DNA from: an uncultured Streptococcus sp.
GTDB taxonomy: Bacteria > Bacillota > Bacilli > Lactobacillales > Streptococcaceae
Length of the DNA stretch: 64,000 nucleotides
NCBI RefSeq assembly: GCF_963528215.1
Contig: NZ_CAURVL010000010.1
Location: 6,472-70,471 of the forward strand
Direction of reading: 5' to 3'
Shown: in pieces, positions 1 through 64,000 of the stretch
Position numbering within the stretch: position 1 is the stretch's first letter
How the letters are laid out: each line of letters opens with the position of its first letter
Position numbers and translations under genes: made by a program
Notes under the pieces: generated by a model
Databases searched by the model: none
Seen by the model: the letters and a program-made list of their open reading frames with translations, nothing else
What the model was told of the DNA's origin: nothing

Positions 1-2
1 AT

Positions 3-2843
3 AATGTTCTTAGTGATGTCAATGTTATGAATGGGAATGCGATTAGTGGCTATCACTATCGAGGAATGCGAATAACTGACTCATATAGCAACAAGGAGAA
101 CAGAGTCTACAAAGTGACTCTTGAAAAGGATGAGGTTGTCACCAAGGAATCGCTCGAAGAGAGAGGAACATTGATTGATGCTGCTCAAATCCCAAGTAAG
201 AAATCTGAAATCAACTCTCTTGCCGTACCGAAAGTCGAAAGCTTACTGACTAGCAGAAATATAGAAAGTGATTTTTCTAAGATAGAAGACTATCAAGCTA
301 GTCGAGTTTTAGCGTATAAGAATATCGAAAAATTACTGCCGTTTTATAATAAGGCAACCATTGTCAAATACGGTAATCTGGTAAAAGAAGATAGCGCTTT
401 GTATGAAAAAGAAGTCCTGTCTGCAGTCATAATGAAGGATAATGAAGTAATTACAGATATTGCTTCGCATAAAGAGGTGGCTAATAAGCTCTTGCTTCAT
501 TATAAGGATCATTCATCTGAAATACTAGATATCACCTACCAATCTGACTTTAGTAAGTTAGCAGAATATCGTGTCGGCGATACTGATCTCATCTATACGC
601 CGAATCAATTCTTGCATAGTCATAGTTCGATCATCAATGAAGTTTTGCCTGATTTGAGAGCGGTCGATTATCAGTCAGAGGCTATCAGAAACACCTTAGG
701 TATTTCTTCAGGAGTTTCATTAACGGAATTATACTTAGAAGAGCAGTTTGCCAGAACGAAAGAAAATATAGCAAATACACTGGAAAAACTTTTGTCTGCC
801 GATGCAGTTACTACTAGCGAAAATCAAACGATTAATGGTTATGTCGTTGATAAAATCAAACGCAACAAGGAAGCCTTGCTTCTAGGTTTGACCTATTTAG
901 AGCGCTGGTACAACTTTAACTATGGTGACGTGAATGTCAAAGACATAGTCATGTATCACATGGATTTCTTTGGTAAGGGCAATGCATCACCTCTAGACAC
1001 AATCATTGAATTAGGTAAATCAGGCTTTAGCAATCTTCTGGCCAAGAACAACGTAGATGCCTATAGCATTAGCCTTGCAAACAATAATGCAACAAAAGAT
1101 TTGTTTAGCACGCTTGCTAATTACCGAGAAGTATTTTTACCAAATAAAACAAATAATCAATGGTTCAAAGAGCAAACCAAGGCTTATATCGTTGAAGAAA
1201 AATCAGCTATTGATGAGGTGAGGGTCAAACAAGAGCAGGCTGGCAGCAAATACTCTATCGGGGTTTATGATCGAATTACCAGCGACACTTGGAAATACCG
1301 AAATATGGTTTTACCATTGCTGACAATGCCTGAAAGATCTATCTTTGTCATATCGACTATATCCAGTCTTGGCTTTGGGGCCTATGATAGATATAGAAAT
1401 AATGAGCACAGAGCAGGGGCAGAACTTAATAAATTTGTTGAGGATAATGCTCAGGAAACCGCAAAACGCCAACGCGATCATTATGATTATTGGTATAGAA
1501 TATTAGACGAGCAGGGGCGTGAAAAGCTCTATCGAAATATCTTGGTCTATGATGCCTATAAGTTTGGCGATGACACTACTGTTGGCAAAGCTACAGCGGA
1601 GGCGCAATTTGACAGTTCTAATCCAGCTATGAAGTATTTCTTTGGACCTGTTGGAAACAAGGTTGTACACAATAAGCATGGTGCTTATGCTACTGGAGAC
1701 GGGGTTTACTACATGGGCTATCGGATGCTGGACAAGGACGGAGCCATTACCTATACCCATGAAATGACGCATGATTCTGATAATGAAATCTATTTAGGCG
1801 GATATGGAAGAAGAAGCGGTCTTGGTCCAGAATTCTTCGCCAAGGGCTTGTTGCAAGCGCCGGATCATTCAGATGATGCGACAATCACGGTCAACTCCAT
1901 TCTCAAATATGACAAGAAAGATGCGACTGAAAAATCTCGTTTGCAAGTCCTTGATCCAACTGAACGATTTAGAGATGCGGATGATTTGAAAAACTACGTT
2001 CACAACATGTTTGATGTCATTTATATGCTGGAGTACCTAGAAGGGATGTCAATCGTAAACCGTCTGTCCGATGTACAGAAAGTGAACGCGCTGAGAAAAA
2101 TTGAGAATAACTATGTTCGAGATGCTGATGGAAATGATGTTTACGCAACCAATGTGATAAAAAATATTACAATGGCGGATGCGCAAAAATTAAATTCATT
2201 CGACAGTCTCATTGAAAATGATATTCTTTCAGCGCGTGAGTACAAAAATGGCGAAGTAGAAAGAAACGGCTACCATACGATTAAACTCTTCTCTCCGATT
2301 TATTCGGCATTAAGCAGTGAAAAAGGAACGCCTGGAGATCTTATGGGAAGGCGTATGGCTTATGAACTTCTAGCAGCCAAAGGTTTTAAAGATGGTATGG
2401 TTCCTTATATCTCTAACCAGTATGAAGATGATGCCAAGCAAAATGGAAAAACGATCAGTATCTATGGTAAGACCAGAGGTCTGGTAACAGATGACTTGGT
2501 TTTACGTAAGGTCTTCAATGGTCAGTTTAATAATTGGGCCGAGTTTAAGAAGGCTATGTATGAGGAACGGAAAAACAAGTTCGACAGCTTGAACAAGGTC
2601 ACATTTGATGATACGAGACAACCATGGACAAGTTATGCTACTAAGACTATAAGTACTGTAGAAGAGTTGCAAACCTTGATGGATGAAGCAGTTCTCAAAG
2701 ATGCAAATGATAATTGGTATTCTTGGAGCGGCTATAAACCAGAACATGACAGTGCTGTGCATAAGCTGAAAAAAGCAGTCTTCAAAGCTTACCTCGATCA
2801 GACCAATGATTTCAGAAAATCAATCTTTGAAAACCAGAAGTGA
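3..2843 (+). CDS. iga: M26 zinc metalloprotease (IgA1 protease/Zmp family), 5'-truncated by window edge
   Basis: Frame is open from position 3; HEMTH zinc motif followed by GRRSGLGPEFFA; C-terminus FRKSIFENQK resembles streptococcal IgA1 proteases. iga versus another zmp paralog not certain. Confidence 0.8.
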   Translation, partial: NVLSDVNVMNGNAISGYHYRGMRITDSYSNKENRVYKVTLEKDEVVTKESLEERGTLIDAAQIPSKKSEINSLAVPKVESLLTSRNIESDFSKIEDYQASRVLAYKNIEKLLPFYNKATIVKYGNLVKEDSALYEKEVLSAVIMKDNEVITDIASHKEVANKLLLHYKDHSSEILDITYQSDFSKLAEYRVGDTDLIYTPNQFLHSHSSIINEVLPDLRAVDYQSEAIRNTLGISSGVSLTELYLEEQFARTKENIANTLEKLLSADAVTTSENQTINGYVVDKIKRNKEALLLGLTYLERWYNFNYGDVNVKDIVMYHMDFFGKGNASPLDTIIELGKSGFSNLLAKNNVDAYSISLANNNATKDLFSTLANYREVFLPNKTNNQWFKEQTKAYIVEEKSAIDEVRVKQEQAGSKYSIGVYDRITSDTWKYRNMVLPLLTMPERSIFVISTISSLGFGAYDRYRNNEHRAGAELNKFVEDNAQETAKRQRDHYDYWYRILDEQGREKLYRNILVYDAYKFGDDTTVGKATAEAQFDSSNPAMKYFFGPVGNKVVHNKHGAYATGDGVYYMGYRMLDKDGAITYTHEMTHDSDNEIYLGGYGRRSGLGPEFFAKGLLQAPDHSDDATITVNSILKYDKKDATEKSRLQVLDPTERFRDADDLKNYVHNMFDVIYMLEYLEGMSIVNRLSDVQKVNALRKIENNYVRDADGNDVYATNVIKNITMADAQKLNSFDSLIENDILSAREYKNGEVERNGYHTIKLFSPIYSALSSEKGTPGDLMGRRMAYELLAAKGFKDGMVPYISNQYEDDAKQNGKTISIYGKTRGLVTDDLVLRKVFNGQFNNWAEFKKAMYEERKNKFDSLNKVTFDDTRQPWTSYATKTISTVEELQTLMDEAVLKDANDNWYSWSGYKPEHDSAVHKLKKAVFKAYLDQTNDFRKSIFENQK

Positions 2844-2946
2844 TGGATTTGAGCTGTCAAATGGTCTGCAAAGTTGCAATTCTGAAATGTTAGGGCAGAG
2901 CTTGAATTACTCTTAGACTCAGACCTTCTTGCAGATAAGAAATGAC

Positions 2947-2975
2947 GAACCTAGTGAGAACTAGGTTCTTTTTTT
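2947..2975 (+). terminator. Rho-independent terminator after the protease gene
   Basis: gaacctag-N6-ctaggttc followed by a T run. Confidence 0.75.
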
Positions 2976-2981
2976 ATACAA

Positions 2982-3011
2982 TGTACACGCTTTCATTTTT
3001 TGTGCTATAAT
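2982..3011 (+). promoter_or_regulatory. cre-like site and extended -10 promoter for the small ORFs
   Basis: TGTACACGCTTTCA (2982-2995; one mismatch to TGWAANCGNTNWCA) and TGTGCTATAAT (3001-3011). Confidence 0.5.
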
Positions 3012-3054
3012 GATGTCAGAATAGCATTAGGATTGTAAGGAAAGAAGGTGTATT

Positions 3055-3210
3055 ATGATGGATGACCATCATTCACTTGTTAAGCAAAATAGTGATACTT
3101 TGCGTGTAGTTGATACTCTATTTGTCATAGCAGCTATATTTGTTCTTGCCCAGCTAATCTATCATTTGGGTGAGTACGCTGGCCAGATTACCTATTATTT
3201 GAGCCATTAG
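3055..3210 (+). CDS. small hypothetical membrane protein, 51 aa (not in ORF track)
   Basis: Translated by hand: MMDDHHSLVKQNSDTLRVVDTLFVIAAIFVLAQLIYHLGEYAGQITYYLSH; RBS aagaaggtg; one hydrophobic segment. Confidence 0.65.
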   Translation: MMDDHHSLVKQNSDTLRVVDTLFVIAAIFVLAQLIYHLGEYAGQITYYLSH

Positions 3211-3232
3211 AGTATTGAGAGGAAGTGTTCTT

Positions 3233-3451
3233 ATGTCAAGAAATGTTATAACTAGGATTTTAAGAGGAATCAGTATTTTCGCTCTTTCATTACTGTTTTT
3301 ATTGGTTTTGTCAAATCTTGTTTTGGCTCATGTCTACCATATTCCTCTTATGGGAGACACCATTAAAACAGTTGCTGGTCTGTTTTCAGGCAGTTTGTTG
3401 CTGACAGTCAGTTATGAGGTTGATACTAGACAGGAAAAAAGTCCCCAATAA
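3233..3451 (+). CDS. small hypothetical membrane protein, 72 aa
   Basis: ATG at 3233 after gagagga; two hydrophobic segments. Confidence 0.65.
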   Translation: MSRNVITRILRGISIFALSLLFLLVLSNLVLAHVYHIPLMGDTIKTVAGLFSGSLLLTVSYEVDTRQEKSPQ

Positions 3452-3583
3452 CCTTTACCCGCTTTCATATTTTTGTTATAATATCTATAGTAAGGCGTGC
3501 GTTTGCGCGCTCTTTTCTGTGTTTAGAAAGCACTTGGGTGCTTTAGAGTGAATTATTTTTGAATAGATGGTGAAGGAGGACTT

Positions 3584-5320
3584 ATGTTATACATTTGGTC
3601 TTATTTGAAGAGATATCCTAAGTGGCTGGTCTTGGACTTTGTCGCGGCAATCTTTTTTGTAATCGTCAATCTAGGTCTGCCAACGGTGCTGGCTCGGATG
3701 ATTGATGAGGGAATCAATCCTAAGCAGACAGACCGGCTCTTTTTCTGGGCTTGGGTGATGTTTGGCGTTATTATCTTAGGAGTGCTGGGACGAATCGTTC
3801 TGGCTTATGCGGCCGGGAAGCTAACGACGACCATGGTGCAGGACATGCGCAATGATCTCTATGCTAAGCTGCAAGAGTATTCTCATCATGAGTATGAGCA
3901 AATCGGTGTATCCTCTTTGGTCACTCGCTTGACTTCGGATGCTTATGTTCTTATGCAGTTTGCAGAGCAAACCCTGAAAATGGGTGTCATTACTCCCATG
4001 ATGATGCTGTCCAGTATTCTCATGATTTTTCTGACCAGTCCGTCTCTGGCCTGGATTGTAGCTGTTTCAGTGCCCTTCTTGGCTGTTGTGGTCATTTATG
4101 TGGCGGTTAAAACTAAGCCCTTGTCTGAAAAGCAGCAGAAGACCCTTGATAAGATTAATCAGTATGTGAGGGAAAATTTGACTGGTCTGCGCGTTATTCG
4201 AGCTTTTGCAAGAGAGGAATTTCAAGAGAAGCGTTTTGCTGACGAAAATGAGGTCTACGCGCAAAACTCCAATAAGCTCTTTAAGCTGACTGGTCTGACA
4301 GAGCCGCTCTTTGTGCAGATTATTATTGCGATGATTGTGGCCATTGTCTGGTTTGCCCTAGATCCTTTGCGGGATGGAAGTCTTGAAATCGGAAATCTTG
4401 TTGCCTTTATCGAATACAGCTTTCACGCCCTGCTGTCCTTCCTCTTCTTGGCTAATCTCTTTACTATGTATCCGCGGACTGCGGTATCGAGCCAGCGGCT
4501 CAAGGAAGTCATGGACATGCCCATTTCAATCAATCCTAATGAAGATGGTGTAACCGAAACAGAGACGAAGGGTTATCTGGAGTTCGATAATGTAACCTTT
4601 GCTTATCCGGGTGAGACGGAGAGTCCTGTACTGCATAATATTTCCTTCAAAGCCAAGCCGGGTGAGACTATTGCATTTATCGGTTCTACTGGTTCTGGTA
4701 AGTCTACACTGGTGCAGCTGATTCCTCGCTTTTACGATGTAACACTGGGCAAGATTTTAGTGGATGGTGTGGATGTCCGAGAGTACAATCTGAAGGCACT
4801 GCGTCAGAAGATTGGATTTATTCCGCAGAAGGCTCTGCTATTTACCGGAACCATTGCAACGAACCTACGCTACGGAAAGGAAGATGCTAGCCAAGAGGAG
4901 CTGAGTCAGGCAGCTGAGGTTGCTCAAGCCAAGGACTTTATCGAGAGCCGGGAAGAGCGTTTTGAGACTCATCTGGCCGAGGGAGGCAGTAATCTATCTG
5001 GTGGGCAGAAGCAGCGGCTCTCTATCGCCCGTGCAGTGGTTAAAAAGCCGGATATTTATATCTTTGATGACTCTTTTTCTGCTCTGGATTATAAGACGGA
5101 TGCAGTGCTTCGTCGTCGTCTCAAGGAAGTGACAGGTCAGGCAACGGTGCTGATTGTAGCTCAACGGGTGGGAACTATCATGGACGCTGACCAAATTATT
5201 GTTCTGGATCAGGGTGAAATCGTTGGACGCGGGAAGCATGAAGAGCTGATGGAAACCAATGATATCTATCGTGAAATTGCGGATTCGCAGCTGAAAAATC
5301 AAGCTTTGACAGAGGAATAG
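3584..5320 (+). CDS. heterodimeric ABC exporter subunit (TMD-NBD) with degenerate catalytic residues
   Basis: GSTGSGKS, LSGGQ, Walker B IFDDS (D for E), switch AQR (Q for H). Confidence 0.9.
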   Translation: MLYIWSYLKRYPKWLVLDFVAAIFFVIVNLGLPTVLARMIDEGINPKQTDRLFFWAWVMFGVIILGVLGRIVLAYAAGKLTTTMVQDMRNDLYAKLQEYSHHEYEQIGVSSLVTRLTSDAYVLMQFAEQTLKMGVITPMMMLSSILMIFLTSPSLAWIVAVSVPFLAVVVIYVAVKTKPLSEKQQKTLDKINQYVRENLTGLRVIRAFAREEFQEKRFADENEVYAQNSNKLFKLTGLTEPLFVQIIIAMIVAIVWFALDPLRDGSLEIGNLVAFIEYSFHALLSFLFLANLFTMYPRTAVSSQRLKEVMDMPISINPNEDGVTETETKGYLEFDNVTFAYPGETESPVLHNISFKAKPGETIAFIGSTGSGKSTLVQLIPRFYDVTLGKILVDGVDVREYNLKALRQKIGFIPQKALLFTGTIATNLRYGKEDASQEELSQAAEVAQAKDFIESREERFETHLAEGGSNLSGGQKQRLSIARAVVKKPDIYIFDDSFSALDYKTDAVLRRRLKEVTGQATVLIVAQRVGTIMDADQIIVLDQGEIVGRGKHEELMETNDIYREIADSQLKNQALTEE

Positions 5321-5333
5321 AAAGGAGACTGAT

Positions 5334-7112
5334 ATGAAAAACACATCTAGTTTTGCTCGCCTGTGGAGCTATCTAAAAGTTTATAAGTTTGCAGTCTCCT
5401 TTGCGATCTTCCTCAAAATCCTCAGCGTCGTTATGAGTGTCGTCGAGCCCTTTGTCTTAGGTCTAGCCATTACAGAACTGACAAATAATTTGCTGGATAT
5501 GGCTAAAGGTGTGGCTGGTGCCCAGATTAATGTGTCCTATGTTGGCTGGGTTATGGTCTTGTATTTTGTGCGAGCGATTTTTTATGAAATCGGTTCTTAC
5601 TATTCTAATTACTTTATGACCAATGCAGTACAGGCTACCATTCGTGACTTGCGAGATGAACTGAGTCATAAGATTAATCGCATCCCCGTTTCTTACTTTG
5701 ATAAGCACCAGTTTGGTGACTTGCTGGGGCGTTTTACCAGCGATGTCGAAGCTGTGTCCAATGCCTTACAGCAGTCCTTTCTGCAGGTTATCAACGCAGT
5801 CTTTACTCTGATCTTGGTTATCGTCATGGTATTGGTGCTCAATCTGCAGTTGGGTATAATTGTGGTAATTTCGATTCCGATTACCTACCTCAGTGCTCGC
5901 TTTATCGTGAAGAAATCCCAGCCTTACTTTAAACAGCAGGCAGATGCACTAGGAGCTATGAATGGCTTTGTTCAGGAGAATTTGACAGGCTTTAATATTT
6001 TGAAGCTCTATGTCAGAGAAGAAAGCTCCCAGGAGGATTTTCGTCAAATTACGCAAAAATTGCAGAAAGTAGGTTTTAAGGCCAGCTTTATTTCTGGTTT
6101 GATGATGCCTGTTTTGAATGTTATTTCAGATCTGACTTATCTCTTGCTAGCTCTGCTGGGCGGCCTTCAGGTTATTGCTGGTCGCTTGACAGTCGGAAAT
6201 ATGCAGGCTTTTGTTCAGTATGTTTGGCAGATTAATCAGCCTATTCAAAATCTAACTCAGCTGGCAGGTCAGCTTCAGAGTGCCAAGTCTTCTTTGGATC
6301 GGATTTTCCAAGTGCTTGATGAGGCAGACGAAGTCAATGATGAGACAGAAAAGCTGGATCAAGATCTGACAGGTCAGGTTAGCTTCAAGGATGTGGACTT
6401 CCAGTATGTAGCAGACAAGCCGCTCATTCGGAATTTCAATCTGGAAGTCAAACCTGGAGAAATGGTGGCTATTGTTGGTCCGACTGGTGCTGGTAAGACC
6501 ACGCTGATTAACTTGCTCATGCGTTTCTACGATGTGACCAAAGGCGCGATTACAGTTGATGGGCATGATATACGACATCTGTCCCGTCAGGAATACCGTA
6601 AACAGTTCGGTATGGTGCTGCAGGATGCCTGGCTTTATGAGGGGACTATCAAGGAAAATCTTCGCTTTGGCAATCTGCAAGCCACTGATGAAGAAATTGT
6701 AGAAGCGGCCAAGGCAGCTAATGTGGACCACTTTATCCGAACCCTACCAGGCGGCTACAATATGGAAATGAACCAAGAATCCAGCAATATCTCGCTGGGG
6801 CAGAAGCAGTTGCTTACGATCGCGAGGGCTCTTTTGGCCAATCCTAAGATTTTGATTTTGGATGAAGCGACCTCATCTGTTGATACACGGCTGGAGCTTT
6901 TGATCCAGAAGGCCATGAAAACACTCATGCAGGGTCGGACCAGTTTTGTCATCGCACACCGACTGTCGACCATTCAAGAAGCGGATAAGATTTTGGTGCT
7001 CAAGGACGGTCAGATTATCGAGCAAGGAAATCATGAGAGCCTATTGGCTGATAAAGGATTTTATTATGACCTTTATCAGAGTCAATTTTCTAAAAAAGCG
7101 GAAGAAGCTTGA
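5334..7112 (+). CDS. heterodimeric ABC exporter subunit (TMD-NBD) with consensus catalytic residues
   Basis: GPTGAGKT, ISLGQ, ILDEA, IAHRL. Confidence 0.9.
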   Translation: MKNTSSFARLWSYLKVYKFAVSFAIFLKILSVVMSVVEPFVLGLAITELTNNLLDMAKGVAGAQINVSYVGWVMVLYFVRAIFYEIGSYYSNYFMTNAVQATIRDLRDELSHKINRIPVSYFDKHQFGDLLGRFTSDVEAVSNALQQSFLQVINAVFTLILVIVMVLVLNLQLGIIVVISIPITYLSARFIVKKSQPYFKQQADALGAMNGFVQENLTGFNILKLYVREESSQEDFRQITQKLQKVGFKASFISGLMMPVLNVISDLTYLLLALLGGLQVIAGRLTVGNMQAFVQYVWQINQPIQNLTQLAGQLQSAKSSLDRIFQVLDEADEVNDETEKLDQDLTGQVSFKDVDFQYVADKPLIRNFNLEVKPGEMVAIVGPTGAGKTTLINLLMRFYDVTKGAITVDGHDIRHLSRQEYRKQFGMVLQDAWLYEGTIKENLRFGNLQATDEEIVEAAKAANVDHFIRTLPGGYNMEMNQESSNISLGQKQLLTIARALLANPKILILDEATSSVDTRLELLIQKAMKTLMQGRTSFVIAHRLSTIQEADKILVLKDGQIIEQGNHESLLADKGFYYDLYQSQFSKKAEEA

Positions 7113-7168
7113 TAACGCTTGCTAAATTTTTTGACAACTGCTAGAATATTAAGCAAAGTGAGGTAGCA

Positions 7169-7723
7169 ATGTCTTTAACTAGTCAAATTATTACAGCAGA
7201 ATTTCCTGACTTGGATAAGGTTGAGGCTTTAAACCGCGAGGCTTTTCCGATAGAGGAAAGGGCACCTATCAGCGAATTTCTCCGTTATACAAACGATAAG
7301 CGGTCTCATTTCTTTGCCTTCTACAATGAGGAAGAATTTGTTGGTTTTGCATTTGCAGTTTATAACGAAAAAATGTTCTATGTCAGCTTCTTTGCGATTA
7401 TGCCGCACCTTCGCAGCCATGGCTATGGGGGAGAAATTATTCATAAACTGACAGAGTTTTATCAAAAAACCATGGTTCTAGAGGTAGAACGTGTCGATGA
7501 AGAATGTGATAATTTAGAGCAACGTCAAGCACGTATGGATTTCTATAAGAGTAACGGCTTTCGAACGACCAATGCCTTTCTGGAATATGAAGGATTAAGC
7601 TTTGAAATCCTGTATTTGGGAGACCATTTTGATGAGGAGGCTTATCGAGATATTTTCCATATGCTGCAAGAGAAGAACTTTTTTGAATTCGAAATTAAGC
7701 ATAGAAGATTTAGCGATGTGTAA
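7169..7723 (+). CDS. GNAT-family N-acetyltransferase
   Basis: LRSHGYG acetyl-CoA-binding motif; FYKSNGF. Confidence 0.8.
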   Translation: MSLTSQIITAEFPDLDKVEALNREAFPIEERAPISEFLRYTNDKRSHFFAFYNEEEFVGFAFAVYNEKMFYVSFFAIMPHLRSHGYGGEIIHKLTEFYQKTMVLEVERVDEECDNLEQRQARMDFYKSNGFRTTNAFLEYEGLSFEILYLGDHFDEEAYRDIFHMLQEKNFFEFEIKHRRFSDV

Positions 7724-7753
7724 AGATTGCTAAATGATTTATAGCCATTTTTT

Positions 7754-7785
7754 AAAAGGTTGAGATAAGATGTCTCAACCTTTTT
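7754..7785. terminator. Rho-independent terminator
   Basis: aaaaggttgaga / tctcaacctttt inverted repeat. Confidence 0.75.
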
Positions 7786-8125
7786 GCTATAAAAAATCTC
7801 TTTTATTTTGCTTAGGATCAGGAAGGACAATATTGTATTTTTCTCGCATTCAGCAATAGTTGAGTATATCTGTTTAAAGAAAGTGAACCATCAAAAAAAA
7901 ATAAAGAGAGGTTGGTAAATTATACGATTTAAAACAAATTTATTTATCTTACTTTAAAATAAGCCTTAAATCTGTGGATAAGTCAGGAATTTGCTAAAAA
8001 TCTTCAAAAATATTTCGATTTATTTCGTTTTTTAAACCAACTTACCGTGAAAAGTTAAAAGTCTTGCGTATCGGGCTATTTCTGTATATACTGATAAAGC
8101 ATGAAAAAAATTAAAGGAGATTCCT

Positions 8126-9454
8126 GTGATTAAAAAAGGTGCCTTGATAGGCTTGCTCTTATTTGGAATATTTTTCGGTGCTGGGAATTTGATTTTCCCG
8201 CCTTCACTTGGAACATTATCTGGCCAGCATTTTTGGCCGGCTATTGCAGGATTTGTCCTGTCTGGGGTTGGGCTTGCTGTTCTGACTTTGATTATCGGAA
8301 CTCTCAATCCTAAGGGCTATATCCACGAGATTTCTCAGAAGATTGCGCCTTGGTTCGCTATTGTCTATCTTGTAGCCTTGTATCTGTCAATCGGGCCCTT
8401 TTTTGCTATTCCGCGGACTGCGACGGTGGCCTATGAAGTTGGTATCGCTCCTATCCTGTCTAAAAATATGACCGGTATGGGATTGATTGTTTTCACGACC
8501 CTTTACTTTGCAGCGGCTTATCTGATTTCTTTGAATCCATCTAAGATTTTGGATCGGATTGGACGTATTCTGACGCCAGTTTTTGCAGTTTTGATTATTA
8601 TCTTAGTCATTCTAGGAGCTTTGAAATACGGAACAACGACACCTCAGCAGGCTTCGCAAGCTTATTCTGCGTCAGCTTTTGGGCAAGGGTTCTTGGAAGG
8701 TTATAATACTTTGGATGCCTTGGCTTCCGTGGCTTTCAGCGTAATTGCTGTAACAACTCTTAACCAGCTTGGTTTCAAGAATAAAAAGGAATATATTTCA
8801 ACCATCTGGGTTGTTGGTTTGATGGTAGCGTTTGGCTTTAGCGCCATGTATATCGGTTTGGCGTTTCTGGGCAATCATTTCCCAGTTCCAGCTGAGATTA
8901 TTGCCAAAGGCAATCCAGGTGTTTATGTCCTATCGCAGGCGACACAGGCTATCTTTGGACCTACAGCCCAGATTTTCCTTGCAGCTATGGTTACTGTGAC
9001 TTGCTTTACGACAACAGCAGGACTTATTGTATCGACTGGGGAATTCTTCCATAAAACTTTCCCTAAGGTATCTTATAAAGTTTACGCAACTGTCTTTACT
9101 TTGATTGGATTTGCGATTGCCAATCTTGGCCTCAATGCCATTATCCAATATTCTGTTCCAGTCTTGCAAATTCTCTATCCAATTACCATTGTTATCGTAC
9201 TGATTGTCATTGTCAATAAATTCTTGCCACTGTCCAAAGTCGGTATGCAATTGACGGTAGCAGTAGTGACACTGATTTCCTTTGCGGGCATTCTTGGGCA
9301 GCAGTTCCATATTACAAAGGTAAGTGATATGGTAAATGCCCTTCCATTTGCTCAGGCTTCCCTGCCTTGGTTGATGCCGGCTCTAGTTGGAATCCTGCTT
9401 TCTCTTCTTTTGCCTAACAAGCAGAAGAGTGAGCGTTTTGAGATGGAGAGCTAA
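8126..9454 (+). CDS. brnQ: branched-chain amino acid transporter BrnQ
   Basis: FGIFFGAGNLIFPP, GPFFAIPRT and GYNTLDALAS motifs; GTG start after aaggag. Confidence 0.93.
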   Translation: MIKKGALIGLLLFGIFFGAGNLIFPPSLGTLSGQHFWPAIAGFVLSGVGLAVLTLIIGTLNPKGYIHEISQKIAPWFAIVYLVALYLSIGPFFAIPRTATVAYEVGIAPILSKNMTGMGLIVFTTLYFAAAYLISLNPSKILDRIGRILTPVFAVLIIILVILGALKYGTTTPQQASQAYSASAFGQGFLEGYNTLDALASVAFSVIAVTTLNQLGFKNKKEYISTIWVVGLMVAFGFSAMYIGLAFLGNHFPVPAEIIAKGNPGVYVLSQATQAIFGPTAQIFLAAMVTVTCFTTTAGLIVSTGEFFHKTFPKVSYKVYATVFTLIGFAIANLGLNAIIQYSVPVLQILYPITIVIVLIVIVNKFLPLSKVGMQLTVAVVTLISFAGILGQQFHITKVSDMVNALPFAQASLPWLMPALVGILLSLLLPNKQKSERFEMES

Positions 9455-9459
9455 TAGAT

Positions 9460-9488
9460 AACATCCGCCACAATGTGGTGGATGTTTT
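9460..9488 (+). terminator. terminator after brnQ
   Basis: aacatccgccac / gtggtggatgtt hairpin with T tail. Confidence 0.65.
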
Positions 9489-9610
9489 GCCAAATCCAGA
9501 AATCTCAGGCAAAATAACACCAAATTCAAGTTTTTTCAAATCTTTCTCTCTATTTTTAGGGAGATTTTTATTTTATACTAGAGTCAGAAATTGATAGAGA
9601 GGTTTTTGAA

Positions 9611-10321
9611 ATGGCAACAAGTTTTTTGTTCTTTATTTCTGTTTTTCTGGCGGGGATTCTATCTTTTTTCTCGCCCTGTATTTTACCGCTTATGCCAGTC
9701 TATGTGGGGATTTTGCTGGATTCTGATCAGCCGAAAACAGTTCGATTTATGGGAAGAGACATTTCCTGGTATGGTCTAGCTAAGACGCTCTGCTTTATAG
9801 CTGGCTTATCAACTGTATTCTTGGTTTTAGGCTACGGAGCTGGCGCTCTAGGGCAAGTCCTTTATGCCCCTTGGTTTCGCTATGTTCTGGGCGGGATTGT
9901 CATTCTACTGGGAATCCACCAGATGGGAATCATTAATATCCAGCAGCTGCAAAAGCAGAAAAGTATGCAGTTTAAGAAGGATGGGAATCGGAGTGATTTT
10001 CTTAACGCTTTTCTCTTGGGTATTACCTTTAGCTTTGGTTGGACGCCCTGTGTGGGACCTGTTCTGAGTTCTGTTTTAGCAATTGCAGCTTCTGGAGGTA
10101 ACGGCGCTCTTCAAGGCGGTTTGCTTATGTTGGTTTATACTTTGGGCTTATCGCTTCCTTTTTTAGCTATGGCTTTGGCTTCCGGCTGGGTATTACAGCG
10201 ATTTGCGAAACTCAAACCTTATATGGGAATGCTTAAGAAAATAGGCGGTTTCCTCATTATTCTAATGGGAATTTTGCTAATGCTGGGAAATCTCAACATC
10301 CTAGCATCGTTATTTGGATAA
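9611..10321 (+). CDS. ccdA: CcdA membrane electron transporter, copy 1
   Basis: SFFSPCILP and GWTPCVGP cysteine motifs. Confidence 0.93.
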   Translation: MATSFLFFISVFLAGILSFFSPCILPLMPVYVGILLDSDQPKTVRFMGRDISWYGLAKTLCFIAGLSTVFLVLGYGAGALGQVLYAPWFRYVLGGIVILLGIHQMGIINIQQLQKQKSMQFKKDGNRSDFLNAFLLGITFSFGWTPCVGPVLSSVLAIAASGGNGALQGGLLMLVYTLGLSLPFLAMALASGWVLQRFAKLKPYMGMLKKIGGFLIILMGILLMLGNLNILASLFG

Positions 10322-10348
10322 AAATTATATAATCAAAGGAGTCACACC

Positions 10349-10669
10349 ATGAAAAAAATTACTACACTTACAATCGCTGCACTTAGTATCTTTGTCCTAG
10401 CTGCCTGCTCTAATCAAAAATCAGATTCTGATATGAAGAAGATGGATGACAGCAGCATGATGAAGAAGGATGATATGAAAAAAGACGACATGAAGAAGGA
10501 GGATATGAAAGACTCTAGCATGTCTGATGATAAAATGAAAAAGGATGATATGAAGGACTCTTCTATGATGTCCGACAGTAAGTCTGATATGAAAGATGAT
10601 ATGAAATCAAGTGATTCAAGCATGAAGGATGAAATGAAAGATTCATCCGAAATGTCATCTGACAAATAA
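10349..10669 (+). CDS. methionine-rich repeat lipoprotein (MxKDx-like pentapeptide repeats)
   Basis: Lipobox LAAC (Cys20); mature chain almost entirely M/K/D/S, 17 Met in 87 residues; RBS aaggag. Confidence 0.85.
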   Translation: MKKITTLTIAALSIFVLAACSNQKSDSDMKKMDDSSMMKKDDMKKDDMKKEDMKDSSMSDDKMKKDDMKDSSMMSDSKSDMKDDMKSSDSSMKDEMKDSSEMSSDK

Positions 10670-10739
10670 GAATTCCACCATAGGAAAGAAAGTCGTCAAT
10701 TTTGTCGGCTTTCTCCTTATTTTGAGAGGAAAGAAAACG

Positions 10740-11303
10740 ATGAAAAAATTATCCATTTTAACTGTTAGTCTGCTTTGTGCAGGCTTACTGGGAGCTTGCT
10801 CAAATCAGAAAATGAACTCGGAAATTTCTAAAAGTGATAAAAGCAATATGCAAACAAAAGCTGATTCTGAGCAATCTATCAAGATGGCCAAGGACTTTAG
10901 TCTGCAAGGAGTAGACGGCAAGACCTACAAGCTGTCTGATTTCAAAGGCAAGAAAGTCTATCTAAAGTTTTGGGCTTCTTGGTGCTCTATCTGTCTATCC
11001 ACACTTGGAGATACCAATGATTTGGCTAAGGAGCAGTCAGGAAAAGATTATGTTGTCCTATCGGTGGTGTCTCCAACTTTTAACGGAGAAAAGTCTGCCG
11101 ATGATTTCAAGGAATGGTATAAGTCTTTAGATTACAAAGACTTCCCAGTTCTCATGGACACCAAGGGAGAATTGCTGAAAGAATACGGTATTCGCTCTTA
11201 TCCATCTGCTCTTTTTGTTGGCAGCGATGGTTCACTTGCCAAGACACATATTGGCTACATGAGCAAGGAAGATATTGAGAAAACACTAAAGGAAATCAAG
11301 TAG
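10740..11303 (+). CDS. TlpA-family thioredoxin-like lipoprotein
   Basis: Lipobox LGAC; FWASWCSIC; cis-Pro loop SYP. Confidence 0.92.
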   Translation: MKKLSILTVSLLCAGLLGACSNQKMNSEISKSDKSNMQTKADSEQSIKMAKDFSLQGVDGKTYKLSDFKGKKVYLKFWASWCSICLSTLGDTNDLAKEQSGKDYVVLSVVSPTFNGEKSADDFKEWYKSLDYKDFPVLMDTKGELLKEYGIRSYPSALFVGSDGSLAKTHIGYMSKEDIEKTLKEIK

Positions 11304-11312
11304 AAAGGTGCA

Positions 11313-12428
11313 ATGAACATGGAAGGAAAATGGAAAATTCTTCTGGTTATGCTTGGCTTGCTTGTCTGCTTTGGACTTGTCTATGTGATTGCAGGAAATG
11401 GTAAGCAATCATCTCCAGAACAGATCAAGAAAGCATCTATGAGTAAGACAGAAGCTGTATCCCAACAAAAGCAAGAAGACGTTAAGGAAGAAGATAAGCG
11501 GGAGATTTATCTGGCTGGCGGCTGTTTCTGGGGCGTAGAGGAATATTTTTCTCGTGTGCCTGGTGTACTTGATGCAGTGTCAGGCTACGCCAATGGTAAA
11601 GATGATACAACCAAGTATGAGTTAGTCTCTCAAACTGGTCACGCTGAGACTGTTCACATCACTTATAATGCCAAGAAAATTTCGCTAAAAGAAATTCTGC
11701 TTCACTATTTCCGCATCATTGATCCAACTTCTAAAAACAAGCAGGGAAATGATCAGGGTACCCAGTATCGGACAGGCGTCTACTATACGGATGAAGCTGA
11801 TCTTGATACTATTAATCAGGTCTTTGATGAAGTTGCTAAGAAGTACGACAAGCCTTTAGCTGTTGAAAAAGAACCTCTGAAAAACTTTATCAAGGCAGAA
11901 GATTATCATCAGGATTACCTAAAAAAGAATCCTAATGGATATTGCCATATTGATGTCAATCAAGCTGCTTACCCAGTTATCGAAGCTAGTCGCTATCCTA
12001 AGCCTAGCGATGAAGAGATTAAGGCTAAGCTCTCGCCAGAAGAATACGCAGTCACACAAAAGAATGACACAGAGCGGGCCTTTTCTAACCGCTATTGGGA
12101 TAAGTTCGATGCTGGTATCTATGTGGATGTGGTGACAGGCGAGCCTCTCTTTTCATCAAAGGATAAGTTTGACTCAGGCTGCGGTTGGCCCAGTTTCACC
12201 CGTCCTATCAGTCCAGATGTTGCAACTTACAAGGAAGACAAGAGTTTCAATATGACTCGAACGGAAGTTCGTAGTCGGGTTGGAAATTCCCATCTGGGCC
12301 ATGTTTTCACTGATGGCCCTAAGGACAAGGGAGGCTTGCGCTACTGCATCAATAGTCTGTCAATTAAGTTCATTCCAAAAGCTGAGATGGAGGAGAAAGG
12401 CTACGGTTATCTTTTAGATTATGTTTAA
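11313..12428 (+). CDS. msrAB: membrane-anchored methionine sulfoxide reductase MsrAB
   Basis: N-terminal TM segment; GGCFWG (MsrA); SGCGWPSF and RYCINS (MsrB). Confidence 0.97.
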
Positions 12429-12487
12429 GAGCATTTTCCTTGAAAATTTGCTATAATAAGTCCAGTATAAATAAGGAGTTGAATCTT

Positions 12488-13222
12488 GTGTATTCAATTA
12501 TGATTGTAGAGGATGAGTATCTGGTAAGACAGGGGATTGCGTCCTTGGTAGACTATGAACAGTTTGGTATGCAAGTTATTGCTCAGGCTGAAAATGGAAG
12601 AGAAGCTTGGCAGAAATTTCAGGAAAATCCTGCTGACATTCTGCTGACCGATATCAATATGCCACAGATGAACGGCCTCGAACTGGCCAAGCTAGTCAGA
12701 GACCAAGCTCCTAAGTGCCATATCGTTTTTCTGACGGGCTATGATGATTTTGACTATGCTCGGACTGCCATTAAGCTAGGTGCAGATGACTATCTTCTCA
12801 AGCCATTTTCCAAGGATGATGTTGAGGAAATGTTGGCCAAGCTGCAGATCAAGCTTGATAAGGAACGTAAAAAAGCTCAGATTCAAAACTTGGTCGATCA
12901 GGGACAGCAATCTGAGTTGGAAGAGGCTATTCATGCGCGTCTATCAGATTCAGAATTAAGTCTGAAAAGTTTGGCTTTCCAATTGGGGTTTAGTCCGTCC
13001 TACCTTAGCGTTCTTATCAAAAAAGAATTAGGTCAGCCCTTTCAGGATTATCTGATACAAGAGCGGATGAAAAAAGCAAAACTCTTACTCTTAACTACAG
13101 ATTTGAAGATTTATGAAATAGCAGAGCAGGTAGGTTTTGAAGATATGAACTATTTTTCTCAGCGCTTCAAGCAAGTTGTTGGGCTGACACCTCGGCAGTT
13201 TAAAAAAGGAGAGGAGAAATGA
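12488..13222 (+). CDS. two-component response regulator, receiver plus AraC HTH (YesN-like)
   Basis: EDE, TDINMP, YLLKP; C-terminal IAEQVGFEDMNYFSQRFK; GTG start after aaggag; TGcTATAAT upstream. Confidence 0.93.
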   Translation: MYSIMIVEDEYLVRQGIASLVDYEQFGMQVIAQAENGREAWQKFQENPADILLTDINMPQMNGLELAKLVRDQAPKCHIVFLTGYDDFDYARTAIKLGADDYLLKPFSKDDVEEMLAKLQIKLDKERKKAQIQNLVDQGQQSELEEAIHARLSDSELSLKSLAFQLGFSPSYLSVLIKKELGQPFQDYLIQERMKKAKLLLLTTDLKIYEIAEQVGFEDMNYFSQRFKQVVGLTPRQFKKGEEK

Positions 13223-14922
13223 AACGATATCCGCTTCTTATCCAGTTGATTGTCTATATTTTTCTGCTGGTTCTTTTACTCTTGGGGGTTGTTGGGAGTC
13301 TTTACTATCAGACTAGCTCGGAGACTATTCGACAGCTGACAGAGCGGACGACGCGTAATAGTATGGAGCAAAGCGGCCAGTTCATTGCTTCCTATTTGCA
13401 AAAATTAAAGCAAACTACATCTACACTGAGTAAGGAAGAAACGATTCGGAAGTTTGCTCAGAATCAAGAAAACAGCGAAATGTCAGTTCAGTCTTTGATG
13501 AAAACCATTATTGAGACAGATCCGGATTTGGTGTCAGCAGTTTTGGTTACCAAGGACGGGCGCGTGGTATCGACAGATACTCAAATCAGCATGCAGACAT
13601 CTTCTGATATGATGAATGAAAAATGGTATCAGGAAGCGGTTCATACCAGAGCCATGCCTGTCTTGACTCCTGCTCGCAAGGAGTCTCTATCATCAGAGAA
13701 GGAGAAGTGGGTTGTTTCCGTCACTCAGGAAGTGGTGGATGAAGCAGGGCAGAATCTCGGTGTTTTGCGCCTGGATATCGGCTACAATAGTCTCAAAGCC
13801 TATCTGGATAGGCTTCAGCTAGGAAAGAAGGGCTTTAGCTTTATTGTCAATAGCCAGCATGAATTTGTCTATCATCCTAAGAAGAGTGTTTATTCATCCA
13901 GTCAGGAAATGAAAGCGATGCAGCCCTATATCTCAGTCAAGGACGGTTACGCAGACCAGAAACAGGCTTTCGTCTACCAGATTGATATTGCGGACAGCGA
14001 CTGGACTTTAATTGGCGTCGCTTCATTAGAGCAGTTGCAGATGCTTCAGTCACAGATGCTTTATTCTTTTGTGGGAATGGGCATTTTAGCACTCCTGCTG
14101 TGCTTGACTGGTATTTGGTTTGTTCTGCGTTTGTGGATTAAGCCTCTGCAGAATCTGCAGGCTGTCATTCTGAAGATTGGGGCAGGTGACTCAAACCTTC
14201 GGGCAGAAGCAAAGGGTTCTCCAGAGTTGGTTGACTTGGCTCAGCAGTTCAATAAAATGCTGGACCAGATTGAACAGCTAATGGAAGCTGTCAAGACTGA
14301 AGAACAAAATGTTCGCCGCTATGAGCTCCGAGCTCTCTCAGCTCAAATCAACCCTCATTTCCTTTATAATACCTTAGATACTATTGTCTGGATGGCTGAA
14401 TTTAACGACAGCAAGCGTGTTGTTGAGGTAACAAAATCACTCGCTCAGTATTTCCGCTTAGCGCTTAATCAAGGGCACGAACAGATTTCTCTTAGAGATG
14501 AGATTGATCACGTTCGTCAGTATCTCTTTATCCAGAAGCAGCGCTATGGTGACAAGCTCCAATATGAGATTGAAGAGGATGAATCCATAGCTGATTATAA
14601 ACTGCCCAAGCTGGTACTTCAGCCTTTGGTTGAAAATGCCATCTACCATGGCATCAAGGAAATTGACCGACAGGGCATGATTCGCGTTACTGCGGCAGCA
14701 GAAGAGGGGCAGCTGATATTATCTATCTATGATAATGGCCGAGGCTTTGAACTCCAAAATTCAGTGGACAAGACCCTTCTTCGCTTAGGTGGAGTTGGTC
14801 TGAAAAATGTCGATCAACGATTAAGATTGCAGTTCGGAGACGACTACCATATGGAAATCCAGTCCGAACCAGATAAATTTACCCAGATTAGTCTTTATTT
14901 GCCACTAGTTACAGATGATTAG
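13219..14922 (+). CDS. sensor histidine kinase (YesM-like; Cache, HAMP, His_kinase)
   Basis: QINPHFLYNTL, LQPLVENAIYHG, DNGRG; two TM segments. Confidence 0.93.
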   Translation: MKRYPLLIQLIVYIFLLVLLLLGVVGSLYYQTSSETIRQLTERTTRNSMEQSGQFIASYLQKLKQTTSTLSKEETIRKFAQNQENSEMSVQSLMKTIIETDPDLVSAVLVTKDGRVVSTDTQISMQTSSDMMNEKWYQEAVHTRAMPVLTPARKESLSSEKEKWVVSVTQEVVDEAGQNLGVLRLDIGYNSLKAYLDRLQLGKKGFSFIVNSQHEFVYHPKKSVYSSSQEMKAMQPYISVKDGYADQKQAFVYQIDIADSDWTLIGVASLEQLQMLQSQMLYSFVGMGILALLLCLTGIWFVLRLWIKPLQNLQAVILKIGAGDSNLRAEAKGSPELVDLAQQFNKMLDQIEQLMEAVKTEEQNVRRYELRALSAQINPHFLYNTLDTIVWMAEFNDSKRVVEVTKSLAQYFRLALNQGHEQISLRDEIDHVRQYLFIQKQRYGDKLQYEIEEDESIADYKLPKLVLQPLVENAIYHGIKEIDRQGMIRVTAAAEEGQLILSIYDNGRGFELQNSVDKTLLRLGGVGLKNVDQRLRLQFGDDYHMEIQSEPDKFTQISLYLPLVTDD

Positions 14923-14945
14923 GTCTATTAAGTTTTAAAATATTC

Positions 14946-14973
14946 AAGCCGGCAGAATTTTCTCCGGCTTTTT
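14946..14973 (+). terminator. terminator after histidine kinase
   Basis: aagccgg...ccggctt followed by T run. Confidence 0.7.
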
Positions 14974-15142
14974 ACTGTTTGAAAAAATGCACTGGTTTTG
15001 CTGTTCATCAAGCGAATTTTTCTCTTTTTCTACTCTCATGAATTTGCAAAAAAATTACCGTAGCGGATTTGTGAAAAATCTATAAGATTCATTTATAATG
15101 ATAAGTGAATGTTTATTCTACGTAGTAGTTAGAGGAGAGAAA

Positions 15143-15850
15143 ATGGAATCACCTTTATTTTTTGTTTCAGTTTTTTTAGCTGGTATTTTGTCCTTCTTTT
15201 CCCCTTGTATTTTTCCCTTATTGCCGGTTTATATTGGCATTTTATTGGATGACAAGGAGGTCAAGACCCTGAAAGTATTTGGCCGGGAGCTTGCTTGGCA
15301 AGGCATGGTTAGGACACTCTTTTTCATTGCGGGCATCTCGACAGTCTTCTTTTTGCTAGGCTTTGGGGCAGGCTTTCTAGGAACAATTATTTACAGTTCG
15401 ACCTTTCGTTATGTGATGGGAGGCCTCATCATTCTGCTAGGTCTGCATCAGATGGAACTAATTAATATTCGCCAGTTACAGATTCAAAAGAGTTTGACTT
15501 TCAAAAAGAATGGCCAGAAACATCATTTTTGGTCTGCTTTCTTACTGGGGATTACCTTTAGTTTTGGTTGGACTCCCTGCATTGGTCCGATTCTCAGCTC
15601 AGTCTTGGCCTTAGCAGCTTCGGGTGGGAATGGTGCTTTTCAGGGAGCGATTCTGACCTTGATTTACACTTTGGGAATGGCTCTGCCTTTCTTAATCTTG
15701 GCTTTGGCATCCAGCTTTGTTATGCAGTATTTCAATAAAATCAAGCCTTATATGGGCCTGATGAAGAAAATCGGCGGAGCCCTGATTATTTTGATGGGAA
15801 TTCTGCTGATGCTAGGACAGCTCAACGCCCTGTCTGGACTTTTTGGATAA
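15143..15850 (+). CDS. ccdA: CcdA membrane electron transporter, copy 2
   Basis: SFFSPCIFP and GWTPCIGP; paralog of 9611-10321; ATG after agaggag. Confidence 0.93.
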   Translation: MESPLFFVSVFLAGILSFFSPCIFPLLPVYIGILLDDKEVKTLKVFGRELAWQGMVRTLFFIAGISTVFFLLGFGAGFLGTIIYSSTFRYVMGGLIILLGLHQMELINIRQLQIQKSLTFKKNGQKHHFWSAFLLGITFSFGWTPCIGPILSSVLALAASGGNGAFQGAILTLIYTLGMALPFLILALASSFVMQYFNKIKPYMGLMKKIGGALIILMGILLMLGQLNALSGLFG

Positions 15851-15865
15851 AAAGGAGAAAGAAAT

Positions 15866-16441
15866 ATGAAAAAAATCGTTACTTTATTAGCAACTGTTTC
15901 AGCAGTGGTCTTTTTGGCAGCCTGCTCGGAACAGGAAGAGAAGCCCATGACTATGCCCACAACCAGCAGTTCATCTAGTGAGACCCCTCTGACAAGTACT
16001 GTCACCCAAGCAGCTGTCGGTCAAGAGGCACCTGACTTTACTCTGCAATCTATGGATGGAAAAACAGTCAAACTTTCTGACTACAAAGGCAAGAAAGTTT
16101 ATCTAAAATTCTGGGCTTCTTGGTGCGGACCTTGTAAGAAGAGTATGCCAGAATTGGTCGAATTGGCTGGTAAAACAGATCGTGATTTTGAAATCTTGAC
16201 AGTTGTAGCACCAGGTCTCCAAGGAGAGAAATCTGTCGAGGAATTTCCAAAATGGTTTCAAGAACAAGGTTATAAAGATGTACCAGTTCTATTTGACACT
16301 TCAGGAGAAATTTTCCAAGCCTATCAGATCCGCAGTATCCCGACTGAAATCCTCATTGACAGTCAAGGGAAAATCGGTAAAATCCAGTTTGGAGCTATCA
16401 GTAATGCTGATGCAGAAGCAGCTTTCAAAGAAATGAAATAA
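15866..16441 (+). CDS. TlpA-family thioredoxin-like lipoprotein, copy 2
   Basis: Lipobox LAAC; FWASWCGPC. Confidence 0.92.
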   Translation: MKKIVTLLATVSAVVFLAACSEQEEKPMTMPTTSSSSSETPLTSTVTQAAVGQEAPDFTLQSMDGKTVKLSDYKGKKVYLKFWASWCGPCKKSMPELVELAGKTDRDFEILTVVAPGLQGEKSVEEFPKWFQEQGYKDVPVLFDTSGEIFQAYQIRSIPTEILIDSQGKIGKIQFGAISNADAEAAFKEMK

Positions 16442-16450
16442 AGCAAAAAA

Positions 16451-16625
16451 GAGGCTGGGACAAAAGTCCTAGCCTCTCAATTGTCTTTGGATTGTCGAGC
16501 AAGACGCAGTGGTTGAGTGGGCTCTACTACGCTGATTTCATCAGCTTTCACAGCCCTACTCAACTGTGCGGAGGTGGGACGACGAAATCGAATCCTAACG
16601 AATTACCGATTTCTGTCCCACTCTC
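16451..16625. repeat. ~175 bp multi-hairpin intergenic element (streptococcal interspersed repeat, MITE/SPRITE-like)
   Basis: Imperfect terminal inverted repeats gaggctgggaca / tgtcccactctc, three internal stem-loops, flanked by A and T runs between convergent genes. Family name is from memory. Confidence 0.7.
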
Positions 16626-16644
16626 TTTTTAGTTTGTAATGTGA

Positions 16645-17889
16645 TTAAGCGCTAGCACCTGATGTTGCATCAGCTCCTCCGTCTCCATGACCTCCATCGC
16701 CCCCAGCATCAGAAGCACCAGAAGTAGCGTCTGCGTCTCCATGACCTCCGGCAGGAGCAAATGGTCCGCTGCCTCCAACCAAACGTTGGCCAGTTTCTTT
16801 TAAGTACCAGTCAAGCCATGGTTGGAAATTAAAGACGATTTCATTGATTCCTGCGTATGATCCGTCAGGATAGTACATAGCTTGGTAGTTATGGGTATTG
16901 ATAACACCTGCAGGTGAACCAGGGACGATTGTACGAACGTATTCTTGGTTTCCGTTGCGAAGCGTTCCGATAACCCACTCTACATTTTTCATCCGAGCTG
17001 GTGGGAGAGAACCATGAACGGTTGACATGCGGCTACCTGATTGAGGTGGCACACGTTTAGCAAACATGGTGTCTGGGTCTTGGTGGGCGTTGTTGTAGTA
17101 GAGGAATTGGTTGTTATCGTCAGCGTATGTCAATTCAAATGGCATAGCTTTTAAGAACATATCAATTTGATTAACAGTCAAGATACCATGGTCAAGTTTG
17201 ACATAAGTATCGCCTGAAACAGCACCAGTGATTTCAGCGACTTTTTCCACCCATTCTGGATCATCTGGATCAACTTCTGTAATTGTCGTAGCGATTGGCT
17301 TTCCGCAGTCTAAGTCTTCAGGTTCAATTGGTTTTGGTTTTTTCAATTTTGAAACGACCTCTACATATTTGATAAAGTTATCTAAGCATGTTTCAAGGAA
17401 ATTCACAGTTCCTTCGTTGGTAATATTACCATCATTGTCAAAAGCTTCCTTGGCTTTGCCCAGCAAGAACTCATTGCCTGGGAGGGTGTAAGCATTGACG
17501 CCAGGAGCATCTAGGATTTTACGTAGGTGAACTTGAGCACGGGAAGTTCCTTGGTCGTAGTAAGAAGCACCGACAATCATGACAGGCTTGTTTTCGAAAG
17601 GATGAACCTCGTAAGAGAGCCATTCTAAGACACTCTTCAAAGGAGCGCTGATAGTATGATTGTGCTCAGGGGTTGCGATGATGACACCGTCTGCACGTGT
17701 GATTTTGTTATACAAATACCGCAATTGGAAGCTTTCATCCCATTTTTCATCCTGGTTAAACATTGGGACTTCATCGATTTCTAAGACTTCCAATTCAAAT
17801 TTAATTTTGAACTGACGACGGATGAATTCCAATAATTTTCGGTTATATGATTGTTCGTAGTTTGATCCTACAATTCCAACAAATTTCAT
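16645..17889 (-). CDS. NAD(P)H-dependent FMN reductase fused to a PAS-like domain and a tail with two DATSGAS motifs
   Basis: GIVGS, ATPEHN flavodoxin-like fold; MPFELTYADDNNQFLYYN PAS-like segment; Gly/Asp-rich tail. Confidence 0.88.
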   Translation of the reverse strand: MKFVGIVGSNYEQSYNRKLLEFIRRQFKIKFELEVLEIDEVPMFNQDEKWDESFQLRYLYNKITRADGVIIATPEHNHTISAPLKSVLEWLSYEVHPFENKPVMIVGASYYDQGTSRAQVHLRKILDAPGVNAYTLPGNEFLLGKAKEAFDNDGNITNEGTVNFLETCLDNFIKYVEVVSKLKKPKPIEPEDLDCGKPIATTITEVDPDDPEWVEKVAEITGAVSGDTYVKLDHGILTVNQIDMFLKAMPFELTYADDNNQFLYYNNAHQDPDTMFAKRVPPQSGSRMSTVHGSLPPARMKNVEWVIGTLRNGNQEYVRTIVPGSPAGVINTHNYQAMYYPDGSYAGINEIVFNFQPWLDWYLKETGQRLVGGSGPFAPAGGHGDADATSGASDAGGDGGHGDGGADATSGASA

Positions 17890-17906
17890 TCTTTCAGTCT
17901 CCTATC

Positions 17907-18512
17907 TTACAATTTTTCCCAATTAAATTCTTCAGCATCTTTGCGAAGCAATTCTTGTGCGTTGCGCAATTTTTCAGTGATTTTGACAAAGATACGGAAG
18001 TCATCAAAGATAGCATCCAATTTTTTTACAACGTCAAGATCTACCAAGTCTCCGCTTTGGTCAAATGCTTGAAGAGAATGTGAAAGCAAGAACTCATCTG
18101 GAAGAACAGTTGCCTTGATTTCTGGAGCGTTCAAAATTTGACGGAGCTGCAATTGGGCACGAGAGGAGCCAAGTGTACCATAAGAAGCACCAGTGATCAT
18201 GACCGGCTTGTTCAGCAGTGGATAAATACCATAAGAAAGCCAAGCCAGAGCATTCATGAGCACAGCTGGGATAGAATGGTCGTATTCAGGTGTGCCGATA
18301 AGTACGCCATCCGCAGCATCGATTTTTTCGGCAATTTCTGATACCAACTCAGGGACGTTTCTGTCAGCAGGTTTATTAAACATTGGGATATCTTTAATCT
18401 CAACCAGCTCGATTTCAGCCTTGTCAGCGAAGTGCTTAGACATATATTGAAGAAGTTGCCGGTTTGTAGAACGGTTAGAATTTGTTCCAACAATTGCAAT
18501 AAGTTTTAACAT
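17907..18512 (-). CDS. NAD(P)H-dependent FMN reductase
   Basis: AIVGT, GTPEYD, GASYGTLGSSRAQ. Confidence 0.92.
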   Translation of the reverse strand: MLKLIAIVGTNSNRSTNRQLLQYMSKHFADKAEIELVEIKDIPMFNKPADRNVPELVSEIAEKIDAADGVLIGTPEYDHSIPAVLMNALAWLSYGIYPLLNKPVMITGASYGTLGSSRAQLQLRQILNAPEIKATVLPDEFLLSHSLQAFDQSGDLVDLDVVKKLDAIFDDFRIFVKITEKLRNAQELLRKDAEEFNWEKL

Positions 18513-18680
18513 AAAATTTCCTTTCTGAAATTAAGATACAGAGCCCTCGTGTGTGCATTTATTTTTCTTTAGGCAAGTAAAACCTAGAAGAAAGAGAGAG
18601 CGTTTTTAAATGGGCATGTTTATAAAAGCTAGAGCGATAGTGTTACCGCTTAGTGTGGCAGCAAATTTATCACTTTTGAA

Positions 18681-19616
18681 TTAAGAAGCAGGAATTATCT
18701 GCTCTAAAAGGCCTGAGCTGAAGAAGAGCTGACTGTCTTGGGTGATAATCAGGGCTTCAATCCCTGCTTGCTCTTCAATCTGAGACAGAATCGATGTCGG
18801 ACTTTCGCCAAATAAACGAGTTGTCCAGATTTCGCCATCTACCGACTTGTCTGAAACAATGGTCAGACTAGCTAATCGATTTTCGATAGGATAGCCTGTT
18901 TTGCGATCCAGAATGTGATGGTAGTTCTGCCCCTCAACTGTAAGGGTTCGCTCGTAGATTCCTGATGTGACCACTGACTGATTGGTGACAGCAAGTATAG
19001 CTGAGTGATTGCCGCGTAACAGCTTGGGATTTTGGATGCCAATCCGCCAGGCGCGCTGGCTGACTGCATTTTGCCCAATGGTTAGTACATTGCCACCAAG
19101 ATTGATAAGAGCAGAAGTCACTCCCTGACTCAGCAAATAGTCCTTAATCTTATCAGCGATATAGCCTTTAGCCAAGGCGCCTAGATCCAGTTTCATGCCT
19201 TTCTTAGCCAAAAAGACACTACGGTCTTCTGGATTCAGCTCAAGCAAGTTTGGGTCAGTCAGGCTCAGAGCTTGCTGAATCTCCTCTGTACTTGGGAGAC
19301 GGGCGTCTGAAAATCCTATCCGCCAGGTCTGGACTAGAGGGCCGATTGTGATATTTAAGTGGCTGCCTTCTGCTAGGCTGTGATATTTTCCCAGCTCAAT
19401 CAGCTCAAAAAGCTCTGGATGAACTGAGACACTTTTAATTCCTGCCAAATGGTTGATAGTCATAAGTTCAGAGTCTTCATCATTGGCACTAAAGCGATTT
19501 TTATAGACATGAAGCAGTTGGACCGCCTCATCTAAGAGTATTTCCGCTCGCTCATGATAGAGAGAGATGCAAATAGTACTCCCCATCAAATGAAGCGAGC
19601 GAGAAGCAAAGTCCAC
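18681..19616 (-). CDS. apbE: FAD:protein FMN transferase ApbE, no signal peptide
   Basis: MGS near N-terminus, DLGALAKGY, NLGGNV, TSGIYER, YHHILD. Confidence 0.93.
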   Translation of the reverse strand: MDFASRSLHLMGSTICISLYHERAEILLDEAVQLLHVYKNRFSANDEDSELMTINHLAGIKSVSVHPELFELIELGKYHSLAEGSHLNITIGPLVQTWRIGFSDARLPSTEEIQQALSLTDPNLLELNPEDRSVFLAKKGMKLDLGALAKGYIADKIKDYLLSQGVTSALINLGGNVLTIGQNAVSQRAWRIGIQNPKLLRGNHSAILAVTNQSVVTSGIYERTLTVEGQNYHHILDRKTGYPIENRLASLTIVSDKSVDGEIWTTRLFGESPTSILSQIEEQAGIEALIITQDSQLFFSSGLLEQIIPAS

Positions 19617-19809
19617 ATTATCACAACCTTTCTAAAATTAACCTCTCTAACCTTATTATATCAAAAAGATACCGGTTTCACAATCTTAAATTTGTTATAT
19701 TTTCAGAAAATGAAACTTCGCAAAAAGTAGTTTTTCTGAGGTATTTAGACTGCAATGGTACAGCTTTTTAGGTAGTCTAAGAATTTTTGAAAATTTCGAG
19801 CAAATTTCT

Positions 19810-19823
19810 TGTAAACGCTCACA
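19810..19823 (+). promoter_or_regulatory. cre (CcpA) site upstream of nox
   Basis: TGTAAACGCTCACA fits TGWAANCGNTNWCA. Confidence 0.65.
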
Positions 19824-19874
19824 GGAGATGATATACTTGTCTAGTAAATTATAAATTAAGGTAGGACTATTCTT

Positions 19875-21251
19875 ATGAGTAAAATCGTTGTAGTTGGTGC
19901 AAACCACGCAGGTACAGCGTGTATTAATACAATGTTGGATAATTATGGTGCAGAAAATGAAGTAGTTATTTTTGACCAAAACTCAAACATTTCATTCTTG
20001 GCATGCGGAATGGCCCTTTGGATTGGACAGCAAATCAGCAAGCCAGATGGACTTTTTTATGCAGACAAAGAAACTTTTGAAGCAAAAGGCGCAAAAGTTT
20101 ATATGAATTCACCAGTTGAGTCAATTGATTATGATGCGAAAAAAGTTACAGCTATCGTTGATGGCAAAGAGCATGTAGAGTCTTATGACAAATTGATTTT
20201 AGCAACAGGTTCTCAGCCAATTCTGCCTCCGATTAAAGGTGCTGAGCTGGATCCTAACAGCCGCGAATTTAAGTCAACCTTAGAAAATCTGCAGTTCGTA
20301 AAATTGTATCAAAATGCTGCAGATGTTATTGAAAAATTGCAAGACAAGAGCAAACATATTGAACGTGTGGCAGTAGTAGGTGCTGGCTACATTGGGGTTG
20401 AGTTGGCAGAAGCCTTCAAACGTCTTGGTAAAGAAGTGATTCTGATTGATGTTGTGGATACTTGCTTGGCTGGTTATTATGACCACGACTTGTCTGATAT
20501 GATGCGCCAAAACCTTGAAGACAATGGTGTTCAATTAGCCTTCGGTCAAACTGTTCAGGCTATTGAGGGTGAAAGCAAAGTAGAACGCATTGTAACAGAT
20601 AAGGCTAGATATGATGTAGATATGGTTGTCTTAGCAGTTGGCTTCCGTCCAAACACTGGTCTTGGTGCTGGCAAGTTGGAAACATTCCGCAATGGTGCTT
20701 TCTTGGTGGATAAGAAGCAAGAAACTAGCATCAATGATGTTTATGCAATTGGTGACTGTGCGACTGTCTACGATAACTCTATCAATGATACAAACTATAT
20801 CGCCTTGGCTTCTAACGCTCTGCGCTCTGGTATCGTAGCAGCTCATAATGCTTGTGGTCATGAATTGGAATCAAACGGTGTTCAAGGTTCTAATGGTATC
20901 GAAATCTTTGGTCTGAAGATGGTTTCAACTGGTCTGACAGAAGAAAAAGCTAAACGCTTTGGTTACAGCCCAGCTGTGGTTGAGTTTAAAGACACTCAAA
21001 AACCAACCTTCCTTGAAAAGGTTGAGCATCATGATGTTACAATCAAGATTGTCTATGATAAGGACACTCGTGTAGTTCTTGGAGCTCAGATGGTTTCTAG
21101 AGAAGATATGTCTATGGGGATTCACATGTTCTCATTGGCCATTCAGGAAAAGGTTACAATTGATAAATTGGCCTTGCTGGATCTTTTCTTCCTGCCACAC
21201 TTCAACAAACCATACAACTACATTACTCAAGCAGCTTTGCGCGCTAAATAA
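19875..21251 (+). CDS. nox: NADH oxidase (H2O-forming type)
   Basis: GANHAG, SFLACG redox Cys, [15 protein letters not shown]. Confidence 0.92.
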
Positions 21252-21261
21252 GAAAATAAGT

Positions 21262-21289
21262 AAGTCTGGGACAATTCCCAGACTTTTTT
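21262..21289 (+). terminator. terminator after nox
   Basis: aagtctggga / tcccagactt followed by T run. Confidence 0.8.
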
Positions 21290-21400
21290 GTGTAGAGTCT
21301 TTAAAAAGACATCTTAAATAAGAAATTTATATTTCGTCTGTTTATCAGGCTTGCTTTGTGCTAGAATATTGGTAAAGTAACTATTTAGAGGAGATTGGGA

Positions 21401-22957
21401 ATGGCAAAAAAGTCTATCTCGCAAGAGGACGAGATCAAGAAAGAATTTAATTTCACAACTCATTCGATTATTTCCCAGGTTTTGCGAGGTGTCTTAGTTG
21501 GGATTTTTGCTGGACTGGTGGTGGGCGTTTTTCGCTTTCTGATTGAAAAAATCTTTCATCTAGTGATGGACCTATACCATAAGAGTCAGCAGTCTATGCT
21601 TTGGTTGCTGGCTTTGGTGTTGTTTTATGCTTTCATCGTCTTGCTCAATACTCGCTTGGTAAAGTCGGAGAAGAATATCAAGGGGTCAGGGATTCCGCAG
21701 GTTGAAGCAGAGCTGAAGGGTCTGATGTCGCTTTCTTGGTGGAGTGTTCTCTGGAAGAAGTTTGTATTGGGGATTTTAGCCATTTCTAGCGGTCTGATGT
21801 TGGGGCGAGAAGGACCAAGTATTCAGCTGGGCGCAATGAGCGGAAAAGGCGTCTCTAAATTTCTGAATTTGAGTGCCGCTGAGGAGAGAGCACTCATTGC
21901 TAGCGGTGCGGCGGCAGGCTTAGCAGCAGCTTTTAATGCACCAATCGCAGGACTGCTTTTCGTAGTAGAAGAAGTTTACCGTCATTTTTCACGCTTTTTC
22001 TGGGTTTCTACGCTGGCAGCCAGTCTAGTTGCTAACTTTGTATCACTCTCCATGTTTGGACTGACGCCAGTGCTGGACATGCCAGATAATATCCCGGTCA
22101 TGAGGCTGGAGCAGTACTGGATCTACCTAGTCATGGGTTTGCTGCTGGGCTTGTCAGGTTATATTTATGAAAAAGTAATTTTGAACATTCAGCTGGTTTA
22201 CCAGTTTTTTGGGCGAATGTTTAGGATTTCAGAAGCCTATTATCCTATTCTGGCCTTTGCCTTGATTCTTCCGATTGGTTATTTCCTGCCTCACTTGCTG
22301 GGCGGGGGCAATCAGTTGATTTTATCTTTGACTGCTGGTCATTACACTGTGGGAACCTTGCTCTTGTTTTTTATTCTGAGATTTTTTTGGAGTATGTTAA
22401 GTTATGGAAGCGGCTTGCCAGGTGGCATTTTTCTGCCTATCCTTGCTCTGGGTTCACTGCTTGGCGGAGCAATGGGGGCGGTCTGTCTGCAGCTAGGTTT
22501 GATTTCTCAGGAGCAATTTCCGATTTTCATTATTCTGGGTATGAGTGGCTACTTCGGTGCCATTTCTAAGGCTCCACTGACAGCCATGATTCTGGTCACA
22601 GAGATGGTCGGTGACATCCGTAATCTCATGCCGCTGGGACTGGTCACTCTGGCTGCTTACATTATCATGGATCTGCTAAAAGGAGCACCAGTCTATGAAG
22701 CCATGCTGGAAAAAATGTTGCCAGACAGTATCGAGGATCAAGGAGATACTACTTTAATTGAAATCCCTGTTTCTGAAAAGATTGCTGGTCGGCAGGTGCA
22801 TGAGCTAAACTTGCCTGATGGGGTCTTGATTACCATGAATGTCCACAAGGGAAAGACTCAAACGGTCAATGGCAGCACGCGCCTCTATCTGGGAGATACG
22901 ATTTACTTGGTGCTGAAAAAGACGGAAATCGGAAAAATCAAAGAAGAGCTGCTTTAA
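21401..22957 (+). CDS. ClC-family H+/Cl- antiporter with C-terminal TrkA_C-like domain
   Basis: GSGIP, GREGP, GIFLP signature motifs. Confidence 0.92.
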   Translation: MAKKSISQEDEIKKEFNFTTHSIISQVLRGVLVGIFAGLVVGVFRFLIEKIFHLVMDLYHKSQQSMLWLLALVLFYAFIVLLNTRLVKSEKNIKGSGIPQVEAELKGLMSLSWWSVLWKKFVLGILAISSGLMLGREGPSIQLGAMSGKGVSKFLNLSAAEERALIASGAAAGLAAAFNAPIAGLLFVVEEVYRHFSRFFWVSTLAASLVANFVSLSMFGLTPVLDMPDNIPVMRLEQYWIYLVMGLLLGLSGYIYEKVILNIQLVYQFFGRMFRISEAYYPILAFALILPIGYFLPHLLGGGNQLILSLTAGHYTVGTLLLFFILRFFWSMLSYGSGLPGGIFLPILALGSLLGGAMGAVCLQLGLISQEQFPIFIILGMSGYFGAISKAPLTAMILVTEMVGDIRNLMPLGLVTLAAYIIMDLLKGAPVYEAMLEKMLPDSIEDQGDTTLIEIPVSEKIAGRQVHELNLPDGVLITMNVHKGKTQTVNGSTRLYLGDTIYLVLKKTEIGKIKEELL

Positions 22958-22983
22958 TGGTCTTAATATATAGTTTTTGATTA

Positions 22984-22998
22984 AATTGTCAGACAATT
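22984..22998. promoter_or_regulatory. CodY-box-like palindrome upstream of efeO
   Basis: AATTGTCAGACAATT, two mismatches to AATTTTCWGAAAATT, just upstream of TTGAAA...TGgTATAAT. Confidence 0.55.
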
Positions 22999-23075
22999 TC
23001 TTGAAATATGAAAAAAAAACTGGTATAATTTACAGGAAATAATCTCTATCTAGGAGAGAAAACAAAGGAGTCACC

Positions 23076-23948
23076 ATGAAAAAACTTGGCATCGTCCTAT
23101 TTTCAACGGCAATTTTACTGACTGGCTGTGCAGCCAACAACTCTTCAAACAAGACTGGCTCAAGCAGTCAAGCATCCAGCAGCCAAACTGCTGTCAATCA
23201 GAAAGAATTGGACAAGGCGACAGCGGATTATAAATCTTTTGTCCAAGGACAAATCGATCAACTCCTGACAGATACGGAGAAATTTCGTGATACCCTTAAA
23301 GAAGGCAAGCTTGATGAAGCTAAAAAGCAGTATCCGCTTATCCGGATGGCCTACGAGCGCTCGGAGCCGATTGCTGAGAGCTTTGGTGAATCAGATGTTA
23401 AAATTGACTTCCGCTTAGTCGACTATGTGGACGAAAACAAGACCGAAGAAGGCTGGTCTGGTTTCCACCGCATTGAAAAAATCATGTGGGAGCAAAATAC
23501 AACCAAGGGCACTGAAAGCTATGCCGATCAGCTGGTTAACGATATCAAGGAGCTAAAGGCTAAAATCGCAACGTTTGAAGTGACTCCGGATATGATGTTG
23601 ACAGGCGCTGTTGACTTGCTCAATGAAGTGGCGACCAGCAAGATTACAGGTGAGGAAGAAGTATTCTCTCATACAGATCTCTATGATTTCCGAGCAAATA
23701 TTGAAGGAGCAGAAAAGATTTTTGAGCTCTTCAAGCCATTAATTAAGGACAAGGATGAGAAGCTTGTCAAGACCTTGGAACTTGAGTTTAAAAATGTAAA
23801 CAGTCTCCTAGACAAGCACATGACTGACTCGGAAAACTACAAACTCTATACAGAATTGACAAAAGAAGACACCAAGGAGTTGGCGGAAGCTGTTACCAAA
23901 CTGGGTGAGCCTCTTTCACAAATGGGAGTCATTCTAAACGGGGAGTGA
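23076..23948 (+). CDS. efeO: iron uptake lipoprotein EfeO (imelysin/M75 domain)
   Basis: Lipobox LTGC; YERSEPIAE, GFHRIE, KITGEEEVFSHTDL. Confidence 0.93.
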   Translation: MKKLGIVLFSTAILLTGCAANNSSNKTGSSSQASSSQTAVNQKELDKATADYKSFVQGQIDQLLTDTEKFRDTLKEGKLDEAKKQYPLIRMAYERSEPIAESFGESDVKIDFRLVDYVDENKTEEGWSGFHRIEKIMWEQNTTKGTESYADQLVNDIKELKAKIATFEVTPDMMLTGAVDLLNEVATSKITGEEEVFSHTDLYDFRANIEGAEKIFELFKPLIKDKDEKLVKTLELEFKNVNSLLDKHMTDSENYKLYTELTKEDTKELAEAVTKLGEPLSQMGVILNGE

Positions 23949-23952
23949 TCTT

Positions 23953-25161
23953 ATGACAAACGACGAAAAATGGTTTAATAAAAAGATGGATCGTCGTGAA
24001 TTTCTTAAAAAAGCAGGGATTGGAGGCGCTGGTCTTGCACTGGGTGTCTCTGGTGCATCTGCTTTTTTAGCTAATCAGGCGAAGGAAGATAAGAAATTCG
24101 CTGACGGTGAGGAAAAAATCAGCTTCTACGGGGAGCATCAGGCGGGTATCACAACTCCGATGCAGAAGAATATCTACTTTGTTGTCTTGGATTTGCATAC
24201 GACAGATAGGGAGACAATTATCCAGCTCTTCAAGGACTGGACAGCCTATAGCGAGAAGCTAGTCAATGGAGAATTGGTCAAAAAAGATAATTCAAATGCC
24301 CTTTTGCCGCCAACGGATACTGGTGAAACTGTCGGTCTCAACCCTTACCGATTGACCTTGACCTTCGGTGTCTCAGCCTCTTTTCTGAAAAAAATGGGCT
24401 TATCAGACAAACGACCGAAGGCTTTTCGGGATTTGCCGCCTTTTCCAAAGGAGCAGCTCAAAGAAAAATATACGGGTGGCGATATTGTCATCCAGGCCTG
24501 CGCGGATGATGAGCAGGTAGCCTTTCATGCGGTCCGCAATCTGGTCCGCAAGGGGAGAAATGCCATCACTATGAAGTGGAGTCAGTCAGGCTTTGCTGCT
24601 ATCGGAGACCGGATGTCAACGCCTCGTAATCTCTTTGGATTTAAGGACGGCACGGCCAATGTGACCAAGGAAAAAGATTTTGACAAGGTCATTTGGTGCG
24701 ACAGCAAGGACTGGATGCAGGGCGGCTCTTACATGGCTGTCCGCCGGATCCAGATGTTCCTTGAGACCTGGGACCGGACCAATCTGCAGGAACAGGAAAA
24801 CACTTTTGGCCGCTATAAAGATAGCGGAGCGCCTTTTGGCAAGAAAGACGAGTTTGACGAGGTTGACTTAGACTTGCTGCCAGAGGATTCACATGTCCGT
24901 CTGGCCAAGGAAGTTGATAAGCCCATATATCGCCGGTCTTACTCTTACTCAGATGGGATTGATGAGAGTACTGGTCAGTTCGACACAGGCTTACTCTTTC
25001 TTTCCTTCCAGAAAGATCCAGACAGCTTTGTCAAAGTTCAGACCAATCTAGGCGCTCAAGATAAGATGAATGAATACGTCACACATGTCGGCAGTGGCTT
25101 GTTTGCTTGCTTTGGTGGAGTGAAAAAAGGAGAGTACCTTGGTCAAAAATTATTTGAATAA
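23953..25161 (+). CDS. efeB: Tat-exported DyP-type peroxidase EfeB
   Basis: Twin-arginine signal DRREFLK; HQAGI, GFKDGT, DSHVR. Confidence 0.95.
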   Translation: MTNDEKWFNKKMDRREFLKKAGIGGAGLALGVSGASAFLANQAKEDKKFADGEEKISFYGEHQAGITTPMQKNIYFVVLDLHTTDRETIIQLFKDWTAYSEKLVNGELVKKDNSNALLPPTDTGETVGLNPYRLTLTFGVSASFLKKMGLSDKRPKAFRDLPPFPKEQLKEKYTGGDIVIQACADDEQVAFHAVRNLVRKGRNAITMKWSQSGFAAIGDRMSTPRNLFGFKDGTANVTKEKDFDKVIWCDSKDWMQGGSYMAVRRIQMFLETWDRTNLQEQENTFGRYKDSGAPFGKKDEFDEVDLDLLPEDSHVRLAKEVDKPIYRRSYSYSDGIDESTGQFDTGLLFLSFQKDPDSFVKVQTNLGAQDKMNEYVTHVGSGLFACFGGVKKGEYLGQKLFE

Positions 25162-26827
25162 AAGTCTCTTGATTTTGGGGCTCTTGCTGGTCTTTTTGCC
25201 TAAGCCGGTTTTAGCGGACGAGAGCTACAGCAGTTTATTCGTCAAAATTACTGATGCCAGCACTGCAGTCAAGCAGAAGGACCAGGAAAAAGCCAAGCAG
25301 CTAGTCGGAGAAATCAAGACTGACTTTGAAAAGGTGGCTAATCACGACTCTGCAGCGGGACAAGAGGTAAGTAAGGCGCTAGACTTATCGGGTCAGGTGA
25401 CGGAGGAGAAGCTGACACAGATTTCTTCTGCCCTCTTGAAATTTGAGAAAGAGCAGAATCCAGTCGACCTAGAGACCGAGAAAAAGAAGCTTATAAGTAA
25501 GCTAGAGCCAAAATTTGAAAATCTACAAAAGGCTATTAGAGCTAAGGATTTAGAAGCAACGAGAGAAGCTTATAAGAAGATGAATAGCACTTGGACCAGC
25601 AATGAAAGCGTGGTGCGAGACAACAGCACAGCTCATTACGGTAAGGTGGAAACAGCTATTTCATTTCTGCGCAGCGCCATCGAGACGGAGCCTACTGACT
25701 TTGACATGATTCAGTCTTCTTTTGATGATTTGAAAACCGCCATTTATAATTTTGTCAAAGGAGAGAAAGTCCAAGAAGCTGCTGGCAATCTGACGCTGAA
25801 AGATGGGATTAAGCTGCTAGAGGAGGCTTTGAGTCTCTTCCAAAGCGGCGATGATAAAAAGGCCGCTGCTAAGATGAAAGAATTCATCACCATTTGGCCA
25901 ACGATAGAAGGAGATGTCAGTGTCAATAATCCTTCGCTTTATACCAAGGTTGAGAGTCAGACACCTGTTATTATGGTCAAGGGGAGCGAAGAGAAGTATC
26001 AAAAGCAGCTGGAATCCTTGATTAGTGAGCTGTCACAGATTGACACAACAGCTTCCTATCATTTCTTTGATGCTATGCTGATTTTGCTGCGTGAGGGTGT
26101 AGAAGCGCTCTTAATTGTCATGGCTTTGATAACGACTCTGAAAGCCTCCAAGATGAAAAAAGGACTCAAATGGGTTTATGCCGGAGCAGCGAGTGGGGTT
26201 CTAGCCAGTGCTGTGATTGCAGCTTTGCTGCAGTTTCTTTTCCCAGCAGTTTCTTCTGGATCCAATCGTGAGATTATCGAGGGTGCAGTGGGTATTTTCG
26301 CTGTCGCCATGATGATATTGGTTGGTATCTGGCTGCATAGCAAGGCATCTATTGAGAAATGGAATGACTTTATGGAAAGTCAAATGAAGGCTGTAACAGC
26401 CACAGGGAGTTTTCTTTCCATGTTTGCTCTTAGCTTTCTGGCAGTTTTCCGTGAAGGGGCTGAGACCATCCTCTTTTATGTAGGAATTCTGCCGCGTATC
26501 ACTATGACTGATTTCCTTTTGGGAATCGGCTTGGCTCTTCTGGTCTTGGTCTTGCTGGCATTTATAATGAGTAAGGCTTCAGGTCTTCTCAAGCCACACA
26601 GCATTTTCTTCTGGCTGACCTGGCTAATCTATGCTCTTGCCTTTAAAATGCTGGGCGTCAGCATCCATGCCCTTCAGCTGACCAATATCCTACCGACTCA
26701 CCTAATCAATGGCTTTGTGACAGTAGACTGGATGGGGATTTATCCAAGCCTAGAAGTGGTAGTTAGTCAGGCTTTCTTTATCCTTCTGGTTGTCTATGTT
26801 AGCTTTAAAAATCAGAGAAGCGAGTAG
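25139..26827 (+). CDS. efeU: FTR1/EfeU iron permease with N-terminal extracellular domain
   Basis: Two REGxE motifs (REGVE, REGAE); signal peptide; C-terminal TM helices. Confidence 0.9.
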   Translation: MVKNYLNKSLLILGLLLVFLPKPVLADESYSSLFVKITDASTAVKQKDQEKAKQLVGEIKTDFEKVANHDSAAGQEVSKALDLSGQVTEEKLTQISSALLKFEKEQNPVDLETEKKKLISKLEPKFENLQKAIRAKDLEATREAYKKMNSTWTSNESVVRDNSTAHYGKVETAISFLRSAIETEPTDFDMIQSSFDDLKTAIYNFVKGEKVQEAAGNLTLKDGIKLLEEALSLFQSGDDKKAAAKMKEFITIWPTIEGDVSVNNPSLYTKVESQTPVIMVKGSEEKYQKQLESLISELSQIDTTASYHFFDAMLILLREGVEALLIVMALITTLKASKMKKGLKWVYAGAASGVLASAVIAALLQFLFPAVSSGSNREIIEGAVGIFAVAMMILVGIWLHSKASIEKWNDFMESQMKAVTATGSFLSMFALSFLAVFREGAETILFYVGILPRITMTDFLLGIGLALLVLVLLAFIMSKASGLLKPHSIFFWLTWLIYALAFKMLGVSIHALQLTNILPTHLINGFVTVDWMGIYPSLEVVVSQAFFILLVVYVSFKNQRSE

Positions 26828-26831
26828 CAGC

Positions 26832-27548
26832 ATGGATAAAAAAGAACAGACTATTATTGAGCATTTGACAGAGTTCAGGCGGCGTTTTCTAGCGGTATTG
26901 GCTTGTTTTTTCGTGGTTTTTCTGGTTAGCTTGCTCTTTTCGGCCGATATTTATCGATGGCTGACTAGTAATTTTGAGAATAAGCTGCTGGTGCTGGGGC
27001 CGGATGATATCCTTTGGATTTATATCAGTCTGGCTAGTCTGGTCGCTTTTTCCCTGACCTTGCCATTTTTGGTTTATCAGGTCTGGGAGTTTGTTCGACC
27101 GGCTTTGCGAGCTAATGAAGCACGAGCTGTTTTCGCTTATATCCCGGCTACCTTTATCTGTTTTGTTCTTGGTTTGGCTTTCGGCTTTTACTTTGTGACT
27201 CCGGCTATTTTACAGGTGTTGCTGTCGCTGGGGGAGGGTCTCTTTGAGACTCGGCTGACAGCACAGAATTATCTTAGTTTCGTCTTTCATACCACTATTC
27301 CGATTGCATGCCTTTTTGAGCTGCCAGTTCTTGTGTCCTTTCTGACTTCTATCGGTTTGCTCAATCCGAAATTTTTGGTAAAATATAGACGATACGCTTA
27401 CTTTATTTTGCTCGTTTTAGCTGTTGTCCTGACACCGGCCGACTTTATCAGCGACTTGTCTATGACAGTGCCTCTGATTTTGCTCTATGAAGTCAGCATC
27501 CTGCTCAGTCGCATCATTTATCAAAGAAAATCAACGAGGAGAAATTAA
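26832..27548 (+). CDS. tatC: twin-arginine translocase TatC
   Basis: EHLTEFRRR, YQVWEFVRPAL, FELPV, LTPADFISD. Confidence 0.95.
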   Translation: MDKKEQTIIEHLTEFRRRFLAVLACFFVVFLVSLLFSADIYRWLTSNFENKLLVLGPDDILWIYISLASLVAFSLTLPFLVYQVWEFVRPALRANEARAVFAYIPATFICFVLGLAFGFYFVTPAILQVLLSLGEGLFETRLTAQNYLSFVFHTTIPIACLFELPVLVSFLTSIGLLNPKFLVKYRRYAYFILLVLAVVLTPADFISDLSMTVPLILLYEVSILLSRIIYQRKSTRRN

Positions 27549-27736
27549 TGGGACTTTTAAAAGACATCGGAGTACCTGGAGTAATCATTATTGTTCTGGG
27601 AGCCCTGCTCATTTTCGGACCAAAGCGCCTGCCCGAACTGGGGCAATCTATCGGTAAAATGTTTTCAGAATTCAAAAAAGCAGTCAATCATTCTGGAGAA
27701 GAAGACAAGACCGAGAATAAAAATGAAAAAGAGTAA
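27548..27736 (+). CDS. tatA: twin-arginine translocase TatA
   Basis: LIFGPKRLPELGQSIGK. Confidence 0.95.
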   Translation: MGLLKDIGVPGVIIIVLGALLIFGPKRLPELGQSIGKMFSEFKKAVNHSGEEDKTENKNEKE

Positions 27737-27737
27737 A

Positions 27738-27764
27738 GAAAAAGCACGGATAGCCGTGTTTTTC
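27738..27764 (+). terminator. terminator after tatA
   Basis: gaaaaagcacgg / ccgtgtttttc. Confidence 0.65.
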
Positions 27765-27801
27765 TTCTAGCATCAAGTATAGCTTGTGATAAGGAGTAAA
27801 A

Positions 27802-28383
27802 ATGAAAAAATTAGAAGAACGGATTCTCAGAGATGGACAAGTGTTAGGTGAAAATATCTTGAAAGTTGACTCTTTCCTGACTCATCAGGTTGATTTTTCA
27901 TTGATGAAAGAGATTGGCCAGGTCTTTGCGGATGTGGTAAAGGATGCAGGAATTACTAAGGTAGTGACTATTGAAGCTTCTGGTATTGCTCCGGCTGTAT
28001 ACGTAGCAGAGGCACTGGGGCTACCAATGATTTTCGCTAAGAAGGCCAAAAACATCACGATGACAGAAGGGATTTTGACGGCTGAAGTATACTCTTTCAC
28101 CAAGCAAGTGACTTCGACCGTTTCGATTGCTGGGAAATTTCTCAACTCTGATGATAAGGTGCTGATTATTGACGATTTTTTGGCTAATGGTCAGGCAGCC
28201 AAGGGCTTAATTACCATTATTGAGCAAGCAGGAGCACAGGTTGAAGCGGTTGGCATTGTCATTGAAAAATCCTTTCAGGATGGCCGTCAACTTTTGGAAA
28301 CAGCTGGTTATCGTGTCCTTTCTTTGGCGCGAATAGCAGGGTTTGAGAAGGGGCAAGCTGTATTTGCTGAAGCAGATATGTGA
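27802..28383 (+). CDS. xpt: xanthine phosphoribosyltransferase
   Basis: [27 protein letters not shown]. Confidence 0.93.
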
Positions 28384-28497
28384 TTTCCTTTTCCTTTTGA
28401 CTATCTGTCTGGCTTATAGTATAGTAAAGATAGTTGATATTCTACAATCTAAGCTCATTGATTTTACTTGGGTAGAAAAAGTTTTTGAGGGATTTCT

Positions 28498-29841
28498 ATG
28501 CACCAAACTCATAATTTACAGCAGCGGATGCGGCTCTTTATTTCTATTTTTTTGCCGATTTTGATCTACCAACTGGCTAATTTTTCAGCCTCTTTTGTCG
28601 ATACGACCATGACTGGCCGGTATGATACCTTGCATCTGGCTGGTGTTTCTATGGCAACTAGTCTTTGGATTCCATTTTTCGACCTGCTGATAGGGATTGT
28701 GTCGGCCTTGGTCCCTATAATCGGGCATCATTTAGGACAGGGGAAAAAAGAAAAGATTGCTTCTGATTTTTATCAGTTTATTTATCTTTCTTTGGGGTTA
28801 TCGCTAATTTTATTTGCCTTGGTATTTGTGGGCGCTCCTCTGGTTTTGTCTCACCTTGGCCTAGAGCCTTTAGTAGAAGAAGTAGCTAAGAACTATCTTT
28901 GGTATCTGGCGCTCGGCATTATTCCTCTTTTGCTCTTTAGCACCATTCGTTCTCTGTTTGATGCTCTAGGGTTGACCAAGCTTTCTATGTATCTCATGCT
29001 CTTACTTTTGCCCTTGAACGGCTCTTTTAATTATGCCCTAATATACGGAGCATTTGGATTTCCAGAAATGGGCGGAGCCGGAGCCGGACTTGGGACTTCT
29101 TTGGCTTATTGGGTTTTGCTCCTCATATCCTTGTTAGTAGCAGTCAAACATCCAAAAGTCCGAGCCTATGAGCTCTGGAAGATTCGACCACTGGACAAAA
29201 AGAGCTTAATCGAAGGCATTCGACTTGGACTGCCTATCGGCGGAACCTTTTTTGCTGAAGTTGTGATTTTCTCGGTTGTTGGCCTGGTCATGGCTAAGTT
29301 TTCGTCACTAATTATTGCCAGCCATCAGGCGGCCATGAATTTTTCAAACTTAATGTATGCCTTTCCTATGAGCATTTCAACCTCAATGTCCATCATTGTT
29401 TCTTATGAAATTGGAGCCAATCGTCCTGACGATGTTAAGAAATTCTGTAAACTTGGGCGGCTGACGGCTTTGGGAATTGCTGGATTTACCTTTCTCTTTC
29501 TCTATATCTTACGAGACCGAGTGGCTGCACTCTATGGTTCGGATACCGAGTTTATACGTATGACATCTGTTTTTCTGACCTACAGCCTCTTTTTCCAGTT
29601 GGCAGATACTTTTGCGGCTCCTTTGCAGGGCATTCTTCGGGGCTATAAGGATACTCAGGTGCCGTTTTACTTGGGTCTGATTGCTTATTGGGGAGTTTCG
29701 CTTCCCCTGGGACTCTTTTTAGATCACTTTACTAGTTTAGGTCCTTATGGGTATTGGATTGGCCTCATTGCTAGCTTGGTGACGAGCGGCATTCTCTTTC
29801 AGTGGCGGCTTAATCGTTTGGCTAAAAATATTACAAATTAA
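28498..29841 (+). CDS. MATE efflux transporter (NorM-like)
   Basis: FVDTTMTG, LGLPIG, GILRGYKDT; polytopic membrane protein. Confidence 0.9.
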   Translation: MHQTHNLQQRMRLFISIFLPILIYQLANFSASFVDTTMTGRYDTLHLAGVSMATSLWIPFFDLLIGIVSALVPIIGHHLGQGKKEKIASDFYQFIYLSLGLSLILFALVFVGAPLVLSHLGLEPLVEEVAKNYLWYLALGIIPLLLFSTIRSLFDALGLTKLSMYLMLLLLPLNGSFNYALIYGAFGFPEMGGAGAGLGTSLAYWVLLLISLLVAVKHPKVRAYELWKIRPLDKKSLIEGIRLGLPIGGTFFAEVVIFSVVGLVMAKFSSLIIASHQAAMNFSNLMYAFPMSISTSMSIIVSYEIGANRPDDVKKFCKLGRLTALGIAGFTFLFLYILRDRVAALYGSDTEFIRMTSVFLTYSLFFQLADTFAAPLQGILRGYKDTQVPFYLGLIAYWGVSLPLGLFLDHFTSLGPYGYWIGLIASLVTSGILFQWRLNRLAKNITN

Positions 29842-30069
29842 AGAGTGTTGGTTTGTCCCTTTAGGATAAGTCAGTGCTCTTTTTTTCACAATCTTTTGTT
29901 AAAATTAGATTAAAACATGAAAAACGCTTACATTTTTTCTAGTATATTGATTGTGAAAATGATATAATGGACATAAGATTATCAAGTCAAGTTTTTGTTA
30001 AAATAGGTTAATCTTTAAAATATTGTTTGCAGTTGTCTTTGGTTTTCAGAAGAAAAGCGAGGGAACTAT

Positions 30070-32313
30070 ATGACTGAACACTATACCCATCTTTTGCAAG
30101 AAGTACTAAATGCTGCAAAGGAATTAGCTATTCAAAAACACAATTATCAAGTGGACATTCCGCATGTCTGGACAGTTCTGACCCAGCCTCAAGCTTTTGC
30201 CTTGGAATTCTATACCGGTTTGGACCTTGATATTAATGAATTTATCAGAGTCATCAATCAGGAACTAGCCAAGATTCCTGTATTTTCACATACGGACACG
30301 AACCGATTTGGACGTCAGTATAGCCAGCGTCTCAAGAATCTTTTAGATGATGCGGAGGCTGAGAGGGCGGAACTGAGGGACGAGGTGGTAACAGTAGAAC
30401 ACCTGATTCTCAGTCTATTTCACCAGCAGCGAAATCCTATAACTGTCTTTTTAAAGCAGGCTGGGATTGATAAGGAACTAGTTGCTAAAAAGTTGAATAA
30501 GGTTCGCCAAGGCAAACGAGCAGTCTCTTCCAGTCAGGAGAGTCGCTACCAGGCCCTGAGCAAATATGCAACTAACTTTAATCAGTGGTTAGCAGACCAG
30601 ACCGGTAGGAAGGTGATAGGCTGCAAAGAGGAAATCAATGATATTATCCGTGTCCTTTCCAGAAAAGACAAGAGCAATGCCATTCTCATAGGCTTTCCAG
30701 GTGTTGGAAAATCCAAAGTAATGGAGGGGTTTGTTGGCAGACTGCTTGCTGATGATGTTCCAGAACATTTACTGGGCAAGGAAGTTTTTAAGTTAAATCT
30801 AGGCGGACTGATTGCCGGGACTAAATATAGAGGAGAGTTTGAAGAGCGCTTCAAGGCTGTTTTGGATGAGGTGCTGGCTGCTAAGAGGAAGATTATTCTT
30901 TATATTGAGGATATCCACCAAATCGTGACAGCAGGTCGTACAGAGGGGTCTCTAGATGCAGGTAATCTTTTAAAACCGCTCTTGGCTCAAGGACAGATTA
31001 ATATCATTGGCACAACGACTTTTGCTGCCTATCGAGAGAGCTTCGAGCTAGATCAAGCTTTGGAGGGGCGTTTCCAGCGGATTCGTATTGAGGAGCCTGA
31101 TCAAGATAAGGCATTGACAATTCTGCAAGGACTGCGGGAGAATTATCAGGACTTTCACGGAGTTTCCCTGACGGATGAAGCTCTGCAGGAAGCGATTAGT
31201 CTTTCAATTCGTTATCTGTCAGATCGTTATTTGCCTGATAAGGCACTGGACTTGATTGATGAGGCTTGTGCTGTCAAGAAAATCCAGCTAGCTCAAGCGG
31301 AAACAGAACGACCAGACGTCAGTCGTGAAGATATAGCTAGTATCGTAGAACGTATAACGGGAATCAAAGTGCAGGGAATCATGGACAATGAGCGCGAACA
31401 CCTGCTAAATCTAGACAAGCTCCTGCGCCAGAGAATTGTAGGACAAGACCAAGCTGTTCAAAAGGTTTCGGAGGCCATTTTACGCTCGAGAGCTGGAATT
31501 CAAAATCCAAAGCGTCCTATTGGTTCATTCCTCTTTCTGGGGCCTACTGGAGTCGGGAAGACTGCTCTGGCAAAAGCCCTTGCTGAGCGGCTGTTTGGCA
31601 ATGAGTTGGAAATGGTCCGACTGGATATGTCTGAATACATGGAAAAACATGCAGTGGCTCGTTTAGTTGGTCCGCCACCAGGCTACGTAGGATTTGAAGA
31701 GGGAGGGCAGCTGACAGAAGCTGTTCGTAGAAGGCTTTATTCGATTGTCTTGCTGGATGAGATTGAGAAAGCCCATCCGGATGTATTTAACACCCTGCTG
31801 CAAGTATTGGACGAAGGACGCTTGACAGACTCTAAAGGGCGTACTATCGACTTTAAAAATACTATTTTGATTATGACAAGCAATATTGGCTCCCAGCAGA
31901 TTTTGGAAAGTCTCAAAAGTGAACAGGGACTGACTGCTGAAACGCAGGAAGAAGTTCTGTCTTTGCTGCAACATAGCTTTAGGCCAGAGTTTTTAAATCG
32001 GATTGACGAGACGGTTGTTTTCAATCCTCTGAGGACAGAAGATATGATCAATATCGTAAAAATTATGGTCCAGCAACTTCAGGAAAGGTTGGAACATCAG
32101 AAGATTCAGCTTCATCTGAGCGAAGAAGTCTATGCTTTTTTAGCCCAGAAAGGTTACCAACCAGAATTTGGTGCCCGTCCTATTCAAAGAAGCATTACGC
32201 GCTATCTCGAAACGCCTTTGGCTCGTTATTTGGTAGAAAATAAGGAAACAACTGAAATGACAGTTCAAGTCAGTTTGAAGGATAGGCAACTGGATTTTAA
32301 TTATTTGGTATAA
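30070..32313 (+). CDS. Clp/Hsp100 ATPase, ClpB-like, lacking the middle domain
   Basis: Clp N-domain (EHLILSL), NBD1 [20 protein letters not shown]2 [22 protein letters not shown]. Confidence 0.9.
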
Positions 32314-32325
32314 GTTTCTTCTAAA

Positions 32326-32339
32326 AGTAAGCGCTTACT
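32326..32339. promoter_or_regulatory. cre-like perfect palindrome upstream of the aco operon
   Basis: AGTAAGCGCTTACT. Confidence 0.55.
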
Positions 32340-32519
32340 ATGTATATACAAAGAAAAACAAAGAAAGGGGGTTCATGGTTTCTGAGCAGACTCTATCCTG
32401 AGATTTTGAAATGAGTCTTAGGTATACATAAAATAATGAGATGTTTTTTGTATCTATAGCCGACAGCAATCATTTTGATTGTTGGAGCACCCTTTGCATT
32501 TTATGAAAGGAGGCCTGTT

Positions 32520-33860
32520 TTGTCTGTTTATGATGTTTTGATTATCGGTGCTGGACCGGGCGGTTATGTGGCTGCTGAAGAAGCAGCTCGTTTAGGTAAG
32601 AAAGTCGCCGTAGTAGAAAAGAAGTCTATCGGCGGAACCTGTCTGAATGTAGGATGTATACCGTCTAAGGCCTATCTCCAGCACGGTCATTGGTTGCTGA
32701 CAATGGAGGAAGCTAGGCGTTATGGCGTTGAGAGCAAGCTTGAAAGGATTGATTTTGAGAAATTGGTAGACCGAAAGAATCAAGTTATTGCCAGTTTGCA
32801 ATCTGGAATTCATGCTAGCTTTAAGTCTTTAGGTATTGAATATATCCAAGGGCAGGCCAAGTTTGTCAAAGACCGAACTTTCTCCGTCAATGGAAAAGAA
32901 ATCAGTGGCAAAGATGTGATTTTGGCTACTGGCAGTTATCCTTTTGTGCCTCCTATCAAGGGATTGGAACAGGTTGATTATCTAACGACGGATACGTTTT
33001 TTGACTTGAGGGATCTTCCTGAGAAGTTGGTCATTATCGGAGGTGGCGTTATCGCAATTGAGCTAGCTTTCGCTATGGCTCCTCTGGGTGTTGAGGTCAC
33101 TGTTATCGAGGTTGCGCCGGAAATCCTTTTGACTGAAGAAGCAGAAGCGCGACATGTGATTCAAAAGAAACTAAAGAAAATGGGGGTGATGATTTATCAG
33201 GGAGCGCAGATAAAGGAAGTAACTGCTAATTCTGTCTTACTTGAGAACGAGCAGGTTGCTTTCGACCATCTTTTGGTCGCTACTGGCCGCAAACCAAATC
33301 TAGAGCTAGCAAAGGATATGGGATTAGCCTTGACAGAACGGAATTTTGTCAAGGTAGATCAATACTACGAAACATCCAAAGAGCATGTTTATGCTATCGG
33401 TGATCTCTTGGAATCTTATATGCTGGCTCACGTAGCTAGTGCAGAAGGAATAAAGGCTGTAAGAGCTATCTGCCGGAGGGCTGAAGAAGCAGTTGATCCG
33501 CTCGGTGTTCCCCGTTCACTCTACACCAATCCTGAAGTGGCTTCTTTTGGTCTCAGCAAGGAAGAGGCTGAGCAGGCGGGCTATGATGTTCTGGTCGAGC
33601 AGCTGCCTTTCTCTTATAATGGGCGGGCTATCGCTATAGGTGAGACAGAGGGCTATGTCAAGTTAATTTCAGAAAAGAAATATCATCTTCTACTAGGTGC
33701 AGTCATCGTCGGTCCGAACGGTACAGATCTTCTGCAGAATTTGATTTTGCTGAGGCAGGCTGAAGCAACGCTGGATCAAGTTCTTGAAACAGTTTTTGCT
33801 CATCCTACCACATCAGAACTAATACAAGAGGTCGCTAAAAGAATCGTTCAGGACGATTAA
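32520..33860 (+). CDS. acoL: dihydrolipoamide dehydrogenase (E3)
   Basis: GAGPGG, GGTCLNVGCIP, HPTTSE; TTG start after aaggagg. Confidence 0.9.
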   Translation: MSVYDVLIIGAGPGGYVAAEEAARLGKKVAVVEKKSIGGTCLNVGCIPSKAYLQHGHWLLTMEEARRYGVESKLERIDFEKLVDRKNQVIASLQSGIHASFKSLGIEYIQGQAKFVKDRTFSVNGKEISGKDVILATGSYPFVPPIKGLEQVDYLTTDTFFDLRDLPEKLVIIGGGVIAIELAFAMAPLGVEVTVIEVAPEILLTEEAEARHVIQKKLKKMGVMIYQGAQIKEVTANSVLLENEQVAFDHLLVATGRKPNLELAKDMGLALTERNFVKVDQYYETSKEHVYAIGDLLESYMLAHVASAEGIKAVRAICRRAEEAVDPLGVPRSLYTNPEVASFGLSKEEAEQAGYDVLVEQLPFSYNGRAIAIGETEGYVKLISEKKYHLLLGAVIVGPNGTDLLQNLILLRQAEATLDQVLETVFAHPTTSELIQEVAKRIVQDD

Positions 33861-33875
33861 TGAGGAGGTAAAAAT

Positions 33876-34949
33876 ATGTCAAATTATAAAGATTTACCAC
33901 AACAGTTGAGCAAAACAAGAAACCAAAGTGCTGTATCAGAGCTAGTCGATTTAAAAGTCCATGATGCTACCGAAGTTGAGGTTGAGCAGATTTCAAAAGA
34001 AAAAGCCAAGACCATGTATAAAACCATGTGGGATATCCGTAATTTTGAGGAAAATACCCGGCGTTTCTTTGCTGCAGGACAGATTCCTGGTTTTGTTCAC
34101 CTTTATGCTGGAGAGGAAGCGATTGCTACTGGCGTCTGTGCCAATCTGACAGACAAGGACTATATTACCAGTACTCACCGGGGACACGGTCACTGTGTTG
34201 CTAAGGGTGGTGATTTAAAGGGAATGATGGCAGAAATTTTTGGCAAGGAGACTGGGCTTGGAAAAGGAAAAGGCGGATCTATGCACATCGCCGATTTGGA
34301 CAAGGGGATTCTCGGTGCCAATGGTATGGTTGGTGGAGGCTTTGGTCTAGCTACCGGTGCTGCTATGCGCAACAAGTATTTGAAAACTGACAGTGTAGCG
34401 GTCTGCTTCTTCGGTGACGGCGCAGCCAATGAAGGAAATTTCCACGAATGTCTCAACATGGCAGCAATTTGGAAACTGCCGGTTATCTTTGTCAATGAAA
34501 ACAACCTCTTTGCAGAATCTACACCGCAATGGTATTCTTCAGCGTCTGGTACCATTGCTGAAAGGGCTGCTGCTTATAACATGCCTGGCATCCGGGTTAA
34601 TGGTAAGGATTTATTCGCTGTCTACCAAGTAGCCAAGGAAGCTGTAGAGCGGGCTCGTAGAGGCGAAGGACCTACCTTGATTGAAGCTGTAACCTATCGC
34701 GACCATGGTCACTTTGAGGGCGATGAGCAGAGGTATAAAGCTCTGGAAGGTGAAGAAAAAGACTGGGCTGATGTGGATGCTCTAGATGTCTTCCGTGACT
34801 ACGCTATCGAGCATGGCCTCTTGACCGAAGAGGAACTTGATACCATCTTAGAAGAGTCTCGAAAGGATGTAGAAGAAGCTATCAAATTTGCTCAAGACAG
34901 TCCGATTCCTCGTTCCGAGTCTCTGCTGGAAGATGTATTTGCTGATTGA
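33876..34949 (+). CDS. acoA: TPP-dependent acetoin dehydrogenase-type E1 alpha
   Basis: PGFVHLYAGEEA, STHRGHGH, GDGAANEG. Confidence 0.88.
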   Translation: MSNYKDLPQQLSKTRNQSAVSELVDLKVHDATEVEVEQISKEKAKTMYKTMWDIRNFEENTRRFFAAGQIPGFVHLYAGEEAIATGVCANLTDKDYITSTHRGHGHCVAKGGDLKGMMAEIFGKETGLGKGKGGSMHIADLDKGILGANGMVGGGFGLATGAAMRNKYLKTDSVAVCFFGDGAANEGNFHECLNMAAIWKLPVIFVNENNLFAESTPQWYSSASGTIAERAAAYNMPGIRVNGKDLFAVYQVAKEAVERARRGEGPTLIEAVTYRDHGHFEGDEQRYKALEGEEKDWADVDALDVFRDYAIEHGLLTEEELDTILEESRKDVEEAIKFAQDSPIPRSESLLEDVFAD

Positions 34950-34967
34950 TAGAAGGAGGTTGATCAA

Positions 34968-35999
34968 ATGGCTAGACAACTGTTATTTATGAAAGCAATC
35001 AATGAAGCGCTGGATCAGGCAATGGCAAAAGATGACACCGTAATCCTTCTGGGAGAAGATATTGCTGGCGGTGTAACAATCAAGCACTTGGAAGAAGAAA
35101 ACGAAGATGCTTGGGGCGGTGTAATGGGTGTGACCAAGGGACTCATGCCAAAATACGGCCGAGAGCGGGTGATTGATACTCCGATTTCTGAGCACGGATA
35201 CGTGTCAGCTTCTGTTGGAATGGCTCTGACTGGCTTGCGGCCAGTACCGGAGCTGATGTTCAATGACTTTATCGGTTTCTGCTTTGACGCCATTCTGGGG
35301 CAAGGCTCGAAAATGCGCTATATGTTTGGCGGTAAGGCCAAGGTTCCGATGACAATGCGGACCATGCATGGGGCAGGAGCTTCGGCTGCAGCTCAACACT
35401 CGGGTTCATATTACGGTCTCTTTGGATCTATTCCTGGTATAAAGGTAGTTGTTCCAGCAACTCCGTATGATGCTAAAGGGTTACTGCTGGCTTCCATTGA
35501 AGACGACAATATCGTGATTTATTCAGAAGATAAGACCCTCTATGGTATCAAGGGAGAGGTACCAGAAGAATATTATACAGTTCCAATTGGAAAGGCTGCT
35601 GTCCGCCGTGAAGGAACAGACCTCACTATCGTTACTATCGGTAAAATGCTTTATGTTGCTTATGAGGTAGCGGATCGCTTGGAAAAAGATGGTATTTCGG
35701 TTGAAGTGATTGACTTGAGAACGGTAGCCCCTTGGGATGAGGAGACTGTCTTTGAATCAGTCAAGAAAACTGGACGGCTGATTATCGTTGATGAATCAAA
35801 CCCTCACAATAACACCGCGACGGATATTGCAGCAGCTGTGACAGACAAATGCTTTGACTATCTGGACGGTCCAGTGAAATGCGTCTGCGCGCCAAATGTG
35901 CCGGTACCATTTGCGGTGAATTTGGAACAGCTCTATATCCCTAATGCTGATAAGGTTCTGACTGTTGCTGCAGAATTGATTGACGATCTGAAGAGATAG
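34968..35999 (+). CDS. acoB: acetoin dehydrogenase-type E1 beta
   Basis: DAWGGVMGVTKGL insertion typical of AcoB; DTPISE; AQHS. Confidence 0.88.
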   Translation: MARQLLFMKAINEALDQAMAKDDTVILLGEDIAGGVTIKHLEEENEDAWGGVMGVTKGLMPKYGRERVIDTPISEHGYVSASVGMALTGLRPVPELMFNDFIGFCFDAILGQGSKMRYMFGGKAKVPMTMRTMHGAGASAAAQHSGSYYGLFGSIPGIKVVVPATPYDAKGLLLASIEDDNIVIYSEDKTLYGIKGEVPEEYYTVPIGKAAVRREGTDLTIVTIGKMLYVAYEVADRLEKDGISVEVIDLRTVAPWDEETVFESVKKTGRLIIVDESNPHNNTATDIAAAVTDKCFDYLDGPVKCVCAPNVPVPFAVNLEQLYIPNADKVLTVAAELIDDLKR

Positions 36000-36012
36000 A
36001 AGGGAGGCAAGT

Positions 36013-37272
36013 ATGGCTACAGAAATTGTAATGCCTAAGCTAGGCTTAACAATGACCGAAGGTCTGATAAATAACTGGCTGGTCAAGGAAGGCGACACCG
36101 TAGCTGCTGGTCAGCCTGTCTTGGAAATCAGTTCTGAAAAATTGACCAGCGATGTAGAGGCGCCAATCGCAGGAGTGATTTTAAAAATTATCAGTCAGGC
36201 GGGCGATACTGTCCCTTGCAAGAAAGTAATTGCATGGATTGGTGAAGCGGGAGAATCTATTCTAGGTATGGAGACGGAAGAAGTTTCTGCGAATAAATCA
36301 GAAAGTGATAAGGGAGCAGTTGGTTCAGAGCCAGAGCTAGCTGAAAAAACTGTGGCAGCAAGTTCCAGCCCTGTTGGAAAAAATGAACAGGGACGTATTT
36401 TTATCACTCCGCTGGCCCGCAAGATTGCTAAGGAAAAAGGATATGATATTTCCATGATTTCAGGAACGGGAGGCAAGGGCCGCATTACCCGACGGGATGT
36501 GGAAAACTATAAACCAGAGGCGCTCCCAAACCAAACACCTGAAAATATCTCTGCGATCCTTCAGCCGGCTAGTCAGGCTGACTATGGCGCAGGATTGACA
36601 GGCATTCGCAAGACTATTGCGGAGCGGATGATGACCAGTCTCCAGACATCGGCTCAGGTGACCTTGCACCGTAAGGTGGATATCAGCAAGCTGATGACCT
36701 TTAGACAGGATATGAAAGATAAGGTGGCTTCTCCGCTAGAAAATGGCGAAATCAGCATCACGACTCTGCTGACAAAGGCAGTTGCCAAGGCATTGAAAGA
36801 TCACCCTCAGCTCAACGCTTGGTATTTCAATGGCCAGTATCAGGAAGTAGAAGATATTCATATCGGTATTGCGACTGCGCTTAGTGATGGTCTGGTGGTG
36901 CCAGTCATTCGTCACGTGGATAAGCTAACGCTGGCTGACTTGGGCTTAGCTATCAAAACAGAGGCCAACCAAGCTCGTAAAGGAACTTTGGATCCAGCTC
37001 TTTACTCAGGTTCAACCTTCAGTATTACCAATCTCGGGGGAGCAGGGATTGAGTATTTCACTCCTATCCTAAATACACCAGAAGTGGCCATTTTAGGAGT
37101 TGGTGCCCTGCAAACGGCGCTGGCTCTTGACAGCCAAGGACAGGTCTATGAGCAGAAATTCCTGCCGCTCAGCCTGACTTTTGACCATCAAGTAGTAGAT
37201 GGTCAGCCTGCAGCGGAGTTTCTAGCCAGTTTAGCGGACAAGTTGGAGTCTCCTTACGACTTGGTTTTCTGA
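36013..37272 (+). CDS. acoC: dihydrolipoamide acetyltransferase (E2)
   Basis: Lipoyl domain SSEKL, E3-binding TPLARK/GTGGKGRI, catalytic FDHQVVDG. Confidence 0.9.
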   Translation: MATEIVMPKLGLTMTEGLINNWLVKEGDTVAAGQPVLEISSEKLTSDVEAPIAGVILKIISQAGDTVPCKKVIAWIGEAGESILGMETEEVSANKSESDKGAVGSEPELAEKTVAASSSPVGKNEQGRIFITPLARKIAKEKGYDISMISGTGGKGRITRRDVENYKPEALPNQTPENISAILQPASQADYGAGLTGIRKTIAERMMTSLQTSAQVTLHRKVDISKLMTFRQDMKDKVASPLENGEISITTLLTKAVAKALKDHPQLNAWYFNGQYQEVEDIHIGIATALSDGLVVPVIRHVDKLTLADLGLAIKTEANQARKGTLDPALYSGSTFSITNLGGAGIEYFTPILNTPEVAILGVGALQTALALDSQGQVYEQKFLPLSLTFDHQVVDGQPAAEFLASLADKLESPYDLVF

Positions 37273-37314
37273 TAAAAGAATGAATAAAGAATTACATTCC
37301 TGAATGATAAAGAA

Positions 37315-37355
37315 AAAGGCCAGCTGTTTATATCACTCATTAACAGTTGGCCTTT
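37315..37355 (+). terminator. terminator after aco operon
   Basis: aaaggccagctgtt / aacagttggccttt. Confidence 0.7.
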
Positions 37356-37515
37356 ATGTATTCTATCATTCTCTTGCTTCAAATTTATAATGTTTAGATA
37401 AGGAAATGACAGGATGATAGGGAGTAAGTTCTAAGGCTCTAAGTAGGTGGATAAAGCTGCAGTATAAGTTAAATTGAATGACGATAATGGGAGAAAAATA
37501 TCAGTGAGGTAGAAT

Positions 37516-40116
37516 ATGAAGGTTGCCAAAACACTAGTCTTAGAATATCTAGAACAAGAATTACTAAAGAATAATAAGCAAGGTCTTGAAACGAAAGTAA
37601 TTGCTGCTGCTTTAGGAATGCAACGCTCAAATGTGAGCACTATCTTGAATCAATTGGTAAAAGAAGGGATACTCGTTAAAGGAAATACACGGCCAGTTCA
37701 ATACAAGTTAAAAGAGATATTTGTAGAAAATCCTTTGGATTTTCCAAGCATTATAGGTGAAAATGGCAGTTTGCGAACAGCCATCCAGTTAGCACAGGCA
37801 GCTATTTTATACCCAAATCATGCTCTTCCTGTACTCATTTTATCCGAGGTCGGTACTGGTAGAACTCACTTCGTTAATAAAATGATGGAGTTTGCCATTC
37901 AAAATCAAGCAATTAGTAAACCTCAGTTGTTTGAAAAAATTAACTGCTTAGACTATATTGATGTTTTGGATGATTTACTGAAGTTGTTATTTGGCTCAGA
38001 GGCGTCGAAGTCTGTATTTGAGAAAGTAGCAGAAGGAATTTTATTTATAGATAACATACAAGTTCTATCTTCGGCGGATCAAAATAGATTGATTTCCTGG
38101 CTGGATCACAGAGAAGGAGAACAAAAGAGACTTCAGAAGAAAGGTTTGGTAATTATCGGAAGTAGCGCTAAGCTATCTGAACATTTATCCAATAAACTTC
38201 CTGTTGTAATCCAGCTGCCTTCTTATCTGAATCGACCGATTAGTGAAAAGCTAGAGTTACTAAATTACTTTTTAGCTATCGAATCAAAGAATTCTGCGCA
38301 TGATATTCAAGTACCGCGTGATGTCATTCATTCCTTCATCCTATCAGCGAATATTAGCAATATAAAAGAATTAGAATATGCAGTTCGAACTGCTTGTGCC
38401 AATGCTTTTGTAAGAAGTCTGAGGTCGGAGCTAAAAGATTTAACACTTAGTAATGACGATTTGCCCATTCCTTATCAAGGAATTCGTCATTTAGGTGGTC
38501 ATAATGTAGTTAAAATCGATGAATTGATTGGCAAACGTAAGGTGCTAATTTATGATAAGGAGTTGGGATTGCTGGATTTTCCAGAACAAGAGTCGGATGA
38601 TTTATATAACAAAATTAAATCAGAATATTCTCAGTTATCAGAAAGAGGCATTGAGCAGGATGATGTTTTTGAGGCAGTGAGAAACTATATTCAAAGCTAT
38701 ATTGAATACAAACCTTTTGTTAAGAAAGAAGATGAGTTGGAAAATCTTAATCAGCTTGAGACGATTGTTTCTGCTGAAGTAATCCAGTTGGTACAAGCCT
38801 TTGTTCTATCTGTTCAAAAAGAACTCAATATAGAGCTTAATTCGACGGCATATTACGGCATCAGCCTTCATGTCAATGCGATGCTTCAGCAGAAAGGGTC
38901 GTTAAACCGGCAGTTGGATAATGATGCTATTGTGAAAGTGATTCGGGATTATCCAATAGAGTATGCACAATGTTCTAAATTTGCCAGGCAACTAGAAACA
39001 AGATTTCAACTAGCTGTTCCAATAGATGAAATCGTCATCCTAACCATGTTTATTATTGAATCCGAAAAGAAACAAGATAGTCTACGACCTATCTTGCTCT
39101 ACGTCCTGCACGGTAAAGGGGTTGCCAAGTCCTTGGCTGAGTCAACCAAGATGCTGACTAAAAATAGCCAAGTGTATGGCTTTGATATTCTATTAGAAGA
39201 ATCTCTAGAGGAAAGCTATTGTAAATTAAAAGAGCAAATTGAGAAGCTAGACCAAGGTTTAGGGGTCATCGTCCTCTATGATATGGGATCGACTAAGGAA
39301 ATGCTGGATAAAATTCGAGAAGAAACTCTGATTAAAATCAGAGAATTTGAAATTCCCATTACTATGATTGGCATGGGGATTGCACGGCGCTGTTTGATAG
39401 AAAATGATATTGACAGTGTCTTTCACGCTTTTCATATGGAAATGAATCAGCTTTATAAAAATCGGGACCAGGAAAAAATCATCATTACACTCTGTTATAC
39501 CAGCGAAGGCGGTTCTCTTCAGCTCAAGCACTATCTTGATCAGTATTCAAAGCTGGGCTACCGTGTCATTGCTTTGTCAGTTGCTAATAAGGAAATGTTG
39601 ATTGAGGAAGTGATGGCCTTAAGAAAGACCTATCAAATTCATGCTTTTGTTGGAACTTTCGATCCCCAAATTATGGGTATCCCTTTCATTTCCATTAAAG
39701 ATGTTTTTGAGCAACCCCAGGAGCACCTAGATAAGTTATTGATGTTTGTACCGACCTCTATCAATAGCTACGATTATGAGAAAGTTTACCAATTTTTAGA
39801 AGAGCAATTTGTCTATACTTCCTTAGCTAAGATTAAAAAGATTCTTCCTGCTATTTTAGATGAATTTGATTTTTATTATCAGCTGACAGAGGAGCAAACA
39901 ATAGGTTTGTTTGTTCATATTGCGTGTCTAGTGGAGCGAACCCTTTCAGGAGAATGCTTGAAGAAGAGTAGTAAAGAAATTGCTGGTGTTATCGAAAAAT
40001 TCCCTGATGACTATAAGCACGTGAGGAAAATCATCCGAACGGTGGAGCGAAGCTTTAAGATTCTTGTAGATGACGCAGAGGTCAGTGTTTTAATTCAGAT
40101 GCTGCGCAAATTATAA
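37516..40116 (+). CDS. LevR-like PRD-containing transcriptional regulator with degenerate AAA+ domain
   Basis: N-terminal HTH (QRSNVSTILNQL), AAILYP, PRD-like segments (ISLHV, LFVHI), EIIA-like VLHG, EIIB-like TLCYTSEG. Confidence 0.85.
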   Translation: MKVAKTLVLEYLEQELLKNNKQGLETKVIAAALGMQRSNVSTILNQLVKEGILVKGNTRPVQYKLKEIFVENPLDFPSIIGENGSLRTAIQLAQAAILYPNHALPVLILSEVGTGRTHFVNKMMEFAIQNQAISKPQLFEKINCLDYIDVLDDLLKLLFGSEASKSVFEKVAEGILFIDNIQVLSSADQNRLISWLDHREGEQKRLQKKGLVIIGSSAKLSEHLSNKLPVVIQLPSYLNRPISEKLELLNYFLAIESKNSAHDIQVPRDVIHSFILSANISNIKELEYAVRTACANAFVRSLRSELKDLTLSNDDLPIPYQGIRHLGGHNVVKIDELIGKRKVLIYDKELGLLDFPEQESDDLYNKIKSEYSQLSERGIEQDDVFEAVRNYIQSYIEYKPFVKKEDELENLNQLETIVSAEVIQLVQAFVLSVQKELNIELNSTAYYGISLHVNAMLQQKGSLNRQLDNDAIVKVIRDYPIEYAQCSKFARQLETRFQLAVPIDEIVILTMFIIESEKKQDSLRPILLYVLHGKGVAKSLAESTKMLTKNSQVYGFDILLEESLEESYCKLKEQIEKLDQGLGVIVLYDMGSTKEMLDKIREETLIKIREFEIPITMIGMGIARRCLIENDIDSVFHAFHMEMNQLYKNRDQEKIIITLCYTSEGGSLQLKHYLDQYSKLGYRVIALSVANKEMLIEEVMALRKTYQIHAFVGTFDPQIMGIPFISIKDVFEQPQEHLDKLLMFVPTSINSYDYEKVYQFLEEQFVYTSLAKIKKILPAILDEFDFYYQLTEEQTIGLFVHIACLVERTLSGECLKKSSKEIAGVIEKFPDDYKHVRKIIRTVERSFKILVDDAEVSVLIQMLRKL

Positions 40117-40226
40117 AATTGTAAGTTGGAGTCGCAAACTAATAAAAAGCACCTAACTCTCATTACCTTTTTAGTCGGGATTTACATTTCCGATTTCTGT
40201 GGTAATGTTGTGATTTAGATGCTTTT

Positions 40227-41576
40227 TTACATGTGCTCTTGCACAAGATTATGCAGCCATTTCCCTGAGAAGACACGAGGGATGCCCCAGATTGGCTTGA
40301 GAATGTCTTCGCCATTTATCACAAGAAAGATTAGCCAAATGGGAGCCTGCAGGCTAACTAGGACATAGCCAAGTGGAATGCTGAAGAGCCAAACAGGTAA
40401 AATATCTAGCAGGCAGGCATAGTTGGTATCGCCTCCGCTACGTAAAATCCCAACGATTAAAACAACACTAAAAGCTTTTGGGATAAACAACAGGGCATTT
40501 AATTGAATCATCAAGATGGTTAGTTGCTCTGTCTGATTACTTAAATTGTAGAGTTTCAGGGCTAAGGGCATGGCCCAGATGAGTAGGATGCTGACGATTA
40601 GCCCGATAAGAGGTAGTAGAAGTAAGAAGCGCTTGGCATCTTGTAAGGCTTTTTCTGCTTGATTCTCTCCTATGGTATTGCCTAGCATAACAGCTACGGC
40701 ATTGCCTGCACCTCGTACAAAGACAAAACCAATTTGGGCAATGGCGCTAGCAATCTGGGTAGAGGCCACAACTTCAGTACCTAATAGTCCGATAATGGCC
40801 AAGCCAATCGATGTTCCGAGCGACCAAGCGCCTTCATTGAAGACGACTGGTAAGGTTTTTTTCAAAAATTGATAAACAAAGTCTTTATGAAAGGCAAAGA
40901 GTTCAGTTATGCTAGTTGCTCCAGCCATCCTTGTTCGATAGACACCAAATACTAACAAGCAAAGCTCCAGCAATCGAGCTATAAAGGTGGCAATAGCGGC
41001 ACCAACCAGTCCAAGTTTAGGAAACCCAATCAGTCCAAAAATAAGGACGGCATTGCCAATGATATTGGTCGCCATGGATAGGAGACTTGCAAGAGTTGGT
41101 AAGAAAACTTCGTTACTACAGCGACACATGGTGGCCAAGGAGGTTGTGATAGCTGTCATCAGGTAGGTCCAGGAGACGATAGATAGGTACTGGGCACCCA
41201 ACTGAATAGCTTCGGTATCATGGATATAAAAGCCAATCAGTTGCTTGGGAAAGAGTAAAGCGACTAAAGTAAAGGAAGCGGAGATGAGCCCGCTCAGCAT
41301 ATAGACTAATCCCAAGGTTTTTCTCATATCAGCAATTCGCTGGGCTCCCCAGTATTGGGCCATGAAGACAGAAGCTCCGCTACCGATACCAAACTGTACA
41401 ATAGTCAAGAGAAAGAAAATCTGGTTGGCAGCACCAGCAGCTGCGATTTGTTTTTCCCCTAGCTGTCCAATCATGACAACATCAGCTAGATTGACAGCGC
41501 TGGCTAGTAGAAATTGAAGAGAAAACGGTAGACTGAGACGTAAGAATTGTTTCAGAAATGTTTTCTTTTCACTCAC
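40227..41576 (-). CDS. MATE-family transporter
   Basis: NLADVVMIGQLG, AQYWGA, GILRSGGDT; GTG start after aaggagg. Confidence 0.88.
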   Translation of the reverse strand: MSEKKTFLKQFLRLSLPFSLQFLLASAVNLADVVMIGQLGEKQIAAAGAANQIFFLLTIVQFGIGSGASVFMAQYWGAQRIADMRKTLGLVYMLSGLISASFTLVALLFPKQLIGFYIHDTEAIQLGAQYLSIVSWTYLMTAITTSLATMCRCSNEVFLPTLASLLSMATNIIGNAVLIFGLIGFPKLGLVGAAIATFIARLLELCLLVFGVYRTRMAGATSITELFAFHKDFVYQFLKKTLPVVFNEGAWSLGTSIGLAIIGLLGTEVVASTQIASAIAQIGFVFVRGAGNAVAVMLGNTIGENQAEKALQDAKRFLLLLPLIGLIVSILLIWAMPLALKLYNLSNQTEQLTILMIQLNALLFIPKAFSVVLIVGILRSGGDTNYACLLDILPVWLFSIPLGYVLVSLQAPIWLIFLVINGEDILKPIWGIPRVFSGKWLHNLVQEHM

Positions 41577-41727
41577 TCTCCCACCTCCTTTCGTTTCAAA
41601 TAGGATAAGCAATCAGTATGTCTAGTAACCTGATATCTAGAAAGTTTCTGCTTTTTTTGAATTGGATGATTCTGATTCCTCATAAATTTCGCTATTTCTA
41701 TCTGATAGCTTGAAATAAGCCTCAAGT

Positions 41728-43689
41728 TTAGTGATAATAGGCAATTTGATCAACAAAAATTTGACAATCTTTGTCAGCTTCTGTTTGAACCTCTACATTC
41801 TTCAATTCCTTTTCAGGATAAGGGTTTTGAATAGGAAATGCGAAGAAAGTTTGTTGCTCTTTTTGATAAGGTTTGGTGCTAAGCGAGACTTCAAATAATT
41901 GCTCATCTACCTTATAGATGGGTTCGCCAGGTAGAGGGTTGGTATTGGTAGTCCGATCCCAGTCAACACTTGTTTTGCCAATGTTTTCTCCAAAGATAAT
42001 GGGAAGAGTAAACTCGGTTTGATCAGTATAGGTTAGTAGGATATTTCCGATTTGATAGGTTTCCATTTCAGGGAAGACACCGTCCACAAACCATTGGTAT
42101 TCCACAAAATAGTCAGTAGCATAGCCGATTTCAATCCAGCTAGGATTCGCTAGTGTTTCAAGGCTGCGCGAGTGGTTTTGCAGGTCAGGATAGTGGTAAT
42201 GGAAGAGATATGATAAGGTTTTATCACGGATTGTCGCATAGTCTTCATCACGATAGTCATGATTCCAAAACATCTCGTATGCATAGGCCAAGCCGAAGAA
42301 AATGACATTTCTCTGCAGGATTACCTCATTTAAGGTGCTCCAGTTGGAGATGATAGCTCCCTTGCTGCCCTTCTTCAAGTGCTCAGCCCAATGTGGAAAG
42401 AGATAGCCTTCAAAATTACCATAACGGATGTTAAAGCCTTCTTCCAAGACTTCATCTTCCAGTTTTTCATCCAAACTCCAGAGCCAATGGAGAATTTCGA
42501 CATCTTTGGGAATCTGGTGAATGGCCTGCCAGGTTGCCGGCATAATGCCAACTTTTGTGCCTGTATCTTTTTTGAACTGAGGAGTGTACATGATGATTTC
42601 TGCTCCACCAAAAGGCCCTGCATCAGGAACGATAGCGTTCTTCAGTAACTTGTCTCCCCAAATCATGGTTCGGACATTTTTCTGCTTGAGGTGGTCATAA
42701 ATCTTGATAATGTCCTCTGCAAAGATATCAGCTCCAGCCTTCCCTTTGCAACGCTCACACATGGCAATTGAATAGTATTCATCATGCCCGATATTGATGA
42801 CTTCTGGTTCAAAGACCTCAATGATTTCATCCAGAACATCAAAGAGGAGTTCATAAGAGGCAGGATTTGATGGGCAGTAAGTGTCTGGATAAGGATCTTC
42901 AGGGATTTCTGCAATTTCTGGGTGGCCAAGCATCAAATAATCGCAGTGACCGAGGGATGGCACTTCAGGAATCACTTCAAAAAATCGTTCCTTACAGTAG
43001 AGGACCAGATTTTTCACATCATTTTGACTTAGAAACTCCCCATCACCATTTTCCATGTGAATGGCATTCTTGTACCAAGGGAAGGTATAGTCTTGGATTT
43101 CTTTGGTCTTGCCAGAGTATTCAGCCATATCAGCACAATATTTAATCCACTCTTGATTAATTTTAGGGTGTTTTTTATATTCCATAGCACCGCCGATTTC
43201 AATCATGAGGGTATTGTACTTGAAGAAAGCAAGCATATCCACAAATTGCTTGAAGAAATCCATATTCTTACGAGACGGTAAAAAGACCTTGAGGCCACGC
43301 TCGGAACAGACGGGTTCGTCGTAGGCCAAGCCATAAGGCAAGTAGCCATCCTGCAACATTTGGATAATTGAAATAGCCCCATAAAATAAGCCACGCTGGG
43401 ATAAGGCATAAACGAAAATACCGTTTTGAGCAACCTTTACGATGTGCGCTTCAGGGTTGGATGGATAGGGAAGCGAAAAGGACTGCATGACCTCTTGTCC
43501 GACTTCTAAGGAAATCTCTTCTACGAAATGAATAGCAGGGAAAGCTAGTTGTCTATCATTTCTTGCTATTGGATAAGCCCGTAAAGTTTCGGTCAAAATA
43601 GGAAGAGGGCTGAATATTTGAGTTTCTTTAGTGAAATAGCGACCGCTGTTTTCTTGTTTCCAATATTGAGGTGTGATGCCTTGTTTCAT
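41728..43689 (-). CDS. GH20-like beta-N-acetylhexosaminidase, no signal peptide
   Basis: VIPEVPSLGH, INIGHDEY (catalytic DE), MIWGD. Confidence 0.82.
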   Translation of the reverse strand: MKQGITPQYWKQENSGRYFTKETQIFSPLPILTETLRAYPIARNDRQLAFPAIHFVEEISLEVGQEVMQSFSLPYPSNPEAHIVKVAQNGIFVYALSQRGLFYGAISIIQMLQDGYLPYGLAYDEPVCSERGLKVFLPSRKNMDFFKQFVDMLAFFKYNTLMIEIGGAMEYKKHPKINQEWIKYCADMAEYSGKTKEIQDYTFPWYKNAIHMENGDGEFLSQNDVKNLVLYCKERFFEVIPEVPSLGHCDYLMLGHPEIAEIPEDPYPDTYCPSNPASYELLFDVLDEIIEVFEPEVINIGHDEYYSIAMCERCKGKAGADIFAEDIIKIYDHLKQKNVRTMIWGDKLLKNAIVPDAGPFGGAEIIMYTPQFKKDTGTKVGIMPATWQAIHQIPKDVEILHWLWSLDEKLEDEVLEEGFNIRYGNFEGYLFPHWAEHLKKGSKGAIISNWSTLNEVILQRNVIFFGLAYAYEMFWNHDYRDEDYATIRDKTLSYLFHYHYPDLQNHSRSLETLANPSWIEIGYATDYFVEYQWFVDGVFPEMETYQIGNILLTYTDQTEFTLPIIFGENIGKTSVDWDRTTNTNPLPGEPIYKVDEQLFEVSLSTKPYQKEQQTFFAFPIQNPYPEKELKNVEVQTEADKDCQIFVDQIAYYH

Positions 43690-43772
43690 GATCTACTCCT
43701 TGAACTATCTGAATATCTGCGAGTCATAAAAAATTTGGGCGCAGAAAAGAAGGTATGGATCGGATTTGCCTT

Positions 43773-44210
43773 TTACTGAGTTTTCGCTTTTCTAGCCTTC
43801 TCAATTTCCCCTTGAATCTTATAGAGATTTTCCGAAAGGCGACCAAAGTAGAGAAGCTCTCCCATCCACTTGATGAGCTTGCTTTTTGAATTTTTTGTTA
43901 ATTTATTTTGTTCTTGTTCTAGCGTAACCTCAAGCCCTTTTGAGCAAGGCTTGGTCTTGTAGGAAGTAATCGTTTTTTCACTGTGGGACGAGATTTGAAT
44001 GACGTAGGTTTCATGGCGACGATAGTCCAGAATCTCATAATCAGTCTTGGTATAGACATTGTCTGACAATTTTGAGTAACGAAGTCCTTTCTTTAACCTA
44101 TCTATCTTTTTTGTTTGATTGTCAGTTTGATTGATTTGATTCAGAAACTCGCTTTCCAAGAAGTCATAAAATTCATCTGAAGTGACTTGGAGTTCTCTAA
44201 TAATCTTCAT
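43773..44210 (-). CDS. hypothetical protein (DUF3284-like)
   Basis: 145 aa ORF; size and position beside a cellobiose-family PTS resemble DUF3284. Confidence 0.6.
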   Translation of the reverse strand: MKIIRELQVTSDEFYDFLESEFLNQINQTDNQTKKIDRLKKGLRYSKLSDNVYTKTDYEILDYRRHETYVIQISSHSEKTITSYKTKPCSKGLEVTLEQEQNKLTKNSKSKLIKWMGELLYFGRLSENLYKIQGEIEKARKAKTQ

Positions 44211-44582
44211 AAATTAAGTATATAATAAGCTCTTGTGGAAAGTAACCCCCTGAGGAAAAAGAGACGGATTTTAATAAATTTTTATACTCTTTAGCTTTGT
44301 GTTATACATTATCATAAAAAACGATTAATTTTTATACACTAATTTTACGATAGGTTCTAAAATATATTAAAGGAATTACTTAAAAATAGCAAAGTACCAG
44401 AGGTAGAGCACGTAAGAAACTGCTGCTTTAAATTTTTTATAATAAATTGAGTATGAATGGCATTTGAAAATGGATACACTAAGCTAGAAAACTGTATATT
44501 AAGACAATATAAACGCTTTTGACAGTAGAATAGAGCTATAGTAAACTTTGGGTAAGAAGTCAAATTGAAAGGAGGAGTTTGT

Positions 44583-44915
44583 ATGGAAGAATGGAATAGT
44601 TCAGCGGAGATTATTGCCATGTCCTTAATTGCCAATTCTGGTGCAGCCCGATCCTTAGCTTTTGAAGCACTTAAAAAAGCAAAACTAGCAGAATTTGATG
44701 CAGCTAAGGAATTAATGGATGAGGCAAATAGTGTAATTTTAAAGGCCCATCATTCCCAAACAGATTTATTGCAGGAAGAAGCACAAGGAAACGGTCATCA
44801 GTTGAGTATACTGCTTGTTCATGCACAAGATCATTTTATGACGAGTCTCTTGGCCATTGACCTTATCACTGAGATGATTGAGCTGTATTCCAATAGAGAA
44901 GGAGAAAGACAATGA
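44583..44915 (+). CDS. PTS lactose/cellobiose-family IIA
   Basis: SGAARS, AHHSQT, LVHAQDH; RBS aggagg. Confidence 0.93.
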   Translation: MEEWNSSAEIIAMSLIANSGAARSLAFEALKKAKLAEFDAAKELMDEANSVILKAHHSQTDLLQEEAQGNGHQLSILLVHAQDHFMTSLLAIDLITEMIELYSNREGERQ

Positions 44916-45202
44916 AAATCTTATTAATATGTGCAGCTGGTATGTCCACGAGCATCCTGATGAAAAAAATGGAGCAATATGCAAATGACCAAGGTATTGA
45001 CCTCGATATCAAAGCGGTCGGATTGATGGACTATCAAGATTATGCTCAGGACTATGACGTAATTTTATTAGGTCCTCAGGTTTCTTATAAACTTGATTCT
45101 GTCAAAGAGACAGTTTCAAAACCTGTTGCCACCATCCCAGCTATGGATTATGCAATGGGAGATTGTAAGAATATCTTTCAATTAATTAAAGCAATATCTT
45201 AA
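44912..45202 (+). CDS. PTS cellobiose-family IIB
   Basis: CAAGMSTS, LLGPQV. Confidence 0.95.
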   Translation: MKILLICAAGMSTSILMKKMEQYANDQGIDLDIKAVGLMDYQDYAQDYDVILLGPQVSYKLDSVKETVSKPVATIPAMDYAMGDCKNIFQLIKAIS

Positions 45203-45215
45203 GGAGGTTTTTCTG

Positions 45216-47926
<2,711 letters not shown>

Positions 47927-47928
47927 AA

Positions 47929-47968
47929 AAAAGTCAGCAGTTTATAGGGATATAAACTGCTGACTTTT
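47929..47968. terminator. bidirectional terminator
   Basis: 18 bp perfect stem aaaagtcagcagtttata / tataaactgctgactttt between convergent genes. Confidence 0.85.
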
Positions 47969-47973
47969 CTTTT

Positions 47974-48156
47974 TTATTTTTCTCGCATTTGACCTTGTGG
48001 GAAGTAGGTTCCTTCTGGCATGTCGTTAATGATGACATGGACAGCAGACTGAGGTGCGCCTGTATTTCTGATAACAGCTTCAGTTACTTCCTTGGCGAGA
48101 GCTTTTTTCTGCTCCAGAGTACGACCTTCAAATAAATCAATTCTAACAAATGGCAT
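47974..48156 (-). CDS. 4-oxalocrotonate tautomerase family protein
   Basis: N-terminal Pro, EGRTLEQK; 60 aa; RBS aaggagg. Confidence 0.93.
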   Translation of the reverse strand: MPFVRIDLFEGRTLEQKKALAKEVTEAVIRNTGAPQSAVHVIINDMPEGTYFPQGQMREK

Positions 48157-48279
48157 ATTTTCTGCCTCCTTTATTTCTTTATCATTATTTTATCACAAAT
48201 GAGGTTTTAAAGAGTAGTGAATTATGGTAAAATAATGTGAAGTAAAAATGGAGATAGTGAATTAGCAAAGATTTAAATT

Positions 48280-48852
48280 ATGGCTCAGTTATACTACAAA
48301 TATGGCACGATGAATTCGGGCAAGACCATTGAGATTTTAAAAGTCGCCCACAATTATGAAGAACAAGGCAAGAGCGTAGTTATCATGACCTCGGCTGTTG
48401 ATACCCGAGACGGTTTTGGTGTCGTTTCTAGTCGTATCGGTATGAAGCGGAATGCTATAGCTATTGAAGACCAGACGGATATTTTTGGCTATATCCAGCA
48501 GTTGTCTGAAAAGCCTTATTGCGTTTTGATTGATGAGGCTCAGTTCTTGAAACGCCATCATGTCTATGATTTGGCTAGAGTGGTGGATGAGCTAGATGTT
48601 CCGGTGATGGCTTTTGGTCTGAAAAATGATTTTCGCAATGAACTCTTTGAAGGCTCCAAACACCTCTTGCTTTTAGCTGACAAGATTGAGGAGATTAAAA
48701 CCATTTGCCAATATTGCTCTCGTAAGGCCACCATGGTTTTACGGACTGATAACGGAAAGCCGGTTTATGACGGAGAGCAGATTAAAATTGGCGGCCACGA
48801 GACCTATATCTCAGTCTGCCGCAAGCACTATTTTAACCCTGACATTAAATAA
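48280..48852 (+). CDS. tdk: thymidine kinase
   Basis: [14 protein letters not shown], zinc-binding cysteines. Confidence 0.97.
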
Positions 48853-48887
48853 TCTAACGATAGAAAAAAGGAGATGATGAAAAATCT

Positions 48888-49967
48888 ATGAACATCTATG
48901 AACAGTTACAAGCGGTGGAAGATCGCTACGAAGAACTTGGTGAACTCCTAAGCGACCCTGATGTAGTTAGTGATACCAAGCGTTTTATGGAGCTTTCTAA
49001 GGAAGAAGCCAGCACCCGAGATACAGTGACGGCATACCGTGAGTATAAAAAAGTCCTGCAAAACATCACAGACGCTGAAGAAATGATAAAAGACGCCTCT
49101 GGTGATGCGGACTTGGAGGAAATGGCCAAGCAAGAACTAAAAGATGCTAAGGCTGAAAAAGAAGAATACGAGGAAAAACTAAAAATCCTTCTTTTACCGA
49201 AAGATCCAAATGACGACAAGAATATTATCCTTGAAATCCGCGGAGCTGCAGGAGGAGATGAGGCTCAGTTGTTTGCAGGAGATCTCTTGCAGATGTATCA
49301 AAAATATGCTGAAAGCCAAGGCTGGCGCTTCGAAGTTATGGAAGCTTCTTACAATGGTGTAGGTGGGATCAAGGAAGTGGTTGCTATGGTTTCGGGGCAG
49401 TCGGTCTACTCAAAGCTTAAGTATGAATCTGGCGCTCACCGCGTACAGCGGGTTCCTGTAACCGAAAGCCAAGGTCGCGTTCACACCTCTACGGCAACTG
49501 TCTTGGTTATGCCAGAAATTGAAGAAGTAGAATACGACATTGATCCTAAAGATTTGCGGGTGGACATCTACCACGCTTCAGGTGCCGGCGGACAGAACGT
49601 CAATAAGGTTGCAACTGCGGTTCGTATTGTCCATCTGCCAACCAATATCAAGGTCGAAATGCAGGAAGAACGTACCCAGCAGAAGAACCGGGATAAGGCT
49701 ATGAAAATCATCCGAGCTCGTGTGGCAGACCATTTCGCTCAAATCGCTCAAGATGAGCAGGATGCGGAGCGCAAGTCTACGATTGGTACAGGTGATCGCT
49801 CAGAGCGGATTCGTACCTATAATTTCCCACAAAACCGGGTGACAGACCACCGTATCGGATTGACTCTGCAAAAACTGGACACGATTTTAGCCGGCAAACT
49901 GGATGAAGTCGTTGATGCTCTGGTTCTCTATGACCAAACACAAAAACTAGAAGAGCTGAATAAATAA
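48888..49967 (+). CDS. prfA: peptide chain release factor 1
   Basis: GGQ and PVT motifs. Confidence 0.98.
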
Positions 49968-50797
49968 TGGTAATGGCTCAATATTTGGCGGAGTTAGAGC
50001 AGGAGCTAGTAGCAGCAGGAGAAGAAGCGGAAAGTCTGTCTTTCGTTTATCGGGCTCTCAATAAGCTCTCCTTTACCGACTTTGTTCTCAAACTTAGGGC
50101 AGAAGTAAGTCAAAAAGACCGTGACCACCTAAAAGCGATTCAAGAGCAGCTGCTTGCTCATAAGCCTGCCCAGTATATCATTGGTAGCAGTGATTTTCAC
50201 GGTTTGACTCTCAAGGTAGACGAGCGGGTGTTGATTCCAAGGCCTGAGACCGAAGAGCTAGTGGAGCTGATTTTGTCAGAAAATCCTGAAAGTTCTCTGT
50301 CTGTCTTGGATATAGGGACTGGTAGCGGAGCCATTGCTCTTGCACTGGCAAACAGCCGTCCAGACTGGCAGATTACTGCTTCTGATCTCTCGGGCCATGC
50401 TCTTGCCTTGGCAGCAGAAAACGCTCAGTCTTGCGGCCTTAACCTTGCTTTTGTCCAATCTGATTGCTTGGATGCTATCCAAGGAAAATTTGACATCGTC
50501 GTCTCCAACCCACCCTATATTTCAGAAGCAGATAAAGACGAAGTTGGACTTAACGTTCTGACCTCAGAGCCTCATATGGCCCTCTTTGCTGAGGAAGATG
50601 GCTATGCTGTCTATCGGAAAATAGCAGGGCAGGCAGGGGAATATCTGACAGCAAAAGGAAAAATCTATCTGGAAATTGGTTACAAGCAAGGAGATGGTGT
50701 CAGGGAGTTACTGAAACAATCCTTCCCACACAAACGAATCCGAGTTCTGAAAGATCAATTCGGCAAAGATAGAATGGTGGCGGTTGACAATGGATAA
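49967..50797 (+). CDS. prmC: release factor glutamine methyltransferase
   Basis: LIPRPETE, DIGTGSG, NPPY. Confidence 0.96.
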   Translation: MVMAQYLAELEQELVAAGEEAESLSFVYRALNKLSFTDFVLKLRAEVSQKDRDHLKAIQEQLLAHKPAQYIIGSSDFHGLTLKVDERVLIPRPETEELVELILSENPESSLSVLDIGTGSGAIALALANSRPDWQITASDLSGHALALAAENAQSCGLNLAFVQSDCLDAIQGKFDIVVSNPPYISEADKDEVGLNVLTSEPHMALFAEEDGYAVYRKIAGQAGEYLTAKGKIYLEIGYKQGDGVRELLKQSFPHKRIRVLKDQFGKDRMVAVDNG

Positions 50798-51380
50798 GAT
50801 AGAAAAGACTCTGGCAGCAGGCGAAGCGGTTGTCTTGCCGACAGAAACTGTTTATGGCCTCTTTGCTCAGGCTTTGAATCAAAAGGCGGTTGAACGAGTC
50901 TACGAATTAAAACGAAGACCTCGTGACAAGGCTCTTAATCTCAATGTGGCTAGCTTGGAAGAGATTTATGCCTTTTCCAAGAATCAGCCCAGTTATCTGG
51001 AGCAACTCTATCAAACCTTTCTGCCTGGACCGCTGACTATTATCCTCAAAGCCAATGACCGAGTGCCTGCTTGGATAAACTCAGGTATGGAAACTGTGGG
51101 CTTTCGGATTCCTAAACATCCAGTTACCCTGGACTTGATTAGCAAGTACGGTCCCTTGATTGGTCCATCCGCCAATCTTTCTGGAAAAGCCAGTGGAACT
51201 TCTTTCCAGCAGATTATGATGGATTTTCAAGAGGAGGTCTCAGGGCTAGAAGATGATGCATCCTTGACAGGTCAGGATTCAACTATTCTAGACTTGTCTG
51301 GAGAAAAGGCACTTATTCTACGCCAAGGGGCAATCACTCGCGAGGATATTCTCGCCCAAGTAAATGATATAAAATTTTAA
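50790..51380 (+). CDS. tsaC: threonylcarbamoyl-AMP synthase (Sua5/YrdC)
   Basis: PTETVYGL, KRRP, PGPLT, SANLSG. Confidence 0.93.
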   Translation: MDKIEKTLAAGEAVVLPTETVYGLFAQALNQKAVERVYELKRRPRDKALNLNVASLEEIYAFSKNQPSYLEQLYQTFLPGPLTIILKANDRVPAWINSGMETVGFRIPKHPVTLDLISKYGPLIGPSANLSGKASGTSFQQIMMDFQEEVSGLEDDASLTGQDSTILDLSGEKALILRQGAITREDILAQVNDIKF

Positions 51381-51427
51381 CTTTTAGGACCTAAGGTCCT
51401 ATTTTCGCAAAAGAAGGGAGACACCTT

Positions 51428-52690
51428 ATGATTTTTGACCAAGAAGACTACAAAGCATTTGACCCAGAGATTTGGGAAGCAGTTGCTAAAGAAGAAGAAC
51501 GTCAGCAGCATAATATTGAGCTGATTGCTTCAGAAAATGTCGTTTCTAAAGCTGTCATGGCTGCTCAAGGTTCTATTTTAACCAATAAGTACGCTGAAGG
51601 CTATCCTGGTCGCCGTTACTATGGTGGGACAGATGTAGTGGATGTGATTGAGAGACTGGCAATTGAACGCGCCAAGGAAATCTTTGGTGCCAAGTTTGCT
51701 AATGTTCAGCCTCACTCAGGCAGCCAGGCTAATTGTGCAGCTTATATGGCTTTGATTGAGCCAGGTGATACTGTTATGGGTATGGATTTGTCTGCCGGCG
51801 GCCACTTGACTCATGGTGCATCAGTCAGCTTCTCTGGTCAAACCTATAATTTTGTATCCTATAGTGTTGATCCGGAAACAGAATTGCTGGACTTTGATGC
51901 AATCCTCCAGCAAGCCAAAGAGGTTCAGCCTAAGCTGATTGTGGCGGGGGCTTCAGCCTACTCTCATATCATTGACTTCTCAAAATTCCGTGAAATCGCT
52001 GATGCGGTAGGTGCTAAGCTTATGGTAGATATGGCTCACATTGCTGGTTTGGTTGCTGCAGGTCTCCATCCGAGCCCTGTGCCTTATGCGGATATCACAA
52101 CAACAACGACCCACAAGACCTTACGTGGTCCTCGCGGTGGCTTGATTTTGACAAATGATGAAGACCTAGCTAAGAAAATTAACTCAGCTATCTTCCCAGG
52201 CATTCAAGGCGGACCATTGGAGCATGTCATTGCAGCCAAAGCAGTTGCCTTTAAAGAAGTACTTGACCCAGCTTTCAAGGTTTATGCTCAGCAGATTTTG
52301 GACAATGCCCAAGCAATGGCGCAAGTCTTCCGTCAGCATGACAAGTTCCGTGTGATTTCTGACGGTACTGAAAATCACCTTTTCTTGGTGGATGTCACTA
52401 AAGTTGTAGAAAATGGGAAAGTAGCTCAAAATCTCTTGGATGAGGTTAATATCACGCTTAATAAAAACTCCATCCCTTACGAAACTTTGTCACCGTTTAA
52501 GACTAGCGGCATTCGTATCGGCACAGCAGCTATTGCAGCTCGAGGCTTTGGTGTAACAGAAAGTATCAAGGTAGCAGAGCTTATTATCAAGGCTCTGGAA
52601 AACGCTGAAAACGAAGCGGTGCTAAATCAGGTGCGGGCAGAAGTTCGCGAATTGACGGACGCTTTTCCACTCTATGAGGGCTTGAACTAA
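51428..52690 (+). CDS. glyA: serine hydroxymethyltransferase
   Basis: [19 protein letters not shown]. Confidence 0.98.
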
Positions 52691-52691
52691 G

Positions 52692-53666
52692 ATGGATATT
52701 TACGTAAAAAAAGCGATTATTCATCAATTCAGCCCAGCTGATACCGAACTACTGCTGGCGGATAAGTTTCTCAACATTACTCCCAAGATTGAAGAATACC
52801 TGCGCAAGAAGATTGAACGGGTCTATTCTGACGATGCTAAAACAGGTGTTTTCGATCCCGAAAATGTCTTTTTAGCTCAGCTTTCAGATGACCTACTGGA
52901 AACATCAGTGACAGTTGCCAAGCTCTGGCAGGAGGAGTTTTCAGTCAGTGAAAATCAGAAAACCAATGATCTGATTTTTGTCCAGTTTGACAAAGAGGGT
53001 GTGGAACACTTTGCTTTTCTGCGGATTGCTCTGCGGGAAACTCTGACCCACTTAGGTGGCGAGGTGGACAATCCTATCAAGCTGACGCAGAACAATCTGC
53101 CTGGCTTTGGTACGGGTGCGGACGAGGCTTTGGTCATCAATCTCAAATCTCGCAAGTACCATCTGATTGAAAAGCGCATCAAGTATAACGGTGCCTTTCT
53201 CAATTATATGTCAGATAATCTCTTGCAGGTCAATCCGACAATCTCAGCTAAGAAATCAATCAAAGCTCTAGAGAAGACAGCTCAGAAGGTTGCCGAAAGT
53301 TTTAACAAAGACGATTTTCAGTTCCAGTCCAAGGTCAAATCCAGTATTTTCAAAAATCTGGAAGAAAATGACGAACTGTCGCCTGAGAAGTTGGCCGATG
53401 ATCTTTTTGACAGCAATCTGACTGCCCGACTTACCTTTATTGACCAAGTCAAGGAAGCTATTCCAGAGCCAGTCAAGTTTGATGAGATTGACAGCAGCCG
53501 CCAGAAGAAAAAGTTCGAAAATCAGAAACTCTCCCTTTCAAATGGAATTGAGCTCATCGTTCCTAATAATGTCTATCAGGACGCAGAGTCGGTAGAATTT
53601 ATCCAGAACGATAACGGGACCTATTCTATTTTGATTAAGAACATCGAGGATATCCAAAATAAATAA
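52692..53666 (+). CDS. nucleoid-associated protein (NA-37/YejK-like)
   Basis: KKAIIH N-terminus; position after glyA. Confidence 0.75.
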
Positions 53667-54268
53667 TGTTTAAATTTCTAAGAAGACTGATTTTAGTCCT
53701 TTTCGTGCTCTTTGCTGGCTACAAGATTTATCAGGTTCATCATGATGTCAAGCAGGTCATGAAGTATCAGACATTGGTCAGAGAAGTGCTTGATGAGCAG
53801 GACACAGCGGCCAATGAAGAATTGGTGCTGGCCATGATTTATACAGAGACCAAGGGAAAAGACACCGATGTCATGCAGTCCAGTGAAAGCGCAACTGGTC
53901 AGACTAATGCCATCACGGATAACAAAGAAAGTATTCGCCAAGGAGTTCAGACCTTGTCTGATAACCTAGAGTTAGCTAGCGAGAAAAAGGTGGATGTTTG
54001 GACAGCAGTACAAGCCTATAATTTCGGTCAGGCTTATATCGACTACGTTGCTAAAAACGGTGGCGAAAATACGCTGGAGCTGGCTAAAAAATATTCCAAA
54101 GATGTAGTAGCACCAAGCTTAGGAAATGTAACTGGCAAGACCTACGGCTACTATAACCTGATTTCAATTTTCCACGGGCCAGAACTCTATATCAACGGCG
54201 GTAATTATTATTATTCTCGTCAGGTCAAGATGAACATGCACATCATGCGCCTCTTAAAATGGTTTTAG
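53666..54268 (+). CDS. lysozyme-like family protein (PvaA-like)
   Basis: N-terminal [16 protein letters not shown]. Confidence 0.8.
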
Positions 54269-54382
54269 AAAGAAGTTTTCAAGCTTCTTTCTTTTTTGAT
54301 AGTGGAGTAATAATCCAGATATTTGTAACCACGATGGATACATGGTATAATTTTGTACATCTATCATAAAAAGGAATGAAAA

Positions 54383-55237
54383 ATGAACAAGAAACTCGGT
54401 TTTAAGCTCCTCATTCTGGTTTTAGTGACAATTGCCGGTCTAACAGCTTTTTACAACCACAAAGAAGCCACTAGCCTCAATACAAAATACTATGTGCAGT
54501 CAACAACGCCGACCTTGTTTTTCCATGGTTTTGGATCCAGCTCTAATGCTGAAAATCATATGACAGAGGCTGCCAAAAAGGCTGGCGTCACTCAGACAAT
54601 TATCACAGCAAATGTCAGTAAAAATGGGCAAGTAAGCTTATTAGGAGAGATACCGAAAGGTGCTATCAATCCCATTATTAAAGTAAACTACGAAGATAAC
54701 CGCAATGCCGACTATGCTCAAGATGGCAAATATGCAGCAGCTGTGATTCGTAAGTTACAAGAAACTTATGGCTTTGATAAGATGAATCTGGTAGGCCATT
54801 CGATGGGGAATATGTCTATCCTCTTTTATATGTTGGAGAACGGTCAGGATGAAAATCTTCCTCAGTTGCAAAAGCAGGTCAATATTGCCAACCATGTTAA
54901 CGGTCTGGAAAGAAGGGACTTGCCTGAAGATTTGACAATTCTAGACGACCAAACTGGCCAGCCTAGTGCTATGAGCCAGACTTATCAAAATCTACTGGGA
55001 TTACGAGAAATCTATCCGCAAGAGCAAGTAGATGTTCTGAACATTTACGGTGATTTTAAAAATGAATCCGACGGTTCTGTCCTCAATATTTCTTCTCGCA
55101 GCCTCAAATATCTCCTAGTTGAAAATGCCAAATCTTACCAGGAAAAGAAAATCACAGGTCAGTTGGCTCAGCACAGCCAATTGCATGAGAATCCAGAAGT
55201 AGATGAATTACTAATCGACTTCCTTTGGAAAAAGTAG
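54383..55237 (+). CDS. alpha/beta hydrolase (DUF915-like), N-terminal anchor
   Basis: FFHGF, GHSMG nucleophile elbow, SDGSV, HSQLHEN. Confidence 0.85.
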   Translation: MNKKLGFKLLILVLVTIAGLTAFYNHKEATSLNTKYYVQSTTPTLFFHGFGSSSNAENHMTEAAKKAGVTQTIITANVSKNGQVSLLGEIPKGAINPIIKVNYEDNRNADYAQDGKYAAAVIRKLQETYGFDKMNLVGHSMGNMSILFYMLENGQDENLPQLQKQVNIANHVNGLERRDLPEDLTILDDQTGQPSAMSQTYQNLLGLREIYPQEQVDVLNIYGDFKNESDGSVLNISSRSLKYLLVENAKSYQEKKITGQLAQHSQLHENPEVDELLIDFLWKK

Positions 55238-55513
55238 AAAAGAGCAGTTACTGGCTAGCAAATCCAGTGACTGTTTTTTCTTTGAACTTCTTTGAGAAAT
55301 GTTGTAAAATGTATCTATTATCTCAAGCCCTCAATGGATGAGATAATAATAACTCCATCATTGCAGCAACTCAACTGAAGCACTCTGAAAACCAAATGGA
55401 GCAGAATTTATAAGCTCAAGAAACAGAAATTAGAGGCAGTCAGATAGAAAGTTTACTGTATAAAACAGTTATAGAATTTGGGAAACTATAGCGGGAGGAA
55501 AAGAGGAAAAAAT

Positions 55514-56494
55514 ATGAAATTCAAAAAAACTTTAATGACAGCAGGAGCCTTGCTGGCTACTCTGTTTACTGTATCGACCGCAGCTGCCGATTCAAATGTT
55601 CAGAAAGTCATTGATGAGACTTATGTGCAGCCTGAGTATGTTCTAGGTTACTCCTTAGATGAGAACCAAAAACAGCAGACCTTGCAGATGTTGGGCTACA
55701 ATTCATCCAGCGACAGCAAGCCACTTAAGACCATGACTCCAGAAGTCTACTCTAAAATCATGGATGTTGCTAATGACCCTAGCCTGCAGCTTTATTCTTC
55801 TGTAAAAATCCAGAAGTTAGGCAGCAATAAGCCATTAGAGGTCAAAATTGTCACTCCGCAAAACATCACCAAGGTTACAGAGGATATGTATCGCAATGCG
55901 GCCGTAACACTGGGTGTTAAGCACGCGCAGATTACCGTTGCTGCACCGATTCCGGTAACAGGTGAGAGTGCCTTGGCAGGGATTTACTACTCTCTGGAAG
56001 ATAATGGCGCGACCATTCCTCAGGAAAATAAAAATCTAGCACAGGAAGAACTGGCTGCCCTTTCTGGTATCAATGCTGAAAACACAGGTAAGGAAGGCTA
56101 TGACGCAGACAAGCTCAACGTAGCTCTGGCTGATATCAAAGCAGCCATCGCCAATGCTAAGAAGAACAACAGCAATCTGACAGCAGATGATGTCCGTAAG
56201 ATTGTTGAAGAAACCTTGAAAAACTACGGTCTGACTCAGTCAGTGACCAGTGACCAAATTAACCTCATCGTGAATTTTGCTGTCAATCTTTCAAACAGTG
56301 GAGTCATTACGGATTCTGACTTTACAAAGACACTTAGTGACTTGAAAGACAGCATTGTTTCAAAGGCAGGGGATACTTTTAACAATATTAACCTTAACTT
56401 TGATGCAAACGGCCTCCTTCAAGAAGGTGGTAATTTCTTTTCTAATATCTGGAATGCCATTGTCAACTTCTTTAAAGGATTGTTTGGCGGTTAA
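55514..56494 (+). CDS. secreted DUF1002-like protein
   Basis: Signal peptide; MYRNAAVTLG, PVTGESALAG. Confidence 0.8.
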   Translation: MKFKKTLMTAGALLATLFTVSTAAADSNVQKVIDETYVQPEYVLGYSLDENQKQQTLQMLGYNSSSDSKPLKTMTPEVYSKIMDVANDPSLQLYSSVKIQKLGSNKPLEVKIVTPQNITKVTEDMYRNAAVTLGVKHAQITVAAPIPVTGESALAGIYYSLEDNGATIPQENKNLAQEELAALSGINAENTGKEGYDADKLNVALADIKAAIANAKKNNSNLTADDVRKIVEETLKNYGLTQSVTSDQINLIVNFAVNLSNSGVITDSDFTKTLSDLKDSIVSKAGDTFNNINLNFDANGLLQEGGNFFSNIWNAIVNFFKGLFGG

Positions 56495-56509
56495 TTCCAA
56501 GACTATATA

Positions 56510-56545
56510 AAACAAGGCTAGAACATTTTAGTTCTAGCCTTGTTT
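56510..56545. terminator. bidirectional terminator
   Basis: aaacaaggctagaac / gttctagccttgttt between convergent genes. Confidence 0.85.
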
Positions 56546-56581
56546 GTTTCTACAGTTATCATTTAAAATAAGATTTGTTTG

Positions 56582-58144
56582 TTACTCCCACTCTACAGTT
56601 GCAGGTGGTTTGCTGGTGATATCGTAGACGATGCGGTTGACATGGTCTACTTCGTTGACGATACGTACAGAGATTTTTTGCAGAACATCCCAAGGAATCT
56701 TGGCAAAGTCAGCTGTCATGCCATCAATAGAAGTGATAGCGCGAATCGCAATTGTGTAGTCGTAAGTCCGGCCGTCGCCCATGACTCCAACAGAACGGAC
56801 GCCTGTATTAACAGTAAAGTATTGCCAGATGTCGCGGTCAAGACCAGCTTTGGCAATTTCTTCGCGGAGAATAGCATCCGATTCACGGACAGTTTCCAAT
56901 TTTTCCTCAGTAATTTCTCCCATAACGCGAATAGCAAGTCCTGGTCCTGGGAATGGTTGGCGCCAGACAATTTCATCAGGCATACCAAGCTCTGTACCCA
57001 AAGCACGAACTTCGTCCTTATAAAGTGTGTTCAACGGCTCAATCAGCTCAAACTGCATGTCTTCCGGCAGACCACCAACATTGTGGTGAGATTTAATAGT
57101 CTGAGCGGTGTCAGTTCCGGACTCGATAACGTCTGTATAGAGCGTTCCTTGAGCCAAGAATTTCACATCTTTCAGTTTGCTAGCTTCGTCGTCAAAGACA
57201 TAGACAAACTCGTTTCCAATGATTTTACGTTTTTGCTCTGGATCTGAAACACCGGCTAGTTTATCAAGGAAACGTTTAGCTGCGTCTGCCTTGACGATAT
57301 TCAAACCAAATTTGCCGCCAAGCATATCCATGACCTGATCAGCTTCGCCTTTACGCAAAAGACCATGATCCACAAAGATACAGATTAGTTGATCACCGAT
57401 TGCTTTCTGCAAGAGAACACCGACGACAGAAGAGTCTACACCACCAGAAAGTCCCAACAGCACCTTCTTGTCACCAACGGTTTGGCGGATTTTTTGAATT
57501 TCCATGTCAATGAAGTTATCCATAGACCAGTCACCTTTGGCTCCACAAATATTAAGAGCAAAGTTTCGAAGAATATCATAGCCAAACTCCGAATGACGAA
57601 CCTCAGGGTGGAACTGAATGCCGTAGATTTTCTTAGCAGAATTTTCAATTGCTGCAAAAGGACAGTCAGCAGAAGTACCAGTACGAACAAAGTCAGCAGG
57701 AATTTCTGTTACTGCATCTCCATGGCTCATAAGAACTAGCTGGCTTTCAGGTGTTCCGTTGAAAAGGCTGGAGTTGGCAGTATGTGACAGAGTTGACTGC
57801 CCATATTCTCGATTTCCAGCATGACCAGCAGGGACAACCTTGCCGCCCAGCTTGTGAGTCAACAGTTGCATACCATAGCAGATCCCCAAAACTGGGATTC
57901 CCAACTCGAAAATTTCCGGGTCAATATCAAAGGAGCCATCTTCATATACAGAATTCGGACCGCCTGAAAGGATAATCCCGACAGGCTGGATAGCACGGAC
58001 TTCGTCAGCAGTAATCTTGTGGCTCTTGAGCTCAGAAAAAACACCGATTTCACGAATGCGACGTGAAATCAGCTGGTTGTACTGGCTTCCGTAATCAAGC
58101 ACGATGATCTTTTCGACATCTTGCAATTCAGTTCTAGTTGTCAT
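56582..58144 (-). CDS. guaA: GMP synthase (glutamine-hydrolysing)
   Basis: [26 protein letters not shown]. Confidence 0.98.
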
Positions 58145-58404
58145 CTGTTCCCTTTCTTAAAAGAAGTAATCTTTTCCCCTCATTTTATCACAAAAAAGGA
58201 ATTTTTCCAAGGTAATAAGGAGTAAGGGTGATGAAAAAACGAATATGAGACTTTAGTTTGCTATTATCGTTTGTTTAGACCGACTTGCCATGGACGCCAG
58301 TGCTATCTCTGACTAAAATCAAATAAACAAGCTCTTAAAATGTTGATCTTTTTTGAAAAAACAAATGAATTCGTGAGAAAAGGAGCTATTCTTCAATATT
58401 TAGT

Positions 58405-58450
58405 TTGACATTTGAAGTATTTGGTACTAAAATAAAGGAAGGTACCAAAT
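58405..58450 (+). promoter_or_regulatory. sigma-A promoter with flanking inverted repeat
   Basis: TTGACA (58405)-N17-TAAAAT (58428); atttggtac / gtaccaaat on either side of the -10. Confidence 0.65.
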
Positions 58451-58467
58451 AAGAAAGAAGAGTCAAC

Positions 58468-59166
58468 ATGTTGCCCGCATATATCAAAATTCATGATCAG
58501 ATTAAGAAAGACATTGACGATGCCGTTTGGGAGATTGGGGAGCGCCTGCCCAGCGAGCGTGATCTAGCCGAAACCTTTAAGGTCAGCCGTATGACCCTGC
58601 GTCAGGCCATCACGCTCTTGGTTGAGGAGGGAGTGCTGGAGCGTCGGGTTGGTAGTGGAACCTTTGTAGCCAGCACACGTGTTCAGGAGAAAATGCGCGG
58701 CACCACCAGCTTCACGGAAATCATGAAAGCACAAGGCAAAACGCCGTCCAGTCAGCTCATTTCTTATCGACGCACTCTGCCGAGTGAGCAGGAAGTGGAA
58801 AAGCTAGGCATCCATAAGACAGAAAATGTCATTCGGATGGAGCGGGTTCGCTACGCTGACGATTTGCCAGTGGTCTACGAGGTGGCTTCAATTCCAGAGA
58901 AGTTCATTAAGAATTTCAAAAAAGAAGAGGTGACCAGTCATTTCTTCCAGACCTTGCAGGAACATGGCTATAAGATTGGCAAGTCACAGCAGACTATCTA
59001 TGCTCGGCTGGCTAAGGAAAAAATCGCCAATTACCTCGATATTCCTCGAGGCCATGCTATATTAGGACTGACTCAGATTTCTTACTTTGATGATGGTACA
59101 GCTTTTGAATATGTAAAAAGTCAGTATGTTGGCGATCGTTTTGAATTCTATTTGGAAAACAATTAA
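58468..59166 (+). CDS. GntR/HutC-family regulator (UTRA domain)
   Basis: LPSERDL, VSRMTLRQA, GSGTFV. Confidence 0.93.
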   Translation: MLPAYIKIHDQIKKDIDDAVWEIGERLPSERDLAETFKVSRMTLRQAITLLVEEGVLERRVGSGTFVASTRVQEKMRGTTSFTEIMKAQGKTPSSQLISYRRTLPSEQEVEKLGIHKTENVIRMERVRYADDLPVVYEVASIPEKFIKNFKKEEVTSHFFQTLQEHGYKIGKSQQTIYARLAKEKIANYLDIPRGHAILGLTQISYFDDGTAFEYVKSQYVGDRFEFYLENN

Positions 59167-59173
59167 TTATTGC

Positions 59174-59203
59174 AAAACTCTTAGTTATCACTAAGAGTTT
59201 TTT
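59174..59203 (+). terminator. terminator after GntR gene
   Basis: aaaactcttagt / actaagagtttt. Confidence 0.75.
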
Positions 59204-59318
59204 ACTTGTCTTTTACACAGAAGAAAAAGCTGATTGAAGTTTTGCAATCTCATATTTCGAGTGTTTATTTCCCTTGTCAGACTAGAGTTTATCATGCTTT
59301 TCTGGTATAATGTTTCTT

Positions 59319-59651
59319 ATGGAAATTGAAAAAACAAACCGAATGAATGCTCTTTTTGAGTTTTATGCGGCGCTTTTGACTGACAAGCAGATGAACTATA
59401 TTGAACTCTACTATGCAGATGATTACAGTCTGGCAGAGATTGCCGAGGAGTTTGGTGTTAGCCGTCAGGCCGTTTATGATAATATCAAACGGACAGAGAA
59501 GATTCTGGAAGACTATGAGAAAAAGCTGCACATGTACTCGGACTATATTGTCAGAAGTCAGATATTTGACCAGATTACAGAGAAATACCCTGACGACAGC
59601 TATCTGCAGGAGCAGATCGGGATTCTGTCTGGTATTGATAATAGGGAGTGA
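59319..59651 (+). CDS. ylxM: YlxM SRP-associated protein
   Basis: [26 protein letters not shown]; upstream of ffh. Confidence 0.93.
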
Positions 59652-59655
59652 CCAT

Positions 59656-59871
59656 ATGGCTAAACAAGTTATCTACAAGGGAATGTCTTGCTGGTTGTTA
59701 GAGTTGGAAGAATCTTTTCCTGCCAGGGTACAAATCATCTCCCCTGACGATCTTTCTAAAGCAATGCAAGAAGGCTTCAGCTGCTGGGGCTACCCAAATG
59801 AGATTATGAAAGAAGTCTCTGCTGAAGAATACGCTTGTTTAACACGTTTTGGAAAATTTCCACTGAATTGA
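59656..59871 (+). CDS. hypothetical protein, 71 aa, between ylxM and ffh
   Basis: ATG at 59656 after gggag; fills the ylxM-ffh gap. Confidence 0.65.
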   Translation: MAKQVIYKGMSCWLLELEESFPARVQIISPDDLSKAMQEGFSCWGYPNEIMKEVSAEEYACLTRFGKFPLN

Positions 59872-59899
59872 TTGAAATAGAAACTAGGAGAAATAAAAA

Positions 59900-61396
59900 A
59901 TGGCATTTGAAAGTTTAACGGAACGTTTGCAGAACGTCTTTAAAAATCTGCGCAGAAAAGGAAAAATCTCGGAGAACGATGTCCAGGAAGCAACCAAAGA
60001 GATTCGTCTGGCCCTTTTAGAAGCCGATGTTGCTCTGCCGGTTGTCAAAGACTTTATCAAGAAAGTCCGTGAGCGCGCTGTCGGCCATGAAGTTATCGAC
60101 ACCCTCAATCCAGCGCAACAGATTATCAAGATTGTTGACGAAGAGCTGACAACTATCTTGGGTTCTGATACTGCTGAGATTATCAAGTCACCAAAGATTC
60201 CGACTATTATCATGATGGTTGGTCTGCAGGGTGCTGGTAAGACCACCTTTGCTGGAAAGCTTGCTAATAAGCTTAAGAAAGAAGAAAATGCTCGTCCGCT
60301 CATGATTGCGGCGGATATTTACCGTCCGGCGGCTATTGATCAGCTGAAAACACTTGGACAGCAAATTGATGTACCTGTCTTTGCTCTGGGGACCGAAGTT
60401 CCAGCAGTTGAGATTGTCCGTCAGGGTTTGGAGCAAGCCAAAGCAAACCACAATGACTATGTCCTGATTGATACGGCTGGGCGCCTTCAGATTGACGAAA
60501 AGCTCATGCAGGAGCTGTCAGATGTCAAAGCGCTGGCTAATCCGAATGAAATCCTCTTGGTTGTCGATGCCATGATTGGTCAGGAAGCGGCTAATGTCGC
60601 TCGAGAATTTAACAGTCAACTGGAAGTGACCGGGGTTATCCTGACTAAGATTGATGGCGATACCCGTGGTGGTGCAGCCCTGTCTGTTCGTCAGATTACT
60701 GGTAAGCCTATTAAATTTACTGGTACCGGTGAAAAAATAACTGATATTGAAACCTTCCACCCAGACCGTATGTCCAGCCGGATTCTGGGCATGGGGGACA
60801 TGCTGACTCTGATTGAAAAAGCCTCTCAGGAATACGATGAGAAAAAATCGCTTGAAATGGCTGAAAAGATGCGGGAAAACACCTTTGATTTCAATGACTT
60901 CATTGATCAGCTGGATCAGGTACAAGGCATGGGACCTATGGAAGACTTGCTCAAGCTGATTCCAGGTATGGCCAATAATCCTGCCCTCAAGAATATCAAA
61001 GTGGACGAGAAAGAAATTGCCCGCAAGCGTGCCATTGTATCCTCTATGACACCGGCTGAGCGTGAAAACCCTGACTTGCTGAGTCCTAGCCGTCGCCGGC
61101 GAATTGCCAATGGTTCGGGTAACAGCTTCGTTGATGTTAATAAATTTATCAAAGACTTCAATCAAGCTAAACAGATGATGCAGGGCGTTCTGTCAGGCGA
61201 TATGAGCAAGATGATGAAGCAAATGGGGCTCAATCCAAACAATATGCCTAAGAACATGCCTGGTGGCGGAGGAATGCCGGATATGAGCCAAATGTTTGGC
61301 GGCGGTCTCAAGGGTAAGGCCGGAGAGTTTCTAATGCGCCGCAGCATGAACAAAATGGCTAAGCAAATGAAGAAAAACAAGAAGAAGCGGAAGTAA
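59900..61396 (+). CDS. ffh: signal recognition particle protein Ffh
   Basis: GLQGAGKTT, DTAGR, TKID, M domain. Confidence 0.98.
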   Translation: MAFESLTERLQNVFKNLRRKGKISENDVQEATKEIRLALLEADVALPVVKDFIKKVRERAVGHEVIDTLNPAQQIIKIVDEELTTILGSDTAEIIKSPKIPTIIMMVGLQGAGKTTFAGKLANKLKKEENARPLMIAADIYRPAAIDQLKTLGQQIDVPVFALGTEVPAVEIVRQGLEQAKANHNDYVLIDTAGRLQIDEKLMQELSDVKALANPNEILLVVDAMIGQEAANVAREFNSQLEVTGVILTKIDGDTRGGAALSVRQITGKPIKFTGTGEKITDIETFHPDRMSSRILGMGDMLTLIEKASQEYDEKKSLEMAEKMRENTFDFNDFIDQLDQVQGMGPMEDLLKLIPGMANNPALKNIKVDEKEIARKRAIVSSMTPAERENPDLLSPSRRRRIANGSGNSFVDVNKFIKDFNQAKQMMQGVLSGDMSKMMKQMGLNPNNMPKNMPGGGGMPDMSQMFGGGLKGKAGEFLMRRSMNKMAKQMKKNKKKRK

Positions 61397-61401
61397 TAAC
61401 A

Positions 61402-61443
61402 AAAAAACAAGTCGCATAACTAAGTTTTATGTGGCTTGTTTTT
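61402..61443 (+). terminator. terminator after ffh
   Basis: aacaagtcgcataa / ttatgtggcttgtt followed by T run. Confidence 0.7.
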
Positions 61444-61468
61444 GGAAATATCAGATACGGAGACTAGA

Positions 61469-62269
61469 ATGAAGCCTTTTTTGACTCAATTGATTCATCG
61501 ACTTGCTAAAACCTTTCAAAAATTATTGAATAAGCTGCCTTCCCACCCTATTTCTCATCTACCTGCCAGCAAGGTCAAAATGAGTCCTATTATCATGATT
61601 CCTGGTAGTTCTGCCACGGAAAATCGCTTTAATCGAATGGTTAAAATGCTAAACCGCAATCAGCATCCACATCATAACCTAGTCCGTATTAAAATCTGGA
61701 ATGACGGACACATGACTTATCGGGGGCATTTGAAGCGTAAGGACAGAAACCCCATTTTTGTGGTTGGTTTTCAGAATAATCGTGATGGATATGAAAACAT
61801 CAAGCAGCAGGCGGCAATGTTTGACGCTGCCTTGACTGTTTTGCGAAACAAGTACTCTTTTAACAGTTTTAAGGCGCTGGGACATTCTAATGGTGGTCTA
61901 GTTTATACAGTATTTCTGCAGCAATACCTAGCAAATCATTCCGGACTTGAGATGGAAAAACTCCTGACTATTGGCAGTCCTTATAATCTGAACAAGAAGA
62001 ATCTCAATCATCGAGTTGATATGTTAGATGACTTTGTAGCCAACCAAGAAAAACTTCCTAAGAAGCTTCAGCATTTGTCGATTTTGGGAATCTTTTTCCG
62101 AGATGGTGACGGAATTGTTCATAAAAGCAGTGTAGAGGCTGGGAGCTTGATTTACAAAGGAAAGATTGCTTCACACAGAGAGGTAATCATTACAGGCAAG
62201 GATGCACACCATTCTTCCTTGCCGCAAAATGAACAGGTAGTTGATTTGATTAAAGGATTTTTATTCTAG
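61469..62269 (+). CDS. alpha/beta hydrolase (DUF915-like)
   Basis: MIPGS, GHSNGG, GDGIV, HSSLPQN. Confidence 0.82.
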   Translation: MKPFLTQLIHRLAKTFQKLLNKLPSHPISHLPASKVKMSPIIMIPGSSATENRFNRMVKMLNRNQHPHHNLVRIKIWNDGHMTYRGHLKRKDRNPIFVVGFQNNRDGYENIKQQAAMFDAALTVLRNKYSFNSFKALGHSNGGLVYTVFLQQYLANHSGLEMEKLLTIGSPYNLNKKNLNHRVDMLDDFVANQEKLPKKLQHLSILGIFFRDGDGIVHKSSVEAGSLIYKGKIASHREVIITGKDAHHSSLPQNEQVVDLIKGFLF

Positions 62270-62321
62270 TAATTATTTTACATAATTTAATTTGGTAAAA
62301 AATTAGAAAGGCGATAAAACA

Positions 62322-62765
62322 ATGAAAATGACAGACATTCTTCATAGGTATTATGGTGACTTTGATCTGATAAATGAAAAATGGAATGAAGACTATGAAA
62401 GTATTTTGATTAAGCCAAAGGATGATCAAGAATATAAAAGATGCCGTTTGGCAAAGAAGACACCTAAAAAAGAAGGCTACTTTACAGTCTTTTGGAAAAA
62501 AGACCAAGACAATAAGAACATTCCATATACTGATAAAGACTTAGGTGATGAACTGGTAATTGTCGTTATCGACGACCGTCATTGCGGTATATTTATCATT
62601 CCCAAAGAGGAGGCTATCAGTAAAAAAATTCTTTCTACAAAGGATTGTAAAGGAAAGATGGCTATGCGGTTTTATCCGTCCTGGTGCACACATTTAAATA
62701 AAACAGCTCAGGCAACACAAAAATGGCAACTGGATTATTTTCAAAAAATTAAATTAGAAGAATAA
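62322..62765 (+). CDS. MepB-family protein
   Basis: RLAKKTPKKEGYFTVFWKK, GKMAMRFYPSW. Confidence 0.82.
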   Translation: MKMTDILHRYYGDFDLINEKWNEDYESILIKPKDDQEYKRCRLAKKTPKKEGYFTVFWKKDQDNKNIPYTDKDLGDELVIVVIDDRHCGIFIIPKEEAISKKILSTKDCKGKMAMRFYPSWCTHLNKTAQATQKWQLDYFQKIKLEE

Positions 62766-62877
62766 GTTTTAGTGAAACAAGACAGAGTTTAGTTTTTGAA
62801 TTTCTCAATTCTGTCTTGTTTTTATTATTTCTATTATCTGTTTTGTAGTAAAGTTAGATTGCTTACCTCCCTCTATC

Positions 62878-62908
<31 letters not shown>

Positions 62909-62958
62909 AATATATCTAGATATGCTATACTACTATTATAGAAAAACGGAGAAATATA

Positions 62959-64000
62959 ATGAGACGTGAACTGTTATTAGAAAGAATTGATAAACTCAAA
63001 GCCACTATGCCCTGGTACATCCTGGAATATTACCAGTCTAAGCTGGCAGTACCTTATAGTTTTACAACCTTATACGAATATCTCAAAGAATATGATCGCT
63101 TTTTTAACTGGGTGCTAGAATCTGGTATCACAGATGCTTCTCAAATTGCTGAGATTCCTCTCTCGGTCTTGGAAAACATGAGCAAGAAAGACATGGAGGC
63201 CTTTATTCTTTATCTGCGAGAGCGGCCGCTTCTCAATGCTAACACAACCCAAAACGGTGTTTCCCAGACAACCATCAACCGGACTCTGTCGGCTTTGTCC
63301 AGCCTCTACAAATATTTGACTGAGGAAGTTGAAAACGAGCAGGGTGAGCCCTACTTCTATCGAAATGTGATGAAAAAGATTTCTACTAAGAAGAAAAAGG
63401 AAACCTTGGCTGCTCGTGCAGAGAATATTAAGCAGAAGCTCTTTTTAGAGGATGAGACGGAAGAATTTCTCCAGTATATTGATACGGAGTACCCTAAGAA
63501 GCTCTCTAATCGCGCCCTGTCCTCCTTCAACAAAAACAAGGAACGTGATCTAGCCATCATTGCCTTGCTACTAGCCTCTGGCGTTCGTCTGTCTGAAGCT
63601 GTTAATCTGGATCTGAAAGACATCAATCTCAAAATGATGGTCATTGAAGTGACAAGAAAAGGCGGAAAAAGGGACTCTGTCAATGTTGCTGCTTTTGCCA
63701 AGTCCTATTTAGAGGAGTACCTGAGTATTCGAAGCAAACGATACAAGGCCGAAAAGACGGATACAGCCTTCTTTTTGACTGAATACCGAGGCACTCCGAA
63801 TCGAATCGATGCTTCCAGTGTTGAAAAAATGGTGGCCAAGTATTCTGAGGGCTTCAAGGTGCGAGTGACGCCTCACAAACTCCGCCACACACTTGCTACA
63901 CGTTTATACGATGCAACCAAATCTCAAGTTCTCGTCAGCCACCAGCTAGGGCATGCTAGCACTCAGGTAACAGACCTCTACACCCACATTGTCAATGATG
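62959..64000 (+). CDS. xerS: tyrosine recombinase XerS, 3'-truncated by window edge (not in ORF track)
   Basis: Hand translation [25 protein letters not shown]...; [25 protein letters not shown]. Confidence 0.95.

Follow-up and report, generated by a model that had tools for sequence, protein, structure and literature searches.

A methionine-rich predicted lipoprotein encoded in the ccdA-tlpA-msrAB operon of streptococci is a candidate rechargeable buffer for hypochlorite-type oxidants

RESULTS

A Met-rich gene is located between ccdA1 and tlpA

The window analysed here, the whole 64,000-nucleotide stretch of contig NZ_CAURVL010000010.1 from an uncultured Streptococcus sp., contains a forward-strand cluster of redox genes. 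It begins with ccdA1 (9611..10321), which encodes a membrane thiol-disulfide electron carrier (PF02683 DsbD_TM, E 3e-19), and continues with a gene encoding a Met-rich predicted lipoprotein (10349..10669), with tlpA (10740..11303), encoding an Etrx1-type thioredoxin lipoprotein with a CSIC motif and Redoxin and AhpC-TSA domains, and with msrAB (11313..12428). The latter encodes an MsrAB fusion with an N-terminal hydrophobic anchor, which scores above the cut-offs of TIGR00401 and TIGR00357, contains PMSR and SelR domains and is 97% identical to MsrAB of an S. sanguinis record (L122). Profile matches identify the next two genes, on the same strand, as a YesN/ModR-like response regulator with receiver and AraC domains (12488..13222) and a YesM/ModS-like sensor histidine kinase (13219..14922). 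A second relay (15146..16441, forward strand) comprises ccdA2 (15146-15850) and a gene for an SdbB/Etrx2-type thioredoxin lipoprotein (15866-16441; CGPC). The components of the CcdA-Etrx1/TlpA-MsrAB pathway, namely ccdA, a CxxC thioredoxin lipoprotein, an anchored MsrAB and a second ccdA2-sdbB relay, are all present. An earlier note on this DNA had placed the Met-rich gene between ccdA and tlpA, just upstream of msrAB; the order ccdA-gene-tlpA-msrAB stands, and msrAB is not immediately next, as tlpA intervenes. Convergent with sdbB, the reverse strand contains two NADPH-dependent FMN reductase-like genes (16645-18512), the longer of which has an extra C-terminal region.

The Met-rich gene encodes a protein of 106 residues with a signal peptide, a lipobox and pentapeptide-like Met repeats, and from our reading of the sequence it is preceded by a Shine-Dalgarno-like site on the forward strand (AAAGGAG, 10335..10341), 7 nt 5′ of the ATG. 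The lipobox is LAAC, with the codon for Cys20 at 10406-10408, and would anchor the protein through lipid on the external side of the membrane. In accordance with the Met-laden tail that had been claimed to follow this lipobox, the mature chain has 17 Met in the 86 residues past Cys20 (87 including the Cys); Met is its sole hydrophobic residue, His and Cys are both absent, 53% of residues are Asp, Glu or Lys and, Met apart, the chain is of the charged/Ser type. Eight of the 16 Met-Met intervals have a spacing of five residues, with units of the MKKDD type. Since Met makes up 2.1% of residues in long ORFs of the window's genome (binomial P ~3e-12), the Met content of the chain is not due to chance, and the gene contains the top-ranking 50-residue Met window among the genome's ATG ORFs of at least 100 aa. 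AlphaFold2 gave no confident fold from a shallow alignment of 14 sequences (pLDDT 55, pTM 0.10); the chain is likely disordered, and the model is consistent with the disorder proposed earlier, if weakly so given the shallow alignment. A Pfam scan of the protein found no family better than E 0.05, a word-indexed protein search returned 20 relatives that were short or fragmentary and nameless, and an exact database look-up of 11 full-length free Met-rich proteins found none, so that no database name is attachable to the gene.

Contigs from RNA runs of a relative (90-95% identity) span the Met-rich gene in four of four runs, and are silent on strand, level and transcript end. A promoter scan returned 18 sites against 12.9 expected, with no convincing site 5′ of the gene. 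A perfect TATAAT without a -35 box is present at 10328-10333, just 5′ of the Shine-Dalgarno site, and is probably too near the start of the gene to serve as its promoter. A reverse-strand ORF (10414-10665) was considered and rejected as a shadow of the Met repeats.

The gap between the Met-rich gene and tlpA contains a conserved hairpin followed by a pyrimidine tract (10688..10723, forward strand), in which 10689-10698 pair with 10703-10712. Folding gave z-scores of -1.9 to -2.8 in all four loci that were folded, and in an alignment of 12 loci 95% of cells were paired, with 2 of the 10 pairs changed on both sides. The hairpin is present 3′ of the Met-rich stop codon in sanguinis-type loci, with differing sequences; it is absent from the list produced by the terminator scan and is not evident in five divergent loci, where the Met-rich gene and tlpA abut. 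It is possibly a partial terminator or an mRNA stabiliser, and may allow more of the small Met-rich protein to be made than of the enzymes. At two loci (L060:1836-2174 and L068:3343-3562) the stretch from the Met-rich gene to tlpA is longer by ~200-300 bases, which come in at the hairpin and may be a small inserted element.

The Met-rich gene is linked to msrAB in streptococci and is under purifying selection

A search of 251 streptococcal genomes gave 78 matches at E<=0.001 and 46 at E<1e-20, the window's own gene included. All 46 homologues occupy the ccdA-gene-tlpA-msrAB slot; the co-occurrence with msrAB that had been suggested is therefore borne out, with no streptococcal homologue unlinked to msr at this threshold. 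Nine of the weaker matches comprised five regions where a free gene holds this position, three with a Met-rich TlpA only and one that was unrelated, and two further divergent free genes in this slot (L267, L293) bring the divergent free genes to seven. Among 27 anchored-msrAB loci of relatives, seven have the free gene, two a Met-rich TlpA linker and 17 neither, while one is cut off; mitis-type operons are without the gene. With 17 of 27 such loci lacking either form, the Met-rich module is accessory and dispensable. The two-component pair is found 3′ of msrAB in most loci, including operons without the module. At one locus (L032:1846-2555), ccdA1 is split into two overlapping ORFs, through a frameshift or a sequence error, and the Met-rich gene is intact.

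Across the mature chain of 23 gap-free alleles, 24 of 675 possible non-synonymous changes were observed versus 42 of 99 synonymous ones, demonstrating that the ORF is a real gene under purifying selection. The non-synonymous rate of the mature chain (0.036) is lower than that of the TlpA linker from the same genomes (0.090) and near that of the folded TlpA domain (0.021). Across an alignment of 40 alleles, 53 of 69 non-Met codons but none of 17 Met codons show a third-position transition, and non-synonymous changes affected Met residues less than other residues (6/153 vs 54/522, P=0.014; 3/153 vs 21/522 in the 23 gap-free alleles). The added constraint on Met beyond that on other residues is thus modest. 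The length of the free protein varies with repeat number, from 63 to 129 aa.

The module is also found fused to TlpA

The Met-rich module is fused at the N-terminus of msrAB-linked TlpA in streptococci other than those with the free gene, as well as in a second Lactobacillales family and a clostridial order, and its attachment to the MsrAB-feeding thioredoxin in three groups further backs the link to Msr. In the order that includes Peptostreptococcus canis, this msrAB-linked TlpA type occurs in 15 of 201 genomes, with msrAB adjoining in all 15, and its linker contains 7-28 Met in ten, 4-6 in two and 1-3 in three; linkers of the Lactobacillales family contain 6-14 Met in nine of 16 genomes and 0-2 in the other seven. 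A phylum sample yielded the type in two of 401 genomes, both streptococcal. Linkers with at least 4 Met were found in 55 of the TlpA homologues among the 120 matches listed, a figure that is not a frequency because the search query is itself Met-rich. Repeat units in 50 fused linkers are unrelated, with means of 19% Met and 0.6% His, and at two loci (L215 in genome G1197 and L268 in genome G377) a Met-rich stretch is located on the N-terminal linker of MsrAB as well as on TlpA.

Comparable linkers are poor in Met. SdbB/Etrx2 linkers contain 0-3 Met in five of five cases, three of them from genomes with a Met-rich Etrx1 linker, and in 47 candidate lipoproteins of the window's genome the first 45 residues contain no more than 3 Met, which indicates that the module tracks the thioredoxin that feeds MsrAB. 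In the window, the SdbB/Etrx2-type lipoprotein is without the module and the TlpA linker is short and Met-poor (2 Met in 27 aa). Within a single locus, 78 aa of the free protein match the fused TlpA N-terminus at 55%, and the window's protein does so at 49% over 82 aa; both forms coexist at L074, L075 and L267. A 38-row tree of TlpA intermingles the free, fused and bare forms, with a poorly separated streptococcal base that does not give the order of events. Judging from these alignments, the simplest origin of the free gene is likely a duplication of the 5′ end of a fused tlpA, comprising the signal peptide and Met-rich linker. A further TlpA homologue (P0079) has a rhodanese-like domain (PF00581) inserted past a short Met-containing linker.

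Comparison with other Met-rich exported proteins

The TIGR02953 family is defined by an export signal and, after it, Met-x-Lys-Asp-x repeats that are imperfect. Both are found in the Met-rich protein, as its lipobox signal and MKKDD-type units, and the suggested comparison with the MXKDX family gave a score of 18.1 bits (E 0.0019), falling short of the cut-off of 41. Four of seven streptococcal relatives score 19-25 bits and for three the model is not listed, while three of three proteobacterial examples pass the cut-off. The nearest ESM Atlas clusters bear an automatic MXKDX-repeat name (score 0.96-0.98), which serves as a lead only. Because of the score below the cut-off, we describe the protein as MrpX-like in its working and do not file it in TIGR02953.

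The streptococcal loci are kin rather than independent, and a wider test was therefore sought. A DNA pattern of three Mx[K]Dx-type units identified at least 80 loci in species-representative genomes; L109 and L135, which do not encode Met-rich exported proteins, were dropped from the 80 listed, leaving 78. An earlier pattern was rejected, as it missed the window's own gene and its three non-streptococcal matches in 401 class genomes lacked the protein motif. Among the matches listed, an Msr gene lies within the locus (<= ~8 kb) in 51 of 78 cases; of these 51, 47 have an MsrP-like gene, most with an adjoining cytochrome b, and 13 have MsrA or MsrB, including four with MsrA/B only. For two MsrP-like proteins, the match to NF003767 has an E-value of ~1e-20 and scores below the cut-off of that model. 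The partner is mostly MsrP-like in Proteobacteria and is ccdA-tlpA-msrAB in three of three Bacillota loci among the matches listed. No Msr gene is nearby in 27 of the 78 listed loci, 12 of them from the Bradyrhizobium group; in B. japonicum the genes are reported to be scattered but under shared SigF control (supplement of PMC4436054).

DUF1223 adjoins the repeat gene in 12 of the 80 loci among the matches listed (L089-L168), and is likely a further part of MxKDx systems. In a Limnobacter record (L131:3860-6127), a TIGR02953 protein is encoded beside DUF1223, msrB and msrA at a locus without MsrP, and by its gene content this appears to be a Gram-negative case of a Met-rich protein paired with MsrA/MsrB. 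In a Nitrosotenuis record (L125:3692-4447), an archaeal exported protein that combines MKKDS repeats with an fn3-like domain is encoded close to a CcdA-like gene. Viral contigs gave a single pattern match, in an unrelated context; a contig of the viral collection (L081:2698-3249) encodes a 183-aa protein of 34% Met with MMKKD/MMKEK repeats and no signal peptide.

In the passages of PMC4436054 covered, MrpX of Azospira suillum is 20% Met and 44% charged, is oxidised by hypochlorite and regains its reduced form in 50-60 min; mrpX is induced by hypochlorite and not by H2O2, and its mutants have mild phenotypes. MrpX of the YedYZ system and the window protein (20% Met, 53% charged, pLDDT 55, and beside tlpA-msrAB at 46 of 46 loci) are alike as small, exported, highly charged proteins of ~20% Met, proposed to be unfolded and encoded beside Msr. 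However, MrpX is a soluble protein of the periplasm, associated with the molybdenum/cytochrome b enzyme YedYZ (MsrPQ-type) and the ECF sigma factor system SigF/NrsF, neither of which is found here, where the partners are ccdA, tlpA and msrAB together with the response regulator and kinase genes; the window protein is a Gram-positive predicted lipoprotein linked to the CcdA-TlpA-MsrAB thiol relay and a two-component system, and its module also occurs fused to TlpA. According to the parts of the papers covered, BcrX of Brucella melitensis (TIGR02953; PMC8315932) and C3568 of UPEC (PMC8550376), the latter under two-component control, are likewise Met-rich, have a similar pentapeptide rhythm and are co-transcribed with an Msr system, but their partners are MsrPQ-like.

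The same operon and second relay (ccdA2-sdbB/etrx2) are known in S. pneumoniae as CcdA1-Etrx1-MsrAB2 (PMC3914529), but described as three genes, and in S. gordonii as CcdA1-Sgo_1177-MsrAB (PMC7034828), where sgo_1178 is never named in the passages covered. S1 Fig of the latter passes over the locus tags that fall between ccdA1 and tlpA, sgo_1178 and ssa_1116, which we infer to be the Met-rich gene. Recycling of exoprotein Met by MsrAB in Bacillus cereus (PMC5526929) is a comparable Gram-positive antioxidant strategy, but, as far as the passages covered report, involves general exoproteins and a cytoplasmic MsrAB, with no dedicated Met-rich protein. The full-text literature searched, which also takes in parts of PMC13488963, PMC9404787, PMC10880999 and PMC2909906 and leaves most subscription papers and supplementary transcriptome or mutant tables outside its scope, does not describe any Met-rich protein in the ccdA-tlpA-msrAB operon, in keeping with the earlier note, which knew of no characterisation in streptococci.

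DISCUSSION

We consider it probable that the Met-rich protein locally buffers HOCl-type oxidants and is recharged by MsrAB via TlpA/SdbB and CcdA, a relay that has been demonstrated in S. gordonii (PMC7034828) and S. pneumoniae (PMC3914529). The presumably lipidated chain would absorb hypochlorite-type oxidants (HOCl or chloramines) on the outside of the membrane and, once oxidised, would be re-reduced by MsrAB, encoded two genes downstream, with electrons that would reach the enzyme through TlpA and CcdA. In this way the chain could shield the envelope proteins around it, among them the cysteine relay. Its capacity would probably suffice for rechargeable buffering at close range and not for detoxification in bulk.

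The choice of oxidant follows from published rate constants for Met, 3.8e7 per M per s with hypochlorite and ~1e-2 per M per s with H2O2 (PMC4436054). Assuming 1e4-1e5 copies per cell, the calculated uptake is millions of HOCl at 1 uM and 2-17 H2O2 per second at 1 mM; HOCl-type oxidants are therefore favoured and H2O2 scavenging is negligible. Catalytic scavenging of H2O2, put forward previously, would protect these catalase-negative, peroxide-producing streptococci and accord with the H2O2 sensitivity of S. gordonii msrAB, ccdA and tlpA mutants (PMC7034828), but even the assumed 1e5 copies would consume ~17 H2O2 per second at 1 mM, and, together with the response of mrpX to hypochlorite and not H2O2 (PMC4436054), this makes such a role highly improbable. 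What is reported of the streptococcal (PMC7034828) and fusobacterial (PMC9239216) operons is H2O2 phenotypes or induction, and on kinetic grounds a Met sink does not account for these.

The other explanations concern metal, structure and signalling. Met-rich stretches bind Cu(I), and the chain might be a Cu(I)/Ag(I) sponge that guards the cysteines of CcdA and TlpA from thiophilic metal, with MsrAB merely keeping its Met reduced; fusion beside a CxxC domain would suit this role. The metal sponges SilE and PcoE, however, combine His and Met in their mature chains and belong to copper/silver resistance loci, whereas neither His nor Cys occurs in the mature window protein, His is similarly scarce in the fused linkers and the neighbours are Msr and redox genes. 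As a P1B-ATPase or multicopper-oxidase motif was also found at none of the 80 MxKDx loci among the matches listed, in a narrow test that small copper genes fall outside, we regard a metal sponge as unlikely. Homology to the TlpA N-terminus, variable repeat number and the many species without the module are what would be expected of a by-product, a duplicated signal peptide and flexible TlpA tether with Met repeats arising from slippage and no function of its own. Yet the free form tethers nothing and is intact in 46 of 46 genomes, it is under stronger purifying selection than the real linker, unrelated repeat units converge on ~19% Met and other lipoprotein linkers are Met-poor, rendering a functionless by-product improbable. 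A comparably poor prospect is that the oxidised chain signals to the YesMN/ModRS-like two-component system, or is a standing substrate that tunes the relay. The pair adjoins msrAB in most loci and its homologues regulate the operon (PMC9239216, PMC11034029), the pneumococcal response regulator inducing ccdA1-etrx1-msrAB2 (PMC11034029). The regulators are nevertheless retained in operons without the module, and proteobacterial MxKDx genes are under other regulators such as SigF/NrsF.

Several observations count against the HOCl buffer that we favour. The module is dispensable, 27 of the 78 listed MxKDx loci are without a nearby Msr gene, the added constraint on Met is modest, mrpX mutants have mild phenotypes, the H2O2 phenotypes or induction of the operons fall outside its reach, and Petrocella atlantisensis (P0061), an environmental organism that would not encounter neutrophil HOCl, likely has the fused form. 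A broader reading, offered tentatively and held to be rather doubtful as a whole, is that the MsrAB relay of Bacillota bears portable methionine armour, in which unrelated repeats of ~20% Met were repeatedly gained and lost on TlpA, and sometimes on MsrAB. In sanguinis-type streptococci this armour would have split off as a free lipoprotein, placed before a hairpin permitting its overproduction; the main job of the relay there would be to recharge a surface capacitor against neutrophil HOCl rather than to mend scattered damage, and how well an oral streptococcal species tolerates HOCl would depend on whether the gene is present.

The operon is important for tolerance of oxidants, for colonisation and for survival in macrophages (PMC7034828, PMC3914529, PMC11238559), and no physiological substrates of the streptococcal surface MsrAB pathway are named in the literature passages covered. 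The Met-rich gene offers a dedicated candidate substrate for this pathway, and, as it is flanked by the published ccdA1 and tlpA knock-outs, bears on those mutants. The role of a Met sponge has so far been known from Gram-negative bacteria with a different repair enzyme, and the form proposed here is Gram-positive and MsrAB-linked. If the proposed function is correct, the sacrificial-methionine strategy would reach beyond the MsrPQ systems of Gram-negative bacteria to the thiol relay of a Gram-positive, and one solution would be wired to two unrelated reductases.

Follow-up and report, generated by a model that had tools for sequence, protein, structure and literature searches.

A putative cytoplasmic flavinylation unit in streptococci that couples an FMN reductase-PAS_10 fusion to candidate ApbE acceptor motifs

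An apbE gene beside two FMN reductase genes, one of which encodes a protein ending in two DATSGAS motifs, raises the question of whether a flavin transferase without an export signal modifies this protein in the cytoplasm and, if so, what the attached flavins might do. The window analyzed is a 64,000-nucleotide stretch of contig NZ_CAURVL010000010.1 from an oral streptococcus whose genome is 90% complete. An earlier note on this DNA had described three co-oriented genes and the two motifs, all of which were confirmed by the open reading frames and their translation (Table 1). The two motif copies are encoded by different codons, and Ser413 is one residue short of the C-terminus.

Table 1. Coordinates of the features of the apbE locus within the window
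Feature	Position	Strand	Description
apbE	18681..19616	-	311 aa, PF02424 ApbE; FAD:protein FMN transferase without signal peptide
FMN reductase subunit A	17907..18512	-	201 aa, PF03358; flavin-binding loops intact, without acceptor motif
Subunit B (FMN_red - PAS_10 - acceptor tail)	16645..17889	-	414 aa
FMN_red domain of B, PF03358	17449..17889	-	residues 1-147
PAS_10 core of B, PF13596	16825..17166	-	residues 242-355
Low-complexity tail of B	16648..16770	-	residues 374-414, pLDDT < 50; predicted disordered
Acceptor motif 1, DATSGAS	16711..16731	-	residues 387-393; predicted FMN site Ser393
Acceptor motif 2, DATSGAS	16651..16671	-	residues 407-413; predicted FMN site Ser413
Operon promoter, extended -10, sigma-70-like (predicted)	19655..19683	-	
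cre-like site	19667..19680	.	overlaps -35; 1 mismatch to CcpA consensus
nox	19875..21251	+	NF046103 H2O-forming NADH oxidase; divergent from operon

When the genome was scanned in all six frames (5,337 stop-to-stop frames, each at least 80 aa), Dxx[ST]GA[ST] matched four times, twice in the tail of B and twice in short frames of 82 and 105 aa. When the tail of B was shuffled 200,000 times, two motifs appeared in a fraction of 4.5e-5, and 100 homologous tails contain 261 Dxx[ST][GS]A[ST] motifs compared with a mean of 1.6 (maximum 9) over 1,000 shuffles. Taken together, the genome scan and the shuffling of this tail and its homologues argue that the motifs are not due to chance. All defined positions of the ApbE consensus are matched by the repeats, and DxxSSAS is a variant with proven acceptor function. 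Matches in the genome included neither an FMN_bind domain nor a full-length FAD_binding_2 reductase, only short Rossmann-type matches, and no credible ApbE substrate other than the tail of B was found there.

The motif conservation and apbE linkage on which the proposal of the earlier note depended both held up among homologues. At least one strict motif occurs in 119 of the 120 top homologues, and 87 of 88 fused homologues, all from Lactobacillales, carry one to seven relaxed motifs separated by variable linkers, three being the commonest number. In 97 of 98 tails the final acceptor is 1-5 residues away from the C-terminus, and the spacing between motifs, with linkers that vary freely, is never less than 9 residues. 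An apbE gene is located within 3 kb of 74 of the 88 fused homologues, and every adjacent ApbE begins at the catalytic domain. Of the 14 homologues without this linkage, 10 were followed up by retrieving an ApbE encoded at another place in the genome, and none of these 10 has a signal peptide.

ApbE of the streptococcal locus, the only ApbE found in the genome, had likewise been described as lacking a signal peptide and lipobox. This description stands, as the Pfam domain begins at residue 11 and in-frame stops occur just upstream, so that no signal peptide was overlooked. The FAD-binding and His motifs are present, the core ApbE motifs are invariant, and H234 is presumably the catalytic histidine. 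Glu262 occupies the position of the Mg-binding Asp284 of T. pallidum ApbE; this replacement is found in 22 of 22 members of the clade and throughout the signal-less clades, and Lactobacillus copies have further substitutions at the next ligand position. Members of the same clade also adjoin genes for CrdAB-type FMN_bind-FAD_binding_2 reductases and OYE/FMN_bind proteins, neighbors that need a cytoplasmic transferase. Cytoplasmic ApbEs have already been described. By analogy with relatives studied experimentally, together with the motif conservation, the linkage and the lack of another substrate found in the genome, ApbE very probably flavinylates Ser393 and Ser413 of B. Flavinylation of a cytoplasmic tail is well supported in this sense; the earlier note had treated it as an inference, and passages of PMC11334425 already report it for Lactococcus FMN_red proteins.

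Stranded RNA-seq data from a related strain (two runs from one study) give continuous minus-strand coverage of apbE and the genes for A and B, which starts just downstream of the predicted operon promoter with read ends at 19624-19642. Scored against the CcpA consensus, 79 of the 80 close loci have a cre-like site 5' of apbE, versus 8 of 315 background windows. No Rex-type operator was found near the operon promoter; a Rex-like site is present at 11 of 74 distant loci. No Rfam families were found within 16300-20000. The divergent nox gene, which the earlier note had read as pointing to NADH/O2 handling, is a weak indication: it is present at 78 of 80 close streptococcal loci and at 0 of 100 more distant ones. 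Linkage to nox is a local feature of the sampled mitis/sanguinis streptococci, lies outside the conserved unit and was rejected as a functional clue.

The three-gene unit is near-universal in streptococci: 186 of 201 genomes have a match to the B query, reductase-only matches among them. Matches to the PAS module, weak sister-family hits included, were obtained in 150 of 301 sampled Lactobacillales. A sample of 401 genomes from the phylum gave matches in its 2 streptococci only, a contig search across genomes gave matches confined to close streptococci, and the ESM Atlas search returned PAS_10 clusters only. A clusters with the A subunits and B with the B subunits of CrdAB-type reductases; single-gene forms make up a separate clade.

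The three genes could constitute a cytoplasmic relay from NADH to covalent flavin, a model that we judge, taken whole, to be evenly poised between right and wrong. ApbE would move FMN from FAD onto the two serines of the tail. A and the N-terminal domain of B would pair as an asymmetric NADH:flavin reductase dimer that has non-covalent FMN sites of its own, as we infer from FRedAB and CrdAB, for which such dimers have been shown. The tethered FMNs would be captive substrates that are reduced at the A/B dimer and carried on the flexible tail, which may do the job of the folded FMN_bind domain in CrdB. Electrons would then pass to the PAS_10 module, in which the conserved His292, Met275 and Arg279 suggest a bound cofactor or ligand, or leak to O2, and this is the weakest step. 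The physiological role is probably NADH reoxidation or redox buffering under CcpA control.

Several lines of evidence favor the relay, beginning with the motif conservation, the linkage to a signal-less apbE and the single ApbE for which no other substrate was found in the genome. The grouping of A and B with CrdAB-type subunits points the same way, as covalent FMN in V. ruber Crd relays electrons from the same kind of dimer. Rearranged homologues supply the remainder. Where the fusion is split in Lactobacillus, the acceptor tail goes with the PAS protein (the LjPAS family) and not with the reductase: at 4 of 4 loci the fredAB genes are untailed and a signal-less apbE is located two or three genes away. 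Among PAS proteins not fused to a reductase, 13 of 14 have at least one motif. The stand-alone PAS protein of L. johnsonii (244 aa, 28.0 kDa) has three acceptor motifs and, judging by species, size and family but without an accession match, would be the LjPAS of strain N6.2. Fusions of PAS_10 with true FMN_bind domains also exist, both in lipoproteins and in signal-less proteins. Fifteen longer PAS_10 proteins were assigned by eye to the DUF438/hemerythrin kind, one of them with confirmation by Pfam, and none has the motif. The tethered-arm role suggested in the earlier note is plausible and is strengthened by these split and rearranged homologues, though it competes with a published model in which the flavin fills a reductase pocket.

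In that model the FMN of the Lactococcus tail occupies a pocket of the reductase itself (Huang et al. 2024, PMC11334425, in the passages available). Applied to the streptococcal unit, the two tail FMNs would be the enzyme's own cofactors, one per A/B pocket, held against flavin loss, and the PAS domain would be a separate sensor that tunes how the enzyme assembles or how much H2O2 it makes, the role suggested for LjPAS. We consider this a possible though improbable account. It has experiments on Lactococcus FMN_red tails behind it (same passages), and the streptococcal arrangement, with no tail on A and two motifs on B, offers as many flavins as the heterodimer has pockets. Tails exist without PAS (the Lactococcus single-gene forms, L265 and L266) and outlast PAS domains that have decayed and lost the His (L321, P0267), and there are PAS genes free of motifs (L304, L305, L323, L324), all of which weighs against the relay. 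LjPAS made in E. coli slowed the assembly and activity of FRedAB in vitro rather than accepting from it (PMC4500961), although the protein in that assay was probably without attached flavin. On the other hand, the number of motifs ranges from one to seven and is most commonly three, not two, motifs are found on PAS proteins that lack a reductase, exported lipoproteins included, and the untailed Lactobacillus FRedA/B bind FMN with a KD of about 2 µM and are active with free FMN (PMC4500961).

Alternatively, PAS_10 itself could be a folded flavin-binding domain, the first tail FMN folding into or onto it to make a covalent-flavin redox sensor or carrier, with further motifs as extra beads. In the PAS_10 domain of B, Met275 and His292 are invariant and Arg279 is conserved in 80 of 81 aligned homologues. 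The closest fold is 2QKP (Z 15.8, rmsd 2.0 Å over 137 residues), followed by 3CAX (Z 13.8). Fold searches did not discriminate the type of PAS ligand, as heme-binding (Aer2, FixL, DosP) and flavin-binding (NifL, LOV) PAS folds tie at Z 7-8 and the invariant His292 is no more than a hint; the fold is at least one that PAS_10 has in common with flavin-binding members. The first acceptor is always at least 14 residues past the conserved Gly that ends the PAS module, and exactly 14 in 39 of 98 tails, but this minimum could merely be space for ApbE, and in B the distance is 26 residues. Minimal lipoproteins consisting of PAS plus one motif (L225, L231) and tandem arrays of PAS-plus-motif units (L207, P0123, P0226) fit a flavin-holding PAS domain well. 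The conserved His, Met and Arg, however, are also present in most motif-free sister proteins, which counts against the relay too, and the AlphaFold model of B, built without flavin, leaves the tail undocked. A predicted complex between the PAS module (B 186-372) and A plus B(1-183) with two FMN scored 0.01 against a mark of 0.32 and is uninformative either way. On balance a flavin-binding PAS_10 is unlikely.

That this ApbE leaves the tail without flavin, its clade being inactive or serving another substrate and the repeats being kept for some other reason, is very unlikely: Glu at the Mg-binding position (a point against the relay as well), the further changes in Lactobacillus copies, the Listeria ApbE added to lysates in the published Lactococcus assay (a confounding factor for the cognate clade, as described in passages of PMC11334425) and the chance that the incomplete genome lacks another substrate are set against the invariant core motifs, the fit of the repeats to the consensus and the clade's CrdAB-type and OYE/FMN_bind neighbors.

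As a more tentative extension, the PAS_10 subfamily might be an unrecognized terminal redox module of lactic acid bacteria that stands in for the FAD_binding_2 domains found in Crd and Frd and takes electrons from ApbE-attached flavins, both in the cytoplasm (fused to or in trans with an NADH:flavin heterodimer) and on the cell surface (in lipoproteins that carry motif tails or FMN_bind domains). Neighboring genes were searched for a terminal reductase; no FAD_binding_2 gene is conserved among them, and one occurs in a single case (L220). PAS_10 would extend the small set of architectures found in ApbE substrates, and LjPAS would be a tri-flavinylated physiological substrate of the main H2O2-making enzyme of L. 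johnsonii that has so far been studied in its apo form only. The suggestion that earlier LjPAS experiments used unmodified protein bears on the control of H2O2 output in gut and vaginal lactobacilli. The three-gene unit allows the pocket-filling and relay models to be set against each other and offers, through a fluorescent band, a cheap and direct test case for cytoplasmic multi-site flavinylation.

Among known systems, a flavinylated tail on a cytoplasmic FMN reductase is already on record; no connection of PAS to flavinylated tails was found in the published literature. According to passages of Huang et al. (2024, PMC11334425), apbE-linked FMN reductases of Lactococcus, which are related to A and B, carry covalent FMN on unstructured C-terminal tails with one or two flavinylation motifs, and B resembles them in its PF03358 domain, adjoining apbE and motifs on an unstructured C-terminus, both being from Firmicutes. 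L. taiwanensis WP_205872264.1 (P0321) shares 37% identity with B across 231 aligned residues. It is a single 263-aa gene product with one motif and no PAS, modeled as a homodimer, its tail directly following FMN_red, whereas B pairs with A and has two motifs and a PAS_10 between reductase and tail. The single-gene layout is the architecture of the tested member and is not stated there as a requirement, and the passages and Table S1 searched contain no mention of PAS, a heterodimer or Streptococcus. The papers on Bifidobacterium iron and on P. gingivalis PG_0686 have nothing on an apbE-FMN_red-PAS_10 system. PAS_10 proteins with DUF438 and hemerythrin (SMU_1151c, PDB 2QKP; PF0695, 3CAX) have the nearest PAS fold and the M-x3-R...HP pattern of B, but they are fused to hemerythrin, have Cys before the His and lack acceptor motifs. 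Trypanosomatid FRDg (10.1101/2020.12.30.424822) and the cytoplasmic Frd/ApbE of Klebsiella likewise involve an intracellular ApbE and a Ser acceptor that is not part of an FMN_bind domain but sits in a short peptide (DGRSSAS) at the terminus; unlike B, they are fumarate reductases with a single site, and the trypanosome ApbE is fused in cis. L. johnsonii FRedA/B (NfrAB) is an obligate heterodimeric NADH-dependent flavin reductase that forms H2O2 (PMC4500961). Together with LjPAS it matches the streptococcal unit as a tandem reductase pair with a PAS_10 partner, encoded by split genes there and fused here, and its relatives have a signal-less apbE near fredAB. The LjPAS paper mentions a PAS-reductase fusion in related species and makes no mention of ApbE (PMC4500961). 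CrdAB of Vibrio ruber, a cytoplasmic flavinylated heterodimer with NADH:cinnamate reductase activity, uses Ser-linked covalent FMN (DALSGAS) to carry electrons from an NADH:flavin dimer (10.1101/2023.03.04.531086). Like CrdAB and the HcrAB of lactobacilli, the streptococcal unit has tandem PF03358 A and B genes beside apbE; while CrdB bears its flavin on a folded FMN_bind domain (PF04205) and has a catalytic FAD_binding_2 end (PF00890), B has neither and possesses PAS_10 and the tail in their place.

The three minus-strand open reading frames and both DATSGAS motifs that an earlier note had placed in the window were all confirmed in position. Pfam assigns an ApbE domain to the first gene, FMN_red to the 201-residue subunit A, and FMN_red (residues 1-147) plus PAS_10 (residues 242-355) to the 414-residue protein B, which carries the motifs in its tail. 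Both domains are confident in the AlphaFold2 model of B (mean pLDDT 86), while residues 374-414 are disordered. ApbE lacks a signal peptide, as had been proposed; its catalytic domain is at the protein start, there is no lipobox, and in-frame stops lie just upstream. It is the single ApbE of a genome (90% complete) in which neither an FMN_bind domain nor a further long ORF with a strict motif (Dxx[ST]GA[ST]) was found. Relatives at 99-100% identity carry the label Streptococcus sanguinis.

Features of the window and of fetched loci (L) holding homologues of its unit or PAS module
Sequence	Coordinates	Feature
Window	9611-16441	Two ccdA/tlpA sets, msrAB and a two-component system (ORF inspection; Pfam for ccdA and tlpA only)
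Window	16452-16626	Intergenic repeat of ~175 bp, 3' of the B gene, hairpin at its end; 7 near-full copies in the genome, missing at the same site in a related strain; no Rfam match
Window	16735-19726	RNA-seq coverage on the expected strand, mean depths ~140-810 per bin
Window	19810-19823	Perfect match to the cre consensus, covering the -35 element of the putative nox promoter
Window	23076-27548	Other flank: EfeUOB-type iron uptake locus and tatC (names by ORF inspection)
L166	3503-3892	DUF454 membrane protein
L178	5951-7150	Predicted PAS lipoprotein with FMN_bind domain
L194	3030-3902	XRE/Rgg-like HTH regulator
L212	5796-7169	Protein with degenerate tail repeats
L225	5873-6577	Predicted lipoprotein, PAS module and single motif
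L231	5911-6633	Predicted lipoprotein, PAS module and single motif
L319	1135-2460	Signal-less protein, at least two FMN_bind domains, PAS_10 and a further tail motif
L331	583-2223	Signal-less protein, at least two FMN_bind domains, PAS_10 and a further tail motif

The feature is conserved and the tail is very probably flavinylated. At least one strict tail motif occurs in 119 of the best 120 of 1,406 homologues, and at least two in 103. A survey of homologues for motif conservation and apbE linkage, suggested in the earlier note, bore out both in 100 regions (L141-L240) comprising 97 of the 150 order-wide matches listed (218 in all) and three from a genus search, which were picked blind to tails, most near-identical streptococci being skipped. 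These regions hold 102 PAS proteins scoring above 60 bits, 88 fused to a reductase and 14 non-fused. One to seven relaxed motifs (Dxx[ST][GS]A[ST]) are present in 87/88 fused proteins, 74 of which have a strict motif, and one to three tail motifs in 13/14 non-fused ones; the form with Ser in place of this Gly has been proven to accept flavin in T. brucei FRDg (10.1101/2020.12.30.424822). The tails hold 261 motifs versus 1.6 in shuffled tails, 904 neighbouring ORFs contain five in total, and none of 15 longer, DUF438/hemerythrin-type PAS_10 proteins (Pfam confirmation for one) has any. Layout was counted on 98 of the 102 proteins, the other four being without anchor or motif: the last acceptor lies within five residues of the C-terminus in 97/98, the first at least 14 residues past the PAS module, and motifs are spaced by at least nine residues with unconstrained linkers. 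The tail motifs are under selection. Degenerate repeats (DxxASAS or DADTGS[ST]) in which the last Ser/Thr is retained occur in the tails of L212, L298, L300 and L304, given which the ApbE consensus may be broader.

An apbE gene lies within 3 kb of the fused gene in 74/88 loci, co-oriented in 73, and the ApbEs of the 74 linked loci lack signal peptides (N-termini inspected by eye); for 10 of the 14 unlinked loci a signal-less ApbE was retrieved elsewhere in the genome. As a caveat, the Mg-binding Asp284 of the T. pallidum enzyme corresponds to Glu262 in the window's ApbE and in every signal-less copy aligned. This ApbE clade also adjoins CrdAB-type and OYE/FMN_bind genes. At four loci (L268, L269, L270, L284) a signal-less apbE is transcribed divergently from two genes, one OYE-like and the other with two acceptor motifs, a putative further context of cytoplasmic flavinylation.

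Since the flavin-binding loops of A and B are intact and both cluster with the A and B subunits of Crd-type reductases, the A/B dimer would probably oxidise NADH via non-covalent FMN. The tail FMNs could then shuttle as mobile carriers from the dimer to the PAS module or O2, which explains the full set of architectures most simply and has about an even chance of being correct. Alternatively, the tail FMN could sit in the reductase's own pocket, which suits the two-motif streptococcal case but not the reductase-free or exported PAS proteins, and is somewhat unlikely. The motif tail goes with PAS as frequently as with the reductase. At 4/4 Lactobacillus loci (L344-L347) fredA-fredB is untailed, and a signal-less apbE lies in the same orientation two or three genes further downstream; one or two other genes intervene, and this apbE is altered at the metal-ligand helix (AEIECKR). 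Stand-alone Lactobacillus PAS proteins have 244-250 residues and mostly three motifs, among them a 28.0-kDa L. johnsonii protein that is probably LjPAS. PAS-plus-motif units form tandem arrays (L207, P0123, P0226), and in L294 apbE lies between two small PAS genes with five and three motifs, and the sequence retrieved there holds no reductase. In predicted lipoproteins the PAS module comes with one motif (L225, L231) or is joined to an FMN_bind domain (L178, L188, P0124); those of L225, L231, L178 and P0124, each of which has one acceptor motif, are candidate new extracytosolic ApbE substrates. That the PAS domain binds the flavin of its own tail agrees with these minimal lipoproteins and with the 14-residue floor before the first acceptor, though it is quite unlikely; a tail without any flavinylation was judged very unlikely.

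Tail-PAS coupling is not strict, since there are tails without PAS (L265, L266, Lactococcus proteins), tails on decayed PAS (L321, P0267) and motif-less PAS proteins (L323, L324, and L304 and L305, where the motif-less gene comes after apbE and a single FMN reductase with a tail). The PAS subfamily matches 150/301 Lactobacillales genomes, weak sister-family matches included, and 2/401 genomes of a phylum-wide sample, both streptococci. Its fold is nearest to 2QKP and 3CAX, neither with an assigned ligand, heme and flavin PAS being tied at Z 7-8. All 81 aligned homologues have Met275 and His292, residues that most sister proteins share.

In strand-specific RNA-seq from a related strain (X21 and X22, two runs of the same study, roughly one quarter of each used), coverage dips at points of difference between this strain and the window, and reads end close to the predicted promoter; the coverage fits, without proving, a single apbE-A-B transcript. 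A cre-like site overlies the -35 of this promoter, and such a site is found again in 79/80 close loci versus 8/315 background windows. SMU.1088-1090, presumably the S. mutans orthologues of the three genes, are reported as up in a ccpA mutant. The gene divergent from the unit encodes the H2O-forming NADH oxidase of streptococci (nox). Its position had been taken as a pointer to NADH/O2 handling; found at 78/80 close streptococcal loci but 0/100 distant ones, the linkage tells little of function. Outside streptococci, the only recurrent neighbours across 100 loci are the XRE/Rgg-like regulator, adjoining the unit in 30 (L194 and 29 more), and the DUF454 protein, near it in 12 (L166 and 11 more).

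That an unstructured FMN-reductase tail can be flavinylated in the cytoplasm is already known from Huang et al. 2024 (PMC11334425); there is also published work on CrdAB and on cytoplasmic ApbEs (the latter reviewed in PMC12052999). Huang et al. described an apbE-linked FMN_red class with an unstructured C-terminal extension bearing one or two motifs, reported Ser-dependent covalent FMN on L. lactis and L. taiwanensis proteins, with Listeria ApbE added to lysates, and proposed that the tail flavin occupies the reductase's own pocket. V. ruber CrdAB is a cytoplasmic PF03358 heterodimer relaying electrons from covalent FMN to an FAD_binding_2 domain (10.1101/2023.03.04.531086). L. johnsonii FRedA/B is an obligate heterodimer forming H2O2 with NADH (PMC4500961); that paper shows a PAS-reductase fusion in relatives, with ApbE unmentioned. 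The survey of Meheust 2021 is restricted to secreted systems. No paper joining PAS domains or LjPAS with flavinylation, or ApbE with Streptococcus, was found in the open-access literature (the Meheust 2021 supplement could list PAS_10), and the tie of the PAS_10 module to ApbE would be the novel part. The L. taiwanensis protein (P0321; 263 aa, one DADTGAS, no PAS) belongs to a clade of single-gene forms, related to A and B, and is 37% identical to B over the reductase part of B. The window's unit is best placed next to the class of Huang et al., as a variant whose reductase is heterodimeric and which has a PAS_10 module.
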